DNA of 64,000 nt from Alphaproteobacteria bacterium (GCA_045611785.1 JAZKXV010000028.1:4061-68060), one strand, 5' to 3'. Positions 1-64,000 are shown, counted from the stretch's first letter. The notes: generated from the sequence alone by a model not told the origin. Translations and numbers: made by a program.

Positions 1-167
1 TAGTTACCTACATCAATTTTATAGAAGAATGGTTTATAATCAGGATATGATGTTGTGTATACCTTTAAACGAGAATTGTTATGATGTTCTGTGACTTGTG
101 CATACGTGGTTTTTTCAATAGAAAAAAACGTAATTAAAAAAACTACAATATGTAAAATTTTTTTCAT
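1..167 (-). CDS. N-terminal fragment of a secreted/periplasmic protein; the gene continues beyond the window start
   Basis: ATG at 167 (minus strand) preceded by an AAGAGG Shine-Dalgarno. N-terminus MKKILHIVVFLITFFSIEKTTYA is signal-peptide-like. The frame stays open to position 1. Confidence 0.4.
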   Translation of the reverse strand, partial: MKKILHIVVFLITFFSIEKTTYAQVTEHHNNSRLKVYTTSYPDYKPFFYKIDVGN

Positions 168-293
168 CTAAAACCTCTTCTTTTTCCATTATTTATATAA
201 ATATAAACAAATTGTGTTAAAAAGATTTTAACTAATTGAAATTTTCTTTTTTATTTGCAAATATTTTATAAAATTAAATATAAGCGTGCAAAT

Positions 294-1040
294 ATGAAAA
301 ATTATTTAATAGCAATATGTTCAGGAACTAAAGGAATAGGAAAAACATGGCTTAGTGTAAATTTAAGTCATGGGCTGAGTTTGTTGAAAAATAAAGTTTT
401 ATTTTTCGATGCTGATTGCGGTATAGAAAATATATCATATCAGTTAGGTTTTGAATTAAAAAAATCATATAAAACAATATTAAATGGTTCTACTACTATA
501 AATAATACAGTATTTAAATCTGATAAGTTAGGTTTTGATATTATAGGTACAGATTCTGGAGATGGTGTGTTAGCTTCAGCACCTATAGGAAGAGTTCAGG
601 TTTTTGCAAAAGATTTGCTATGTTTTTCAAAATATTATGATTACGTATTAATAGATTGTTCAGATGATGATATAAAAACAGCCAATAACTTTATTAGTAT
701 ATCTGATATGGTTATTGTTGTTGTTAATGCAGATTTATCATCAGCAGAAAGCGCTTATAAAAAAATTGAAAAATTGAAAAAAATAAACCCGAAAGCAAAC
801 ATAAAAATTGTTATTAACAGGGCTATTTCATATAATGAAGGAAATCAAATATACAAAACATTATTGAAAGCTGCTAAAGAATATATTAATATCGACTTAA
901 GTTTGCTCGGGGTTATAAGACAAGATACCAGAATAAGAGATTCTGTCTTAAATAAATCTTTATTGCTAAACAGATATCCCGCATCAGAAGGTGCAGAAGA
1001 TATTGTTAAATTATCACAAAAAATTTTGGAGGATTTTTAA
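294..1040 (+). CDS. P-loop NTPase of the ParA/MinD/CbiA-like superfamily
   Basis: Walker A GTKGIGKT near the N-terminus. Size (about 249 aa) and hydrophobic beta-strand pattern fit MinD/ParA-type ATPases. The internal Met at 294 is the likely start (MKNYLIAICSG). Confidence 0.5.
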   Translation: MKNYLIAICSGTKGIGKTWLSVNLSHGLSLLKNKVLFFDADCGIENISYQLGFELKKSYKTILNGSTTINNTVFKSDKLGFDIIGTDSGDGVLASAPIGRVQVFAKDLLCFSKYYDYVLIDCSDDDIKTANNFISISDMVIVVVNADLSSAESAYKKIEKLKKINPKANIKIVINRAISYNEGNQIYKTLLKAAKEYINIDLSLLGVIRQDTRIRDSVLNKSLLLNRYPASEGAEDIVKLSQKILEDF

Positions 1041-1041
1041 T

Positions 1042-2181
1042 ATGGTTTATGATGCATTAGGGTATTATAATATATTAGAAATAGATAACTTTACTGATGA
1101 GAAAAGTATAAAATTAAGTTATAGAGATAAAGCTAAATTTTGGCATCCTGACCATAATACAGACGAAAAAGCTTTAGAGGTTTTTCAAAAACTTTCTGTT
1201 GCTTATGATGTGTTAAAAGATACTAAAACAAGAGTTATGTATGATTTACTATCTATGGTTTATACATCAAAAGATTTTCCGGATATGCAGACCCTTAAAA
1301 TATATAAAACAGAAGATGGTGAAGAAAATCCATTTTTGAGAGTTTTTAGTTTATTAAAATACACAAAAGGAAAATTTAAGAATAATAAAATAGTTGCATC
1401 ATATGAAGATGCTATAAAAATAATTGGTGATGTTTCAAAAAACAATATGCTTAAAGGTTGGTTAAAACCATCAGAAAATATAAAAGCATTAAAATATAAT
1501 ATGGAAAATATAAATAAAAATAAAGAAGATAACTTTAAAATGCTTATTCACAATGCTGTGGCATATTTTAAAGAAGATAAAAAAGATAAATCTTATATCA
1601 GTGCAAAACAGTCTCTTCTTTATGCTGACAGAGAGCAATCTGAAATGCTTGTTTCTTTTTTTAATTTACTGCCAACGGTTAATTATGTTGATAAATTTTG
1701 GGATTTTGAATACTTAAAAAAAATACAATTAAGTATTCCTATAAAATTTATTACAATTGTAATATTGTTTTTTGTATTAAGCGGTGCTTTTGTTTTTAGT
1801 AATTTTTTGAAAAAAATATCAATTGATGAAAATAAAATAAATTATTATCAAGAAGTTAGGTTTAATACAGGGCTTAAAACAGTTGATGATATGGTTCTAT
1901 CAAAAGTTTTTAATATACCGGTTGATTATGATGATAAAATGATTTTCCATATAACATCTTCAGTAAATATCATGCATGGCCCTGCAGATGATTTTGATGT
2001 ATTGGTTAAATCTGTTAAAAATCAGACAGTCAGAATTACAGGATATACACCTGATAAAGAGTGGTATAGAGTGATGATTGATGATGGTAATATGGGATTT
2101 GTAAGAAAAAAATATCTTAAAAAAGGTGTAGGTAATCAGATACCTGAAAAAAGTAAAATAATAAAACGAGATGAGAGGTAG
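1042..2181 (+). CDS. DnaJ (J-domain) membrane protein with a C-terminal SH3b-like domain
   Basis: J-domain with an HPD motif (FWHPDHN...AYDVLKD). A central hydrophobic helix ITIVILFFVLSGAFVF. C-terminus VRITGYTPDKEWYRVMIDDGNMGFVRKKYL resembles bacterial SH3. GGAGGA Shine-Dalgarno 8 nt upstream of the ATG at 1042. Confidence 0.6.
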   Translation: MVYDALGYYNILEIDNFTDEKSIKLSYRDKAKFWHPDHNTDEKALEVFQKLSVAYDVLKDTKTRVMYDLLSMVYTSKDFPDMQTLKIYKTEDGEENPFLRVFSLLKYTKGKFKNNKIVASYEDAIKIIGDVSKNNMLKGWLKPSENIKALKYNMENINKNKEDNFKMLIHNAVAYFKEDKKDKSYISAKQSLLYADREQSEMLVSFFNLLPTVNYVDKFWDFEYLKKIQLSIPIKFITIVILFFVLSGAFVFSNFLKKISIDENKINYYQEVRFNTGLKTVDDMVLSKVFNIPVDYDDKMIFHITSSVNIMHGPADDFDVLVKSVKNQTVRITGYTPDKEWYRVMIDDGNMGFVRKKYLKKGVGNQIPEKSKIIKRDER

Positions 2182-2184
2182 TAA

Positions 2185-3311
<1,127 letters not shown>

Positions 3312-3312
<1 letters not shown>

Positions 3313-4262
3313 TGGAGAAAAGTTGTTTAAATAAAGAAGAAGTTTTTGATACTTTTATTGAACAAAATAAAGAAGAAGGTATTAGAGTTTTTGTTGCAGG
3401 CGGTTCCAGAGCCGGAAACGATACAATATATGAAGAAGAGGCTTATAATTTAGGACGCCAAATTATAAAAATGGATTTTAAACTTGATTTTGGTTTATCT
3501 AATAAAGGCATTATGGGTGCTGTTGCAAGAGGTGTTGTAGATAAGTGGAAAGAAAAACGCTGTTCTGATAAGAGTTATCCTATTCAAGGTATTACAACTG
3601 AAGAATATTATCGTTTATATCCTTCTGATGATGAATTAATAAAGAAAACAGATGTTATTGTTGCAAAAACACTTGAAGAAAGAAAACAAAAGCTTTTAGC
3701 TGCTGATTTTGTTGTTTTTGCTCCAGGTGGTGTAGGAACTTTAGATGAATTGGCTTACGATTGTGTTGCTATGCAAGATGGTTTATTACCTATTAAACCT
3801 TTTATTATCTACAACGTTAACGGTTTCTTCCATCATTTGTTAGAATTCTTAAAAGCTATTAGTGCTACAGGTTTTGCTGATCCGATACCTTTTATTGTTG
3901 TTGATAACAATGAAGAATTGGAAATTGCTTTTAGACTGTTAAAAATAAGGTACAATAAGTGTGAAAATTCTAAGCAAGCATATGCAAATGCACGTCAGCT
4001 TGTTTATGAACTTCCTTATTTTTATAAGAAAAAATCACTGAAAAATATTTTTGTTGAAGATATTTGGGAAGAAATGCAAAACATACGAACAAATGCTAGT
4101 GAACAAGAAAATAAAATACTTGATGAAGAAATTGAAACGGCATATTTGGAAAAAGAAATTGAACGTATGTATGATAGACTTGCAAAGACCGGAAAAGATA
4201 CAGCTATTGTAAGCGATAAACTTACCAGATTAAAAGCAAGAAAGAAAAAAGTGCTTAAATAA
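3312..4262 (+). CDS. LOG-family (TIGR00730, cytokinin riboside 5-prime-monophosphate phosphoribohydrolase-like) protein with a long C-terminal coiled-coil extension
   Basis: PGGxGTxxE motif (FAPGGVGTLDE) and GGSRAGND. The start overlaps the tgt stop (TAATG). Confidence 0.65.
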
Positions 4263-4267
4263 TAGAA

Positions 4268-4297
4268 AAAAGAGAGCTTTTAATAGCTCTCTTTTTT
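4268..4297. terminator. bidirectional intrinsic terminator between the convergent LOG gene and nadE
   Basis: Perfect hairpin AAAGAGAGCT-TTTAAT-AGCTCTCTTT flanked by A/T runs. Confidence 0.7.
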
Positions 4298-4303
4298 ATT
4301 GTT

Positions 4304-5077
4304 TTATAAAATATGCGGAAGTTGTTTTCTCTTAAATTCTGTATTATGAAACCTATCAATTACCCAATTAACAGTGCTTTCATCATAGTTTTTCTCCATT
4401 ATCTGTTCTTTAGTTAGTTTTTCATCAATATACAGTTTTAATATTTTATCTAAAATAGGGTAGGCAGGAAGAGTGTTTTCATCTTTTTGATTTAATGCGA
4501 GCTCTGCACTTGGGGCTCTTACAATTACTTCAGATGGTAAAACTCTGTTCAATGAATTTCTATATTTTGCCAATTCAAAAATATCAGATTTGTAAATATT
4601 TCCGATAGGTGAAAAAGCTCCGCAAGTATCGCCGTAAATAGTAAAATATCCGGTTAAAATTTCTGATTTATTAGAACAAGATAATACAACACCACCAAAC
4701 TGATTTGACCAAGCCATTAAAATTTTTGATCTAGCTCTAGCTTGCAGGTTTTCCAGTACAATATTTTGAGGTTCTTCATTAAATAAATCATTTAAATACA
4801 CTGTTTCAGCATCTATTAAATTTTGAATATCTGTTTCGTGATAATTTAAGTTATTTAATTTAGAAATTTCTCTGGCTATATCTAAGCTCAAAGGTGATGT
4901 ATATTTTGTTCTCATCATAATTGCAGTAACATTTTCTCCACCTAAAACATCTGCTGCTAATACTGCGGTGATTGCAGAATCAATACCACCGGAAAGTCCT
5001 AAAATGATTTTTTTAAACCCGTTTTCAGTACAATGTTTTTTAAATTTTTCTTTTAATTCATACCACAATTTTTCCAT
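4304..5077 (-). CDS. nadE: NH3-dependent NAD+ synthetase
   Basis: PP-loop SGGIDS. Length and sequence are typical of single-domain NadE. Confidence 0.85.
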   Translation of the reverse strand: MEKLWYELKEKFKKHCTENGFKKIILGLSGGIDSAITAVLAADVLGGENVTAIMMRTKYTSPLSLDIAREISKLNNLNYHETDIQNLIDAETVYLNDLFNEEPQNIVLENLQARARSKILMAWSNQFGGVVLSCSNKSEILTGYFTIYGDTCGAFSPIGNIYKSDIFELAKYRNSLNRVLPSEVIVRAPSAELALNQKDENTLPAYPILDKILKLYIDEKLTKEQIMEKNYDESTVNWVIDRFHNTEFKRKQLPHIL

Positions 5078-5079
5078 TT

Positions 5080-6555
5080 TTATCTTTCCTTTGCTTGGTG
5101 TTGTTTTATTAAATCCTGTTGAAGATTATATAAATTTTGTTCTAAGCCTACTCCGTAAACGTGAGGATTAGCAAGTCTTTTGTAAGAGTTATCTAATTTA
5201 TCTAAATTTCGTAAAGTTTCAGCTCTGATTTGTTTTAAGCTTAAATCTAAATCTTGTCCTACAATATATCCGCCGGACATAATCGGTTTTAATAAAGTAT
5301 AAGCTTGTTCACCTTGTTCAAAATAAATATTTTCCGTAGTGTTTGAATTTAGACGATAAGATTTTATTCCTCTTGTAAGTTTGTTATCATAAACTAAATT
5401 TTCTCCTGAGCGTGTTATTATATCTCCTTCATATTTTCCGTTTTTTATAATACGAATAACATTTGTTGCACCCGGAATGGTTGTTTTTCCTTCAGCTATT
5501 TTTATTTTTGGATCTGATTTATAAGATTTTGTTTTAAAAACACCTCCTAAAGCAGGTGTATCATAGGCTGTAACAAGTTTTGTACCTGCTGCAAAAATAT
5601 CAATAGGAGCTTTTTGAACCATAATTAAATTTTCAATTAAATGTTCGTCTAAATCGTTTGAAACAACGATTTTAACATTAGGCATATCAGCTTCATCAAA
5701 CATTTTACGAGCTTCTTTTGACCAATAAGCTAAATCACCTGAATCTATACGAATTCCTTGCAATTCAATACCTGTTTCTTTAGATGCTTTAATAGCATTT
5801 TTTATACCCTGTCTTGTATCGTAAGTATCAACCAATAAAGTTGTATTTGATTTTGATGCTCTCATATAAGCTTTAAAAGCATCAAGCTCATCTTCATAAC
5901 TCATTATAAAAGAGTGAGCCATTGTTCCTTTTGCTTTTATACCATAATATCTTGCCGCAGCAACATTAGACGTTCCTACACAACCACCAATATAAGATGC
6001 TCTGGTAGGTAAAAAACATCCCATATCTTGAGAACGTCTTAAACCAAACTCTAAAACGGGGCGTTTAATACCATCTAAAGAAGCAGCTGTTACCATTCTT
6101 GATGCTTTTGTTGCAATAAGGCTTTGAGCGTTAAAGATGTTTAAAAATGCGGCTTCTACCATATCAACTTGCCAACAAGGTCCGCTAACACTTAAAACAG
6201 GTTCGTTAGGAAATATTATTTCTCCTTCTGGAACCGCGTTAATGTTTAATTTTAATCGCTGTCCGTTAATAAAGTTTAAGAACTTTTTATCAAACATTTC
6301 AGTACCATCAGCATTTTTTATAGTGCTTAAATAATCTACATCTTTTTGAGAAATATGCCAATTATCCAACCATTCAACAAATTCTTGTAAACCTGCGCTT
6401 ATTACATAACTTCCGCCAAAAGGGCATCTTCTGAAAAAAGCTTCAGATGTTTTGTTTTCAAGGTGCTTATTGTCATTAAACCATGCTTGAGCCATTGTTA
6501 AATGATATAAATCGCAATAAAAAGGTGTTCCGGATTGTAAAATATCGTTTCTCAT
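5080..6555 (-). CDS. pncB: nicotinate phosphoribosyltransferase (long form)
   Basis: NAPRTase family similarity over the full 491 aa. Lies between nadE and a nicotinamidase. Confidence 0.75.
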   Translation of the reverse strand: MRNDILQSGTPFYCDLYHLTMAQAWFNDNKHLENKTSEAFFRRCPFGGSYVISAGLQEFVEWLDNWHISQKDVDYLSTIKNADGTEMFDKKFLNFINGQRLKLNINAVPEGEIIFPNEPVLSVSGPCWQVDMVEAAFLNIFNAQSLIATKASRMVTAASLDGIKRPVLEFGLRRSQDMGCFLPTRASYIGGCVGTSNVAAARYYGIKAKGTMAHSFIMSYEDELDAFKAYMRASKSNTTLLVDTYDTRQGIKNAIKASKETGIELQGIRIDSGDLAYWSKEARKMFDEADMPNVKIVVSNDLDEHLIENLIMVQKAPIDIFAAGTKLVTAYDTPALGGVFKTKSYKSDPKIKIAEGKTTIPGATNVIRIIKNGKYEGDIITRSGENLVYDNKLTRGIKSYRLNSNTTENIYFEQGEQAYTLLKPIMSGGYIVGQDLDLSLKQIRAETLRNLDKLDNSYKRLANPHVYGVGLEQNLYNLQQDLIKQHQAKER

Positions 6556-6557
6556 AA

Positions 6558-7178
6558 TTAAAATCCTTTCTGATGTACTAAGTTATGTTCTATTTTTTTA
6601 TCTAAAAGAGATTGCCTAAAAAATTGTGCTGAGGTAATGCTTTTTAATTTTCCATTTTCAATAAAATCTTTAAAATCAGGATGTTCTAAAATATCGCTTA
6701 TTTGAGCATTTAATCCTTTACATAAGTCTTCTATTACAATTACGTTAGCATCTCTTTTTAAAAGACCTTTCATTGCTTGGTAAACGCAAACTTCACTTAA
6801 TACTCCGCATAAATAAACATCTTTATCTTTCCAATCTTGAGATAAAATTTCGTAGGCGTTTTTTTCATTCCATATATTTGTGGTAGATTTGAAAATTTTT
6901 ATGTTTTCAATATTTTCTTTTAATGGTGCTGCTGAATGCCATCCCCATGAACCGAATATACAATGAGGAGGGAAGTTTTGAGATTCTAAAGTATGGTTAT
7001 ATGTTTCTTGAAAGTGTGTATCATATGAATCAATAATGGTATTAAACATGCCTTTTTGTAATGAATTTGCAAACTTTTGATGTCTGTATATTAAATCATT
7101 ATCAGCTATGGTTAGTTTTCCTTGCGGATGAACAAAGTCGTTTTGAAAATCTATCCGCATTAAAATACGTTCTGTCAT
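6558..7178 (-). CDS. pncA: isochorismatase-family hydrolase, probably nicotinamidase
   Basis: Cysteine-hydrolase fold motifs (D...K...C: LCGVLSEVCV). Placed in the NAD salvage cluster. Confidence 0.6.
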   Translation of the reverse strand: MTERILMRIDFQNDFVHPQGKLTIADNDLIYRHQKFANSLQKGMFNTIIDSYDTHFQETYNHTLESQNFPPHCIFGSWGWHSAAPLKENIENIKIFKSTTNIWNEKNAYEILSQDWKDKDVYLCGVLSEVCVYQAMKGLLKRDANVIVIEDLCKGLNAQISDILEHPDFKDFIENGKLKSITSAQFFRQSLLDKKIEHNLVHQKGF

Positions 7179-7264
7179 TTTTATTCCCTTTTCAGGCTTA
7201 TTTAGGTTTATTTTACATCTGTCTTCTATAAGCCCTTCAGAAGACGCAGATGTTTTTTTAATAA

Positions 7265-7807
7265 TTAAACTATCGCTTTTTTACGATAAAAATTATCTTC
7301 AATTATTTGGTGGTTTTGCGGATGTATAAAATTTTTCCATCTGTTGTCACCAAATTTTATCATATCTCTTATCATTGTTCCTGTTACAAACGGAAAATCA
7401 GGATTGGTTCTATCAACCAATTCTATAGATTTGAAACAATCTTTAAACCAGTGCGAATCGTAAGAACTGCCGGCAAAATAAACATCAGGAATTGGTAAAT
7501 CAGGTAATGTTTCAGATATAAAATCTATTACATATTCTCCCCATTCTGCAGGATTATTAATATCAAAAAGACCAATGATTTTTAAACGCTCATAATCAGG
7601 ATTTGAACGGTATATATTTTGAATCATCTTTTTTCTTGTTGTATAGTTTAACGGGTTTCTTGAAGTTCCATGCTCTTGGATAGAGCCTAAAATTATGGTA
7701 ACTTTTTCACACATAGAAAGCATTGTATCAATTATTTTTGCGTGACCGATATGAAACGGTTGAGCTCGCATAATGCTTAGACCATGTTTATATTTATATT
7801 CAGTCAT
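7265..7807 (-). CDS. nicotinamide/nicotinate-mononucleotide adenylyltransferase, archaeal NadM-type cytidylyltransferase fold
   Basis: N-terminal (H/T)xGH motif MRAQPFHIGH and about 180 aa, typical of NadM-like NMNAT. Confidence 0.6.
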   Translation of the reverse strand: MTEYKYKHGLSIMRAQPFHIGHAKIIDTMLSMCEKVTIILGSIQEHGTSRNPLNYTTRKKMIQNIYRSNPDYERLKIIGLFDINNPAEWGEYVIDFISETLPDLPIPDVYFAGSSYDSHWFKDCFKSIELVDRTNPDFPFVTGTMIRDMIKFGDNRWKNFIHPQNHQIIEDNFYRKKAIV

Positions 7808-7960
7808 AAAAAAACTCCTTTTATAGGAGCCGACATTAATTGCAATAAATATATTGCAACAAAAACAACCTCGGCTCGGTTTATATAAGTTCTTCGCTTA
7901 TAAGCCCTAAAAGCGACAAGAACAATTGTAATATAGCATAAAGTTTTAAAATGTCAACAA

Positions 7961-8899
7961 TTAACTCTGAAATAAAAATCTTGAGGCTTCCATTGCAGCC
8001 ATAGCACCGCTTCCGGCAGCTGTAATTGCTTGTCTGAAACGAGGGTCTTTTACGTCGCCTGCAGCAAAAACACCATCAATATTTGTTTGTGTACTGTCAG
8101 GCAGTGTTTTTATATAACCTGTTTCATCTAAATTGATATATTCTTTAAAAATTTCGGTGTTTGGTTTATGTCCGATAGCTATAAAAACACCATTAACATT
8201 TATACTTTCAACAGCATCTGTTTTTACATTTTTAATTGATATACCAGTAACAGTTTTGGGAGTGTCTGTTCCTATTATATCTTTTAAAACACTGTTCCAT
8301 AAAATTGTAATTTTAGAATTTTCTCTTAAACGTTTTTGCATTACGGAATCTGCTCTTAAAACATCTCTACGATGTATTAAAATTACTTTAGATGCAAACT
8401 TTGTAAGGTGGAGAGCTTCTTCTGCTGCTGAATTTCCACCACCGACAACAGCAACTGTTTTATTTTTGTAAAAAAATCCATCGCATGTTGCGCAAGCTGA
8501 AACACCAAAACCAATATATTTTTTTTCAGAATCTAAATCTAACCACTTTGCAGAAGATCCTGTGGCAATTATAATAGAATCAGCTATATAAGAATTTCCA
8601 CGTTCTGAGCTTAAAACAAATGGACGATTAGAAAAATCTACTTCATTGATTTTATCGTCTATAATTTCTACACCAGAATTTATGGCTTGAATACGCATAT
8701 TTTCCATTAATTCATTTCCGCTTATCGGATCTGTAAATCCTGGGAAATTTTCTATGACCGATGTCATTGTAAGTTGTCCGCCAACTTGATTTCCTGAAAC
8801 CAAAATCGGATTTAATCCTGCACGAGCAGCATATATTCCAGCAGTATAACCGGCAGGACCTGAGCCAATAATGATTAATTTTGATATATATTCAGCCAT
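7961..8899 (-). CDS. trxB: thioredoxin reductase
   Basis: FAD motif GSGPAGYTAG, redox-active CATC, NADPH motif GGGNSA. Confidence 0.9.
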   Translation of the reverse strand: MAEYISKLIIIGSGPAGYTAGIYAARAGLNPILVSGNQVGGQLTMTSVIENFPGFTDPISGNELMENMRIQAINSGVEIIDDKINEVDFSNRPFVLSSERGNSYIADSIIIATGSSAKWLDLDSEKKYIGFGVSACATCDGFFYKNKTVAVVGGGNSAAEEALHLTKFASKVILIHRRDVLRADSVMQKRLRENSKITILWNSVLKDIIGTDTPKTVTGISIKNVKTDAVESINVNGVFIAIGHKPNTEIFKEYINLDETGYIKTLPDSTQTNIDGVFAAGDVKDPRFRQAITAAGSGAMAAMEASRFLFQS

Positions 8900-8957
8900 T
8901 TTTATCTCCTATTACGAAAAATAAAATAATCTATAAATTTTGTTTTTGCAAGTATAA

Positions 8958-8990
8958 ACCCCCTTTAAAACCAACGGTTTAAAGGGGGGG
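8958..8990 (-). terminator. intrinsic terminator downstream of the large membrane-protein gene
   Basis: Hairpin CCCCCTTTAAA-CCAACGG-TTTAAAGGGGGG followed by a T-rich tract on the minus strand. Confidence 0.6.
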
Positions 8991-9045
8991 ATAAATTACA
9001 GATTTATTTTTTCAATTTCTTTACAAATATATCCAAAGGTGTTTT

Positions 9046-11127
9046 TTACATCAATGCGTGTTCAAGTTCTTTTGCTATATCCAATATGTATGATTTTTTA
9101 TTATAATCATTCTTAGAATATAAAACATCAAGCTCTAAAGCATAAATATTTGCTTGTTGATTTGTAAATTCTTGAGAAATTGAAATGATTTGAATATTTT
9201 TTTCAAGATACTGTTTTAAATTTTCAGCCTCTTTTGTTTTGCTCTTGATTAAGCCATTTTTATTGCTGAATAATGAAGAATATTCATATATAGCCAAAAT
9301 TGTTGCTGCAATTAAGATAGCAGTTATTAAGTGAACATAAATGCTCATTATCAAAATTGACATACATACAAAAATAGCAGCTAAAATTTTAACAATAACA
9401 GATAATATTTTTGAGCTGAATTTTCTTCTTAATATATAAGTGTAGAAAGCCACACTTAAAGTTGATGAAAATAAAACGATTGCTGTTTGCCATGAATTTA
9501 TACCAATAAATGATATAGCTGCTTCTGTTAAAATAAGCATACTTACACTAAAGAATAAATAACTTAAATTTAATTTAAGATTTAGCCTTTTAACAGATTT
9601 TAATATGTTTGTTTTTAAATCATTATAAGCTCTTTTGAACTTTAATGTGTTAGCAGAAGAAACGCTTATAACAGAATCGTGTTTTAAAAACAAATTGTTT
9701 AAAACTTTCTTATCACCCTTGGTTAAGTTTGGCATATGATCTGTCTTTTTTATGATAATTATTTTTCCATCTTGTTTTTGAATGTCTATATATTGTTTTT
9801 TTCTTAAGTCAATTAAGAAAGACACAAAAGATTTTGTATCAAAAATGTTTTTAAGGAAATATCTCATAGCTGGTGCAGAATTTTTAAAAGATACAGACAT
9901 CTTTGTTTTGTTCTTTTTAATATATTTCCAAGATATCATATAAGAAATAATGATGGCTGATAAACCTATTAATATGAAAAGAATGTCTCCATAGTCGTTT
10001 ATAAACCAAGCAAAGCTACGATTAAAATCAGGTGATAGGAAAACATTTTTATCTAAAGATAACAACACATGCATGTTTTCACCAGGAAGAAGAGGTTCAA
10101 CAGATGTAACACCTAAAGCATGATTAGCTAGCTTAAAAATGTTAGATTTATGAGGTGTAAGTTTGTTAGAAAAACCTGATAATACACTTTGTGATAAAAA
10201 GGTTTTTCCATCAGGGATAGATATAATAGCGTTTGCAGAGCCTATAACTAAGTTAAAGTAACCACCGCTGATATCCCAATAAAATTCAGTAAAGTCATCG
10301 TAATACCATAATTTTCTATCTAAAATGTAACTGAATTTGTAATTATAAACACCAGGTGTTAAAGTATATTTTTCTTTTGGTTTTATATATATTTTATCAC
10401 CTATTTCTTCCAAAATATGAGGAACAATTTCATCATTTATTGATACACTTAATAGATCTATATCTATTTTTTTACGAACCTTCGAACGAGATGTTGAAAA
10501 CTTAGGTAATATTTTAATTAAACCGTTTTGTAATTTTTTTCCGTTTGCCACAACCGTAATTTCTTCATCAATATGAATAAGACCGCTAGGTAACATATTA
10601 ATTGTTGTTAATATGTAAGGTATATGTTCTACAGCAGGAGCAATAATTTTATTTCCGGTAGGTAGCGTAACGTTTACCACAGCAAAATCAGGGGTTAAAT
10701 TTTCAATTTTAAAATCATTGACTTTTTGAGTATAAAAAGTGGTTGTGGAAGGTTTAGCAGAACCATTGTCTTCTTTAGCTATTCTATTCATAGCTTCATC
10801 GTATATTTTTTCAAAAGTAGATTTGTTTTGTTCTTGTAATTCCTGAATATATTCTTTTGAGTGCATAATATCCATGGTTCCGACTTTAGTTAAATCTCCC
10901 ATTTCTTTAGCTGTTGATACGTTTGCTGTTTGAAAACGTTTTTTAAAAAAACTGATAACTTCTTCTAAGTTGTTTGGATCAGGCAAACCTTCATTCGGGT
11001 TAGTATATTGCAAGTCCTTAGGTTGCTTACTGTTTAAGGCAGCATCTTCTAACGTTGTTACAGCAGCATTTGTATTTATAGATATAAAAAATACACTGAA
11101 ATAAATTGCAAAAAAAATTTTTCTCAT
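9046..11127 (-). CDS. large exported membrane protein of unknown function (signal peptide, big extracytoplasmic domain, C-terminal multi-TM region; DUF2207-like architecture)
   Basis: The start is probably the Met at 11127 (MRKIFFAIYFSVFFISINTNA signal peptide), not the longer ORF. At least four hydrophobic helices in the last ~250 aa. Confidence 0.55.
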   Translation of the reverse strand: MRKIFFAIYFSVFFISINTNAAVTTLEDAALNSKQPKDLQYTNPNEGLPDPNNLEEVISFFKKRFQTANVSTAKEMGDLTKVGTMDIMHSKEYIQELQEQNKSTFEKIYDEAMNRIAKEDNGSAKPSTTTFYTQKVNDFKIENLTPDFAVVNVTLPTGNKIIAPAVEHIPYILTTINMLPSGLIHIDEEITVVANGKKLQNGLIKILPKFSTSRSKVRKKIDIDLLSVSINDEIVPHILEEIGDKIYIKPKEKYTLTPGVYNYKFSYILDRKLWYYDDFTEFYWDISGGYFNLVIGSANAIISIPDGKTFLSQSVLSGFSNKLTPHKSNIFKLANHALGVTSVEPLLPGENMHVLLSLDKNVFLSPDFNRSFAWFINDYGDILFILIGLSAIIISYMISWKYIKKNKTKMSVSFKNSAPAMRYFLKNIFDTKSFVSFLIDLRKKQYIDIQKQDGKIIIIKKTDHMPNLTKGDKKVLNNLFLKHDSVISVSSANTLKFKRAYNDLKTNILKSVKRLNLKLNLSYLFFSVSMLILTEAAISFIGINSWQTAIVLFSSTLSVAFYTYILRRKFSSKILSVIVKILAAIFVCMSILIMSIYVHLITAILIAATILAIYEYSSLFSNKNGLIKSKTKEAENLKQYLEKNIQIISISQEFTNQQANIYALELDVLYSKNDYNKKSYILDIAKELEHALM

Positions 11128-11215
11128 AAAGATATTCCTAGTATTAACAAATAAAACATATTTTGTATTATATAATACAGATATTAAGAAAAAATAAAAT
11201 ACAAGGAGAAAGTTT

Positions 11216-11947
11216 ATGAACAATAAAGTGGCAGCTATTATTTTAGGAGCAGGAAAAGGAACACGTATGAAATCTGATCTTCCAAAGGTTATGATGCCTG
11301 TATGCGGAAAATCTATGATTAAGCACATTATAGATACCCTTGAAGAAATGAAAGTAGATGAAATTGTAACAGTTATTGCTCCGGACGGAGATATTGTAAA
11401 ACAAGAAGTTGCACCTTATAAAACATGTGTACAAGATAAACAATTAGGTACAGGACATGCTGTTAATTGCGCAGCTTCTTTATTAAAAGGTTTTGATGGT
11501 CCTGTTATGGTAATTTTTGGAGATACACCAATTATTAAAAAAGAAACTTTTGAAAGATCAATCAATAAAGTTAGAGAAGGTTACGGCGTTGTTGTATTAG
11601 GATTTAAACCTGAAGATCCTGCTCGTTACGGTCGTTTAAAAATGAATGGTAGTGTTTTAGAGCGAATCGTTGAATATAAAGACGCAACAGATGAAGAAAG
11701 AAAAATTAATTTTTGTAATTCAGGCTTTATGGCGTTTGATGGCAAAGTTTTGTTTGATATTCTTGCTAAAATAGGTAATGAAAATGCTGCCGGTGAATAT
11801 TATCTTACAGATGCTGTTGCCGTTGCTTCTGAACTTGGCTTAAAATGTACAGCTTTTGAAGGTGATGCCGAAGAAGTTGCAAGTGCTAATACTTTAGAAG
11901 AGCTTGCTTTATTGGAAACATATTTAAAGAAAAGAGAAAATGTTTAA
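11216..11947 (+). CDS. sugar-phosphate nucleotidyltransferase; stand-alone GlmU-like uridylyltransferase domain without the acetyltransferase beta-helix
   Basis: LGAGKGTRMKS motif and GEYYLTD motif as in the GlmU N-terminal domain. Only 243 aa. AAGGAG Shine-Dalgarno. Confidence 0.6.
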   Translation: MNNKVAAIILGAGKGTRMKSDLPKVMMPVCGKSMIKHIIDTLEEMKVDEIVTVIAPDGDIVKQEVAPYKTCVQDKQLGTGHAVNCAASLLKGFDGPVMVIFGDTPIIKKETFERSINKVREGYGVVVLGFKPEDPARYGRLKMNGSVLERIVEYKDATDEERKINFCNSGFMAFDGKVLFDILAKIGNENAAGEYYLTDAVAVASELGLKCTAFEGDAEEVASANTLEELALLETYLKKRENV

Positions 11948-12473
11948 TTTTATTAAGAAATATTGGTTTGTTATCATAATATCACTGTTTATATTTTTGT
12001 ATTTAACGGTGTTCTTTAGTGTTATGTTTTCACCTAAAGAAGATAAATTTGATAGAGGTTTTATCAAATGCACTAAAGAAACAGCAACGAGCATTATTAG
12101 TAATAAAAATAAAAGCTCATTTAAACTTGCCGGTATTATAATAGAAAACACCTATTGTGATATTAAAGTTATGGCAAAGGGTTTATCTGATTGGTTTAAG
12201 GGTGAGCAAAAATATCCGTGGTCAAATTATTTATTTGACCCTGTTATTGAAGAGCCTGAAAAAATTTCAGATGAAGAACTTTTGAACTTTTATGAAGAAA
12301 ATCCTGATTTGGAAAAAGAAATGGAAGTTCTTAATGCTAAAAGACAAGAACTTGAAGAGCGTATGCTTGAGCAAGAGCTTGAGGAAGAAAGCAAAATTAT
12401 GAAACCTTTTGATATTGAAATAACAGATGATAATGAAGATAAGGAAGAAGATAATGAAGATAAACAACAATAA
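11940..12473 (+). CDS. small membrane protein with a highly acidic C-terminal tail
   Basis: N-terminal TM helix. C-terminus EELEERMLEQELEEESK...DDNEDKEEDNEDKQQ. Confidence 0.45.
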   Translation: MFNFIKKYWFVIIISLFIFLYLTVFFSVMFSPKEDKFDRGFIKCTKETATSIISNKNKSSFKLAGIIIENTYCDIKVMAKGLSDWFKGEQKYPWSNYLFDPVIEEPEKISDEELLNFYEENPDLEKEMEVLNAKRQELEERMLEQELEEESKIMKPFDIEITDDNEDKEEDNEDKQQ

Positions 12474-14256
12474 TCTTGTAAACGATTTACCAGCATGGGA
12501 TTTATCAGATTTTTATGAAAGTATTCACTCTGAGCAAATTGAAAAAGATTTAGAAAAATATCGTAAAAGTGCTAAATCTTTTGCCCGTAAATATAAAGGA
12601 CAATTAGCATCATTATCTTCAGAAGAGTTTTTAAAACTTTTACAAGATTGTGAAAAAAGAAATAAACTAGCTTCTCGTTTGGGTGGTTTTGCATATCTAA
12701 ATATGGCAACTCAGATGAAAAATCAGGAGGCAATGTCTTTTTATCAAAATATTTCTGAAAAATTAACCGAATATTATAAACCTTTAGTGTTTTTTTCGCT
12801 AGAATTAAATCAGCTACCTGAAGCTAAAATAAAACAATGGCTTAAAAATAAAAAAGTGGCATTTTATAAGCCTTTTATCAACAGAGTTCGTAAATATAAA
12901 AAATATGAATTAAGCGAGCCGGTTGAAGAAATATTACTTGAAAAATCAGTTACATCTTCAGAAGCTTGGGTCAGACTTTATGAAGAAACATCTTCAAGAT
13001 TGGTTTATGAATTAGATGGTAAAAAATATAACGATGCCGAAATTTCAAAACTTTTGTTAGATAAAGATATCAATATCAGACATAAGGCAGGAGAAGAAAT
13101 TAACAGAGTTTCTAAGGTAAACGCTCCTTTGTTTTCTCTGATTTATAATATGATTATGAAAGATAAATCTATAGAAGATGAAAAAAGAGGCTTTAGCAAA
13201 CCAGTAAGTGCTCGTAATTTAGCAGAAGAAGTTGATGATACAATGGTTGAGGCTTTAGCACAAACGGTTAAAAACAACTATAAAAATATTGCACATCGCT
13301 TTTATAAATTAAAGGCAAAATGGTTAGGTGTAGATAAATTAAGTTATTGGGATAGAAATGCACCCTTGCCGTTTTCGGCTGATATTACATATTCTTGGAA
13401 AGAAGCTGTAGATACAGTACTTAAAGGATATTATGGTTTTTCTGAAAAACTTGGAAAAATTGCGCAAGAATTTTTTGATAACGCATGGATAGATGTTCCT
13501 CCTCGTGACGGTAAAAGAAGTGGTGCTTTTTGCAGCGCACCTATTGCAAGCGAGCATCCATATTTGTTTTTAAACTTTGCCGGTAAGCAAAATGATGTTT
13601 TAACTCTTGCTCATGAATTAGGTCACGGTTGTCATCATCAGCTCAGAGTTAATAATGGTGATTTAAATGAGCGTTCTCGCATGACAACAGAAGAAGTTGC
13701 TTCAGTTTTTGGTGAGATGTTGGTGTTCCAAAATATGCTTTCTTCTATAGATGATGATAAAGCAAAATTATGTTTAATTGCTTCAAAAGTTGGAGATATG
13801 ATTAACACGGCAATCAGACAAATATCTTTTCATTTCTTTGAAACAAGAGCTCACAATGAGCGTAAAAAAGGTGAAGTTTCTGAAGACAGATTGTGCCAAA
13901 TATGGCTTGAAGAAATGAAAGACAGCTTAGGAGAATATGTTGAAGTAAATGAAAATTGTAAATATATATGGTCTAATGTCGGTCATTTTTACTTCTTACC
14001 ATTTTATGTATACGCTTATTCTTTTGCCGATTGTTTGGTTAATTCTCTTTATCAGGTAAACACAGAAAATAAAGTAGAAAATTTTGCAGACAAATATTTA
14101 GATTTATTATCTAAAACAGCTATAGGTGAATATGAAGAAATATTAAAACCTTTCGGATTAAATCCTAAAAATGCTGATTTTTGGCAAAAGGGGCTTGATT
14201 TGATATCATCATATATTGATAAACTTGAAGAACTAGATAAAAAATTAATAATATAA
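12454..14256 (+). CDS. pepF: oligoendopeptidase F (M3 family zinc metallopeptidase)
   Basis: HEXXH zinc site HELGHGCHH and M3B family length. The start is chosen at the ATG with a GGAAG Shine-Dalgarno; the longer ORF from 12427 is also possible. Confidence 0.75.
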   Translation: MKINNNNLVNDLPAWDLSDFYESIHSEQIEKDLEKYRKSAKSFARKYKGQLASLSSEEFLKLLQDCEKRNKLASRLGGFAYLNMATQMKNQEAMSFYQNISEKLTEYYKPLVFFSLELNQLPEAKIKQWLKNKKVAFYKPFINRVRKYKKYELSEPVEEILLEKSVTSSEAWVRLYEETSSRLVYELDGKKYNDAEISKLLLDKDINIRHKAGEEINRVSKVNAPLFSLIYNMIMKDKSIEDEKRGFSKPVSARNLAEEVDDTMVEALAQTVKNNYKNIAHRFYKLKAKWLGVDKLSYWDRNAPLPFSADITYSWKEAVDTVLKGYYGFSEKLGKIAQEFFDNAWIDVPPRDGKRSGAFCSAPIASEHPYLFLNFAGKQNDVLTLAHELGHGCHHQLRVNNGDLNERSRMTTEEVASVFGEMLVFQNMLSSIDDDKAKLCLIASKVGDMINTAIRQISFHFFETRAHNERKKGEVSEDRLCQIWLEEMKDSLGEYVEVNENCKYIWSNVGHFYFLPFYVYAYSFADCLVNSLYQVNTENKVENFADKYLDLLSKTAIGEYEEILKPFGLNPKNADFWQKGLDLISSYIDKLEELDKKLII

Positions 14257-14268
14257 AGGACTTGATTT

Positions 14269-15129
14269 ATGACTAACTTTCAACTTGCTATAGGTTTTTT
14301 ATTGACGTTTTGCATGGTATTACGTCCTATTTTATATAAACCGGCAGCACAATTTTTTAAAATTAACTTATCTGTATTGTTTACAAGTGTTTGGCTTTTG
14401 ATAGGTCTTGTTATTACGTTTCCTATCTTAGGACATTTGTTTACAGATAGAGCTGAAGAAGTTTTAACATCACCTTACCTTTTATTAAGTGTTATAAAAG
14501 GTGTAAGTTTATGGTTGTTAGTAAAATTACAACAAAGTATAAACAAAGAAAGCACTTCTTCATCAACATTTTATTTGTTCACAGCGATGGCTTTAGCTTC
14601 GTTGTTAAATAATATGTTTTTTCATGAAGGTTTGAAAGTTTTTCAACTTGTTTGTGTTTTAGGGTTTGGTGTGTTAGGTTGCGTATTTTTTATTTACGGC
14701 GATGCTAAACGTTTATCTCGCAAAAATAAAATAGCTTTTATTTTAGCAACCTTTATATGTGCATTGTTTGGTGTTGAAGACCACTTAGCTATACCCAGAA
14801 TAGGATGGTATCCTCATTTATTGGTTTCATCTATATTTATGTTTTTAATGTGCTTTTTTGATAAAATTTCAAAACAAGACATTATATCAGTGTTTAAAAA
14901 TAAAATATTGGTAAAAGCCGGTGTTTTTTACACTGTATCAGAATTTTTAATTATTTACGCATCAACAAATATTCTTCCGGTATCTTTTGTTGCTTTATTT
15001 ATGCGCTTAGCTACACCAATTGTGATGATTATATCTGCAATTAAATATAAAGAACAAACATTAAAAAACCAACTTGTTTTTGGGATAATTTCGTTGATGT
15101 TGGCTTTACCGTTAATATTAATAAAATAA
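14269..15129 (+). CDS. polytopic integral membrane protein (about 9-10 TM; possibly DMT/EamA-like)
   Basis: Hydrophobic throughout. AAGGA Shine-Dalgarno. Confidence 0.45.
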   Translation: MTNFQLAIGFLLTFCMVLRPILYKPAAQFFKINLSVLFTSVWLLIGLVITFPILGHLFTDRAEEVLTSPYLLLSVIKGVSLWLLVKLQQSINKESTSSSTFYLFTAMALASLLNNMFFHEGLKVFQLVCVLGFGVLGCVFFIYGDAKRLSRKNKIAFILATFICALFGVEDHLAIPRIGWYPHLLVSSIFMFLMCFFDKISKQDIISVFKNKILVKAGVFYTVSEFLIIYASTNILPVSFVALFMRLATPIVMIISAIKYKEQTLKNQLVFGIISLMLALPLILIK

Positions 15130-15142
15130 AGGAGAAAAAATT

Positions 15143-15679
15143 ATGGATTTGATGCAAGGACTTTTAACAAGACGCTCGGTTCGTCAATTTGATACTAGTA
15201 AAAAAGTTTCTAAACAAGATATAGAAGATGTAATCAGAGCAGCTTCTTATGCTCCATCAGCTCATAATAAGCAACCATGGGAGTTTTTGGTTCTTGAAGA
15301 TGTATCTGTTATGGATAAAGTAAGAGAGTTTCAACCTTGGACATCTTTTGCTAAAAATGCATCTTGTGTGGTAATTGTTTGTGCTAATACAGATGTGGCT
15401 TTTTATAATAAAGGCAATGATCCTTATTGGAGTTTTTCTGATATTGACTGTGCATTAGCAACCCATAACTTATTGCTTGCATGTCACTCTAAAGGTTTAG
15501 GTGCTTGCTATTGTGCTGCCTCTCCAATACCATCTATTGTGGCTGGTGCTAAAAGCTTGTTTAACTTGCCTGAAAATATAAAACCTGTGGCAATAGTTCC
15601 AATCGGTTATCCGTTAGAAGAGCCAAAGCAACCTGAAGACAGATATGTTCCTTCTAAAGTTCATTGGGGAAAATGGTAA
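15143..15679 (+). CDS. nitroreductase-family protein (FMN-dependent)
   Basis: LTRRSVRQF...APSAHNKQPWEF, typical nitroreductase N-terminus. AAGGAG Shine-Dalgarno. Confidence 0.75.
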   Translation: MDLMQGLLTRRSVRQFDTSKKVSKQDIEDVIRAASYAPSAHNKQPWEFLVLEDVSVMDKVREFQPWTSFAKNASCVVIVCANTDVAFYNKGNDPYWSFSDIDCALATHNLLLACHSKGLGACYCAASPIPSIVAGAKSLFNLPENIKPVAIVPIGYPLEEPKQPEDRYVPSKVHWGKW

Positions 15680-15685
15680 CATAAA

Positions 15686-15711
15686 AAAGCCCCTTATTGG
15701 GGCTTTTTTTT
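15686..15711. terminator. bidirectional intrinsic terminator
   Basis: AAAAGCCCC-TTATT-GGGGCTTTTTTTT between convergent genes. Confidence 0.75.
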
Positions 15712-16142
15712 CATTTAAATAGTTCATGTAGATACATACTGTGCGGAAATATAAAAATATGAATAAAGAGCCACACAACCGAAAAACATCTGGCAAACCA
15801 TACAATTTTGTTTTTTTGTTGATAAATCCACCAACCCAACATAACCATAAGGTTATCACAAATTAAACGATTACTCCAATGTTCTACACCTTGTAACCAA
15901 TAAGAAACAGTGTCTCCCCATAGGCCAACTTCTAAGTAGTGTTCTAAAGTTTCCCACATATATGAAAACATTAACGCCATTATAAAACTTATTTTAAGTC
16001 GTAGTTTTTCAGATACATTTTCGTTTTTACATAATTTTTTAGATAACCAATCAGTTAAGCAAGCAATAGAAATACCCATAATGATATGTTCTATTGACCA
16101 CACGTCAAAAGAAGCTTCTTCTTTTAGTCCCCAAAGTGTCAT
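15711..16142 (-). CDS. small hydrophobic membrane protein, co-transcribed with the upstream GT2 gene
   Basis: 3-nt gap to the GT2 gene. Three to four predicted TM helices. Confidence 0.4.
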   Translation of the reverse strand: MTLWGLKEEASFDVWSIEHIIMGISIACLTDWLSKKLCKNENVSEKLRLKISFIMALMFSYMWETLEHYLEVGLWGDTVSYWLQGVEHWSNRLICDNLMVMLGWWIYQQKNKIVWFARCFSVVWLFIHIFIFPHSMYLHELFK

Positions 16143-16145
16143 TTA

Positions 16146-16916
16146 TTAGTCCTTTTTGTTTAATGCTTGATATTCAAACCATTTGGCTATTTTCAAAAAG
16201 CGGAAGTTTGCTAAAGACATGGCTTGAATAAAACCTTGTGTGCCTAATAAACAATATTTCTTGAAAAAATAGTAGCGTAAAAACTGCCTTGGAAATTCAG
16301 TATATAAACGTAAGCGTGAAAATTTGCGTTTTTCAGCGACAGCTGTATTAACAAGCTCAGAACTGTGAAGATTATATTTAGCAGTTGTTTGTTCTAGGTT
16401 CAAAAAGCAATAATGGTGTATAGCGTGTTGAAGTTGACCAATTGGTTCGTTGTCGCAAACTTTTATTCTGTCTTTGTTGAATAAGTTTGGTGGCATGTGG
16501 GCAACTTTACGATTATACAATCTGACAACATTAAAGTTTTGTGCAAAATGTCGAGGAGTTTCATCTTGAGGAAACATGTTACAAATTTTAATGTTATAAG
16601 CATTATGTTTTGGTGTGTCTTTTTTGAGTTGTTTTATCTCTTTTATCAGATTGTCTGAAAGAACCTCATCTGCATCAACCAATAAAACCCAATCATTAGA
16701 ACATTTTTGCTCAGCAAAAGACTTTTGATCGCAGTAGCTTTTCCATTTATGAAAAACAAATTCAGCATTATATTTTTTAGCAATTTCTTCTGTTTTATCT
16801 GTGCTTCCGCTGTCAACAACAATTATTTCATCAGCAACTTGTGAAACTGCTTGTAATGTTTTTTCTAAACGAAGTTCTTCATTTAGTGTTACTATATATG
16901 CAGAAATTTTTATCAT
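16146..16916 (-). CDS. family 2 glycosyltransferase
   Basis: YIVTLNEE...VVDSGSTDKT...DAD motif region. Confidence 0.7.
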   Translation of the reverse strand: MIKISAYIVTLNEELRLEKTLQAVSQVADEIIVVDSGSTDKTEEIAKKYNAEFVFHKWKSYCDQKSFAEQKCSNDWVLLVDADEVLSDNLIKEIKQLKKDTPKHNAYNIKICNMFPQDETPRHFAQNFNVVRLYNRKVAHMPPNLFNKDRIKVCDNEPIGQLQHAIHHYCFLNLEQTTAKYNLHSSELVNTAVAEKRKFSRLRLYTEFPRQFLRYYFFKKYCLLGTQGFIQAMSLANFRFLKIAKWFEYQALNKKD

Positions 16917-16928
16917 TTTTTCCTCTTT

Positions 16929-16956
16929 AAAATTAAAAGCCTGAAATTATTTCAGG
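16929..16956. terminator. intrinsic terminator after fabI
   Basis: AAAGCCTGAAAT-TATTTCAGGCTTT palindrome. Confidence 0.65.
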
Positions 16957-16973
16957 CTTTTGATAGATATATT

Positions 16974-17804
16974 TTAAAAATCAGCTAAAGCTTTTGCCGT
17001 TTCGTGAACATTATCCATGCTCAACATTGCAATTTTGTTGTAGCCGTTGTCAACGTGTAAAACCTCTCCAGTGATAGCAATACCCAAAGGAGAAAGTAAA
17101 GCAAGTGTAGCTGCTCCAACTTCTTCTTGTGTAACGTTACGCATTAATGGAGCGTTTAATTCGTTCCAACGTAAAATTTTTCTGAAATCGCCAATTCCTG
17201 AAGCTGCTAATGTTTTGATAGGACCTGCTGAAATAGCATTAACTCTAACACCTTGTTTACCTAAATCAACAGCAGCATAACGAACAGATGCTTCTAATGC
17301 AGCTTTAGCTACACCCATAATGTTATAGTTTGGTAAAACTCTTTCAGCGCCTAAGTATGATAAAGTAACAATAGATCCGCCTTCGTTCATGATGTCAGAC
17401 GCACATCTACATGCTTCAATGAAAGAATAGCAAGAAATGTGCATTGTGTTTAAGAAGTTATCTAAAGTTGTATCAATTGTTCTGCCTTTTAATTGTTCTT
17501 TATCTGAAAAACCGATTGCGTGAACAACAAAGTCAATCTTACCCCATTTTTCGCCCAATTCTTTGAAGCAAGCTTCAACAGATGCAGAATCGCTAACATC
17601 ACATTTAATGAGCATAGGAGAATGGTCAAGCTGTTCTACCAAAGGTATAACTCTTTTCTCCAAAGCTTCATTTTGGTAAGAAATAGCAATTTGAGCACCA
17701 TGAGTGTTTAAGGCTTTAGCTATACCCCAAGCTATAGATCTGTCATTAGCAAGACCCATAATTAAACCTTTTTTTCCTTCCATTAAAGGAGTAATAGTAT
17801 TCAT
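16974..17804 (-). CDS. fabI: enoyl-[acyl-carrier-protein] reductase (NADH)
   Basis: GLANDRSIAWGIA N-terminus. Tyr/Lys catalytic region conserved. Confidence 0.9.
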   Translation of the reverse strand: MNTITPLMEGKKGLIMGLANDRSIAWGIAKALNTHGAQIAISYQNEALEKRVIPLVEQLDHSPMLIKCDVSDSASVEACFKELGEKWGKIDFVVHAIGFSDKEQLKGRTIDTTLDNFLNTMHISCYSFIEACRCASDIMNEGGSIVTLSYLGAERVLPNYNIMGVAKAALEASVRYAAVDLGKQGVRVNAISAGPIKTLAASGIGDFRKILRWNELNAPLMRNVTQEEVGAATLALLSPLGIAITGEVLHVDNGYNKIAMLSMDNVHETAKALADF

Positions 17805-17909
17805 GTTATATTTCCTTTGCGTTTAATAAAAAATTGATATAAAGTATCCTTAAATTGGTTTTTATCTAATTTATCTGATTTTGTAAACATTTTTTTGCGG
17901 ATTTATAGA

Positions 17910-18791
17910 ATGTATGGGAAAACTAAACTATTAGAATACACTGAAGTAGCGAAGAAATTTATTTATTTTTTGATAAAAAGAGCTCAGCATGATACAGTTT
18001 TAAGAGTGGCTTCATCTTTAAGTTATACCTCACTTATAGCGTTGGTACCTGTTTTAGCTATTGCTTTGGCTATATTTTCAGCCTTTCCGGTGTTTTCTGA
18101 ATTTAGGCAGCAAGTGCAAGATTTTATAATTAATAATATGGTTTTAGATGTTGGTACCGATATTAGTGCATATTTTAATGATTTTATTGATGCTACTGCA
18201 AAACTTACGACAATAGGTGTTATCGGTATTGTTTTAACCGCAATATTGCTTTTATCTACAATCGAAAATAGCTTTAATTTTATATTTAAAGTGAGCCGTC
18301 CTCGTCGCTTTACAACAAAAATTACACTATACTGGACAGTAATTACTTTGGGTCCTTTATTGTTAGGTGCTGCTTTTTCATTAAGAGGTTATGTTGCTTT
18401 TAATGTTGTGATGCAATCTATTCCTGAAATTCAGTTGTTTTTGGGCAGCGTTTTGCCTTTTGTTTTAACTTGGCTTGTTTTGGCAGGAGTTTATATTTTG
18501 GTACCTAATAAAAAAGTTGGATTTTTTAATGCTCTTATGGGTGCCTTTGTTGCAATGTTCTTGTTTTGGGCATTAAAAAACGGATTTTCATTATTTATGC
18601 TTAAAAACAATGTCTATAAAACACTTTATGGTGCTGTTGCAGTTGTACCATTGATGTTAATTTGGATGTATTTGTATTGGGCTGCCGTAATTTTTGGAGC
18701 AGTTGTAACAGCTGCAATACAGGAATATAAAGAATTAGATCGAAGAAATTTAAATAAAATTATTGCCGGAGGAAATCCTACTAAAAAATAA
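17910..18791 (+). CDS. YihY/BrkB-family membrane protein (formerly annotated as ribonuclease BN)
   Basis: SLSYTSLIALVPVLAIALAIFSAF. About six TM helices. The start is ambiguous: TTG at 17895 or ATG at 17910. Confidence 0.7.
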   Translation: MYGKTKLLEYTEVAKKFIYFLIKRAQHDTVLRVASSLSYTSLIALVPVLAIALAIFSAFPVFSEFRQQVQDFIINNMVLDVGTDISAYFNDFIDATAKLTTIGVIGIVLTAILLLSTIENSFNFIFKVSRPRRFTTKITLYWTVITLGPLLLGAAFSLRGYVAFNVVMQSIPEIQLFLGSVLPFVLTWLVLAGVYILVPNKKVGFFNALMGAFVAMFLFWALKNGFSLFMLKNNVYKTLYGAVAVVPLMLIWMYLYWAAVIFGAVVTAAIQEYKELDRRNLNKIIAGGNPTKK

Positions 18792-18869
18792 AAAAAGTTC
18801 TTGCAATTAGAACAAAAATAGAACATAAATAAAAAAGACAAATAACAAAACATGTGAAAGTGAGTTAAA

Positions 18870-19895
18870 ATGGAAAAAGATAAAGCGTTAGATGCGGCAC
18901 TAAGCCAAATAGAAAGAGCTTTTGGTAAAGGTTCAATTATGCGCCTTGGTCAAAGTACCAATATTGATATTGAAGCAATTTCGACCGGATCGCTTGGTAT
19001 AGATATTGCTCTTGGTATCGGTGGCTTGCCAAAGGGACGAATCATTGAAATATATGGTCCGGAAAGTTCAGGTAAAACAACTCTTGCATTAAGTGTTATT
19101 GCACAAGCTCAGAAAAAAGGTGGCGTTTGTGCGTTTGTTGATGCTGAACATGCTTTAGATCCTTCTTATGCTAAAAAAATTGGTGTAGATATTGATAACT
19201 TGCTCATTTCACAACCTGATGCCGGAGAGCAAGCTCTTGAAATTGCTGATACGTTGGTTCGTTCAGGTGCAATAGATGTTCTGGTTGTAGACTCTGTTGC
19301 TGCTCTTGTACCAAAGGCAGAATTAGAAGGAGAAATGGGAGATTCTCATATGGGCTTACAAGCTCGCTTAATGAGCCAAGCTCTTCGTAAACTTACATCA
19401 ACCGTTTCTCGTTCAAATACTTTAATCATCTTTATTAACCAAATTCGTATGAAGATTGGTGTTATGTTTGGTAACCCTGAAACAACAACCGGTGGTAATG
19501 CTTTAAAATTCTATGCTTCTGTTCGTATGGATATAAGAAGAATTGGCGCCATTAAAGATAAAGAAGATGTTATCGGTTCACAAACAAGAGTTAAAATTGT
19601 AAAGAACAAAGTTGCTCCTCCGTTTAAAACAGTTGACTTTGATATTATGTATGGTGAAGGAATTTCTAAAACGGGTGAGTTGATAGATTTAGGTGTTAAA
19701 GCCGGAATAGTTGATAAGTCTGGAGCATGGTTCTCTTATAAAGGTGATAAACTCGGACAAGGTCGTGAAAACGCTAAAATGTTTTTAAGAGATAACCCTG
19801 CAGTTGCAGAAGAAATTGAAAATAAAATCAGAGCAGAAGCAGGTCATTTAACTACTGAAATGATAGGTGATATTGACCCTATGCTTGAAGATTAA
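18870..19895 (+). CDS. recA: recombinase A
   Basis: GPESSGKTT Walker A. L1/L2 loops [32 protein letters not shown]. From memory, it strongly resembles alphaproteobacterial (Rickettsia-like) RecA. Confidence 0.95.
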
Positions 19896-19897
19896 TA

Positions 19898-19925
19898 AAA
19901 AGCCGGAACCGTCCGGCTTTTTTAG
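19898..19925 (+). terminator. intrinsic terminator after recA
   Basis: AAGCCGGA-ACCG-TCCGGCTT followed by TTTTT. Confidence 0.75.
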
Positions 19926-19980
19926 TGTATTCGGAAAATCCTCAGCTTAGCTGGGGATTTTCTTTTTTTATTTAATGCAC

Positions 19981-20016
19981 AAAAAACCACCGATGCAATC
20001 GGTGGTTCTTTTTTGA
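19981..20016. terminator. bidirectional intrinsic terminator (serves proS on the minus strand)
   Basis: AACCACCGAT-GCAA-TCGGTGGTT flanked by A and T runs. Confidence 0.7.
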
Positions 20017-20018
20017 GG

Positions 20019-21536
20019 TTAATATGTTCTGGCATAAATAACATCCATTGTAGCATCTTCTCCGGTTAATAAACATTTTCCTGTTGTGTTACTTTGTTCT
20101 AAAGGTATGCATCTGATAGTTATTTTTAATTCTTTTAACAACTCTTCAGTTTCTGCTTTTCCGCACCATTTTCCTTTAACAAAAGCAACTTTGCCTTCTT
20201 TTCCGTCTTCAATCCATTCGTTTGCATTTGAAAAATAAGCCTTAAATTCATCTACATTATTGATGTCTGTTTTAATGTTATCTTCCATACGCTTTTTAGC
20301 ATTGTTGAATAATTGTTTTTGAATATTTTCTATTCGATTTGTGATGGAATTAATAAATTCATCAGCTTTAACAAGTTCTTTACCTTCAGTAGTGTTTAGT
20401 TTTAAGCGTTCTCTAACCATTAATCCTTGGTTTTCAACATCCCTTAAACCAACTTCAACAATAACAGGCGCACCTTTTCTTGTCCATTCCCAGAATTTAT
20501 CAACGCTTTGTTTATTACGTTTATCTATTTTTACTCTGATTTTTTCGCCAAACGGAGTTTTAGTTTTAATTTCTTTTGCAATGTTGTTTATATAAGACAT
20601 TACAGTTTCTTCGTCTTGAGCTTTTTTAATAACCGGTACAAAAATAATCTGATAAGGAGCAATCATCGGAGGAACGACCATACCTTCGTCATCAGCGTGA
20701 GTCATGATAACACCACCGATTAAACGAGTTGAAACACCCCAAGAAGTTGTGTATGCAAATTCAGGTTTATTATCTTTATTTATGAAAGAAATGTTTGCAG
20801 ATTTTGCAAAGTTTTGACCTAAATAGTGAGAGGTACCTGCTTGAAGAGCTTTACCATCTTGCATCATTGCTTCAATACAATATGTGTCAATAGCTCCAGG
20901 GAATTTATCATATTCTGGTTTTTTACCAACAATTACAGGCATTGCTAAACAGTCTTCAGCTGTTTGACGATAAACTTCAAGCATTTGCTTGGTTTCTTCA
21001 ATAGCTTCTTCAGCAGATGAGTGAGCTGTATGTCCTTCTTGCCATAAAAATTCTCTTGTTCTTAAAAATAGGCGAGGGCGCATTTCCCAACGAACGACGT
21101 TTGCCCATTGGTTGATTAAAACCGGTAAATCGCGGTAAGATTTTACCCATTTAGAAAAAGAATCGGCAATAATTGTTTCACTTGTCGGACGAACAATTAA
21201 AGGTTCATCTAATTCTGAATCAGGCATTAATTGGCCATCTTGCATGCTTAAGCGAGAATGAGTTACTACAGCCATTTCTTTAGCAAAACCTTCAACGTGT
21301 TCAGCTTCTTTTCTGAAAAAAGAAATAGGAATAAACATAGGAAAATAAGCATTTTCGTGGTCTGTATCCTTAAATTTTACATCCATAATATCACGAATTC
21401 TTTCCCAAATTCCATAGCCCCATGGTTTGATTACCATGCAACCAGGAGAAACAGAATTTTCTGCCATATCTGCTTCAGATACAACGCATTGATACCATTT
21501 AGGATAATCGGTTTTTCTGTTAGTTTTTAGTGCCAT
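20019..21536 (-). CDS. proS: prolyl-tRNA synthetase, archaeal/eukaryote-like type with a C-terminal zinc domain
   Basis: Class II motifs. No bacterial INS editing domain. N-terminus YPKWYQCVV...MVIKPWGYGIWE and a C-terminal Cys-rich tail are typical of the archaeal-type enzyme. Confidence 0.85.
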   Translation of the reverse strand: MALKTNRKTDYPKWYQCVVSEADMAENSVSPGCMVIKPWGYGIWERIRDIMDVKFKDTDHENAYFPMFIPISFFRKEAEHVEGFAKEMAVVTHSRLSMQDGQLMPDSELDEPLIVRPTSETIIADSFSKWVKSYRDLPVLINQWANVVRWEMRPRLFLRTREFLWQEGHTAHSSAEEAIEETKQMLEVYRQTAEDCLAMPVIVGKKPEYDKFPGAIDTYCIEAMMQDGKALQAGTSHYLGQNFAKSANISFINKDNKPEFAYTTSWGVSTRLIGGVIMTHADDEGMVVPPMIAPYQIIFVPVIKKAQDEETVMSYINNIAKEIKTKTPFGEKIRVKIDKRNKQSVDKFWEWTRKGAPVIVEVGLRDVENQGLMVRERLKLNTTEGKELVKADEFINSITNRIENIQKQLFNNAKKRMEDNIKTDINNVDEFKAYFSNANEWIEDGKEGKVAFVKGKWCGKAETEELLKELKITIRCIPLEQSNTTGKCLLTGEDATMDVIYARTY

Positions 21537-21547
21537 GTTTTTCTTCC

Positions 21548-23941
21548 TTAATTTCTTAATTCTCCGCCGGTTTTTTTACCGACTTCAATGATTACTTTAT
21601 TCATTAAATTTTCAATATCTTTATCAGTGAAAGTTTGTTCTACAGGTTGGAATGTAACACTTAGAGCAACTGATTTTTTATTTTCAGGTAAGTTTTCACC
21701 TTCATAAATATCAAAAATTCTAACATCTGTTATGTAGTTTCTGTCAGCATTTTTCGCTGCTGCTAAAATACTTGAAGCATCTATATTTTTATCAACCACA
21801 AAAGCTAAATCTTTATCAAGCGGTTGGAAATTAGATAATTGAAGTTTCTTTTTAGCTTTATCTTGGTTGTTTCTTGGCAACGGAACGTTATCAATATAAA
21901 CTTCAAAAGCCATAACTCTGCCTTTGATACCAAGTTTTTTTGTAACGCTTGGATGAAGCTCTCCAAAATAGGCTAATACATTTTTACCCAAACGTATAGA
22001 TCCGCTTCTGCCTGGGTGATAATAGTTTGGAGCATCACGACATATTTGTAAGTTTTCATACGGACCTTTTGCTGCAGCAATAACAGCTATAGCATCTGCT
22101 TTTACATCGAAAACATCAAAGTTACGAGATGTTGCTGACCAATCTTTTTTTGAGGTTTGGCCAACTCTTATGCCGGTAGCAACTGTTAATTGTTCTTTCG
22201 GGTTTCTACCATAAAATTCCGGACCTACTTCAAAAATAGAAACATCAGAATAACCTTTTGTTATATTGTTTTTTGCCCCTAATAATAAATTAGGCAATAT
22301 TGATGGGCGCATTTGATCTAAATCTGAAGCAATAGGGTTTTGAATTAAAACAGCATCTTGCTGATTTTGTTTCATAAAATCTTTTGCAATTTTAGATGAT
22401 GTGAAACTCCATGTAACTGTTTCAAACATACCTCTTGATGCAAGTTCGTGTTTGATTGTTACGATGTTTGTTTGTAATGGGCTTAAAGTTTGTTTAGGTA
22501 AGTTTGCGCTAGGTAAACTAATTGCCGGAATTTGATCTAAGCCAACCATACGGACAACTTCTTCAACCAAATCGTGTTCGCCTTCAATATCTCCACGCCA
22601 TGATGGAGAAACAACTTTGATTTTTTCAGCTTCGATTGTTGTTTCAAAACCTAAATTGTTTAAGATTTGTATAATTTTTTCTTGTTGAATATCTATACCT
22701 ATAAAATCTTTTATACGAGAAGGTCTGATGTATGCTGTTTTTGTTGGTATATCTTCAGAACCGCAAATTATTTGTTCGGAAGCTTCGCCACCGCAAATTT
22801 GTAAAATAAGCGCAGTTGCATAATCTGATCCTAAAATGTTTGATTTAGGGTCAACCCAACGCTCATAACGATATCTCGAATCTGATTCAATACCATATTT
22901 ACGTCCTGTTCTAGCTATAACAGAAGGTGTAAACAATGCGCTTTCCAATAAAACGTTGGTTGTATCTTCTGAACATCCTTTGTTTAGTCCGCCCATAATA
23001 CCGCCTAAGCATTGGATACCTTCGTCATCACAAATACCTAAAGACAAAGTATCTAAATCATATTCTTTTTCTTCTAATGATATAAATTTTTCGTTTTCTT
23101 TTGCCATACGAACGGTAATGTTGCCGCAAAGTTTATCGGCGTCAAAAACGTGCAAAGGACGTGCTAAGTCATAGTTAATATAGTTTGTAATATCCACCAG
23201 AGGAGAAATTGAGCGTAAACCTATAGCTGTTAATCTGTCTTTTAACCATTTAGGTGTTTGAGCCTTATTGTTAACATTTTTAATATATCGACCGATATAA
23301 ACAGGGCAAGCATCAACGTTTTCAACCTTAATAGATATAGGGCTCTTAAAAGTAGAAGATGTTTTTTGTATGTTTAATGGTTTTAAACTACCAAGACCTG
23401 CTGCAGCTAAGTCGCGAGCGATACCTCTAACACCTAAGCATTCTGCTCTATTGGGTGTGATTGCAACTTCAATTACAGGGTCAAAATTTAAAATATCTGC
23501 AGCGGCAACACCAATTTGAGTGTTAGGATCAAGTTCAATAATTCCGCTATGATCTTCTCCTATACCGAGTTCTTTTTCGGAACACATCATACCAAAGCTT
23601 TCTATTCCACGTATTTTTCCAACTTTTAATACTTCGTTGTAACATGGAATTAGCGTGCCTGCAGGTGCAAAAATACCAACTAAACCTTCTTTAACATTTG
23701 GAGCTCCGCAAACAACCTGAAACTTTTCTTTTCCAGTATTAACACTTAACAAATGTAAGTGATCAGAATCGGGGTGCATAGTAACATTTTCTGCACGAGC
23801 TGTGATAAAACCTTTTAAATTTTCGGCAGAATTTATAACTTCTTCAACCTCTAAACCGATTTGTGTTAAGGTTTTTACAATTGTATCTAAATCAGCAGTT
23901 GTTTCCAAGTGCTCTTTTAACCATGATAATGTAAATTTCAT
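21548..23941 (-). CDS. pheT: phenylalanyl-tRNA synthetase beta subunit
   Basis: 797 aa. N-terminal tRNA-binding, B3/4 and B5 domains recognisable. Confidence 0.9.
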   Translation of the reverse strand: MKFTLSWLKEHLETTADLDTIVKTLTQIGLEVEEVINSAENLKGFITARAENVTMHPDSDHLHLLSVNTGKEKFQVVCGAPNVKEGLVGIFAPAGTLIPCYNEVLKVGKIRGIESFGMMCSEKELGIGEDHSGIIELDPNTQIGVAAADILNFDPVIEVAITPNRAECLGVRGIARDLAAAGLGSLKPLNIQKTSSTFKSPISIKVENVDACPVYIGRYIKNVNNKAQTPKWLKDRLTAIGLRSISPLVDITNYINYDLARPLHVFDADKLCGNITVRMAKENEKFISLEEKEYDLDTLSLGICDDEGIQCLGGIMGGLNKGCSEDTTNVLLESALFTPSVIARTGRKYGIESDSRYRYERWVDPKSNILGSDYATALILQICGGEASEQIICGSEDIPTKTAYIRPSRIKDFIGIDIQQEKIIQILNNLGFETTIEAEKIKVVSPSWRGDIEGEHDLVEEVVRMVGLDQIPAISLPSANLPKQTLSPLQTNIVTIKHELASRGMFETVTWSFTSSKIAKDFMKQNQQDAVLIQNPIASDLDQMRPSILPNLLLGAKNNITKGYSDVSIFEVGPEFYGRNPKEQLTVATGIRVGQTSKKDWSATSRNFDVFDVKADAIAVIAAAKGPYENLQICRDAPNYYHPGRSGSIRLGKNVLAYFGELHPSVTKKLGIKGRVMAFEVYIDNVPLPRNNQDKAKKKLQLSNFQPLDKDLAFVVDKNIDASSILAAAKNADRNYITDVRIFDIYEGENLPENKKSVALSVTFQPVEQTFTDKDIENLMNKVIIEVGKKTGGELRN

Positions 23942-25047
23942 CGAGTTTGTCCTCCATTGTTACTTAGTCCGCCTGTTAATGAAGAGAAATCAAGCGGTGA
24001 GAATCCATAATTTTTAAGCCAACGAATGTCAGATTCAAAGAATGTTCTTAAATCCGGAATGCCATATTTGAGCATAGCAAGTCTGTCTATACCTACACCA
24101 AACGCAAAACCTTGATATTCATCAGGATCAATACCTCCTGCTCTTAAAACATTTGGATGAACCATTCCGCATCCTAAAATTTCGAGCCAATCGTTTCCGG
24201 CACCAATTTTAAGATCTGTTTTAGTTTTTAAACAACCTATATCCATCTCAGCAGATGGTTCGGTAAAAGGAAAATAAGATGGACGATAACGAACAGGCAC
24301 CTCATCGAGTTCAAAGAATGTTTTTACAAAATCATATAAACAACCTTTTAAATGAGCCATTGTTGTTGTTTTATCAATAACCAATCCTTCAACCTGATGA
24401 AACATCGGTGTATGGGTAGCATCATAATCGGAACGGTATGTTCTTCCCGGTGCAATAATGCGAATCGGTGGTTTTTTGTTTTCCATTGTTCTGATTTGAA
24501 TACCTGATGTATGTGTACGAATAACATAAGAGTTATCCATATCAAAATTTCCATCGTTTGTGTTTGGAATATAGAAAGTATCTTGCATTTGACGAGCAGG
24601 ATGGTTTTGCGGCATATTTAACGCATTAAAGTTGTGAAACTGATCCTCAATATCCGGGCCTTCAGCAACCTCAAATCCCATTTGACCGAATATTGCAACA
24701 ACCTCTTCATAAATTTTTGAAACAGGGTGTATTCTACCTTGAGTTTCAGGTCTTACCGGCAAGGTTATATCAATGGTTTCGTTTTTTAATTTTTCATCTA
24801 AAGCTTTTTTTTCTAAAATTTCTTTTTGCTCAGATAATGCGTTTTCAATTTCTGTTTTGATTTGGTTGAGCTTTTTACCCATTTCAATTTTTTGTTCTAA
24901 CGGTAAAGCACCAAGTTGTTTCATTTGTTCAGTAATGGTACCTTTTTTACCCATTGAAGATATGCGTATATCTTCAAGCGATTTTATATCAGTGGCAACG
25001 TTTATATTGTTTAATATTTGCGTTTTTAAACTTTCAATATCTTCCAT
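23938..25047 (-). CDS. pheS: phenylalanyl-tRNA synthetase alpha subunit
   Basis: Class II catalytic motifs. 4-nt overlap with pheT. Confidence 0.9.
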   Translation of the reverse strand: MEDIESLKTQILNNINVATDIKSLEDIRISSMGKKGTITEQMKQLGALPLEQKIEMGKKLNQIKTEIENALSEQKEILEKKALDEKLKNETIDITLPVRPETQGRIHPVSKIYEEVVAIFGQMGFEVAEGPDIEDQFHNFNALNMPQNHPARQMQDTFYIPNTNDGNFDMDNSYVIRTHTSGIQIRTMENKKPPIRIIAPGRTYRSDYDATHTPMFHQVEGLVIDKTTTMAHLKGCLYDFVKTFFELDEVPVRYRPSYFPFTEPSAEMDIGCLKTKTDLKIGAGNDWLEILGCGMVHPNVLRAGGIDPDEYQGFAFGVGIDRLAMLKYGIPDLRTFFESDIRWLKNYGFSPLDFSSLTGGLSNNGGQTR

Positions 25048-25066
25048 TTTTTTTACCTTTATATAT

Positions 25067-25104
25067 AAAAAGAGTCATCTTGGACTGCCAAGAGGACTCT
25101 TTTT
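25067..25104 (-). terminator. terminator/attenuator hairpin between rplT and pheS
   Basis: AAAAGAGTC-...-GACTCTTTTT long hairpin followed by a U-rich tract on the minus strand. Its position is analogous to the pheST leader attenuator. Confidence 0.55.
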
Positions 25105-25123
25105 ACTTTAATTACTGTCTTAC

Positions 25124-25483
25124 TTATTTGTTAAGAGCCGCTTTGGCAGAATCTACCAGTTTAGCAAAAGCTTGGGGCTCTTTCAAAGCGATATCAGCGA
25201 GAACTTTACGATCAAGTTCAATACCGGCTTTGTTAAGCCCACTGATAAATCGTGAATAAGTCATATCATGAAGACGAGTAGCAGCATTGATACGTTGAAT
25301 CCATAAAGCTCTGAAACTTCTTTTCTTTGCTCTACGATCGCGGTATGCATATTGCAAACCTTTTTCAACTTTTTCAACAGCAACTCTAAATACATTTTTA
25401 TTACGACCTCTATAACCTTTAGCCATATCAAGAATTTTTTTATGGCGAGCATGTGCGGTCATACCTCTTTTAACACGTGACAT
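25124..25483 (-). CDS. rplT: 50S ribosomal protein L20
   Basis: MSRVKRG...[19 protein letters not shown]. Confidence 0.95.
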
Positions 25484-25496
25484 ATCTTATTCCTCC

Positions 25497-25694
25497 TTAC
25501 AAATACGGTAAAAACTTTTTAACAATTTGAACATCTGACTCACTTAACAATAGAGAGCCGCGAGCTTGTCTTTTCATTTTTGAAGTTTTGCAGAAGAGGC
25601 AGTGTCTCTTAAATGCATGGTTTCTTTTTAATTTGCCGGTTCCGGTAACGCTGAAGCGTTTTTTAGCGGCACTTTTAGTTTTTAATTTTGGCAT
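25497..25694 (-). CDS. rpmI: 50S ribosomal protein L35
   Basis: [14 protein letters not shown]... Confidence 0.9.
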
Positions 25695-26143
25695 TTTAAA
25701 TCCTTCCTTTATAAATGGATTGTTATTAAAAGTGGTTAGGCATGCCTTTTTCGCCTAAACCACCAGTTAAAGCAAATTTCTTATACTCTCTTATTTATTT
25801 AAAAGCAAGTAAAATATTTTATTTTAATGGCAGAAAAAACGACTCGATTTATGTGTTTTTTTCACTTAAAAATTTAATTTATACCATAGAGACTCACTTA
25901 AAGTTGTGTGTGTAACTTTTTTTGTGTTCTAATATCAATGGATTAGATATAACTGATTGAAAATGCTTAATATTTAAATAGTTAACAAACTTATCCACGA
26001 ATGATAAAAAAAAATCTGCCTATTTATAATGAGATAGAATTTTTTTGTTTTTATTAACCATTTAATGCTTGAGGGATGAGATATATTTTTGCAATATGAA
26101 AATCGCAATAATCAATCGCAATATCATTACTTAAAATTTTTTG

Positions 26144-26196
26144 TGTATACTATATATTGTTTCTTTACTTTAAATTAATACAATATGTAGTATACA
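26144..26196. promoter_or_regulatory. 17-bp inverted repeat (TGTATACTATATATTGT ... ACAATATGTAGTATACA, 16/17 match, 19-bp spacer) in the nrdD upstream region: candidate repressor operator (NrdR-box-like or other)
   Basis: Read directly from the sequence. It sits 67-120 bp upstream of the nrdD ATG. A GCAATA motif repeated three times lies just upstream (26091-26123). Confidence 0.45.
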
Positions 26197-26262
26197 GCCT
26201 TAAAATGTTTAATGATAATAACTTTGGTTTAAAAATAGATAAAACGGATAAGGAAACAATAA

Positions 26263-28326
26263 ATGTCAGAGTATAAATATGAAATGCCCAATGTTAAAAA
26301 TGATAACGTTAGCATTGACCATGTTACAAAACGTGACGGCACTTTAGCACCTTTTGATTCAAGCAAAATTTATAATGCTATATTAAAAGCCGGTTCCTCT
26401 ACAAATGAATTTGGAGACCAAGAAGCATGGCTCTTAACAGCGAAAGTGTTAAAAGTTATGGAGCATAAATTTAGCGAATCGTTACCGACAATTGAACAAA
26501 TACAAGATATTGTTGAACAAGTACTCATTTCTGACAATTATTTTCAAACAGCAAAAGCATATATTTTATATAGAGATCAACGCAATCGTATTCGTTCTGA
26601 TAAGAAAGTTATGGTTGATGTTGAAAGCTCAATCAATGAATATTTGGAAAGATTGGATTGGCGTGTTAATGCAAATGCGAATCAGGGATATTCTAACGGT
26701 GGTTTAATATTAAACGTTTCAGGTAAGGTTACCGCAAACTACTGGCTCAGCCATGTTTATCCTGCTGAAGTTGGTGAAGCTCATCGTAATGGTGATATTC
26801 ATATCCATGATTTGGATATGCTTGCAGCATATTGTGCAGGCTGGTCTTTGAAAAACTTGCTTCATGAAGGTTTTAATGGTGTTCCAGGTAAAACAGAAGC
26901 TGGTCCTGCAAAACACTTATCAGCAGCCGTTGGTCAAATGGTAAACTTTATGGGAACTTTGCAAAATGAGTGGGCAGGAGCACAAGCTTTTTCTTCTGTT
27001 GACACATATTTAGCTCCTTATATTCGTAAAGATGGTCTTAGCTATGAGCAAGTTGAACAATCTATGCAAGAACTTATTTACAATTTGAATGTTCCTTCTC
27101 GTTGGGGTTCACAAACACCATTTACAAATTTTACATTTGACTGGGTATGTCCTGAAGATTTAAGAGATAAACACCCAATTATTGCAGGTGTTGAACAAAG
27201 CTTTACTTATGGCGATTTAAAAGAAGAAATGGCTATGATTAATAAGGCTTATATCACTGTTATGATGAGAGGTGATATAAAAGGTCGTCCATTTACTTTC
27301 CCAATTCCTACATACAATATGACATGGGATTTTCCTTGGGAAGATGAAAACACATTGTTGTTGTTTGAAATGACAGCTAAATATGGTTTACCTTATTTCC
27401 AAAACTTCTTAAACTCTGTATTAAAACCGGGACAAATTCGTTCAATGTGTTGCCGTTTGCAACTTGATTTGCGCGAATTGTTAGCAAAAGGAAATGGTTT
27501 GTTCGGTTCTGCGGAACAAACAGGTTCTGTGGGGGTTGTAACATTTAACTGTGCTCGTTTAGGTTATGTATATAAAGGTGATGAAGCAGGTCTTTTCGGT
27601 CGTGTTGATGAATTGATGAATATTGCTCGTACATCTTTAGAAATTAAACGTAAAGTTATTGAAAGACTTATTCAAAATGGTTTGTTCCCATTTACAAAAC
27701 GTTATTTAGGTACACTTCGTAATCACTTTTCAACAATTGGTGTTAACGGTATAAATGAAATGATCAGAAACTATACCAATGATGAACACAATATTTCTGA
27801 CGAGTGGGGACAAGCATTTGCTGTTAAATTCTTAGATTATATCAGAGAAAAAATGGTAAAAATTCAAGAAGAAACAGGCCATATGTATAATCTTGAAGCA
27901 ACTCCTGCAGAAAGTGCAACATACAGATTTGCACGTGAAGATAAGAAAAGATACAAAGATATTATTCAAGCCGGTACAAAAGAAGACCCATATTATACAA
28001 ACTCTTCTCAACTTCCGGTCGGATTTACTGATGATCCGTTTGAAGCTCTTGATTTGCAGTCTGAATTACAAACAAAATACACAGGTGGAACAGTGTTGCA
28101 CTTGTATATGGGACAACGCATTTCATCAGCAAAGGTTTGTCGTGATTTAGTTAAACGTGTTTTAACAAATTATCGCTTACCGTATATTACTATTACTCCT
28201 ACCTTTTCAGTATGCCCAAAACATGGATACTTATCGGGTGAACATAAATTCTGCCCACTTTGTGATGAAGAGAAAAAAGCAGAAAAAATTAAGGCATTAA
28301 AAGCCAAACAAGAAAATGTAGCTTAA
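26263..28326 (+). CDS. nrdD: anaerobic ribonucleoside-triphosphate reductase (class III), catalytic chain ending after the Zn ribbon and lacking the glycyl-radical segment
   Basis: N-terminal ATP-cone (VTKRDGTLAPFDSSKI). Class III core. C-terminal CPKH...CPLC zinc site, then a stop. No RxxGY motif in this ORF. Confidence 0.85.
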   Translation: MSEYKYEMPNVKNDNVSIDHVTKRDGTLAPFDSSKIYNAILKAGSSTNEFGDQEAWLLTAKVLKVMEHKFSESLPTIEQIQDIVEQVLISDNYFQTAKAYILYRDQRNRIRSDKKVMVDVESSINEYLERLDWRVNANANQGYSNGGLILNVSGKVTANYWLSHVYPAEVGEAHRNGDIHIHDLDMLAAYCAGWSLKNLLHEGFNGVPGKTEAGPAKHLSAAVGQMVNFMGTLQNEWAGAQAFSSVDTYLAPYIRKDGLSYEQVEQSMQELIYNLNVPSRWGSQTPFTNFTFDWVCPEDLRDKHPIIAGVEQSFTYGDLKEEMAMINKAYITVMMRGDIKGRPFTFPIPTYNMTWDFPWEDENTLLLFEMTAKYGLPYFQNFLNSVLKPGQIRSMCCRLQLDLRELLAKGNGLFGSAEQTGSVGVVTFNCARLGYVYKGDEAGLFGRVDELMNIARTSLEIKRKVIERLIQNGLFPFTKRYLGTLRNHFSTIGVNGINEMIRNYTNDEHNISDEWGQAFAVKFLDYIREKMVKIQEETGHMYNLEATPAESATYRFAREDKKRYKDIIQAGTKEDPYYTNSSQLPVGFTDDPFEALDLQSELQTKYTGGTVLHLYMGQRISSAKVCRDLVKRVLTNYRLPYITITPTFSVCPKHGYLSGEHKFCPLCDEEKKAEKIKALKAKQENVA

Positions 28327-28360
28327 TTTAAACAATAAAGATTTATTTAGGAGAATATAA

Positions 28361-28567
28361 ATGACCAATGTAATTGATATTAACGAAATCAAATTAGCAG
28401 ATTCTGAAAGACAACCTTGCGAAATCTGGACACGTGTTATGGGCTATCATCGTCCGGTTTCTGAATTTAATAAAGGTAAAAAGTCAGAATATTATACAAG
28501 AATTTGCTTTAGCGAAGAAAAAGCAGTTTGTGGTATCAATCAAAACTTAGCAATGGCTGCAGAGTAG
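28361..28567 (+). CDS. small glycyl-radical protein carrying the NrdD C-terminal radical motif (TRVMGYHRP)
   Basis: Aligns with the extreme C-terminus of E. coli NrdD (TRRTCGYLGNPDARPFNAGKQEE vs TRVMGYHRPVSEFNKGKKSE). Own AGGAGA Shine-Dalgarno 7 nt upstream. Different frame from nrdD, with three in-frame stops between them. Confidence 0.6.
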   Translation: MTNVIDINEIKLADSERQPCEIWTRVMGYHRPVSEFNKGKKSEYYTRICFSEEKAVCGINQNLAMAAE

Positions 28568-28572
28568 TTTTA

Positions 28573-29289
28573 ATGGATACAGGCAATCCTATTATAATCG
28601 GCGATGTTGAATCTTTCAGCATCGTCGATTTTCCAAATAAGATAGCGGCAGTTGTTTTTATGCAGGGATGTCCTTGGAAATGTCCTTTTTGCTATAATTT
28701 AAGTTTACAAAAAATTGGTAAGCAGACAGAAACAGAATGGGCGTTTGAAACCTTAAAATGTTTATTAAAAAAGCGTAAGCCAATGTTAGATGCTGTGGTT
28801 TTTTCAGGTGGAGAACCTTTGCTTCAAGATGGTTTGGAAGAAGCTATCGATGAGGTTAAGGTTTTAGGTTATGAAGTTGGCTTGCATACCGGAGGTTTTA
28901 GACCTCAAATGTTAAAAAAAGTGATAAATAAAGTTGATTGGGTTGGCTTAGATATTAAAGCACCGATTGATGCCGGTAAGTATAAAGTAGCGACCGGATG
29001 TTTTGATAATGTTGAAAATATCAAAGAAAGTTTGAATATATTAATAAAAAGCGGTGTTGATTTTGAATGCAGAACAACTTGTGACCCAAGAATTTTAAGC
29101 GTTGATGATATATATGAGATTGCAACATCATTAAAAGATTTAGGTGTAAAAGAATATTATTTACAAAAGTATCGTCCGATTGAAAGCGATAAAACAACCA
29201 CAGACGATATGTGCGAATCGATAATAAACGATATTAAATTGTTAGATTTTTTAAAAACAAGTTTTGAAGTATATGATGTAAGAAAATAA
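28573..29289 (+). CDS. nrdG: anaerobic ribonucleotide reductase activating protein (radical SAM)
   Basis: CPWKCPFCYN (CxxxCxxC) plus a glycine-rich SAM motif VFSGGEP. Start set at MDTGNP, 5 nt after the upstream stop. Confidence 0.8.
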   Translation: MDTGNPIIIGDVESFSIVDFPNKIAAVVFMQGCPWKCPFCYNLSLQKIGKQTETEWAFETLKCLLKKRKPMLDAVVFSGGEPLLQDGLEEAIDEVKVLGYEVGLHTGGFRPQMLKKVINKVDWVGLDIKAPIDAGKYKVATGCFDNVENIKESLNILIKSGVDFECRTTCDPRILSVDDIYEIATSLKDLGVKEYYLQKYRPIESDKTTTDDMCESIINDIKLLDFLKTSFEVYDVRK

Positions 29290-29312
29290 GCACCGTTTTC
29301 ACGGTGCTTAAA
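29290..29312. terminator. intrinsic terminator between nrdG and the convergent OMP gene
   Basis: GCACCGT-TTTC-ACGGTGC followed by a T/A run. Confidence 0.65.
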
Positions 29313-29314
29313 AT

Positions 29315-29851
29315 TTAAAATTTCCAACCCACACCAAGTCTGATGTTAGAATTGGAGAATCGTGTATAGCCCTTAGGTTGAGAACTGAACAAATGGCAAG
29401 CTTCAACGCCTAAAAAGAGCTGTTTCCATACAGTACACTGGTAACCGACTTTTGCTTTTAAATGAAATCCGTCGCTATAAAAACGGTCAGCAGGACACTG
29501 CGTTACGTCAGGAGTTTCAATATATCCGTAGTTTTGAAAACCACCCATCAGATAAGCCTTATGTTTTTTACCCACAACGAAACCTAAAGAAGGACCGAAG
29601 GTTGTAAAATACTTGTTGCAAAGCTGATGGTTAATAGTTGTGGTACCAATGTCTAAATCGGCTCGTAAGAAAAAAGCCTCAAAGCCGATTGTTGTTCCGA
29701 AGACAGGTGTGTTACCGGTAAAGTTGTAGCCACCGTAAAGAGAAACGTCAAATTTGAGTTCATCTTTTGTTTTGTCAGCGTAGGGCTTAGCCTCTACAAA
29801 ACCTACAGACACTATCGTTGCCAATAGGAATAAAATAATACATTTTTTCAT
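29315..29851 (-). CDS. small outer-membrane beta-barrel protein (OmpA/OmpW-like beta-barrel domain), paralog 1
   Basis: Signal peptide MKKCIILFLLATIVSVGFVEA. Alternating amphipathic strands. C-terminal ...GVGWKF. Confidence 0.65.
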   Translation of the reverse strand: MKKCIILFLLATIVSVGFVEAKPYADKTKDELKFDVSLYGGYNFTGNTPVFGTTIGFEAFFLRADLDIGTTTINHQLCNKYFTTFGPSLGFVVGKKHKAYLMGGFQNYGYIETPDVTQCPADRFYSDGFHLKAKVGYQCTVWKQLFLGVEACHLFSSQPKGYTRFSNSNIRLGVGWKF

Positions 29852-29943
29852 AATCAATAAGTTTAATAAAAATAAAAAAGATATGGAAATAATAGCATAA
29901 AGATAAAAATTTATCAACCCATATTATATGTATTTAAAATAAA

Positions 29944-29976
29944 AAGAAATAGCGTCAAATAATGAGGCTATTTCTT
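29944..29976 (-). terminator. intrinsic terminator after OMP paralog 2
   Basis: AAGAAATAGC-...-GCTATTTCTT with TTTTTTATTTT on the minus strand. Confidence 0.65.
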
Positions 29977-29977
29977 C

Positions 29978-30484
29978 TTAAAAAGCATATCCGACACCTA
30001 TACATACGTTGGTGTTGGAAAAATGTTGAGCACCTTTTTTGTTATCATGAAACAAATGGTTTACTTCATAATTTAAAAACAAATCCCTTGCGACAAAGTG
30101 TTGTATTCCTATTCTGGCAAGACCGTATATGTGGTCAGATCTAAAATAATTCGGATTTTTTTTATTATTAATAAACCCGTAATTTTGTACACCAATCATC
30201 AAAAATACTTTTACTTTATTGCCATAATGCAAACCGATTGTAGGGCAGGCTGTTGTGAATCCTTCTGTACATAAGGGGTGGTTGATTTTTGTTTTTCCTA
30301 TATCAATTCCCGCTCTTAAATATCCGTATTCAAAACCAATTCTAGCTGTGAAAACAACAGCAGGGCTAACACAGTTCATTCCAAAATTTATGGTAGCATC
30401 ATATTTGAGTTTATTATTAAAGTCTGAAGCATAAATTTTTGTAACCGATAATAAACAGAGTGTAAGTATAATAAGTCGTTTCAT
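29978..30484 (-). CDS. small outer-membrane beta-barrel protein, paralog 2
   Basis: Signal peptide MKRLIILTLCLLSVTKIYA. Shares blocks with paralog 1 (NHxLC..FTT..P..G..G.K.K..LM.G.QNYG). C-terminal GVGYAF. Confidence 0.65.
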   Translation of the reverse strand: MKRLIILTLCLLSVTKIYASDFNNKLKYDATINFGMNCVSPAVVFTARIGFEYGYLRAGIDIGKTKINHPLCTEGFTTACPTIGLHYGNKVKVFLMIGVQNYGFINNKKNPNYFRSDHIYGLARIGIQHFVARDLFLNYEVNHLFHDNKKGAQHFSNTNVCIGVGYAF

Positions 30485-30542
30485 AGAATAATTATTAAGT
30501 GTATTTATTTATATGCATTTTTTGTTTTAAGTCAATGTATAA

Positions 30543-30573
30543 ATAAGAAGCTGCAAATGGAGTTTGCAGCTTC
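30543..30573 (-). terminator. hairpin terminator after OMP paralog 3
   Basis: AAGAAGCTGCAAA-TGGAG-TTTGCAGCTTCTT. Confidence 0.5.
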
Positions 30574-31116
30574 TTAAAATTTAATACCAATTCCACAACC
30601 TAAAGACAGGTGTTTTGCAGAAATTAAATTAGAGTTTCGATATGGCATTATGTATGCAAGAGATAAGTTAAAATAAGTTTTTTTACTCAGATAAATATCG
30701 TATCCACAGTTTGCTTTTAGGCGCCAAGAAGATGTATAGAAACTATTTTCATCATAATCTGGCCAAGTAGATCCACCGATAAGTGCATAAAACTTATTTT
30801 TATTACCTATTGCAGGTCCGATGCACATTGAAACATAGTAAAAATGATCTTTTATTGGTTTTGTAAGGGTTTGAATATAGCTCCAGCCTATTTCAATTTC
30901 ACCTCTTACATAGCCAATATCACAACATAGTCTAGTACCTGCGATAAAAGATTTTTCTAAAAAATTGTAACTACTATGTAGTGCGCAAGAACCTTTTACT
31001 TCATTCCATGATGGCTTTTCAATATCGGAATAAGAATTTTTCCAATCAGGATATTGAGCCATAGAAAATAAAGGCGTTAAAATAAACACCAAAATTAATA
31101 CTATGAGTTTTTTCAT
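30574..31116 (-). CDS. small outer-membrane beta-barrel protein, paralog 3 (more divergent)
   Basis: Signal peptide MKKLIVLILVFILTPLFSMA. C-terminal GCGIGIKF. Confidence 0.6.
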   Translation of the reverse strand: MKKLIVLILVFILTPLFSMAQYPDWKNSYSDIEKPSWNEVKGSCALHSSYNFLEKSFIAGTRLCCDIGYVRGEIEIGWSYIQTLTKPIKDHFYYVSMCIGPAIGNKNKFYALIGGSTWPDYDENSFYTSSWRLKANCGYDIYLSKKTYFNLSLAYIMPYRNSNLISAKHLSLGCGIGIKF

Positions 31117-31181
31117 ACAATGATTTATAAGTAATTGGTAATTACTAAACAGTATAGGCTTTTTGCTAAAAAATGCAAATA

Positions 31182-31208
31182 AAAACTCGCCAATTTGGCG
31201 AGTTTTTA
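31182..31208. terminator. intrinsic terminator after aspS
   Basis: AAAACTCGCC-AATTT-GGCGAGTTTT palindrome. Confidence 0.7.
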
Positions 31209-31224
31209 TTTAAGATGTGAAAGC

Positions 31225-32991
31225 TTATTTTTCTTTTATATCAAGTTTAATATGCAATTCTTCAAGTTGTTTTTTTGTAACTGTATTAGGTGCTTGCATC
31301 ATCAAATCTTGTGCTTTACCGTTTAATGGGAAGATGATAACATCTCTGATAATCGGTTCGTCTAATAAAAGCATAATTGTTCTATCAATACCAGGAGCTG
31401 CTCCTGCGTGCGGTGGAGCACCATATTTAAATGCATTTATCATACCGCCAAATTTGTTATCAACTACAGAATTGTCGTATCCAGCAATTTCAAAAGCTTT
31501 ATACATAATTTCCGGTTTGTGATTTCTTACTGCACCGGAAGCAAGTTCTACACCATTACAGACCATATCGTACTGATATGCTAAAATATCTAAAGGATTT
31601 TTATTTAAGAGAGAATCCATTCCACCTTGAGGCATAGAGAATGGGTTGTGTGAAAATTCTACAGCGCCTGTCTCTTCGTTTTCTTCGTACATTGGAAAAT
31701 CAACAATCCAGCAAAGTTTGAAAGAATTATAATCAAACAGACCGAGTTCTTCACCAAGTTTGTTACGAACCTTTCCGGCAAATTTATTAATAACTTTTTT
31801 ATTGCCGCCCATAAACAATACAGCATCGCCTTCATTAGCCCCAAAAACAGATTTAAGTTCATTAATTTTTTCTTGGCTGAAGTATTTTGCAATACCTTTT
31901 GTACCGGCATCAGAAAATGCAATATATGCCATGCCGCCCATGTTTTCTTCTTTTGCGAATCCATCAAATTTATCAAAAAATGAACGAGGCTTATTACCGG
32001 CATTAGGAGCAACGATAGCTCTTAATTGTTCTCCATTTTGAGCTTTTGCGTCATATACGCCAAATCCGGAGTTGTTAAAGAAATCTGTTGCATCTTGAAT
32101 GATTAATGGGTTTCTTAAGTCTGGTTTATCAGAACCATATTTCAACATAGCTTCTCTAAAAGGAATGTGTATAAATGGTGCTTGGTCAACTTTTTTACCA
32201 TTAGCAAATTCATTGAAAATGCTTCCCATTGTGTGTTCAATCACTTTAAATACATCATCTTGTGTAGCAAAGCTCATTTCCATATCGAGCTGATAAAATT
32301 CTCCCGGGCTGCGGTCAGCTCTTGGGTCTTCGTCTCTGAAACATGGAGCAATTTGAAAATATCTATCAAAACCCGACACCATTAAAAGTTGTTTAAATTG
32401 TTGCGGAGCTTGAGGAAGTGCATAAAATTTTCCCGGATTAATACGTGATGGTACTAAAAAGTCGCGAGCGCCTTCTGGTGAAGATGCTGTTAAAATAGGT
32501 GTTTGATATTCTGTAAAACCTTGTTCACTCATTAATTCACGCATACGAGCAATAACTTTTGAACGTAACATAATGTTGTTGTGAATACGTTCACGTCTTA
32601 AGTCTAAGAATCGATATTTTAAGCGCAATTCTTCAGGTTCATCGCCAAGACCTGAAACCTGAATTGGTAACACGTCTGCTTCTGAATGAATTTTCATTGA
32701 TTTTACTTTTATTTCAATATCACCTGTAGGCATGTTTTTGTTAATGCTTTCACGAGCAATAACATCGCCTTCAAACTCAACAACACTTTCAATGCGAGTG
32801 TTTTCAACTTTATCAAATAAATCGGACGAAGAATCGATAACGCATTGTGTTATGCCGTAATGATCTCGTAAATCTACAAAGCATAAATTACCCAAATTAC
32901 GTTTACGATGAATCCAACCGGCAAGTTTAACAACTTTACCGATATCTGAGCTGCGGAGTTCGCCGCAGGTATGTGTCCGATATTCGTTCAT
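31225..32991 (-). CDS. aspS: aspartyl-tRNA synthetase
   Basis: 588 aa bacterial-type AspRS. OB-fold N-terminus and class II motifs (QSPQ-like, FRDED, GGGIDR-like GIDRTIM). Confidence 0.9.
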
Positions 32992-33129
32992 TTTTACCTC
33001 TGAAATATTAAATTTTTAACCATATAAATTGATAGAGCATTCTTTAACTAAAAGCAATATTAAAATTAAAAAAAAATTAAGCAATGTAAGCTAGATTAAA
33101 AGTTCAAATAATTGTAGGTGGAATTTATC

Positions 33130-34296
33130 ATGAGAATCGTTGAAAAAACTGAAGATTTAATAGTTTTATGTAAAGTGCTTAATAAGCAAAAATTTATTAC
33201 GGTGGACACAGAGTTTGTAAGAGAAAAAACTTATTTTCCTCAAGTGTGTTTAATTCAAGTGGGTTGGACTGATGATGCCGCAATTATAGATCCTATGGTA
33301 AAGGATATTGATTTAAGTGCGTTTTTTGAGGTTTTAACCAATAAAAAAGTTTTAAAAGTTTTTCATTCAGGCAGACAAGATATTGAAATTTTTTATAACT
33401 TATCAGGCAAAATTCCGGTACCGGTTTTTGATACTCAAATTGCGGCAATGGCATGTGGTTTTGGTTTGACTGTCGGGTATGATACATTAGTTCATTTAAT
33501 TACCGGTGTTGAGCTTGATAAATCCAGCAGATTGACCGATTGGACTAAGAGACCGTTACAAACAAAACAGCTTGAATATGCTTTAAGAGATGTAACGTTT
33601 TTAATTCCGTGCTATGAACATTTAGATAAATATTTAAGAGAAAATAATAGAACAGATTGGATAGAAGAAGAAACTCAATATTTGTTAAATGAAGATTTGT
33701 ATCGTCCGCAGCCTGAAAATATGTGGTTGCGTATTAAACACTCTGCTCATAGTTTGCAATTTTTAACAATTTTAAAAGAATTAGCTGCGTGGCGTGAGGA
33801 GCGTGCTATAAAATATAATATTCCGAGAAAAACTATAATTAAAGATGAGATGCTGGTTAATATTGCTGCATCTGCACCTCAAAGTATGGAAGAATTGGCA
33901 GATGTAAGATACATTAAATCGGACATAGTAAAAGGGAAATTAGGTAAAGAAATTGTAGATATTGTTAATATGGCTCTTGAAAAGCCAACTGATAAAAATT
34001 TGAAAAAAATTGAAAAAGAAAGACACGTTAATGTTCCAAGAAGTGCGATGGCTTTGTTGGAAATTTTAAAGTTGATATTAAAGATTGTAAGCGAACAAAA
34101 TCATGTTGTAGATTTTCTAATTGCAGATGACCAAAATTTAAGGGATATAGCCTGCGGAAACAATGATAAAACAAATCCGGCACTAAAAGGTTGGAGATAT
34201 GATGTTTTTGGTAAGCATGCTTTAAATTTTAGAAAAGGAAAATCAAGCATTGTTTATGATAGTGTTGAAAAAAAGATTGTTTTTGAAGAAAAGTAA
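33130..34296 (+). CDS. rnd: ribonuclease D
   Basis: DEDDy exonuclease motifs (VDTEF...). HRDC-like C-terminal region. The ATG at 33130 is preferred over the GTG at 33118. Confidence 0.75.
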   Translation: MRIVEKTEDLIVLCKVLNKQKFITVDTEFVREKTYFPQVCLIQVGWTDDAAIIDPMVKDIDLSAFFEVLTNKKVLKVFHSGRQDIEIFYNLSGKIPVPVFDTQIAAMACGFGLTVGYDTLVHLITGVELDKSSRLTDWTKRPLQTKQLEYALRDVTFLIPCYEHLDKYLRENNRTDWIEEETQYLLNEDLYRPQPENMWLRIKHSAHSLQFLTILKELAAWREERAIKYNIPRKTIIKDEMLVNIAASAPQSMEELADVRYIKSDIVKGKLGKEIVDIVNMALEKPTDKNLKKIEKERHVNVPRSAMALLEILKLILKIVSEQNHVVDFLIADDQNLRDIACGNNDKTNPALKGWRYDVFGKHALNFRKGKSSIVYDSVEKKIVFEEK

Positions 34297-34299
34297 AAT

Positions 34300-34330
34300 A
34301 AAAAGCCCTTGTTCCAGACAAGGGCTAAAA
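34300..34330 (-). terminator. intrinsic terminator after the cold-shock gene
   Basis: AGCCCTTG-TTCCAGAC-AAGGGCT followed by a T run on the minus strand. Confidence 0.65.
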
Positions 34331-34332
34331 TG

Positions 34333-34536
34333 TTATAAAATCTCAATATTTCCGGCAGCAATGCGCCCTCTATCATCATATGTTTCATAACTTACTTTTT
34401 GACCATCAAATAACTTTCTGATGCCTTTTTCTTCCAATTTTGTAACATGAACAAAAATATCTTTTCCTCCGGTTTCAGGTTGAATAAAACCATAACCTTT
34501 TTTGCTGTTGAACCATTTTACAGTTCCTGTAGACAT
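34333..34536 (-). CDS. cspA: cold-shock protein (CspA family)
   Basis: MSTGTVKWFNSKKGYGFI RNP1/RNP2 motifs. About 140-nt 5-prime leader upstream. Confidence 0.9.
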   Translation of the reverse strand: MSTGTVKWFNSKKGYGFIQPETGGKDIFVHVTKLEEKGIRKLFDGQKVSYETYDDRGRIAAGNIEIL

Positions 34537-34683
34537 TATCAATCCTTTCTTATTAGTTAGTTTAAATAAAATTATGTAGACTGATAGGCTGTCTACGTAT
34601 AGTCACATTTGCTATAATAAGAGTAGAAAAAGAAAAGTCAAGTATAAATAAGTGTTTTTTTATTAATACAACCAAAAGTTGCA

Positions 34684-35046
34684 TTAAAATAATTTATATT
34701 TTTTCATTTCAGATTGTATGAAACTAACTCTATCGGTTCTTTTTTTGTTGTTATTACAATATGTTGTTAAGATATTATATATATCATCTTTGTATTTGGG
34801 CATATTTTTGGAAATTATGCACAAATAATATACAGCTGCTTCAAACACCTCTGTTTTTTCATTAAGTAATTGGTAGCTTACTTGCAAATAAGGTGGTGTG
34901 AAAGTTTTTTCATATTCGTTAAGCGAATTAAAATAATCTTGTTTTTGTATGGCAACTGCTATTTTAGGAGTAATGTTTTCAGCCGGTTGTTTACCGATGA
35001 GTGATCTGAAAAATTCAGTGATGAAAAAATTGGCATTCTTAAACAT
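34684..35046 (-). CDS. hypothetical protein (120 aa)
   Basis: AAGGAG Shine-Dalgarno 6 nt upstream of the ATG. No recognisable motif. Confidence 0.4.
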   Translation of the reverse strand: MFKNANFFITEFFRSLIGKQPAENITPKIAVAIQKQDYFNSLNEYEKTFTPPYLQVSYQLLNEKTEVFEAAVYYLCIISKNMPKYKDDIYNILTTYCNNNKKRTDRVSFIQSEMKKYKLF

Positions 35047-35161
35047 TTAAAACTCCTTTTAATTAACAAAAATATAGTAATATATTTTTACAAAAAAAGA
35101 TATTAAAAAATGTTTGACTTATGCAATAAAAAAGCGTAAAGATTTCGTAAATAAAGATTGT

Positions 35162-35235
35162 TGCTTGATCGTCTAATGGTAGGACAGCGGACTCTGACTC
35201 CGTTAATCTTGGTTCGAATCCAGGTCAAGCAGCCA
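35162..35235 (+). tRNA. tRNA-Gln (anticodon CTG), CCA encoded
   Basis: Manual cloverleaf: acceptor TGCTTGA/TCAAGCA, D-stem GTCT/GGAC, anticodon stem GCGGA/TCCGT with loop CTCTGAC, T-arm CTTGG-TTCGAAT-CCAGG. Confidence 0.85.
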
Positions 35236-35239
35236 CAAA

Positions 35240-35267
35240 AAAGCCTCCCGAACAGGGAGGTTTTTTA
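35240..35267 (+). terminator. intrinsic terminator after tRNA-Gln
   Basis: CCTCCC-GAACA-GGGAGG followed by TTTTTT. Confidence 0.75.
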
Positions 35268-35685
35268 TAAAATGCGGTGCTTAAGCAAAAGAAAATAATC
35301 AGATGGTATCGGTATATCTGAATTCGGGTGTGCTAAAAGGTTTGTGTGTTGTTAGTCCTAATGATATGGCAGATGATAAAGAACATGCAATGTCTAAATT
35401 TAATCAATACGTAAAAACAAGATAGATTTCATTTTGATAAACTGATTGAAATACAAAAGTTAGAATAAAAGCAAATGTATAAAATAAATCTTAGTGTTTC
35501 AAAAGAGTTATTTAAAAAAGATTTTTTTATTGGAATTCGGAATAATTTATAATATATGGTCCGCTTAATTTAAATTATTTTGAATATCTTGTGTGTATTT
35601 TCATAGTTTTACCGATAATAATATTTTTTATAAATATAACGTGCATTACATTGCTTGAATTTAATAACTTTTAAATGCTAAAAGT

Positions 35686-35940
35686 ATGGAAAACAATTTT
35701 TTACAAACAATAAACAGTAGGTTTAGAGTGTGTCTTGTAACCGAAGAATTGGTTTTGTTATCAAACAGATTGTCAGTTGCTGCGGCTACTATTGATAACA
35801 ATACTTTGGATGATGAGGCAAAGCGTGCTCTTGTGCATGAGTTGAGAATCATCAGAAGTGAATACATTAAATCCGAATACCCGCTTAAATGGGAGGTGTT
35901 CCGATTGTTGTGCCAGATGGAATCTGCCGTTCGAAAGTAA
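35686..35940 (+). CDS. hypothetical small protein (84 aa)
   Basis: The ORF is followed 12 nt later by a strong terminator. Weak Shine-Dalgarno. Confidence 0.35.
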   Translation: MENNFLQTINSRFRVCLVTEELVLLSNRLSVAAATIDNNTLDDEAKRALVHELRIIRSEYIKSEYPLKWEVFRLLCQMESAVRK

Positions 35941-35951
35941 GAATGGTTATA

Positions 35952-35985
35952 AAATCCTGTCGAAAGACAGGATTTTTTTTGTTTT
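35952..35985 (+). terminator. intrinsic terminator
   Basis: ATCCTGTC-GAAA-GACAGGAT followed by TTTTTTTT. Confidence 0.75.
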
Positions 35986-36097
35986 TATATCTGTAACAAA
36001 TTATTCAAAGCTGTTTTTTTATTGCAAACAAATAAAAACTTGACAGTAGTGGCAATTAGCAATAATTTAACGGATAAAATAAATTTGGAGAATATAA

Positions 36098-38692
36098 ATG
36101 TCGTATAAAGAAAATAATACCCTTGATAATCGTATAAATTTTTCTGAAATTGAAAATAACTGTAAAAAATATTGGGAAGAAAGCAATGTGTATCGTTATG
36201 ATAACACAAGAACAAGAGAGGAAACTTTTATCGTTGATACACCGCCTCCAACAGTTTCCGGTTCGTTACATATAGGACATATTTTTAGTTATACGCAAAC
36301 AGATGTGATTGCCAGATATCAACGCATGAGTGGCAAAACGGTTTTATATCCGATTGGTTGGGATGATAACGGTTTACCTACAGAACGCAGAGTACAAAAC
36401 TACTATAATATATCTTGCAATCCGTTAGTATCATATGATGAAAACTTTAAACCTGAACATGTCGAAAATGATAAATCTCCTCGTAAAGAGATTTCTCGTA
36501 AGAATTTTATTGATGCTTGCGAACTTTTAACAGAAGCGGATGAAGGAGTTTTTGAAAATGTTTTTAAAAATATCGGTCACTCATATGATTGGAATATAAA
36601 ATATTCAACAATCAGTCCAGATTCTATACGTGTAGCTCAAGAATCTTTTATAGATTTGTATAACAAGGGTTATGTTTCTTCTGTAGAATCTCCTACTATG
36701 TGGGATGTTACATTTCAATCTGCAGTAGCTCAAGCAGAAATTGAAGATAAAGAAGTTGCAGGATTTTTCCATGACATTAAATTTAAGATAGAAGGCACTG
36801 ATGATAATGTAATTATTGCTACAACAAGACCGGAGTTTTTACCTGCTTGTATAGCTATTGTAGCACATCCAGATGATGAACGTTATAAAGCTTATTTTGG
36901 TAAAAAAGCTATAGTTCCATTGTTTGAAACACCTGTTGAAATAGTACCATCTGAGCATGCGGAAAAAGATAAAGGCACAGGTATTATGATGGTATGTACA
37001 TTTGGTGATGCTGCCGACGTAGCATGGTGGAAAACATCTGGTTTACCATTGAAACAAATTATCGGTCAAAACGGATGTTTGTTAGATGTTGAATTTGGCA
37101 AAGGTGCGTTTGTATCTAATAATCCTGAAGCTGCAAATCAATATTACGGACAATTAGTTGGTTTAACTACCAAAAAAGCTCGTGAAAGAATAGTTGAACT
37201 CTTAAAAGAAAATAATTACTTAAATTGTGATCCTCGTCCAATTACTCATATGGTGAAATTTTACGAAAAAGGAAACTTGCCTATTGAGTTTGTTACATCA
37301 AGACAATGGTTTGTTAAATTGTTAGATAAAAAAGAAGAAATGCTAGAAGCTGGTCGCCAAATTAAGTGGAAACCTCATTATATGCAACACAGATATGAAG
37401 AATGGGTAAAAGGATTAAATCAGGATTGGTGCATATCTCGTCAACGCTTCTTCGGTGTACCATTCCCTGTTTGGTATAAAATTGATGAAAAAGGCAATGT
37501 CGATTATAATTCTCCTATCGTTGCAGAATTATCTCAATTGCCGGTTGACCCTATGGTTGATGTTCCAAACGGATATGATGAATCAAGCAGAGGTAAACCA
37601 AACGGATTTGTTGGAGATAAAGACGTTATGGACACTTGGGCAACATCTGCTTTAACTCCGCAAATTGCTCTTGATGTTGTAAAAAATGATGCATTAAAAA
37701 TTCCGTTTGATATTAGACCTCAAGCGCATGATATTATCAGAACATGGGCATTTTATACTATTGCTAAAGCTGTTATGCATAGTAAAACCATTCCATGGAA
37801 AGAAATTTTAATCAGTGGTTTTATTTTAGACCCTGATCGTAAAAAAATGTCAAAATCAAAAGGGAATGTGGTTACTCCTCAACATTTAATAGATAACTAT
37901 GGCGCAGACTCTGTCAGATATTGGGCAGCAAGAGCCAGATTAGGTATAGATACAGCTTTTGAAGAGCAGATTATGGCTCAAGGTAAAAAGCTTGTAAACA
38001 AAATATTTAACGCAAGTAAGTTTGTTTTCAGTATGGTGGAAAATAGCAAATTAAAAGGTGTTGAAAGCTATGAAAGCTACATAACCAATCCTATGGATAT
38101 ATCATGGTTAAGCAAGCTTGATGCAACAATTAAACAAGCTACCGAAAACTTAAATTTATATGATTATGCTGCGGCTTTAGAATTGATAGAAAAACGTTTT
38201 TGGGATTTTTGCGATTACTACTTGGAAATTGTTAAGAAAAGAGCATATTCAGAAACAGATACATCAGCTGTTGCAAGCTTGATGAAAACAATTGATATAT
38301 TCTTGAAATTGTTTGCTCCATTCTGTCCGTTTATTACTGAAGAAATATATCAGTGCAGACCGTGGGGAGAATGTAATACCTCTTTACATGGAACATTGTG
38401 GCCATCAAGAATAGATATGCAAAATGTTAATGAAGACACCGGTACTTTATATGATTTAACATCAGTAATTGCTGCAGAAATAAGAAAAGCAAAAACAAGT
38501 GCAAACACTTCACAAAGAACCGCTGTTTCTAAGATAGAAATTGGAGCTTCTTTAAGTCAACAGAAAGTATTGGAACAAGGTTTAGAAGATATAATTAATG
38601 TTGGTAACTTATCAGTGTCTGCAATTGAATTTAAGGAAACAGCAGAGTTATCTATTGGAGAAATTGTTCTCGATTTGCAATCTGTTGCTTAA
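36098..38692 (+). CDS. valS: valyl-tRNA synthetase (archaeal-like type, as in Rickettsiales)
   Basis: TPPPTVSGSLHIGH (class I HIGH), KMSKSKGN, ValRS-type CP1 and anticodon-binding regions. Compact at 864 aa. Confidence 0.85.
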   Translation: MSYKENNTLDNRINFSEIENNCKKYWEESNVYRYDNTRTREETFIVDTPPPTVSGSLHIGHIFSYTQTDVIARYQRMSGKTVLYPIGWDDNGLPTERRVQNYYNISCNPLVSYDENFKPEHVENDKSPRKEISRKNFIDACELLTEADEGVFENVFKNIGHSYDWNIKYSTISPDSIRVAQESFIDLYNKGYVSSVESPTMWDVTFQSAVAQAEIEDKEVAGFFHDIKFKIEGTDDNVIIATTRPEFLPACIAIVAHPDDERYKAYFGKKAIVPLFETPVEIVPSEHAEKDKGTGIMMVCTFGDAADVAWWKTSGLPLKQIIGQNGCLLDVEFGKGAFVSNNPEAANQYYGQLVGLTTKKARERIVELLKENNYLNCDPRPITHMVKFYEKGNLPIEFVTSRQWFVKLLDKKEEMLEAGRQIKWKPHYMQHRYEEWVKGLNQDWCISRQRFFGVPFPVWYKIDEKGNVDYNSPIVAELSQLPVDPMVDVPNGYDESSRGKPNGFVGDKDVMDTWATSALTPQIALDVVKNDALKIPFDIRPQAHDIIRTWAFYTIAKAVMHSKTIPWKEILISGFILDPDRKKMSKSKGNVVTPQHLIDNYGADSVRYWAARARLGIDTAFEEQIMAQGKKLVNKIFNASKFVFSMVENSKLKGVESYESYITNPMDISWLSKLDATIKQATENLNLYDYAAALELIEKRFWDFCDYYLEIVKKRAYSETDTSAVASLMKTIDIFLKLFAPFCPFITEEIYQCRPWGECNTSLHGTLWPSRIDMQNVNEDTGTLYDLTSVIAAEIRKAKTSANTSQRTAVSKIEIGASLSQQKVLEQGLEDIINVGNLSVSAIEFKETAELSIGEIVLDLQSVA

Positions 38693-38715
38693 AACAAAGT
38701 CTTATATAAGCAACA

Positions 38716-38746
38716 AAAAGCTCCGCGGTAAATGTGGAGCTTTTTG
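38716..38746 (+). terminator. intrinsic terminator after valS
   Basis: AAAAGCTCCGC-GGTAAAT-GTGGAGCTTTTT. Confidence 0.7.
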
Positions 38747-38837
38747 TTTGTCAATTTGATATAAAGATAATGCAATATACTACGCTTGTTTTTTTAAAGC
38801 TTATAATTATTTTTATTATAAATTTAATAAAAAGAGG

Positions 38838-39941
38838 TTGGGTTTGTTCGATATAAGGTTTGATAAAACAAAGGCAGAAATGCAAATTTTATTTAAAGGA
38901 GATTTTATAAGGTTTGAGGCCGAAAATAATATCGAACTCTCTAAGGTTAAATTTATAAAAATAAATGGAGAAGAAATTCGTAAATGGGACTCTTCTTTAT
39001 TGTTAATCTTATTTAAAATAGAAAAAGATGCGGCTCGCTATAAAATAAAAATCATATATGAAAAAATGCCGGAAGGTCTAATGAATATGTTAAAATCAGC
39101 ATTATCTGTGCTTGAGCATATTGATTATAAACCTGTGGTAAAAACACCCGGTTTTTTAGAAGAAATAGGTGGTTTCGGATTACGTATGTGGCAAAAAATA
39201 TATAAGGTTTTGCTTTTTATAAGCGAAAGTTTTTCTGCCTTATGGTTATTTATGTTAGGAAAAAGCGCTGCAAGAAAAACAGATTTTATGTTGCTTGTTG
39301 AAGATTGCGGACCGAATTCAATGAATATTGTTGCTTTAATAAGTTTTATGGTCGGTTTGATTTTAGCCTTTGTCAGCGCAATACAATTAAAAACATTTGG
39401 AGCTCAAATTTTTGTTGCCGATTTAGTTACAATCGGAATGTTGCGTATTATAGGTGCAATTATGGTCGGTATTATTATGTCAGGCAAAATCTGTGCTTCG
39501 TTTGCAGCTTCGATCGCCACAATGCAACTTAATGAAGAAATAGATGCGTTAAAAACTATGGGAATATCAAGAGCTGAATTTTTGATTGCACCTCGTATAG
39601 TTGCAATCATAACTACAATACCTTTTTTAACTATGTGGGCAGATTTTTTTGGAATTTTAGGCGGTTTGTTTGTAGGTGTTGTTGCATTGGATATTTCAGC
39701 CGGTGAATATTTAAATAGGTTTTATGTAGCGTGGACTATGAAAAATTTTTGGATAGGGGTTTTTCATGGATTTGTTTATGGTTTTATAATAGCCTTATGT
39801 GGTTGCTATTATGGTGTTAATTCTTTAAAAAATTCCAGAGGAGTTGGAGAAGCTACTACACAAGCTGTTGTTTCGGCAATTGTTTGGCTTATTGTTGTTA
39901 CATCTTTAATTACATTTGTTTTTGAAAGTATCAGATTATGA
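38838..39941 (+). CDS. mlaE: MlaE-family ABC permease with an N-terminal ~110-aa STAS/MlaB-like extension
   Basis: C-terminal ~255 aa is a typical MlaE permease (5 TM). N-terminal soluble domain. TTG start (38838 or 38844) after AGAGG. Confidence 0.7.
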   Translation: MGLFDIRFDKTKAEMQILFKGDFIRFEAENNIELSKVKFIKINGEEIRKWDSSLLLILFKIEKDAARYKIKIIYEKMPEGLMNMLKSALSVLEHIDYKPVVKTPGFLEEIGGFGLRMWQKIYKVLLFISESFSALWLFMLGKSAARKTDFMLLVEDCGPNSMNIVALISFMVGLILAFVSAIQLKTFGAQIFVADLVTIGMLRIIGAIMVGIIMSGKICASFAASIATMQLNEEIDALKTMGISRAEFLIAPRIVAIITTIPFLTMWADFFGILGGLFVGVVALDISAGEYLNRFYVAWTMKNFWIGVFHGFVYGFIIALCGCYYGVNSLKNSRGVGEATTQAVVSAIVWLIVVTSLITFVFESIRL

Positions 39942-40702
39942 TCAAAGATAAGGTAAGGGTGAAAAATTTAAGTATAGGATATGATAACAACATTTTAATA
40001 AAAAATGCCGATTTCGTAATCAAAGAAAGAGATGTTTTTATAATAATGGGTGCATCAGGATGTGGAAAAAGTACACTGTTAAAAGTGTTGATAGGTTTGA
40101 TGAAACCACATAAAGGGCAAATTTTTATTGATGGTATAAATTATATACAAGCCCAAGAAAAAGATAAAATCGAGATTATGAAAAAAATAGGTGTTTTATA
40201 TCAAAGCGGAGGACTTTTTTCTTCAATGACTTTGGAAGAAAATATAGCTCTGCCTTTGCAAAGATATACATTATATTCTGAAAAAAACATAAAAGATTTA
40301 GTAAGTTTGAAATTGGCTCTTGTCGGATTAGCCGGATACAACGATTATTATCCGTCTGAAATTAGCGGTGGAATGAAAAAAAGAGCAGGGCTGGCTAGAG
40401 CGCTTTCTTTAGATCCTGAAATAGTTTATTTTGATGAGCCGACAGCAGGTCTTGATCCGTTAACCTCAGCAAAAATTGATGAGCTGATATTAAATATAAA
40501 CCAGAATCTTAAAACCACATTAGTGCTTGTTACACATGAATTGTCTTCAATTTTTTCTATCGGTTCAAATTCTGTTTTTATTGATGCACAAGCAAAATCA
40601 ATTATAGCAAAAGGAAGGCCAACAGATTTATTAAGAAATCCGCCAAATGAAACGGTGTTCAATTTTTTAACAAGGGGTAGAAGAAATGAAAAAAATCCCT
40701 AA
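39938..40702 (+). CDS. mlaF: ABC transporter ATP-binding protein (MlaF-like)
   Basis: Walker A GASGCGKST, signature ISGGMKKR, Walker B VYFDEP. ATGA overlap with mlaE. Confidence 0.85.
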   Translation: MIKDKVRVKNLSIGYDNNILIKNADFVIKERDVFIIMGASGCGKSTLLKVLIGLMKPHKGQIFIDGINYIQAQEKDKIEIMKKIGVLYQSGGLFSSMTLEENIALPLQRYTLYSEKNIKDLVSLKLALVGLAGYNDYYPSEISGGMKKRAGLARALSLDPEIVYFDEPTAGLDPLTSAKIDELILNINQNLKTTLVLVTHELSSIFSIGSNSVFIDAQAKSIIAKGRPTDLLRNPPNETVFNFLTRGRRNEKNP

Positions 40703-41471
40703 CAAAAAACGAATAGCTATGTTTATGATTTTGGGTTTGTTATCTTTTTTAGCTATTGTTTTTAAGAGTGTTAGTAATAAAACCGGTATGGAAAAAACAA
40801 ATTTAGCGGTTATGTATTTTGATGAATCAATAAAAGGTTTGAGTGTAGGATCTGCTGTTGTTTTTAAGGGTGTGCAGGTGGGTAAAGTTGTTGATATTAG
40901 GATTATTACAAATCCTAAAAATATGGAATTTAACATACCTGTTTATGTGAGACTTTCTAAAGATGGTGATTTCAGTTCAGAAGGTTTTTATAAAGATATC
41001 GGTGGAAGAGATGTATGGAATTTGCTTATAGCAAAAGGTTTAAGAGCTAAATTGATATTACAAAATTTACTTAGCGGACAATTGATAATAGAATTACAAA
41101 TGTTGCCGGAAACATCGATAGAATTAAAAAATAACCTAAACGATGGTATACTTGAAATTCCGACAGTGTTATCAACTGTTGCGGGTATTTCAAAAGATAT
41201 TCAAGATTTACCTATTAAACAAATTGTTAATCGGTTAGATAACATATTGTATGTGGTTGAAAAAGAATTGCCTCAAATTTTATCAAACTTTAACGCTATA
41301 AGCGAAAATCTTAAATCGTATGCCGATGAAAATTCTTTTGCAACAAAGCAGAGCTTCAACCGAATAAATAATGCCCTACAAGATATCAGCAGTGCTGCTA
41401 AATCTGTTAAGAACTTGACTGATTATATCGAAAGACATCCTGATTCATTTTTAAAAGGAAAAGGACAATAA
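40686..41471 (+). CDS. mlaD: MCE-domain protein (MlaD-like)
   Basis: N-terminal TM anchor plus an MCE domain (VMYFDESIKGLSVGSAVVFKGVQVGKVVDI). Confidence 0.8.
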   Translation: MKKIPNKKRIAMFMILGLLSFLAIVFKSVSNKTGMEKTNLAVMYFDESIKGLSVGSAVVFKGVQVGKVVDIRIITNPKNMEFNIPVYVRLSKDGDFSSEGFYKDIGGRDVWNLLIAKGLRAKLILQNLLSGQLIIELQMLPETSIELKNNLNDGILEIPTVLSTVAGISKDIQDLPIKQIVNRLDNILYVVEKELPQILSNFNAISENLKSYADENSFATKQSFNRINNALQDISSAAKSVKNLTDYIERHPDSFLKGKGQ

Positions 41472-41474
41472 AAA

Positions 41475-42026
41475 ATGAAAGCTTTCTTGATTTTGTTGTT
41501 TTGCTTTATTGTTTACGGTTGTGTTTCTACTCCGGAAAGCAATTTTTATGTGATAAGTGATAATACACAAGAAATGTTATCAAAGAAAAAGTTAAAAATA
41601 ACGATTTATGATATTTCTTTACCGCAATATGTAGATAGGCCACAAATTGTTTTACAAAAAGATGAGAGCTCGGAAATTAAAATTTCAGAATTTAATCGAT
41701 GGGCTTCGGATTTATCCATAATGTTAAAAAATGCGTTTATTGATAATTTGCGCAATATGTTGCCTAATTCGAACATATATGCATTAGCGTACGGAATTGA
41801 TTTTGAATATGTCGTGATAATAGAGGTTGAAGAGTTTATCGGGAGGTTAAATCAAAGTGCTTTGTTAAAAGTAAATTGGCAGATTTTAAATACTGAAAGA
41901 AAAGAGGTTTATACCAAAAGAAAAGAATATATAACCCAAGTGGGAAAAACATACGAATCATATGTTTTGGCTCAATGCAAAAACATACAAGCCTTATCTT
42001 TTGATGTTGCTGAAAGCTTAAAATAA
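41475..42026 (+). CDS. lipoprotein; ABC-type transport auxiliary component (DUF330/PqiC-like)
   Basis: Lipobox IVYGC. Sits right after the MCE gene. Confidence 0.6.
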   Translation: MKAFLILLFCFIVYGCVSTPESNFYVISDNTQEMLSKKKLKITIYDISLPQYVDRPQIVLQKDESSEIKISEFNRWASDLSIMLKNAFIDNLRNMLPNSNIYALAYGIDFEYVVIIEVEEFIGRLNQSALLKVNWQILNTERKEVYTKRKEYITQVGKTYESYVLAQCKNIQALSFDVAESLK

Positions 42027-42033
42027 ATCTGAT

Positions 42034-42486
42034 TTATCGTTTATTTTTAAAAAAGCTTTTAAGAAGTGTTGAGCATTTATCTTCTAAAACGCCGGAAATA
42101 ACTTCAGGTTTGTGATGGCATGTTTGGCTTTGAAAAAACTTTACACCACTATCAATTGCCCCACCTTTAGGATCTGTAGCTCCGTATATAACACGTCTTA
42201 TTCTGGCAAAGGAAATTGCAGCCGCACACATAGTGCAAGGTTCAAGTGTAACGTATAAATCCAAACCCCACAAACGTTTAGCTTTAAGTTTTTTACAAGC
42301 TTTTCGTAAAACTAAAATTTCTGCGTGAGATGTAACATCTTGACCATATTCGGTTTGGTTATGTGCTTTGGCAATAATTTTATTATTAATAGGATTAACC
42401 AAACAAGCACCTATTGGAACCTCGTCTTTTAAATAAGCTTTTTGAGCTTCTTTAAGCGCTTTTTGCATATATTCGGTATCTGTCAT
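42034..42486 (-). CDS. tadA: tRNA-specific adenosine deaminase
   Basis: HAE...PCTMCAAAI CDA zinc motifs. 150 aa. Confidence 0.85.
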   Translation of the reverse strand: MTDTEYMQKALKEAQKAYLKDEVPIGACLVNPINNKIIAKAHNQTEYGQDVTSHAEILVLRKACKKLKAKRLWGLDLYVTLEPCTMCAAAISFARIRRVIYGATDPKGGAIDSGVKFFQSQTCHHKPEVISGVLEDKCSTLLKSFFKNKR

Positions 42487-42555
42487 AAATATCCTTTGAA
42501 ATTTCTTAAAACATAAGATATATTACAGCAATAAAGATAAAAAAGGAAGAAAAAA

Positions 42556-43278
42556 ATGGCTGAAAGATTAGCAAAATTTATGGCTCGTTCGGGTGTGTGC
42601 TCCAGAAGAGAGGCCGAAGAATTTATTAAACAACAAAGAGTTACCGTAAACGGTGAAATTGTGGAAACTCCGGCTTTTAATGTTGAAGGAACGGAAAAAA
42701 TTTTGTTTGACGGAGAAAAGTTGCCACAAATCGATAAAACTAGATTATGGCTCTATTATAAACCGGTTGGTTTGGTTACAACACATAAAGATGAACAAAA
42801 CAGAGAAACGGTTTTTGCTAATTTACCTGCTTATATGCCTCGAGTTGTAAGTGTAGGTCGTTTGGACTTAAATTCTGAAGGTTTGCTTTTGTTAACCAAC
42901 AACGGAGAACTATCAAGAGAGTTGGAACTTCCTAAAAATGCATGGAGCAGGCGTTATAGAGTAAGAGTTCACGGAAAGGTTGATTTAAAAAAATTAGAAG
43001 AATTGAAAAAGGGTGTTTGTGTTGATGGTGTTGAATATGGCAAGGTTAATGTTGTTGTAGATAGTCAAAATGGAACAAATGCTTGGTTAACAGTTACCTT
43101 AAACGAAGGAAAAAACAGAGAAGTAAGAAAGCTTATGAAATATGTCGGTCTTGATGTTGCTCGTCTTATAAGGGTTTCTTATGGACCGTTTCAGTTAGGC
43201 TCTTTGAAAAAAGGAGAGGTGAAAGAGGTCGCTCAAAAAGTGTTGCAAGAACAGTTGGGAGCAAGATTTAAACTATGA
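42556..43278 (+). CDS. rluB: RsuA/RluB-family pseudouridine synthase with an N-terminal S4 domain
   Basis: S4 motif (RLAKFMARSGVCSRREAEEFIKQQRVTVNG). Catalytic GRLDLNSEGLLLLTNNGEL. Confidence 0.7.
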   Translation: MAERLAKFMARSGVCSRREAEEFIKQQRVTVNGEIVETPAFNVEGTEKILFDGEKLPQIDKTRLWLYYKPVGLVTTHKDEQNRETVFANLPAYMPRVVSVGRLDLNSEGLLLLTNNGELSRELELPKNAWSRRYRVRVHGKVDLKKLEELKKGVCVDGVEYGKVNVVVDSQNGTNAWLTVTLNEGKNREVRKLMKYVGLDVARLIRVSYGPFQLGSLKKGEVKEVAQKVLQEQLGARFKL

Positions 43279-43817
43279 GAATAGTTGCTGGAAAATATAA
43301 AGCTAAACGTCTTTTTGCACCAAAAGATATTGCTGTGCGTCCTACTTTAGAAAGAACAAGAGAGGCGCTGTTTAGTATTTTATATTCAAAAGGTATAGAT
43401 TTTAATAATACACGAGTTTTAGATGTTTTTGCCGGTACGGGTGCTTTTGGTTTTGAGGCTCTGTCAAGAGGAGCTCAAAAGGTAACCTTTATAGATAAAG
43501 ACACACAAATTGTGCAGAAAAATGCAGCATTGTTTGAAGCTGAGAAAAATAAAATCAGTATTATAAGAGCAAATATTTCTGTTTTGCCTTATATGCCTGA
43601 AAAATATAATTTATTGTTTATGGATGCTCCATACGATAAGGGATTAACAGAAGTAGCTATAGAGAGTTTGTTAAAGCGAGATTTGATAGACGATAACGCT
43701 CTTTGCTTAATAGAAACGCAAAAAGATGAAACATTGAACCTTCCGAATAATTTTGAGTTTTTCGATGAGAGGGTTTACGGCATAGCAAAAATACGCTTTT
43801 TTATTTATAAAAAATAG
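43275..43817 (+). CDS. rsmD: 16S rRNA (guanine966-N2)-methyltransferase
   Basis: VLDVFAGTGAFGFEAL SAM motif and FMDAPY. ATGA overlap with the upstream gene. Confidence 0.8.
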   Translation: MRIVAGKYKAKRLFAPKDIAVRPTLERTREALFSILYSKGIDFNNTRVLDVFAGTGAFGFEALSRGAQKVTFIDKDTQIVQKNAALFEAEKNKISIIRANISVLPYMPEKYNLLFMDAPYDKGLTEVAIESLLKRDLIDDNALCLIETQKDETLNLPNNFEFFDERVYGIAKIRFFIYKK

Positions 43818-43900
43818 TGTTTTTTGGCAATAAAGTGTTGATATTTTAAATAAAGTATGTTACATTTTGTACAAATATTTATCAAATACGGAGTATAGAA

Positions 43901-45952
43901 ATGGCAAGTAATTTTATTGAAACAGGAACAGTGAACCATAACTTTGCCGGTTATAGTTATGATAATGTTGTGGCTGAGCTCAATTCTGATATGGAAGAAA
44001 CCAGAAAGAAAATCAACCATATCAGACAAATGGGCGAATCTGCTTCTGATGATGAAACAAGATTAATGCTTGAATCTGAATATAAAAGTTGCCTTGAAAC
44101 ACAAAAGCTTTTGCAAGATGGTTTGGATATGGCAAGAGAATATCCAGAAGAATTTCCAGTTTTGTATGCAATGATTGCAAGAGAAGATGTTGATGAATCT
44201 GGTGTAAGCTTTGAGTTAAATGAAGTTTTAGCTGAAACCGATGATATTGTTACTGAAGCTCGTGATGTTATGCCAAAAGGTAAGCAACTTGAATTAAGTT
44301 GTACGCTTCCTGATGCCGGCACTTTTGGTATTGTGGTTACTCCTTATGATAAACCGGGTGAAGATAGCGAACAACTAAAAGCAAGAATAACTTTTCCTGA
44401 TAGCACCATTGAAAATCTTAATGAAGCTAGATTAAAAGCTATTTTTGAGTTTTGTGAAAAGAAAGGGTTGTCAATATATGATTTAACTATTCCTTACAAA
44501 GACGGTATGATTGATGTTGATGAAAAATTGGCAGAACTTACCAGGAAGCTTTTAGAGGATCGCCGATTAGAAGATGTTCAAAGACCAGGTCCTGATGCAG
44601 AAAACAGCAATACAAATGATTATGTAATGCTATTTCCTGAAATAAATGATTTAGATTTAAGTGGATTATATCAAGCTAAAAAGAAATCGGGTAAGAAAGA
44701 AGTTAATTTAGACTTTATCAGAAATGAAATAACAGATTTTATTGAAAACGATTTGAAGAAAACTAGAGATCGTAGCTATTTTGAAAAAAGTAAAAATATA
44801 GATGGCTTAAAAACTTATGTTTTTAGCTTATATGATAAGCCAAACAAAGATAATGAAAAATTAGATGGTGTTAAAGACAAGAATGGCAATTATGTTCCGA
44901 CATATTCTCACAGATTGTATGTGGCTCAAAATCCGCAAACCGGAGGTTTTGTATTTGGTTATGCAACACCTGGCGGTAAAAAAATGGATGATACAATGGC
45001 TGGAGATTTTATCGGGATTATTAAGAAGACCGGAGCAACACATGTCAGATTTTCTAACATTTCAAGTGCTGATAAAGGTGTTTGGATGATGGCTTGTGCT
45101 GAAAAAGGCTTGGTTCCGATAGGTATCTCAATTAATGCGGCAAAAGGTAAAGCAATGGTGGAAGCTGCTCGTAAAAAGCTTTCTACTGAAGAGTTTATAG
45201 AATTTAAGTATCGTTTATCTGAACAGTTGATTGAAAACGCTAAAGCTAAGTGTAAAGATAAGTCTGATCCTACATACGGATTAGATAAATCTGAGCTTGA
45301 TTTTATATCAGGTTTGAAAACAGCCCGTAACTTTGAAAACTTCAGAATAGCATACGAAGATGGAGATGGTTTATATGCTAAAGTTATGGATCAGATTGAT
45401 AAAGGATCAAAAGACAGCCAAAAAGGTGCCGCTATTACATTTGGTTCTATGAAGGCTTTGAGAACAGTTTTTGATATATACTTTGGACATCAGGATGAAA
45501 CTTTGGGACAAAGATTGGAAAGTTGTAAAGATAAGGTGTCTCGTGAAGAATATGCTGCGCTTAAAGCTATATCTTCAGATAAAAAATTAGGAGACTTAAA
45601 TACCGAGGAATTTATGCTTATTTATAACACTATCTTGCCTCGACATATTGAAGAATCTGAGCAAGATATTTTACATGCATATGCTCGTGAATTAAAGCGT
45701 ACACCAAGACGTGCCGATGGCGTTGTTTTGGCGAGTGATTTGTTCCCTAGAGCTAAAGGTGCTATAACAGAAATTAATATTACTCTTACAAGAAACGGTA
45801 TTGATACGTTGACATTGCCTAATGAACACAAGGGTCTTGAGTTTGAAAGACCGGCAGAAGAAGATTTGAACGCAAGAATAAATGCAAATAACAGACAAAA
45901 CAATACTTCAAATTCAAACATGATGCCGCCGGTAAATCAAAACGTGAGATAA
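43901..45952 (+). CDS. large hypothetical soluble protein (683 aa), acidic, Asn/Gln-rich tail; candidate secreted effector
   Basis: No TM segment, signal peptide or known motif recognised. Clean ORF with a Shine-Dalgarno-like GGAG. Confidence 0.5.
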   Translation: MASNFIETGTVNHNFAGYSYDNVVAELNSDMEETRKKINHIRQMGESASDDETRLMLESEYKSCLETQKLLQDGLDMAREYPEEFPVLYAMIAREDVDESGVSFELNEVLAETDDIVTEARDVMPKGKQLELSCTLPDAGTFGIVVTPYDKPGEDSEQLKARITFPDSTIENLNEARLKAIFEFCEKKGLSIYDLTIPYKDGMIDVDEKLAELTRKLLEDRRLEDVQRPGPDAENSNTNDYVMLFPEINDLDLSGLYQAKKKSGKKEVNLDFIRNEITDFIENDLKKTRDRSYFEKSKNIDGLKTYVFSLYDKPNKDNEKLDGVKDKNGNYVPTYSHRLYVAQNPQTGGFVFGYATPGGKKMDDTMAGDFIGIIKKTGATHVRFSNISSADKGVWMMACAEKGLVPIGISINAAKGKAMVEAARKKLSTEEFIEFKYRLSEQLIENAKAKCKDKSDPTYGLDKSELDFISGLKTARNFENFRIAYEDGDGLYAKVMDQIDKGSKDSQKGAAITFGSMKALRTVFDIYFGHQDETLGQRLESCKDKVSREEYAALKAISSDKKLGDLNTEEFMLIYNTILPRHIEESEQDILHAYARELKRTPRRADGVVLASDLFPRAKGAITEINITLTRNGIDTLTLPNEHKGLEFERPAEEDLNARINANNRQNNTSNSNMMPPVNQNVR

Positions 45953-45960
45953 TGTAGCGT

Positions 45961-47187
45961 ATGGATAGAGAACAGTTCTTAAAACACTTTGAAAGCAGTC
46001 AGGCGTTTAACGCTTTTTGCTTAGGGATGTCTAAACAGCAAATTAGAAAACTAAGCACAGATGATTGGACTTCTATCTACTACGGAATTAATTATTTAGT
46101 TAGTAAAGGCGGTTATGCCTCAGCGACTGAATTTGTTACAAAGCATTCTAAAGCATTTCAGCACCTATATTCAAACTATACTCCTGACAAGAAGAAAAGT
46201 CGGGCAATTAAAAAGTTTGCATATAGTATCGCAGATAAACTTTCTACATCAAAAGAGTTTGCTGATTTTTATTATAAAATAGATGTTTGGGTTGCTGCAT
46301 CATCTAGTACCAACTATAAGTTGGCAGCGCTTATGAGATCTGCCATGTATCAAGAATTTTTAGGTGATAAAGTTAAGGCTGGTTTACTTAAACCGTTTGT
46401 TAGAGTTGTTAACAGAGATAATAAAGAGCCAATTACTTCTGGATATTATAAAGCAGGTGGCTTGTTTGGGCATGCTGTTGTTGTAAAACGGGGTATGGCT
46501 AACTTTTGTAATACTACTGCACATGAGATTTATCATTCTTTACAACATATAAGTTTTGCAACGCGTACAAAGTTTTTAAGAAAAATTGGCGTGCGCTTTA
46601 ATTATGATAAGAAAATGGCCGAATTGTATAGGTTGAACAATGCATATTACTTTGATCTTAAAGACGGATTAAGAGCTTATAAGAAGCAGCCTTTAGAATA
46701 TGATGCCAGATTGTTTGCTACTTGTTTTGAAAGAAGGTTGCGTAAAAACTTAAGAGCATCAGAAAATAATTGGGGAATGGTGTATCAAACAACGCAAATG
46801 TTGAGAGAAGTTGATATATATGACCAAAATGTTGAGTATAGTGAAAAAAGCATATGTTTATCTTTTTATGCTCCGAATAAACAAACTCAGTCAATATTAG
46901 GAGAGTTAAAAACCAGACATCTACAACAAGCACAGCTGAGTAATATCGAAGAAGGTATGATGGTGTTGTATATACCGGCTAATATGCATAATATTGTTAA
47001 ACTTAATAAACTATTTAATCGTTCAAGAAAAGTTCAGGATGATGCTACCAGAAGGGCTTTTATAAAAGAAAGTTTTCCAATTACATATAACAAGTTTTTT
47101 GCAACTGAAAAAGAAAGAATGCAGTATCAACCAAATATAAAAAAGATTGCAATAAAAAGATTGGGTGGCAACGGCGGAAAATTATAA
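45961..47187 (+). CDS. hypothetical protein (408 aa) with an HExxH putative zinc-peptidase motif
   Basis: AHEIYHSLQH (HExxHxxQ, reminiscent of DUF4157-type zincins). No signal peptide. Confidence 0.5.
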   Translation: MDREQFLKHFESSQAFNAFCLGMSKQQIRKLSTDDWTSIYYGINYLVSKGGYASATEFVTKHSKAFQHLYSNYTPDKKKSRAIKKFAYSIADKLSTSKEFADFYYKIDVWVAASSSTNYKLAALMRSAMYQEFLGDKVKAGLLKPFVRVVNRDNKEPITSGYYKAGGLFGHAVVVKRGMANFCNTTAHEIYHSLQHISFATRTKFLRKIGVRFNYDKKMAELYRLNNAYYFDLKDGLRAYKKQPLEYDARLFATCFERRLRKNLRASENNWGMVYQTTQMLREVDIYDQNVEYSEKSICLSFYAPNKQTQSILGELKTRHLQQAQLSNIEEGMMVLYIPANMHNIVKLNKLFNRSRKVQDDATRRAFIKESFPITYNKFFATEKERMQYQPNIKKIAIKRLGGNGGKL

Positions 47188-47334
47188 ATTTTATTAAAAT
47201 TTTTGATAGTATTTTAATTTTTGTTATTGAAATATTTACTTTTATTACTTAAGTTAAAGATGTATTAGTTGTATTGCAATTAAATTTGTTCCGTAAAACG
47301 GAATGTTAAACTTAAACCATATGGAGAAAATAAT

Positions 47335-47808
47335 ATGAAAAAACTTTTAAGTTTGTTCTGTGCAATGGCTTTCTTAGCTGGTTGTTCGTCAATGGGTGAA
47401 AATGGCGGTTTGTTTGGTGGTACTGATTGCGAATCAAGAGAAGCTCGTGATTTTATGGCAAATGCTGAAGATAGGGTATTCTTTGCTTATGACAGTTCTA
47501 CTTTAACAGCAAACGCTGAAGAAGTTCTTGATACACAAGTTAACTGGCTCAATATGAGAAAGCACCAAAATGTAAACGTTATCGTTCAAGGTTATTGCGA
47601 CGAAAGAGGTACTCGTGAATACAACTTGGCTTTAGGTGAACGCCGTGCCAATGCTGTAAAAAATTATCTTGTATCTGAAGGTGTAGCAGCTGATCGTATT
47701 TCTGTAATTTCTTACGGTAAAGAAAGACCAGCAGTTTTAGGTAACAATGAAGCAGCTTGGGCTCAAAATCGTCGTGCTGTTACAGTTGTAAAAACAAGCA
47801 ATATGTAA
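47335..47808 (+). CDS. pal: peptidoglycan-associated lipoprotein (OmpA-family)
   Basis: Lipobox LAGCSS. OmpA-like peptidoglycan-binding domain (NVIVQGYCDERGTREYNLALGERRA). Confidence 0.9.
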   Translation: MKKLLSLFCAMAFLAGCSSMGENGGLFGGTDCESREARDFMANAEDRVFFAYDSSTLTANAEEVLDTQVNWLNMRKHQNVNVIVQGYCDERGTREYNLALGERRANAVKNYLVSEGVAADRISVISYGKERPAVLGNNEAAWAQNRRAVTVVKTSNM

Positions 47809-47823
47809 TTTGTCTGATTAGTT

Positions 47824-47857
47824 AAAACGCATTCTTTAATTAGAATGCGTTTTTTTG
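47824..47857 (+). terminator. intrinsic terminator after pal
   Basis: AAAACGCATTC-TTTAATT-AGAATGCGTTTTTTT. Confidence 0.75.
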
Positions 47858-47921
47858 TGCTTGTGTATATGAAATATTTATTTTATAGTGAAAAAAATTA
47901 ACTACATAAAAGGTCTTAGAA

Positions 47922-48776
47922 ATGAAATTATCGTTTAAATTTTTGGTTTGTGTATTTATATTTGCGTCTTCTGTTGCAAATTCACAAGAAATTATAGGTA
48001 TTCAAGAACAGATTGATGCAATTAAAGAAGAAATGATGCTTTTACAAAGAAAAGTATATAGAGATAATACAGAATCTTCTGTTTATGAATCGAATCCGGC
48101 TAGAGCTGAGGTTAAAATTGGCGAGTATGATCAAATTATAAGAAATTTGAACGGTAAAGTTGAAGAGTTAGAATTTAAAATTAAAACTTTAGAAGAAAAA
48201 GTAGATACCATTAATAAGGATATTGATGTTCGGTTTCGTTTGTTAGAAGGAAAACCTATACCAGCAGGTTCAGCCGGAATAAAAGAAACTAAGAAATTTG
48301 ATACAGCCGTTGCAACAGGTGCCCCTAAATCCATAGTGGGTGATGCTATTTCAACGGGGGATTTGAAAAATTTGCAACCAGAACAAACTATGGGCGTTGA
48401 TCAATTATATACAACCGGTTTGGGAGCTCTTAAATCAGGAGATTTAGAAAAAGCTGAAATGTATTTTAACATAATATTAGATAAGCATGGTTCTGATAAA
48501 TTAGCCGGAAATGCTCAATATTGGTTGGGTGAGGTGTATTATAAGGATAAAAAATTTGATAAAGCTGCAGTTGCTTTCGGCAAAGGATACAGCAACTATA
48601 AAGATGGCGCAAAAGGTGCAGACAGTTTGTTAAAATTAGGCTTATCGATGTCACAAATAAACAAGAAAAACGAAGCTTGTTTAGCTTTTGTTAATTTACC
48701 TGTTGAATTTAAGAATGCTGACGATACCATAAAAGCAAAAGCAAAAAGCGAGGCACAAAAACTGGGTTGTAAGTAG
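47922..48776 (+). CDS. ybgF: tol-pal system protein YbgF/CpoB (coiled-coil plus TPR)
   Basis: Signal peptide, N-terminal coiled coil, C-terminal TPR-like repeats (AQYWLGEVYYKDKKFDKA). Confidence 0.75.
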   Translation: MKLSFKFLVCVFIFASSVANSQEIIGIQEQIDAIKEEMMLLQRKVYRDNTESSVYESNPARAEVKIGEYDQIIRNLNGKVEELEFKIKTLEEKVDTINKDIDVRFRLLEGKPIPAGSAGIKETKKFDTAVATGAPKSIVGDAISTGDLKNLQPEQTMGVDQLYTTGLGALKSGDLEKAEMYFNIILDKHGSDKLAGNAQYWLGEVYYKDKKFDKAAVAFGKGYSNYKDGAKGADSLLKLGLSMSQINKKNEACLAFVNLPVEFKNADDTIKAKAKSEAQKLGCK

Positions 48777-48779
48777 TAT

Positions 48780-49841
48780 ATGCTTAAAACTTTTTTACAA
48801 AATAATAATATTATAGAAAAACGGATTTGCGTTGGTGTATCTGGTGGGAGCGATTCACTGGCTTTAGCGCTTATGGCAAATGAACAATTATCTCCTTTAG
48901 GTTATAAAATTGTTGCTATTACGGTAAATCATGGCCTTAGGAAAAGTGCTCAAGACGAAGCAGATTATGTTGCATCAGTAATGCAACAACATGGCATAGA
49001 GCATCATATTCTATATTGGGAGGGAGATAAACCGCAAAACGGTATTGAAGAGGCGGCACGTATTGCTCGATACGGCTTAATCGAAAAATGGTGTGAAGAA
49101 TATGATGTTAATATTCTTATGACGGCACACCATTTATATGATCAGGTAGAAACCTTTTTCATGCGATTAGAGCGTGGCAGCGGCTTAGATGGTTTGTGTG
49201 GTATGAAAGAGGTTTTTTATCGTAACAATATTAAAGTTATCAGGCCGCTTCTTTATACATCTCCTAAAGTTATGAAAGATTATCTGACAGATAAAGGAAT
49301 TGTTTGGGTAGAAGATGAAAGCAACTTTTGTACAGATTTGTTAAGGGTTAAAATTCGACAGTTTTTACCTGAGTTTGAAGAAAAAACAGGAATAGATGCT
49401 TTAAAGGTTGCCAATACTATGAAGCGCTTACAGTCTTCAAAAAACTACATAGATAAAGTCGTTGATAAAATTATAAAAAATAATTTTTCTAATTATAAAA
49501 CAGAGGCTTTTTGGTGTTCTCGGGCAGATTTCTTAAAGTTAGATACCGAAATTAAATTCAGAATTTTAGGTAAAATTTTGCGAACTATTGCAGGTTCAGA
49601 TTATATTCCATCTGCTGAAAAATTGTTTTCATTGATAGATAAATTTAATTTGGCAGATTTTAAGGCTTCAACTTTGGGGCATTGTTATGTTTGTTGTTTA
49701 GATAATAAACTTTGGTTTATGCCTGAATGTGTTGCAAGTGATAAATATAGTGCAAAAGCATGGAAAGAGTATGTTAAAAAACATTTGCAATATAAAAATA
49801 AGAAAATACCGGTTCGTTTAAAAAAGATAATGTGTGCATAA
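48780..49841 (+). CDS. tilS: tRNA(Ile)-lysidine synthetase
   Basis: PP-loop VGVSGGSDSLAL. Confidence 0.85.
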   Translation: MLKTFLQNNNIIEKRICVGVSGGSDSLALALMANEQLSPLGYKIVAITVNHGLRKSAQDEADYVASVMQQHGIEHHILYWEGDKPQNGIEEAARIARYGLIEKWCEEYDVNILMTAHHLYDQVETFFMRLERGSGLDGLCGMKEVFYRNNIKVIRPLLYTSPKVMKDYLTDKGIVWVEDESNFCTDLLRVKIRQFLPEFEEKTGIDALKVANTMKRLQSSKNYIDKVVDKIIKNNFSNYKTEAFWCSRADFLKLDTEIKFRILGKILRTIAGSDYIPSAEKLFSLIDKFNLADFKASTLGHCYVCCLDNKLWFMPECVASDKYSAKAWKEYVKKHLQYKNKKIPVRLKKIMCA

Positions 49842-49845
49842 AAAA

Positions 49846-49876
49846 AAGCGCCCTTTTTGGAAAAAGGGGGCTTTGT
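49846..49876 (+). terminator. intrinsic terminator after tilS
   Basis: GCGCCCTTTTTGG-AAAAAGGGGGC. Confidence 0.65.
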
Positions 49877-50321
49877 ACTAAGAGGACCATCTCTCAGTTT
49901 GATGTTTGTTTTTTTCTTCATATTTCCGGCGATTAGTGAGTTTTTAAAAATTTTTCTTACCTGTTGGTAGGAGATTTGTTTTTTACGGGGTTCCACATAA
50001 GCTCAAAAATTTAAAGTTCAACAATTGGGGGAGTCGCGTATACGGGTCATATTAAGTTAATTTAATAAAATTTCCGGTTATAGATTTGTTTTTTTAATAT
50101 CAAATCTGAGTGCGATCTCTAATGTAGTGCATTCGTTGTGCGTTTTAAGGTTTGACAATGATGCTCTGTTTTACAATAGCATTTTAATAATTTGTTTGGT
50201 AAGTCTATATATAGACCATTTTGACAACTTTGTCAATACTTTTTTTTAAAAAAATAATTTATTTTTTTTATTATGCAAAAACAACAAATTAATGTAGGGA
50301 AAATTTTGTACAGACAATAAA

Positions 50322-50344
50322 AAAACCACCATAAAGGTGGTTTT
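50322..50344 (-). terminator. intrinsic terminator after tRNA-Gly
   Basis: AAAACCACC-ATAAA-GGTGGTTTT palindrome immediately 3-prime of the tRNA on the minus strand. Confidence 0.7.
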
Positions 50345-50350
50345 AAGAAT

Positions 50351-50425
50351 TGGAGCGGGCAATGGGATTCGGACCCACGACATCAACCTTGGCAAGGTTG
50401 CGCTCTACCCCTGAGCTATACCCGC
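50351..50425 (-). tRNA. tRNA-Gly (anticodon GCC), CCA encoded
   Basis: Minus-strand reading GCGGGTA...CAACC-TTGCCAA-GGTTG...GTGGG-TCCGAAT-CCCAT-TGCCCGC-T-CCA. Confidence 0.85.
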
Positions 50426-50754
50426 ATCGTTTCGATGGTGTATTTAATACCACAATAAAAATAAAATGCAAGAGTTTTTTTTATATTTTTTCATTTTCTT
50501 GTAATGTGTTGTTTTTCCGAGCTTATTAAGCTTGCTTGTGAATGAAATAATATAAAAGTTTAAATGTTTTATAAAATAAGCTATGTTGAGGTAGGTCAAA
50601 ATCAATCAAATAAAGAGTTTAAAAATGAATAAAAGCAAAAAAGCAAAAGATATTCGCTTTGAAAAAGAGGCAAAAGCTTTGCAAAAGAATCTGATAAAAC
50701 GCAAAAAACAACAAGAAGAACGCGAAAAACTTAAAAAAATGAAGGAAGAAAACA

Positions 50755-52047
50755 ATGGATAAGATCAAAATCAGAGGTGGAAATCAACTTAATGGTAAGA
50801 TTTATATAAGCGGTGCTAAAAATGCAGCATTACCTTTGGTTTGCGCATCTCTTCTTACTAAAGAATCGGTAACTTTAACAAACATGCCAATGTTATCAGA
50901 TATAAAATCTTTAAACTCGTTGTTGTCTGTTTTGGGAACAAAGATTGAAGAAAAGATTGAAACAAAAGGCAGCTACGAATCTAAAACATATATATATACA
51001 AACGAAACTTTTGACAGTTTAGTTGCTCCATACGATTATGTTCGCAAAATGCGCGCATCATATTATGTGTTAGGTCCGTTACTTGCAAGAGAAGGCCATG
51101 TTGAACTTTCTCTTCCGGGTGGTTGTGCAATTGGTGCAAGACCAATGGATATACACCTTAATTCTTTAGAATTGATGGGTGCCAAAATTGAAATTAAGAA
51201 CGGCTACGTAATTGCTGATGCAGAAGGTGGCTTAAAAGGTGCTCATGTAATTTTCCCTAAAGCATCTGTCGGTGCAACATGTAACATTTTGATGGCAGCA
51301 GTTTTAGCAAAAGGTACAACACGAATCGAAAATGCCGCAAAAGAACCAGAAATTACAGACTTGATAGATTTATTGGTTAAAATGGGTGCCAAAATTGAAG
51401 GTCGTAACACATCTATTTTAACTGTCGAAGGTGTGGAATCGTTAAAAGGAGCTGAACACGAAGTTGTTGCTGACCGTATCGAAGCCGGATCATACGCAAT
51501 TGCTGCGGCAATAACAAAAGGTAATATTGAGTTAGTTAACGCAAAAGCAGAGCATTTACAAACTCCGCTTAATATTTTGCGTAATATGGATATCAAAATT
51601 ACGGAAACAGATAATAGTGTTATTGTTGATGCCAGAAATGCTTTAATGCAAGGTCAAGATATTATGACAGATTATTATCCTGGTTTTCCGACAGACTTGC
51701 AGGCACAATTTATGGCTTTGATGACAGTTGTTCCAGGAGCATCTTTAGTTAGTGAAAATATTTGGGAAAACAGATTTATGCATGTGCCGGAGTTGATGCG
51801 TATGGGTGCAAACATAAATGTTCACGGTTATGCATCTGCAATTGTAAGAGGTGTTAAAAAGCTTTCAGGCGCACCTGTTATGGCAACTGATTTAAGAGCT
51901 TCATTTGCTTTGGTTTTAGCCGGCCTTGTTGCAGAAGGTGAAACAATTGTTAACCGCGTTTACCACCTTGACAGAGGTTATGAGCGTTTAGAAGAAAAAT
52001 TAAAAGCAGTTGGTGCCGATATTGAAAGAATCAGAATACCGGATTAA
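50755..52047 (+). CDS. murA: UDP-N-acetylglucosamine 1-carboxyvinyltransferase
   Basis: MDKIKIRGGNQLNGKIYISGAKNAALP, typical MurA N-terminus. 430 aa. Confidence 0.95.
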   Translation: MDKIKIRGGNQLNGKIYISGAKNAALPLVCASLLTKESVTLTNMPMLSDIKSLNSLLSVLGTKIEEKIETKGSYESKTYIYTNETFDSLVAPYDYVRKMRASYYVLGPLLAREGHVELSLPGGCAIGARPMDIHLNSLELMGAKIEIKNGYVIADAEGGLKGAHVIFPKASVGATCNILMAAVLAKGTTRIENAAKEPEITDLIDLLVKMGAKIEGRNTSILTVEGVESLKGAEHEVVADRIEAGSYAIAAAITKGNIELVNAKAEHLQTPLNILRNMDIKITETDNSVIVDARNALMQGQDIMTDYYPGFPTDLQAQFMALMTVVPGASLVSENIWENRFMHVPELMRMGANINVHGYASAIVRGVKKLSGAPVMATDLRASFALVLAGLVAEGETIVNRVYHLDRGYERLEEKLKAVGADIERIRIPD

Positions 52048-52069
52048 AAACATATTGAAAGGGATGATA

Positions 52070-52441
52070 ATGAAGAAAATGTGGGCAATGTTTTGTGTCG
52101 CACTGATGTTAGGTTGTACACAAAAAAATGTGGTTTTGAGCGGTGAATATAAAATGCAAAATGCACCTGAAAATGCTGAAGTAAGTATAGTTTTTGATGG
52201 AAACAGTTTTGCCGGACAGTCTGCTGTTAACAGATATTTTGGTACGTTTGAACAAAGCTCTGAAAATATTAAATTTAATGTTAATGGTACAACCATGATG
52301 ATGGGACCGCAGAGCTTAATGCTTTTTGAACAAGAGTATATTAAAAACTTAAGCCAAATTAACAAAATAGAGCAAAATAAAAATGTTTTGACCTTAAAAA
52401 ATGATAATAAAGAGATATATACTTTTATTAAAACTAAATAA
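52070..52441 (+). CDS. small lipoprotein with a META/HslJ-like domain
   Basis: Lipobox LMLGC. AVNRYFGTFE...GTTMMMGP resembles the DUF306/META signature. AAGGGAT Shine-Dalgarno. Confidence 0.55.
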   Translation: MKKMWAMFCVALMLGCTQKNVVLSGEYKMQNAPENAEVSIVFDGNSFAGQSAVNRYFGTFEQSSENIKFNVNGTTMMMGPQSLMLFEQEYIKNLSQINKIEQNKNVLTLKNDNKEIYTFIKTK

Positions 52442-52512
52442 TACGTTATCTAAATATTAACTAATTTTCTGATACAAATAGCTAAAACTTTTAATTATAA
52501 AGAGGGATAGCT

Positions 52513-55500
52513 ATGCGTAAAAACTCAATATTTCGTACTATTTTTGCATTTATTGCTGCTTTGTGTTTCAGTTATAACACATATGCAGCTTCATCTGCAG
52601 TTGTAAATTCTTTGTACAATTATGCACGTACTAAGCAGATAACTAAAGCCAGATACGTGATTAATAATATGGGTTACAAAGTTGACACTAAGGATGAAGA
52701 CGGTAATACCGCTTGGTGTATTGCTAAAGCTAAGAATGATATGCGTGCCATGGAAGTTCTACAACAACTTGGTGCAAATATAGATCAAAGCTGCGGTATG
52801 CCTTGGGGTACAATAGGAACTGTTTCTGCAGTTGCTGTTGCCGGCGGTGCTGCTGCAGCTCTTGGCGGCGGAGGCGGCGGAGGCGGCGGAAGCGGTTCTT
52901 GCTCCGACGTAGAATGTGGAGAAAATGCACACTGTGATAAGGGTGCATGTGTATGCGATAGTGGGTTTTTAGATACAGAAGGCGATGGTAAATGTTATGC
53001 TGACTTAAAATGCGGTGAGCAAAAACACTCCATCGGTAAACAATATAAAAATTCTTGTGTTTGTGAGTTAGGCTATGACGGAACATTGTGTGAAAAATGT
53101 GCTCCGGGTTATGATGTATATAATACTGATGAATGTCACTTAACAAAGATATGCCAAAACAACGGTAGACAAGAAGGCGATGAATGTTTGTGTATCAATG
53201 GTTGGACAGGTGATTTGTGCCAAACATGTGACGGTTTCATAGGCGATGATGGTGTATGCTATCCTTTACAAAATTGCCAACATGGTGGTAAACAATATAG
53301 AGATGAATGTAACTGCGAATCCGCAAACGGTTGGACCGGCGAGTTCTGTGATGTTTGTGAAAACTTTGAAGGAACAGATGGTGTTTGCTACGAAGTTTTA
53401 GAGTGTAAATATGGTGGTAAACAAGTTAACGGCGAATGTGATTGTTCAACAGCAAACGGTTGGACCGGCGAATTTTGTGATGTTTGTGACGGTTTTGTAG
53501 CTGACAACGGCGTATGCTATCCTTTACAAAATTGCCAACATGGCGGTAAACAATATAGAGATGAATGTAACTGCGAATCCGCAAACGGTTGGACCGGCGA
53601 GTTCTGTGATGTTTGTGAAAAGTTTGAAGGTGAAGACGGTGGCTGCTATGAAGTGTTAGAATGTAAAAACGGCGGTACACAAGTTAACAATGCTTGTGAA
53701 TGTGCAAACGGTTGGACCGGCGAATTCTGTGATGTTTGTGAAAACTTTGAAGGCTCTGACGGCGGTTGTTATGAAGTTTTATCATGTCAACACGGTGGTT
53801 ATCAAGTTAACGGAACATGCGAATGTTCAACAGCTAGCGGTTGGACCGGTGAACTTTGTGAAGTTTGCGACGGTTTTATAGGTGACAACGGTGTTTGCTA
53901 TGAAGATTTAGGTTGTACTACAAAAGGCGGTAAACAATATAGAGATACCTGCGATTGTTCAACTGCACAAGGTTGGGGAGGTGAACGTTGTGACGAATGT
54001 TCAACAATCGGCAAATTTGAAGGCTCTGACGGTGTTTGTTATGAAACATTAGCATGTGAAAACGGCAGTGTGCAAGATAATGCAATTTGTAACTGTGTCG
54101 ATGGATGGGAAGGTACATTGTGTAACGAATGTAGCACTGTCGGTAAGTTTGAAGGAACAGATGGCGTTTGTTATGAAAAATTAGAGTGCGTTCGTGGCGG
54201 TGTACAAGTTAACGGCGAATGTGATTGCTCAGCAGCAAACGGTTGGACCGGTACACTTTGTGATGTTTGTGACGGCTTCTTTGCAGACAACGGTTACTGT
54301 TATGAAGCTTTAGACTGTGATGATCATGGTGGTTTCCAATATAGAGATACTTGTGACTGCTCAACAGCAAAAGGTTGGGGTGGCGATCTTTGTAACGAAT
54401 GTTCAAGCATAGATAAAGTTGAAGGAACAGATGGCTTTTGTTATGAAAAATTAGATTGTGCTAATGATGGAACACAAGTTAACGGCTACTGTGTTTGCGC
54501 TGGCAACTGGGGTGGCGATCTCTGTAATGAATGTACAGGTTTTGAAGGTGCTGACGGTGGTTGTTACGATGTGTTAGAATGTGAAAACGGCAGTACACAA
54601 GTAAACGACTCTTGCGGATGTATCAATGGTTGGAGCGGCACAACTTGTGGCGAGTGCGTAGGTTCTGCAAAAGATGGCGTTTGTTATGCTCCTATGGGTT
54701 GCGCAAACGGTGGTGTTCAAGAAGGTGATGTATGTAACTGCGAATCTGCAAATGGTTGGGGCGGAGCACTTTGTGATGAATGTTCAACCATAGGCAAAGC
54801 AGAAGGAACGGACGGCATTTGTTATGATAAAATTGAGTGCGGTCACGGCGGTTTACAAGTTAACAACACATGTAATTGCGAATCTGCAAATGGTTGGGGC
54901 GGCAATCTTTGTAATGAATGTGAAAGTATCGGACGTTATGAAGGCGACGATGGTATTTGTTATGGCCCTAAAGGTTGTGTAAACGGTTCACAAACAGGAA
55001 ACGAATGTATTTGTACAAACGGTTGGGAAGGCACATTGTGTGATGAGTGCGAATCGGTTGGCAGATTTGAAGGTGCAGACGGTTCTTGTTATGTTGCAAT
55101 AAACTGCGGAGAACACGGAACTCAATTTAACAACACATGTGTTTGTGACGAAGGTTATACACGTAATTCTACAGGTGTGTGTGTAGCAGAGTCTGTAGCT
55201 GATAAAGTTGCTGCAAGTAACGAAAGAAATGCAAACTTTGTATTTGCTCCTGAAGAGGATGAAACAAATACATCAGGAACAAAAAACTGGACTAACTATA
55301 GCAATGACAACTACTATGGTAAAAAGTATGATGACGATGTTAACAGTCCGGTAGGTGACATTGTTGGTGATCAATATAACTTGTATATGGCATATGTTTT
55401 AAACCAAAATACTGGAGTTTCTGAGTTAGTTCAAGATGTAACAGTTAACTTAAACAACTATGGTGACGGTAATGTTTATGGTATTGCATCTGATGCAAAC

Positions 55501-58500
55501 GTTAACAACATTTTGTTATCATATCTTGAATTAAGAGAAAATTTGGTTGATGGAGCAGATAAAAGACAAAATGTTAGCCTCATTGTTAATAACGGTGGAG
55601 AAATGAGAGCTGAAGATGGCTCAATATTGTATCCCGGTGAAAATATAATATCAGGCGGTAATGGTGCAACAGTAGGTGTTGTTGGTACATCATCAAATTT
55701 ATATAATATGGTAGAATATGTGTTTGCAGGTGTTACAAACAATGTAGAGCGTTCATCATTAATTAAGGTTACAAGTGCGGGCTCAGGCGACACTATCGGT
55801 ATGGCTACTGCAGATGGTAATATTAATAATGGTTTGTTCAGTGTGACAGGTTATGATATGCTTACTTATACAGGCCACAATGTTGTAACAGATAAGGCAG
55901 TGGTAGAAGTAGAAAATACGGCCGATGGTCTGGCTGCAGGTCTTTATAGTTTATTTTCAGGAACTGTTACAAACTCCGGTATTGTTACTGTGAAATCTAA
56001 TAAAGGTGTGGCTGCGGGTCTAGTTAGCCAACTCACAATTACTAACAGCGGTAAAGTAGATGTAAGCAGTGCATTTGGTGATGTATTTGGTATTTATTCT
56101 AATTCTAGTGTTACAAACTCCGGTACAGTTGATGCTCAAACTGGTGGTAGCAATGTTACCGCTATTAATGCTACAAATATAACAAACTCTGGAGGTGTTT
56201 CTGCAACAACTACAGCAGATGGTGCAGAAGCCTATGGTTTAAAAGGAAACGGTAATGTTGGAAATGAAGATGAGATTATTGTTTCAGCTAAAGGAAATGC
56301 ATACGGTATACACAATAAAGGAACCACAAGAAACATCGGCGTTATAGATGTGGCATCAAGTACAGCCAAAGCTGTTGGTATATTGACTGAAGGAGATGTT
56401 CGTAACGATGGCGAGATATATGTTGAAGGTTTCAATGCTATTGGTATGGAGGTAACCAATTATACTGATTTAGAGAATACTGGAACAATAGATGTTTCTT
56501 CATTGATGAATGGTGAAGCGTATGGTGTTTGCACGCTTACAAACTCACATGGTACATTTACCAACTCTGGAGAGATTTCGGTTGTTTCCGATCTCAATGC
56601 ATATGGTGTTTATGCTGTAGATACAGACATTAATAACACAAATAATATAAATGTAGTATCATATAATGGGGATGCTGTAGGTATTAATCATGCCGAAGGT
56701 TCTTGGGGCGATGAAATTTATGATCATAGTAACGTAGGATCTATTAGTGTAACAGCATCTATGGGTGATGCATACGGGGCTTCCTTAGATATTTCAAATT
56801 TTTACAATAATAACATTATAGAAGCAATTTCTGATCATGGTATAGCATATGGTATTTCTGCAGATAGATCATATATTGAAAACAGTGGAAGCATACAAGC
56901 ATCATCAGCATATGATGGTCAGGCAACAGGTATTGAAGTTTCTAGCAGTACTGTAGATAACTATTCTCAGATTACTGTAAGCACTATAGAAGGAAATGCA
57001 TATGGTATTTTTGCTATGGGTGGAAACATCAGAAGCAATGGAGATATTGTTGTTTCATCTGAAGATGGTGATGTACAAGGTATTTCTGGCGATGCTAAAG
57101 TTGAAAACTATGGAAGCATACAAGCATCATCAGAAAGCGGCAATGTGATTGCTATAAACTCTGTTGATAATGAAGTCTTAAATGAAGACGTGGGATATAT
57201 TTATGCAATCTCTGACATTGGTAAAGTATGGGGTATTTTAGGTGATGCGTCAACCATTACAAACAATGGAGAAATTGAAGTTGATAGCAACAATACTGAT
57301 CTTTCAGGTTATGCTGCATATGGTATTTCAAATGTTGGAGGAATTATTACCAATAACGGAAGTATTGTTGTAGACGGATATACTAAACTTATAGGTATTA
57401 GTAGTAGCGGAAATGTTACCAACAATGGTTCTGTGGCAGTTTCTTCTGTAGGTGAATCATACGGTTTAGTATTAAATTCTACTTATCAAGCATTAAACGC
57501 CGGAACTATAACTTCAATTTCTACCGGAAACATTGCTACAGGTGTATGGGCGACAGAAACTGAAAGCTTTCAGAATACAACTGCCGGATCAATCATAGTA
57601 GAAACTAGTAACGATGCATATGGTATAAGAGGTGTAAATGCCTATAATATCAGAAATGATGGAAGTTTGAATATAACATCATTTGGAGATGCATATGGTA
57701 TATATGCTAGTGGAAGCGATGCTATATATAACAGTGGTTCAATTATAACTACAAGTTTTGAGAACGATTCAAATGGTGTGTTACAAGAAGGTGGATTGTT
57801 CCATAATGAAGACCTTGGTGTAATTAGAGCAGAAACAACAGCAGGTGAGGCATATGCTGTAGCTTCTTATGGCGGAACCGTTGTAAACGATGGCGAAATC
57901 CGTGCAGTATCAGCTGAAAACACTGCAATAGGTATTTATGCTGATTCTTCTCAAGTGGTAAACAATGATACAATCACTGTAGATTCAACAAATGGTATAG
58001 CATGTGGTATTTATGCTGAAGAAAGTGAAATAATAAACAACGGAACTATTGTTGTAAAATCAATCAATGGTGATGCATATGGTATTTTTGCTAATGGCGG
58101 AACTGTTACAAACTCCGGTACCATTACAGTTCAAGATGTAAGTTGTATAGGAGATACATGTGACGGTGGTGCATCACATATTGTACTTAACAATGGTGCT
58201 GTATATATCAACTCAGGTGTAACCTCATATGAAATGAGCTTAAATTTGGATGCATTCGGCGGAACAACATTGTTGGGTAAAAATGGTGTGTTTGAAGCAG
58301 AATCAATCAGTGGTACTTTGGGTGTAGATTCAAGTGTGGTTGCAGAAGGCTTTGAAGATACATATGTTGAACAAGCTGCTCTTAAGAGTGAAGAAATCGA
58401 TGTTGATGTGTTCTCAAATTCTGCAATGTTTGAAGCAAGTGTTGAACAAGATCAAACAGACACAGCAAATGTTGTTATGACACGTAAGTCTTTTGAAGAA

Positions 58501-59541
58501 TTGTCTTCAACTTCAGCAATTGCACAGTTCTTAGAAGAAAACTATAAGAACAAAAACAACTCTTTGTTGTTCAGCGAGCTCAAAAAAGCTGATACAGCAA
58601 GCTATGACACAACCGAAGCTCAAGCTTTAGGATATGCTTTGTTGCCAAACTTTGCACATGAAAACATGAATGTGTTCAGAAACTTAAATGCAACATTGAC
58701 CGATGAGTTGTTTACAGCAACAGGTGTTGAACGCAAGATGGTAGGATATGACTATTTGTATCAATCTCGTGATGATATAGGTACATTAAGCGGTTATGAA
58801 AACTATGCTAACACAATGTACTTTATGTATGACGTGGAAGGCGATGACCTTATCAGAAGAGGTTTTGGTATGAGCATAACCCAATTCAGAAGCGACTATG
58901 AAGACGATTCAAACCGCAAAGATTTGGTTGTACAAGCTTTAATTCCGGTTTCTTATGTTGATGAAAACGGCTTTAACTTTGCAACAGTTCTTCGTGCCGG
59001 TTATTCAGACGGCGAATATGAACGTCAATCTTTGAACAAGAAGTTTGAAGCAGATCTTACATCTTGGGTATATGGTTTGAGCAATGCCGTTAAATATAAC
59101 ATTAACTTAGGCTTTATGGTTGTTGAACCAACTGCAGAGTTAAATGTATTGGGCTTCTATCAAGATGAAATTGACGAAGGCGACAATGCTAGTGCATTAA
59201 AAGTTGATGCTCAAAATCATTTATCTGTTGAGGCAGGTGTTGGCTTGAACTTAAGAAAAGATGTTGAATTAAGCCATAAGAGCCGTTTGAGCTTTAAGGC
59301 AGGCGCAATGTACTATCATGAATTTGCTAAGCCTTATTATGACTTAGACGCTTCAATGAACGGAATGAGCGGCTCATATAATATTACAGATTATGAAAGA
59401 GTTTATGATCGTGATAGAGCTGTGTTGAGCGGACAAATTGACTTTAGTTATAAACCGTTCACATTCTATGGTAAGTTCAAACAGTTTATTGAAGACGATA
59501 ATCCGTTTGAAGTAAACGCAGGTATTAAATTTAACTTCTAA
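52513..59541 (+). CDS. giant (2342 aa) type Va autotransporter: signal peptide, poly-Gly linker, about 25-30 tandem EGF-like cysteine-rich repeats, ~1200-aa beta-helix repeat passenger, C-terminal ~280-aa translocator beta-barrel
   Basis: Signal peptide MRKNSIFRTIFAFIAALCFSYNTYA. GGGGGGGGSGS. Repeats of C-x-C-x2-G-W-x-G-x2-C-x2-C matching the EGF-like signature C-x-C-x(2)-[GP]-[FYW]-x(4,8)-C. Periodic NSG...(D/N)AYGI rungs. Amphipathic beta-strands ending ...GIKFNF. Confidence 0.8.
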   Translation: MRKNSIFRTIFAFIAALCFSYNTYAASSAVVNSLYNYARTKQITKARYVINNMGYKVDTKDEDGNTAWCIAKAKNDMRAMEVLQQLGANIDQSCGMPWGTIGTVSAVAVAGGAAAALGGGGGGGGGSGSCSDVECGENAHCDKGACVCDSGFLDTEGDGKCYADLKCGEQKHSIGKQYKNSCVCELGYDGTLCEKCAPGYDVYNTDECHLTKICQNNGRQEGDECLCINGWTGDLCQTCDGFIGDDGVCYPLQNCQHGGKQYRDECNCESANGWTGEFCDVCENFEGTDGVCYEVLECKYGGKQVNGECDCSTANGWTGEFCDVCDGFVADNGVCYPLQNCQHGGKQYRDECNCESANGWTGEFCDVCEKFEGEDGGCYEVLECKNGGTQVNNACECANGWTGEFCDVCENFEGSDGGCYEVLSCQHGGYQVNGTCECSTASGWTGELCEVCDGFIGDNGVCYEDLGCTTKGGKQYRDTCDCSTAQGWGGERCDECSTIGKFEGSDGVCYETLACENGSVQDNAICNCVDGWEGTLCNECSTVGKFEGTDGVCYEKLECVRGGVQVNGECDCSAANGWTGTLCDVCDGFFADNGYCYEALDCDDHGGFQYRDTCDCSTAKGWGGDLCNECSSIDKVEGTDGFCYEKLDCANDGTQVNGYCVCAGNWGGDLCNECTGFEGADGGCYDVLECENGSTQVNDSCGCINGWSGTTCGECVGSAKDGVCYAPMGCANGGVQEGDVCNCESANGWGGALCDECSTIGKAEGTDGICYDKIECGHGGLQVNNTCNCESANGWGGNLCNECESIGRYEGDDGICYGPKGCVNGSQTGNECICTNGWEGTLCDECESVGRFEGADGSCYVAINCGEHGTQFNNTCVCDEGYTRNSTGVCVAESVADKVAASNERNANFVFAPEEDETNTSGTKNWTNYSNDNYYGKKYDDDVNSPVGDIVGDQYNLYMAYVLNQNTGVSELVQDVTVNLNNYGDGNVYGIASDANVNNILLSYLELRENLVDGADKRQNVSLIVNNGGEMRAEDGSILYPGENIISGGNGATVGVVGTSSNLYNMVEYVFAGVTNNVERSSLIKVTSAGSGDTIGMATADGNINNGLFSVTGYDMLTYTGHNVVTDKAVVEVENTADGLAAGLYSLFSGTVTNSGIVTVKSNKGVAAGLVSQLTITNSGKVDVSSAFGDVFGIYSNSSVTNSGTVDAQTGGSNVTAINATNITNSGGVSATTTADGAEAYGLKGNGNVGNEDEIIVSAKGNAYGIHNKGTTRNIGVIDVASSTAKAVGILTEGDVRNDGEIYVEGFNAIGMEVTNYTDLENTGTIDVSSLMNGEAYGVCTLTNSHGTFTNSGEISVVSDLNAYGVYAVDTDINNTNNINVVSYNGDAVGINHAEGSWGDEIYDHSNVGSISVTASMGDAYGASLDISNFYNNNIIEAISDHGIAYGISADRSYIENSGSIQASSAYDGQATGIEVSSSTVDNYSQITVSTIEGNAYGIFAMGGNIRSNGDIVVSSEDGDVQGISGDAKVENYGSIQASSESGNVIAINSVDNEVLNEDVGYIYAISDIGKVWGILGDASTITNNGEIEVDSNNTDLSGYAAYGISNVGGIITNNGSIVVDGYTKLIGISSSGNVTNNGSVAVSSVGESYGLVLNSTYQALNAGTITSISTGNIATGVWATETESFQNTTAGSIIVETSNDAYGIRGVNAYNIRNDGSLNITSFGDAYGIYASGSDAIYNSGSIITTSFENDSNGVLQEGGLFHNEDLGVIRAETTAGEAYAVASYGGTVVNDGEIRAVSAENTAIGIYADSSQVVNNDTITVDSTNGIACGIYAEESEIINNGTIVVKSINGDAYGIFANGGTVTNSGTITVQDVSCIGDTCDGGASHIVLNNGAVYINSGVTSYEMSLNLDAFGGTTLLGKNGVFEAESISGTLGVDSSVVAEGFEDTYVEQAALKSEEIDVDVFSNSAMFEASVEQDQTDTANVVMTRKSFEELSSTSAIAQFLEENYKNKNNSLLFSELKKADTASYDTTEAQALGYALLPNFAHENMNVFRNLNATLTDELFTATGVERKMVGYDYLYQSRDDIGTLSGYENYANTMYFMYDVEGDDLIRRGFGMSITQFRSDYEDDSNRKDLVVQALIPVSYVDENGFNFATVLRAGYSDGEYERQSLNKKFEADLTSWVYGLSNAVKYNINLGFMVVEPTAELNVLGFYQDEIDEGDNASALKVDAQNHLSVEAGVGLNLRKDVELSHKSRLSFKAGAMYYHEFAKPYYDLDASMNGMSGSYNITDYERVYDRDRAVLSGQIDFSYKPFTFYGKFKQFIEDDNPFEVNAGIKFNF
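53263..53765 (+). repeat. near-identical ~250-bp direct DNA repeats inside the EGF-like region of the autotransporter gene
   Basis: The segment CTATCCTTTACAAAATTGCCAACATGG[T/C]GGTAAACAATATAGAGATGAATGTAACTGCGAATCCGCAAACGGTTGGACCGGCGAGTTCTGTGATGTTTGTGAAAA occurs at about 53263 and again at about 53518. Confidence 0.8.
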
Positions 59542-59557
59542 GTTAAACTTGAAACAA

Positions 59558-59590
59558 AAAAAGGCATCATCAATTTGATGCCTTTTTTGT
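59558..59590 (+). terminator. intrinsic terminator after the autotransporter gene
   Basis: AAAAGGCATCAT-CAATTT-GATGCCTTTTTT. Confidence 0.75.
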
Positions 59591-59927
59591 TGTGCCTGAT
59601 AATGACAGTTAAAAGCTGTGCATATATACGACAACAAAAAATCGAAATAAAAACATTGACATTTGATTTAATTTGTACTAACACTTTTATTAAGTGGTCG
59701 AGTTGGCCACTTGGAACTTAACAATTCCTTGGTAACGCGTCTTAGTATAGGGACGTTAAAATTTATACGCCGACTGGTTATTTCATAAATGGCTGGAAGG
59801 CGGTAAAATAAACCTTGCGGTCAATATACCGCGCTATCTCGTTATCATAGTTGTTAACTTCCAGTCGCTTCTTTTATAGGGCGATTTTTTTTATTTAAGT
59901 AACTTACATAAAAAAAGGAAGATAATT

Positions 59928-60644
59928 ATGAAATATGTAAATGAAAATGGTAGAAGTATGGTTGAAATGCTCGGCGTTTTAGCTATTATCGGTGTGCTTT
60001 CAGTTGGCGGTATTGCCGGTTATTCTAAAGCAATGAACAAATTTAAAGTCAACAAAACAACTGACCAAGTTTCAATGTTAGTGGCTAATATCAGAACAAT
60101 TTATTCTACACAAGGAAACTACAAAGGTTTAAATGAAGCTGCTGCTATTAGCTTTGGCGTTGTTCCAAATGATATGATTGATGGTACTAGCCTTAAAAAT
60201 GCATTTGGCGGTGCTGTATATATTAAAGCTGCTGCAGCTCGTTCTACAGCTACTGCTGCACCTGAAGCATTTATCATTGAATATCAAGGGTTATCACAAG
60301 AAGCTTGTGTAACCATCGCAACAGGTGACTGGGGTTCTGGTCAATCTTCAGGCTTATTAGGTATTGCTGCTGCTGGTTCTGCAGGTGCTGGTGGTGTTTT
60401 AGCTTCTACTTATACAGATAGTGTTACTGTAGGTCAAATAGGTACATTTACTGAAGTTGGTGGAACTGCTAGTGGAGGAACAACTCCAAGTCCTAGTGCA
60501 GGTGCAGCAGCAGGTTTAGCTTTAGCTGCTCCAGGTGCTACTGAATCTGGCAGCCTTTATCCAACACCAATGCCTGTTACTGCAGCTGTTACTGCTTGTA
60601 ACGGTACAGGTACTGTTAACTCAGTTGCTTGGAAATACTACTAA
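59928..60644 (+). CDS. type IV pilin-like protein (prepilin-type N-terminal cleavage/methylation domain) with a Gly/Ala/Thr/Pro-rich C-terminal half
   Basis: MKYVNENG|RSMVEMLGVLAIIGVLSVGGIAGY: class III leader with Glu at +5 and a hydrophobic helix. AGGAAG Shine-Dalgarno. Confidence 0.65.
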   Translation: MKYVNENGRSMVEMLGVLAIIGVLSVGGIAGYSKAMNKFKVNKTTDQVSMLVANIRTIYSTQGNYKGLNEAAAISFGVVPNDMIDGTSLKNAFGGAVYIKAAAARSTATAAPEAFIIEYQGLSQEACVTIATGDWGSGQSSGLLGIAAAGSAGAGGVLASTYTDSVTVGQIGTFTEVGGTASGGTTPSPSAGAAAGLALAAPGATESGSLYPTPMPVTAAVTACNGTGTVNSVAWKYY

Positions 60645-60670
60645 AAACCTTACATATTCCTAAGGTTATA

Positions 60671-60697
60671 CTTACAAAACTTACAAAACTTACAAAA
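60671..60697 (+). repeat. 9-bp tandem repeat CTTACAAAA x3
   Basis: Read directly from the sequence, immediately after the pilin stop. Confidence 0.8.
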
Positions 60698-60699
60698 AA

Positions 60700-60729
60700 A
60701 AGAAGAGGTGAAAGCCTCTTCTTTTTTTA
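60700..60729 (+). terminator. intrinsic terminator after the pilin gene
   Basis: AGAAGAGG-TGAAAGC-CTCTTCT followed by TTTTTTT. Confidence 0.7.
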
Positions 60730-60983
60730 TATCCTCTCTCTTTACTGTCACCCCTCGGTGGTTTTAACCGCCGTCAAGGGGTCTTTGTTAGATGCCTTGA
60801 CAACCTCCATTGCCTGTCGAGGCATGACAGAATATGAACTCCCTCACTCTGTCATACTCGTGCCTGAATGAAGTGCCATCTTTCCTTTGTCATACTCGTG
60901 CCCGAACAAAGTGAGGAATAGACACGAGTATCCAAGGAATAATAAGGCAATAAATATTGGGGGTTATATATTAAATTAATGGC

Positions 60984-61400
60984 AAAAAACACTTGCTTTT
61001 AAGGGGGTGCAGCTTTAATATTGAAATATCGTCAAATGGCGATGGTGCTTCAAAAACATCAAAACTTAGCAAGGCTCCTTGTAAAGGGGAGTTTCTGATA
61101 TAAGGCTTTTTTGTAAAAGCTCGAATAAAGAAAGCTGATGCTAAGCAGTTTTTGAGCTCCCCGCTTTGTTTTTTCAAAGCGGATTTGTTTTATGTCAAAA
61201 ACAAAAAATACTTGCTTTTAAGATGGTGCAACTTTAATATGGAGATATCGTCAAATGGCGGTGATGTCCGAAAGACATATACAATAAGTCCCTTTTGGGG
61301 AGTGGAGGATATAAGGTGTTTTTTACACTCGAATAACTCCGTCTGCATTGTACAGTCTTTCGGCTCCCCACCTTGTTAACTAAGGTGGTTTTTTGTTTTA
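60984..61400 (+). ncRNA. two tandem paralogous ~210-bp structured units (about 60984-61202 and 61203-61400), each ending in its own intrinsic terminator: candidate duplicated sRNA genes
   Basis: Unit starts AAAAAACACTTGCTTTTAAGGGGGTGCAGCTTTAATATTGAAATATCGTCAAATGGCGATGGTG vs AAAAAATACTTGCTTTTAAGATGGTGCAACTTTAATATGGAGATATCGTCAAATGGCGGTGATG. Both have a long-range GGGGAG...CTCCCC pairing and terminal hairpin+T-run (CCGCTTTG-TTTTTT-CAAAGCGG; CCACCTTG-TTAACTAA-GGTGG-TTTTTT). Confidence 0.4.
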
Positions 61401-61420
61401 TAAGCGTGTGAGGATACAAA

Positions 61421-61675
61421 ATGAGTGGTAAATTAAAAATTAGAAATATACGCAAAAAGGCAATGTCAGATTTAAATGTTGAGCTTGATAAATTGCTTAA
61501 TGAGCAAAATTTATCTTTAGATCAATTATGTGAAATTACGGATATTAATAAAAAAGTAATTGAACGATGGAAATCGCAAACAGGTTATGTTGATTTGTAT
61601 TTTTTATGCAGAATTTGTGCATGTTTTAATAAAAAGCTTGTTATTAAGTTTAAAGATTTTACAAACGAAAAATAA
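61421..61675 (+). CDS. small XRE-family helix-turn-helix protein
   Basis: LSLDQLCEITDINKKVIERWKS HTH pattern. GAGGAT Shine-Dalgarno. Confidence 0.5.
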   Translation: MSGKLKIRNIRKKAMSDLNVELDKLLNEQNLSLDQLCEITDINKKVIERWKSQTGYVDLYFLCRICACFNKKLVIKFKDFTNEK

Positions 61676-61721
61676 GTTGTTAAATCTATCTTAAAGAAAC
61701 ACAGCTATTTTTTGTTGTAAA

Positions 61722-62579
61722 ATGAACTATATTAATGGAAGTAAAAACATGAATCTGTATCAAAAAGCAAAAAAACTCTTAAATAATGAATATGAACACA
61801 ATTTTGAAATTGTAAAAGATAGTCATTATCATAAAAGTTTTGTAAATGAAAAAATCAGACATTCTTTGCAAGTTGCCGGCGCAGGTAACGGAATTTTGCG
61901 TAATGAACCTTATTTTCAAAATAAGTCAGCAGAATTTATTGAAATTGCAAAAACAGCTATTTTGCTTCATGATGTTTTCAGATTTAATGAAATCAGAATT
62001 AAATATCAAGAAAACAGAAAAGTTGATCATGGTGTTGAAGGTGCTAAGCTTTTGGCTGAGTTGCCCGATTTTAATATGCAACAAATTGTTTTGCCTGTAA
62101 AACATCATGGTCATATGATTGAAGAATTTTATAAAGATACAGAATTTACATCTATTGCTGATGAAGAGCTCAAAGATCAGATTGAGCATATTATATTTGC
62201 GGTTCGTGATGCCGATAAAATTGCCAATTGGCAAATTTTAACTAAAGAATATGAAAATATGCGCCTTGTTTGGTTGCCTTTCCCTGATGATAGAACAAAA
62301 AATCAGGGCATTATCAGTGATAATGTTTGGGAATCTTTTATACAAGGAGAGGTCGTTCCGAGAGATTATCTTAAAACCAATGCCGATTGTCTGATTTCGG
62401 TTTTGGCATGGGCTTTTGATATTAATTATAAATATTCTTTCGAATATAGTGTGCGCTTAAATATGCTTGAAGGCTTTGAAAAAATTATGCACGATTTGCA
62501 AATTGAACAAACCAAAATAACATATGTGATGGATACTGTTAAAGCATATGTCGAAAAACGTTTCGGTATGAAGATTTAA
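61722..62579 (+). CDS. HD-domain metal-dependent phosphohydrolase
   Basis: H...HD...H...H...D motifs (HSLQVAG, LLHDVF, VKHHGHM, VRDADKI). The start could instead be Met 61749, which has a GGAAG Shine-Dalgarno. Confidence 0.6.
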   Translation: MNYINGSKNMNLYQKAKKLLNNEYEHNFEIVKDSHYHKSFVNEKIRHSLQVAGAGNGILRNEPYFQNKSAEFIEIAKTAILLHDVFRFNEIRIKYQENRKVDHGVEGAKLLAELPDFNMQQIVLPVKHHGHMIEEFYKDTEFTSIADEELKDQIEHIIFAVRDADKIANWQILTKEYENMRLVWLPFPDDRTKNQGIISDNVWESFIQGEVVPRDYLKTNADCLISVLAWAFDINYKYSFEYSVRLNMLEGFEKIMHDLQIEQTKITYVMDTVKAYVEKRFGMKI

Positions 62580-63211
62580 ATCTTTTTATCACTCGATTGG
62601 CATAAGTGACTTAACGGACAAGCTACACAATTTGGTTTTTGGGCTTTGCATGTGTATCTGCCAAACAACACAAACCAATGGTTTGCGTTTATGGCATCTT
62701 GCGGCTCTAACAAATTGTTTAAATCTTTTTCAACATCTAAAGGTGTTTTACCTTTAGATAAGCTTAATCTGTGTGCAATGCGAAAAACGTGTGTGTCAAC
62801 AGCAATTGTCGGCTCATTAAACCACACGTTTAATACAACATTGGCTGTCTTTCGACCAACACCGGCAAGGTTTTCTAACGCAGCTCTATTGTGCGGAACT
62901 TGACCGTTAAATTTTTCAACCAAATCTTGGCTGAGGCTGATTATGCTTTTGGCTTTGTTGTTATATAAACCAATGGTTTTAATGTGTTCTTTTAAACCAT
63001 CAATGCCGAGCTCAAGCATTTTTTGTGGCGAATCGGCAATTTGGAACAACTTTTGAGTTGCTTTATTTACACCTTTGTCGGTGCTTTGTGCCGATAAAAC
63101 TACAGCAACAAGCAATGTGTATGCGTTAACAAAATTTAGCTCGCACTTAGGATTTGGATTTTCTTTTTTGAAAATTTTGATAATTTCAGAAACTTTTTCT
63201 TTGTTTATCAT
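62576..63211 (-). CDS. nth: endonuclease III
   Basis: HhH-GPD (LAGVGRKTANVV) and the 4Fe-4S cluster loop CKAQKPNCVACPLSHLC. Confidence 0.9.
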   Translation of the reverse strand: MINKEKVSEIIKIFKKENPNPKCELNFVNAYTLLVAVVLSAQSTDKGVNKATQKLFQIADSPQKMLELGIDGLKEHIKTIGLYNNKAKSIISLSQDLVEKFNGQVPHNRAALENLAGVGRKTANVVLNVWFNEPTIAVDTHVFRIAHRLSLSKGKTPLDVEKDLNNLLEPQDAINANHWFVLFGRYTCKAQKPNCVACPLSHLCQSSDKKI

Positions 63212-64000
63212 GCTTTAACGCCTCCGGCTCCTGCTGCTTTAGGTGCGTTTTCATCTAAAGGCCAACGAGGTCTTGGCTTAAAGTCGAGCTCGTTGGTGTA
63301 GCCTTTTTGAAAACGTTCAAGGCCGGCCCAGGCAATCATTACGCCGTTGTCAGTGCAAAAATTAATTGGCGGAGCAGCAAAGGTTAAGCCGTTGCTTTCA
63401 GCCAAGTCTTTTAGTTTTGTGCGCAAATATGTGTTGGCAGCAACACCTCCGGAAACGACCAAGTCTTGTCCGTGAGGATATTTTTGCTTAAATATGTTAA
63501 TGGCTCTTTTAAGCTTTCTGACCAAACAATCGGTTGCGGTATACTGAAAACATGCACATATGTCAGATAAATCTTGCGGTGGAATGTTTGCATGCTCAAG
63601 AGTTCCATCAGGAGAATATGATTCTATAAGCTTTCTGACAGCTGTTTTTAAACCTGAAAAAGATAAATTACAATCAGCAGAACCAATTAACGGACGAGGA
63701 AGAGCAAACCTTGTTTCATTGCCGGTGGCTGCTCGTTTTTCAATCATCGGGCCGCCCGGATAACCAAGCCCAAGCATTTTTGCAACTTTATCAAAAGCTT
63801 CGCCGGCAGCATCATCAATTGTGGTGCCTAAGCGTTCGTATTCGCCAACATCTTTAACAATAAGTATTTGACAATGGCCTCCGGAAACCAATAGCAATAA
63901 ATATGGATATTTTACATCGTTGGAAAGGCGTGCGCATAAAGCATGACCTTCCAAGTGGTTTACCGCAATAAACGGTTTGTTTAATGCAAGTGCTAAGGCT
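63208..64000 (-). CDS. tsaD: tRNA N6-adenosine threonylcarbamoyltransferase (Kae1/Gcp family); the N-terminus lies beyond the window end
   Basis: The frame is open to 64000 (…AVNHLEGHA metal-binding motif, VSGGVAAN). 4-nt overlap with nth. Confidence 0.85.
   Translation of the reverse strand, partial: ALALALNKPFIAVNHLEGHALCARLSNDVKYPYLLLLVSGGHCQILIVKDVGEYERLGTTIDDAAGEAFDKVAKMLGLGYPGGPMIEKRAATGNETRFALPRPLIGSADCNLSFSGLKTAVRKLIESYSPDGTLEHANIPPQDLSDICACFQYTATDCLVRKLKRAINIFKQKYPHGQDLVVSGGVAANTYLRTKLKDLAESNGLTFAAPPINFCTDNGVMIAWAGLERFQKGYTNELDFKPRPRWPLDENAPKAAGAGGVKA

Follow-up and report, generated by a model that had tools for sequence, protein, structure and literature searches.

What are the two adjacent, similar units that are flanked by a type IVb pilin gene (59928-60644) on one side and a small ORF (61421-61675) on the other in a contig of an Alphaproteobacteria bacterium? 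The window, by which we mean the whole 64,000-nt stretch of DNA that was analysed, had been given a preliminary description from its sequence, in which these units were proposed not to be coding but to have arisen by duplication of a small RNA gene or of a cis-regulatory RNA. The units and the short boxes on which this proposal was based are the following (positions are counted from the first letter of the window):

~60985-61192, plus strand: unit 1, in tandem with unit 2
~61204-61398, plus strand: unit 2, in tandem with unit 1
61086-61091 (unit 1) and 61297-61302 (unit 2), plus strand: GGGGAG
61097-61105 (unit 1) and 61308-61316 (unit 2), plus strand: the shared box GATATAAGG
61157-61162 (unit 1) and 61364-61369 (unit 2), plus strand: CTCCCC

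A 31-nt box, ACTTGCTTTTAAGnnGGTGCAnCTTTAATAT, occurs exactly twice in the 64 kb, at 60991 and 61210, for an expectation of 0.00 in shuffled sequences. The first 65 nt of the two units, which had been described as about 85% identical, match at 55 positions (85%); this conserved start consists mostly of a promoter-like site (TTGCTT, a 17-nt spacer and TAATAT) and of the first hairpin, and the identity over the full length is about 72%. The shared box, GGGGAG and CTCCCC were all recovered in both units, and a terminator scan placed a closing hairpin and U-tract on each of them (61161-61182 and 61368-61388), in line with the preliminary description. The overlapping ORFs that it mentioned also exist (36-75 aa, on both strands), and a Pfam search of the ORFs drawn over the units found no family for them. 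A search of the whole window against Rfam 15 at gathering thresholds returned tRNAs elsewhere and none of its families on the units; at E ≤ 10, a search of positions 60600-61500 (901 nt) returned chance matches, mostly on the terminator of the pilin gene, and again none on the units.

The search for further copies that the preliminary description had put forward proved fruitful. An exact pattern made from the conserved boxes identified 23 loci in a species-representative genome collection, all of them in metagenome-assembled genomes (MAGs) of uncultured Alphaproteobacteria whose record names indicate gut or faecal samples, with up to 9 loci in one MAG. A covariance model, R1 (166 positions, 47 pairs), gave 29 strong matches (118-183 bits), including second tandem copies missed by the pattern, and a metagenome scan together with protein-guided look-ups brought the total to about 40 homologues, nearly all from uncultured gut Alphaproteobacteria. 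The window locus, with an identical RNA, was present in several ENA gut metagenome assemblies, and the pattern had 0 matches in IMG/VR. Weak R1 matches upstream of pilin genes proved to be another conserved leader. The family is absent from Rfam. Fremin and Bhatt (2021) reported 3161 gut structured-RNA candidates, 100 of them near HTH-XRE genes; the motif strings of the family were not found in the first 200 of the 408 supplementary files of that study, in which an earlier prediction is thus possible. A full-text literature search for the conserved strings returned unrelated papers only, and an XRE or HTH motif is not mentioned in Narunsky 2024.

The matches of the two window units to R1, and the structural elements, promoter-like sites and terminators that go with them, are these:

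60993-61021, plus strand: promoter-like site of unit 1, read from the sequence (-35 TTGCTT at 60993-60998, 17-nt spacer, -10 TAATAT at 61016-61021)
61020-61191, plus strand: structured RNA of unit 1, match to R1 (138.7 bits, E = 1e-35)
61028-61043, plus strand: P1 hairpin of unit 1
61044-61047, plus strand: GGUG of unit 1, followed by the 5' strands of P2 and P3
61086-61091, plus strand: GGGGAG of unit 1, in the P4 hairpin CUCCUU/GGGGAG, followed by P5
61097-61105 (the box) and 61120-61128, plus strand: internal loop GAUAUAA/CGAAUAA of unit 1, followed by the P6 hairpin
61157-61162, plus strand: CUCCCC of unit 1, after the CUG/CAG junction
61161-61192, plus strand: intrinsic terminator of unit 1, called by the terminator scan (CCGCTTTG-TTTTTT-CAAAGCGG, then ATTTGTTTTA; hairpin at 61161-61182)
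61212-61240, plus strand: promoter-like site of unit 2 (-35 TTGCTT at 61212-61217, 17-nt spacer, -10 TAATAT at 61235-61240)
61239-61397, plus strand: structured RNA of unit 2, match to R1 (118.5 bits, E = 3e-30)
61247-61262, plus strand: P1 of unit 2
61308-61316 and 61328-61336, plus strand: loop strands GAUAUAAGG and CUCGAAUAA of unit 2
61368-61388, plus strand: intrinsic terminator of unit 2, called by the terminator scan (CCACCTTG-TTAAC-TAAGGTGG, then a T-tract)

Folded separately, the two units take the same multi-helix architecture, with minimum free energies of -51.8 kcal/mol for unit 1 (z = -3.86 against shuffles) and -51.9 kcal/mol for unit 2 (z = -3.61). The differences between them are paired in P2, P3, P5, and P6: from unit 1 to unit 2, CAAAAAC/GUUUUUG becomes CCGAAAGAC/GUCUUUCGG, CUUAGCA/UGCUAAG becomes UACAAU/AUUGUA, UUCU/AGAA becomes GGAG/CUCC, and GCUUUU/AAAAGC becomes GUGU/ACAC. 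Among the 29 strong members, standard pairs fill 95.6% of the pair cells, as compared with 42-56% when the partners are slid, and 28 of the 47 pairs show double-sided changes, counts that include paralogues and related MAGs (few MAGs, many paralogues) and do not represent independent events. The covariation score is 0.49, versus 0.19 for shuffled alignments (0 of 500 reach 0.49) and 0.07-0.13 with the partners slid by 1-3 columns, a control that retains the same relatedness as the real alignment. The covarying helices are P1, P2, P3, P5, and the terminator helix (helix 7), which is kept family-wide with compensatory changes. Because the RNAs contain many G-U pairs and T-tracts, they are assigned to the plus strand.

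That the divergent positions are compensatory, both between the two units and among the homologues, bears out the preference of the preliminary description for RNA over protein, and we regard the units as almost certainly functional structured RNAs. The contrary view, that the region is coding (one of the overlapping ORFs of 52-75 aa) or is a non-functional repeat or MITE, has in its favour that either strand offers ORFs of 36-75 aa, but these have no Pfam match, and the homologues differ by indels in P6 and in the junctions that are not multiples of three, as well as by paired compensatory substitutions. Conserved promoter and terminator motifs, a fixed orientation and distance to the downstream gene, and the lack of terminal inverted repeats also speak against it, and we hold its probability to be negligible.

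The family also includes GC-rich environmental variants (L031, L037, L038, and L040), which keep P2, P3, P4, P5, the loop, and P6 and carry extra hairpins; a U-tract terminator is missing from them, and the ORFs that follow are not HTH genes. Of these variants, L040 adjoins hicAB, a gene with a P22 antirepressor domain, and primases; the ORF behind it has a single near-identical protein as homologue, and a BLAST search of a GC-rich variant against plasmids gave no match. Among the paralogues of one genome, the repeated unit begins with the promoter and stops where the HTH gene described below ends, with only the 5' ends of neighbouring secreted-protein genes added. A mobile element as the cause of the multi-copy spread was considered and rejected, the repeated unit being without terminal repeats.

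Two mutually competing pairings of the conserved boxes have to be considered. In the first, supported by covariation and hereafter called Fold A, the local upstream CUCCUU pairs with GGGGAG, the 5' GGUG pairs with the CUCC of CUCCCC, and the 5' extension pairs with the linker (P2) and with the hairpin loop (P3) of the core, an arrangement that leaves the terminator complete. In the second, Fold B, the partner of GGGGAG is the whole of CUCCCC, and CUG/CAG closes the hairpin; this is the consensus fold of the Rfam family RF02221 (sRNA-Xcc1). Fold B can be formed in 100% of the members, with one G-U pair among 28 core sequences, and the internal loop and the CUCC/GGGGAG boxes are nearly invariant across the family. 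Covariation cannot test the GGGGAG/CUCCCC helix, because its bases hardly vary, and the near-invariance of GGUG, CUCC, GGGGAG, and CUCCCC is what would be expected if these bases had to serve two pairings. Once the GC-rich variants are added, the Fold B hairpin gains two compensatory pairs, and P5 is compensatory as well. Forcing Fold B costs 1-11 kcal/mol relative to Fold A in most members (median about 4). The long-range GGGGAG/CTCCCC pairing of the preliminary description therefore stands only in part: it is possible in every member, but the covariation-backed fold pairs each box elsewhere, and the helix is best seen as an alternative conformer with a closing helix of the sRNA-Xcc1 type. 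An inspection by eye of the P1, P2, and P3 strands against either terminator strand disclosed no conserved antiterminator longer than 6 bp.

The RNA to which Fold B points, sRNA-Xcc1, is an integron-cassette sRNA of Xanthomonas campestris (Jiang 2010 PMC2996969; Chen 2011), seen on Northern blots as a discrete 88-nt RNA with mapped ends and called trans-acting by its discoverers (PMC2996969). The integron cassette that is most widespread in Xanthomonas carries it upstream of symE (bioRxiv 10.1101/2025.06.18.660453), and Xylella has seven copies, five of them in tandem (PMC12189769). Published work also places it upstream of an ORF6N-domain gene in APSE phages. In IMG/VR contigs and in a Kingella plasmid, we found it 20-60 nt ahead of antirepressor genes of the KilA-N and Bro-N types; in three sequence contexts, its hairpin loop, CUUUGUA, could pair with UACAAAG at the ribosome-binding site that follows. 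The present family has the consensus architecture of RF02221, with the same order of elements in Fold B: a G-rich/C-rich closing helix (here GGGGAG/CUCCCC), a hairpin-capped arm with the loop AAUACAAUA/GAAUAA (here GAUAUAA and CGAAUAA), so that both families have AUAYAA on one loop strand and GAAUAA on the other, and then a second hairpin, a U-rich linker, and a U-rich tail. The two also share habits, being multi-copy, sometimes tandem, and situated just upstream of a same-strand gene; both habitually precede a gene for a small protein with a DNA-binding fold.

They differ in several respects. Compared with the 87-nt RF02221 model, the present family has an extra 5' extension of about 60 nt (P1, P2, P3, GGUG, and CUCCUU) that re-pairs the core and, unlike sRNA-Xcc1, a separate canonical terminator hairpin. 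It is mostly chromosomal, in AT-rich gut Alphaproteobacteria, whereas sRNA-Xcc1 is found in integron and phage settings, and the genes that follow are of the Xre HTH type here and symE, KilA-N, Bro-N, and ORF6N there. The RF02221 model found nothing on the window units, either at its gathering threshold (53 bits) or at E ≤ 10; it gave 32.8 bits, below that threshold, on the GC-rich variant L038, and 56.4 bits on a positive control, the true sRNA-Xcc1 of the Kingella plasmid (L050). Conversely, a core model built from the sequences of this family alone (R2) ranked true sRNA-Xcc1 sites first in their loci, with weak scores of 17 and 13.6 bits (E of 0.03-0.2). The Fold A model, R1, did not match the true sRNA-Xcc1 sites in these loci and gave terminator-like matches elsewhere in them, and a BLAST search of the sRNA-Xcc1 consensus against E. 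coli genomes found no match. On these sequence comparisons, we treat the family as a putative divergent, 5'-extended relative of the sRNA-Xcc1 architecture and not as a member of RF02221.

The question of whether the units act in cis or in trans turns on their setting. In 34 of 41 family members, the match to the RNA model begins where a TTGnnn-16/18-TAnnnT motif ends; a generic promoter scan did not call the site of unit 1, because its -35 element agrees at only 3 of 6 positions. Terminator-like hairpins with T-tracts number 4 in the region, against 0.8 expected. To judge by these motifs, each unit has a promoter and a terminator of its own, as an sRNA gene should. The features of an attenuator are present too, namely a covarying structured domain in the same-strand 5' leader and a terminator directly after it, with no promoter before the following ORF. 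The genes downstream of unit 2 are as follows:

61410-61414, plus strand: Shine-Dalgarno sequence GAGGA
61421-61675, plus strand: gene for an 84-aa Cro/C1-type (Xre) HTH protein (PF13443 HTH_26, E = 1.2e-5; phrog_8 and phrog_1373, transcriptional regulator)
61722-62579, plus strand: gene for a 285-aa HD-domain protein, 47 nt after the HTH gene (PF01966 HD, E = 1.6e-7)

The ATG of the HTH gene lies 23 nt past the end of unit 2, and this leaves too little space for a separate promoter. The HD gene probably belongs to the HTH operon in this lineage only, with the HTH-HD gene order retained in relatives (L024-L029 and L042-L043), and, sharing the operon, it therefore lies behind the same two terminators. 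Its product shows weak Cas3-HD and HDIG similarity and has no relative among solved structures. At nearly every locus of the family, the terminator is followed by the Shine-Dalgarno sequence and start codon of a Cro/C1-type HTH gene of 74-111 aa, the distance from the end of the element to this same-strand start codon being 17-33 nt in most loci. Identity among the HTH proteins of these loci is only 13-35%; when 5.8 billion proteins were searched with a profile, 36 relatives were obtained, and the RNA was directly upstream of every one of those whose contig was examined. The RNA is thus conserved far beyond the HTH protein, which points to a conserved partner other than the HTH protein itself. 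Type IV pilins and small secreted DUF4402-like proteins are frequent neighbours, and most AT-rich loci lie among housekeeping genes, not mobile elements. One orphan copy (L022) has no gene behind the RNA, and another (L036) directly precedes a gene for an outer-membrane-like protein. That the same core occurs with differing downstream platforms and genes, in the GC-rich variants and at L036, is an observation that counts for a leader role.

An alternative is that the units are free-standing genes for trans-acting sRNAs, working by base-pairing or by protein binding, in which case the link with the HTH gene would be merely genetic and the HTH gene would be expressed by leaky read-through. The promoter motif and terminator of each unit fit such genes, as does the lack of a gene behind the first units of tandem pairs and behind the orphan L022; moreover, the related sRNA-Xcc1 was seen as a discrete Northern band of about 88-100 nt (PMC2996969) and has been described as a trans-acting, multi-copy RNA that is in tandem in Xylella (PMC12189769). 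Against this, the same-strand position 17-33 nt before a start codon, too close for a promoter in between, is almost absolute; the GC-rich variants, which lack a terminator, cannot be independent sRNA genes; and the most conserved bases are found in the internal loop and in the paired boxes, not in an accessible seed. A core that precedes genes for small DNA-binding proteins, together with a terminator and a competing 5' extension, points to control in cis rather than to a classical trans-acting sRNA. We thus consider the trans-acting explanation unlikely and, between the two options of the preliminary description, find the cis-regulatory one more likely than duplicated sRNA genes.

The tandem arrangement is found at four loci: the window and, in three other MAGs, L003, L005, and L011. 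At each of them, a promoter motif belonging to the second unit comes immediately after the first terminator, and there is no gene directly behind the first unit. Unit 1 of the window is 80% identical to unit 1 of L003, and unit 2 is 76% identical to unit 2 of L003, whereas the two window units are 66% identical to each other. By these identities the two pairs are orthologous, and as the values are higher across species than within the window, the duplication predates these species. Both tandem copies have been retained, with structure-preserving changes. A closer relative, L044, whose HTH protein is 72% identical, has only a single unit, of the unit 2 type (73% identity with unit 2 of the window). 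Because their P2 and P3 sequences differ, each window unit should fold alone.

Our main reading, to which we assign a probability of about 0.5, is that each unit would be a terminator-based leader RNA that gates the regulator gene, acting mainly in cis as an attenuator. From the observed structure, position, and promoter and terminator motifs we infer termination itself, a switch, and its trigger, in the following manner. Each unit may be an independent transcription unit, in which a sigma-70-type promoter would drive an RNA of about 165-170 nt ending at the intrinsic terminator. The predicted core is a three-way junction of the sRNA-Xcc1 type, made of GGGGAG, P5, the 7x7 loop GAUAUAA/CGAAUAA, P6, CUG..CAG, and CUCCCC; the 5' extension would pair with the hairpin loop and linker of this core, and CUCCUU would capture GGGGAG. 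As Fold A keeps the terminator intact, most transcripts are proposed to stop there and to yield a small stable RNA; the HTH gene, having no room for a promoter, would then be expressed by read-through alone. Fold B would engage both C residues of the two G-C pairs that make up the terminator foot, beside the U-tract. The integrity of a terminator stem matters most next to the U-tract. By removing these two foot pairs, Fold B is proposed to allow read-through into the HTH gene and, in the window, the HD gene. The balance between the two folds may be set by a ligand or factor recognized by the invariant internal loop. On the other hand, the candidate antiterminator is only 6 bp long and has 2 bp in common with the terminator, which speaks against a switch, and the co-transcriptional order of folding favours Fold A over a Fold B switch. 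The two window units, as old paralogues in series with orthogonal P2 and P3, may resemble tandem riboswitches of the same class: a transcript started at the first promoter would meet two gates, and one started at the second promoter a single gate.

The layout of promoter, RNA, terminator, and gene also recalls systems in which an RNA neutralizes its neighbour. The c4 RNA of phages P1 and P7 is encoded upstream of icd-ant on the same strand, and in ToxIN, a type III toxin-antitoxin system, a terminator between the RNA and the toxin gene sets the ratio of RNA to protein. As in both of these, the regulatory RNA considered here precedes the controlled gene and shares its strand, and its relatives stand before antirepressor-type genes as c4 stands before ant. 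An RNA with such an immunity- or antitoxin-like role, similar to c4 or to type III antitoxins and kept in excess by the terminator, would block the translation or activity of what lies downstream, a DNA-binding protein or nuclease operon that could be harmful, and tandem copies would increase its dose. This explanation could draw on the position of sRNA-Xcc1 before symE, KilA-N, Bro-N, and ORF6N genes on mobile elements, on the complementarity of its loop CUUUGUA to UACAAAG in the downstream Shine-Dalgarno region in three contexts, on the weak Cas3-HD nuclease similarity of the HD protein in the window operon, and on several subtypes of the present family in which the CUCCCC region complements the downstream Shine-Dalgarno sequence beyond GGAG (UUAGCUCC/GGAGCUAA; AACUCCC/GGGAGUU). 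However, such complementarity is lacking in unit 2 of the window, and the loci where it occurs are related paralogues; in this family, the partner of the hairpin loop is the 5' extension of the RNA itself (P3, with strong covariation) and not the downstream ribosome-binding site. Rfam's C4 family gives no match. The downstream proteins are ordinary small Xre HTH proteins without signs of toxicity and, unlike the ToxIN toxin, not endoribonucleases, and most loci lie among housekeeping genes rather than on mobile elements. Unlike the 36-nt processed repeats of ToxIN, the units are about 170 nt long and have their own promoters. A PADLOC search found no match to known defence systems above a convincing threshold. 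We hence judge an antitoxin-like role to be improbable. Membership in the type III toxin-antitoxin systems was considered separately and rejected, given units of about 170 nt, a downstream gene of the Cro/C1-type HTH class, and no convincing PADLOC match.

Returning to the leader reading, the closest parallels are with tandem riboswitches. Tandem riboswitches of the same class with separate terminators are common, for instance those for TPP and c-di-GMP (classes I and II), and especially those for c-di-GMP, and a promoter between tandem units has a precedent in an adenine/T-box pair (Sherlock et al. 2022, PMC9481103). As in such tandem ("pseudo-cooperative") arrangements, two complete units, each made of a structured domain and a terminator, stand in series before one gene, and the units occur in several copies per genome, adjoining genes for pilins and surface proteins. 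The present RNAs differ from them in having no sequence or structure similarity to any Rfam riboswitch, and in that the regulated gene encodes a transcription factor. The combination of multiple copies, tandem units, and surface genes recalls second-messenger riboswitches of the c-di-GMP type. A further-reaching proposal, which we put forward only tentatively, is that the core common to this family and sRNA-Xcc1 is an undiscovered riboswitch aptamer or the site of a conserved factor, and that it gates genes whose products are small DNA-binding regulators, antirepressors, or toxins. Local regulators beside pilin and surface-protein genes of gut Alphaproteobacteria might then be under the control of up to nine or more copies per genome, and sRNA-Xcc1, long annotated as a virulence sRNA that acts in trans, would itself be a widespread cis-regulatory leader.

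The tandem pair of the window is best classed with sRNA-Xcc1 as a relative that has a 5' extension and a terminator and that would act as the leader of small regulator genes. It belongs to a structured RNA family with strong support (about 40 examples and extensive covariation) from little-known gut bacteria, and its link to sRNA-Xcc1, the function of which has been unclear since 2010, alters the reading of both RNAs. Being old and conserved, the tandem pair lends itself to a natural test of control by two gates. Should there be a ligand or factor, the family would constitute a new class of sensor for regulators associated with surface structures and pili in gut Alphaproteobacteria, and the same type of sensor would also take part in the control of lysis-lysogeny or toxin genes on mobile elements.

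The window contains a second conserved structured leader, unrelated to the RNA family of units 1 and 2, the tandem structured RNAs that precede the Xre-type HTH gene. It is listed here with other features of the region.

52513-59541, + strand: autotransporter of 2342 aa (PF03797 Autotransporter, BigA_3rd)
59655-59893, + strand: structured pilin leader of ~220 nt, immediately 5' of the gene for the type IVb pilin (59928-60644); counterparts at 45-292 of contig L044 and 5655-5900 of contig L005
60670-60697: ACTTACAAA(A), present in three perfect copies in tandem, just 3' of the pilin stop codon
60695-60728: bidirectional terminator with a 14-bp stem, after these copies
60740-60940: GC-richer spacer of ~200 bp that separates unit 1 from the pilin terminator
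61722-62579, + strand: HD-domain protein gene, behind the HTH gene

In the pilin leader, a promoter-like TTGACATTTGATTTAATTTGTAcTA is accompanied by several hairpins and by a terminator; the element is kept in the three species represented by the window, L044 and L005, with a few compensatory changes. It has no match in Rfam, and the matches of R1, the covariance model of the unit 1/unit 2 family, to this leader are weak and at chance level. The autotransporter gene upstream of the pilin gene, whose product carries an extended N-terminal series of Cys-rich EGF-like repeats, places a surface-protein gene cluster beside the RNA-HTH module. Besides several inverted repeats, the spacer carries a direct repeat, CTyTGTCATACTCGTGCC (copies at 60847-60875 and 60885-60913). 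Its absence from the relative L044 suggests that a small repeat element was inserted in the window's lineage specifically. On the other side of the module, the HTH-HD gene pair is kept in close relatives. No relative with a solved structure was found for the HD-domain protein, which resembles Cas3 HD nuclease domains only weakly (PADLOC PDLC01254, E=8e-7; TIGR01596, E=0.006).

Further members of the RNA family, some of them atypical, and canonical copies of sRNA-Xcc1 (Rfam RF02221) were located on other contigs.

L048, 1950-2300: L011-type RNA and HTH gene, between bipA and pfkB
L022, 2636-2801: atypical orphan RNA with a terminator and no downstream gene
L036, 458-623, - strand: atypical RNA
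L050, 2484-2566; L051, 6175-6250 (- strand); L061, ~2385-2470: canonical sRNA-Xcc1

The L048 locus, preceded by three copies of a ~110-bp repeat (AAAAGGTCATCATGTCATAAAATGCT...), is perhaps a second locus of the window's own organism, since its contig and L024 come from one metagenome sample (ERZ28653801). The L036 RNA directly precedes a gene for a signal-peptide, outer-membrane-beta-barrel-like protein, not an HTH gene.

The canonical sRNA-Xcc1 loci belong to one Kingella plasmid and to IMG/VR contigs. KilA-N and Bro-N antirepressor genes follow 20-60 nt downstream of the RNA, UACAAAG at the Shine-Dalgarno site of the downstream gene complements the hairpin loop CUUUGUA, and the 5' and 3' flanks form a covarying outer helix (CAGUUUAUGG/CCAUAAACUG vs AUAUUCGAUC/GAUCGAAUAU). 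Taken together, gene position, loop complementarity and outer helix suggest that sRNA-Xcc1 is a cis-regulatory leader longer than the 87-nt Rfam model.
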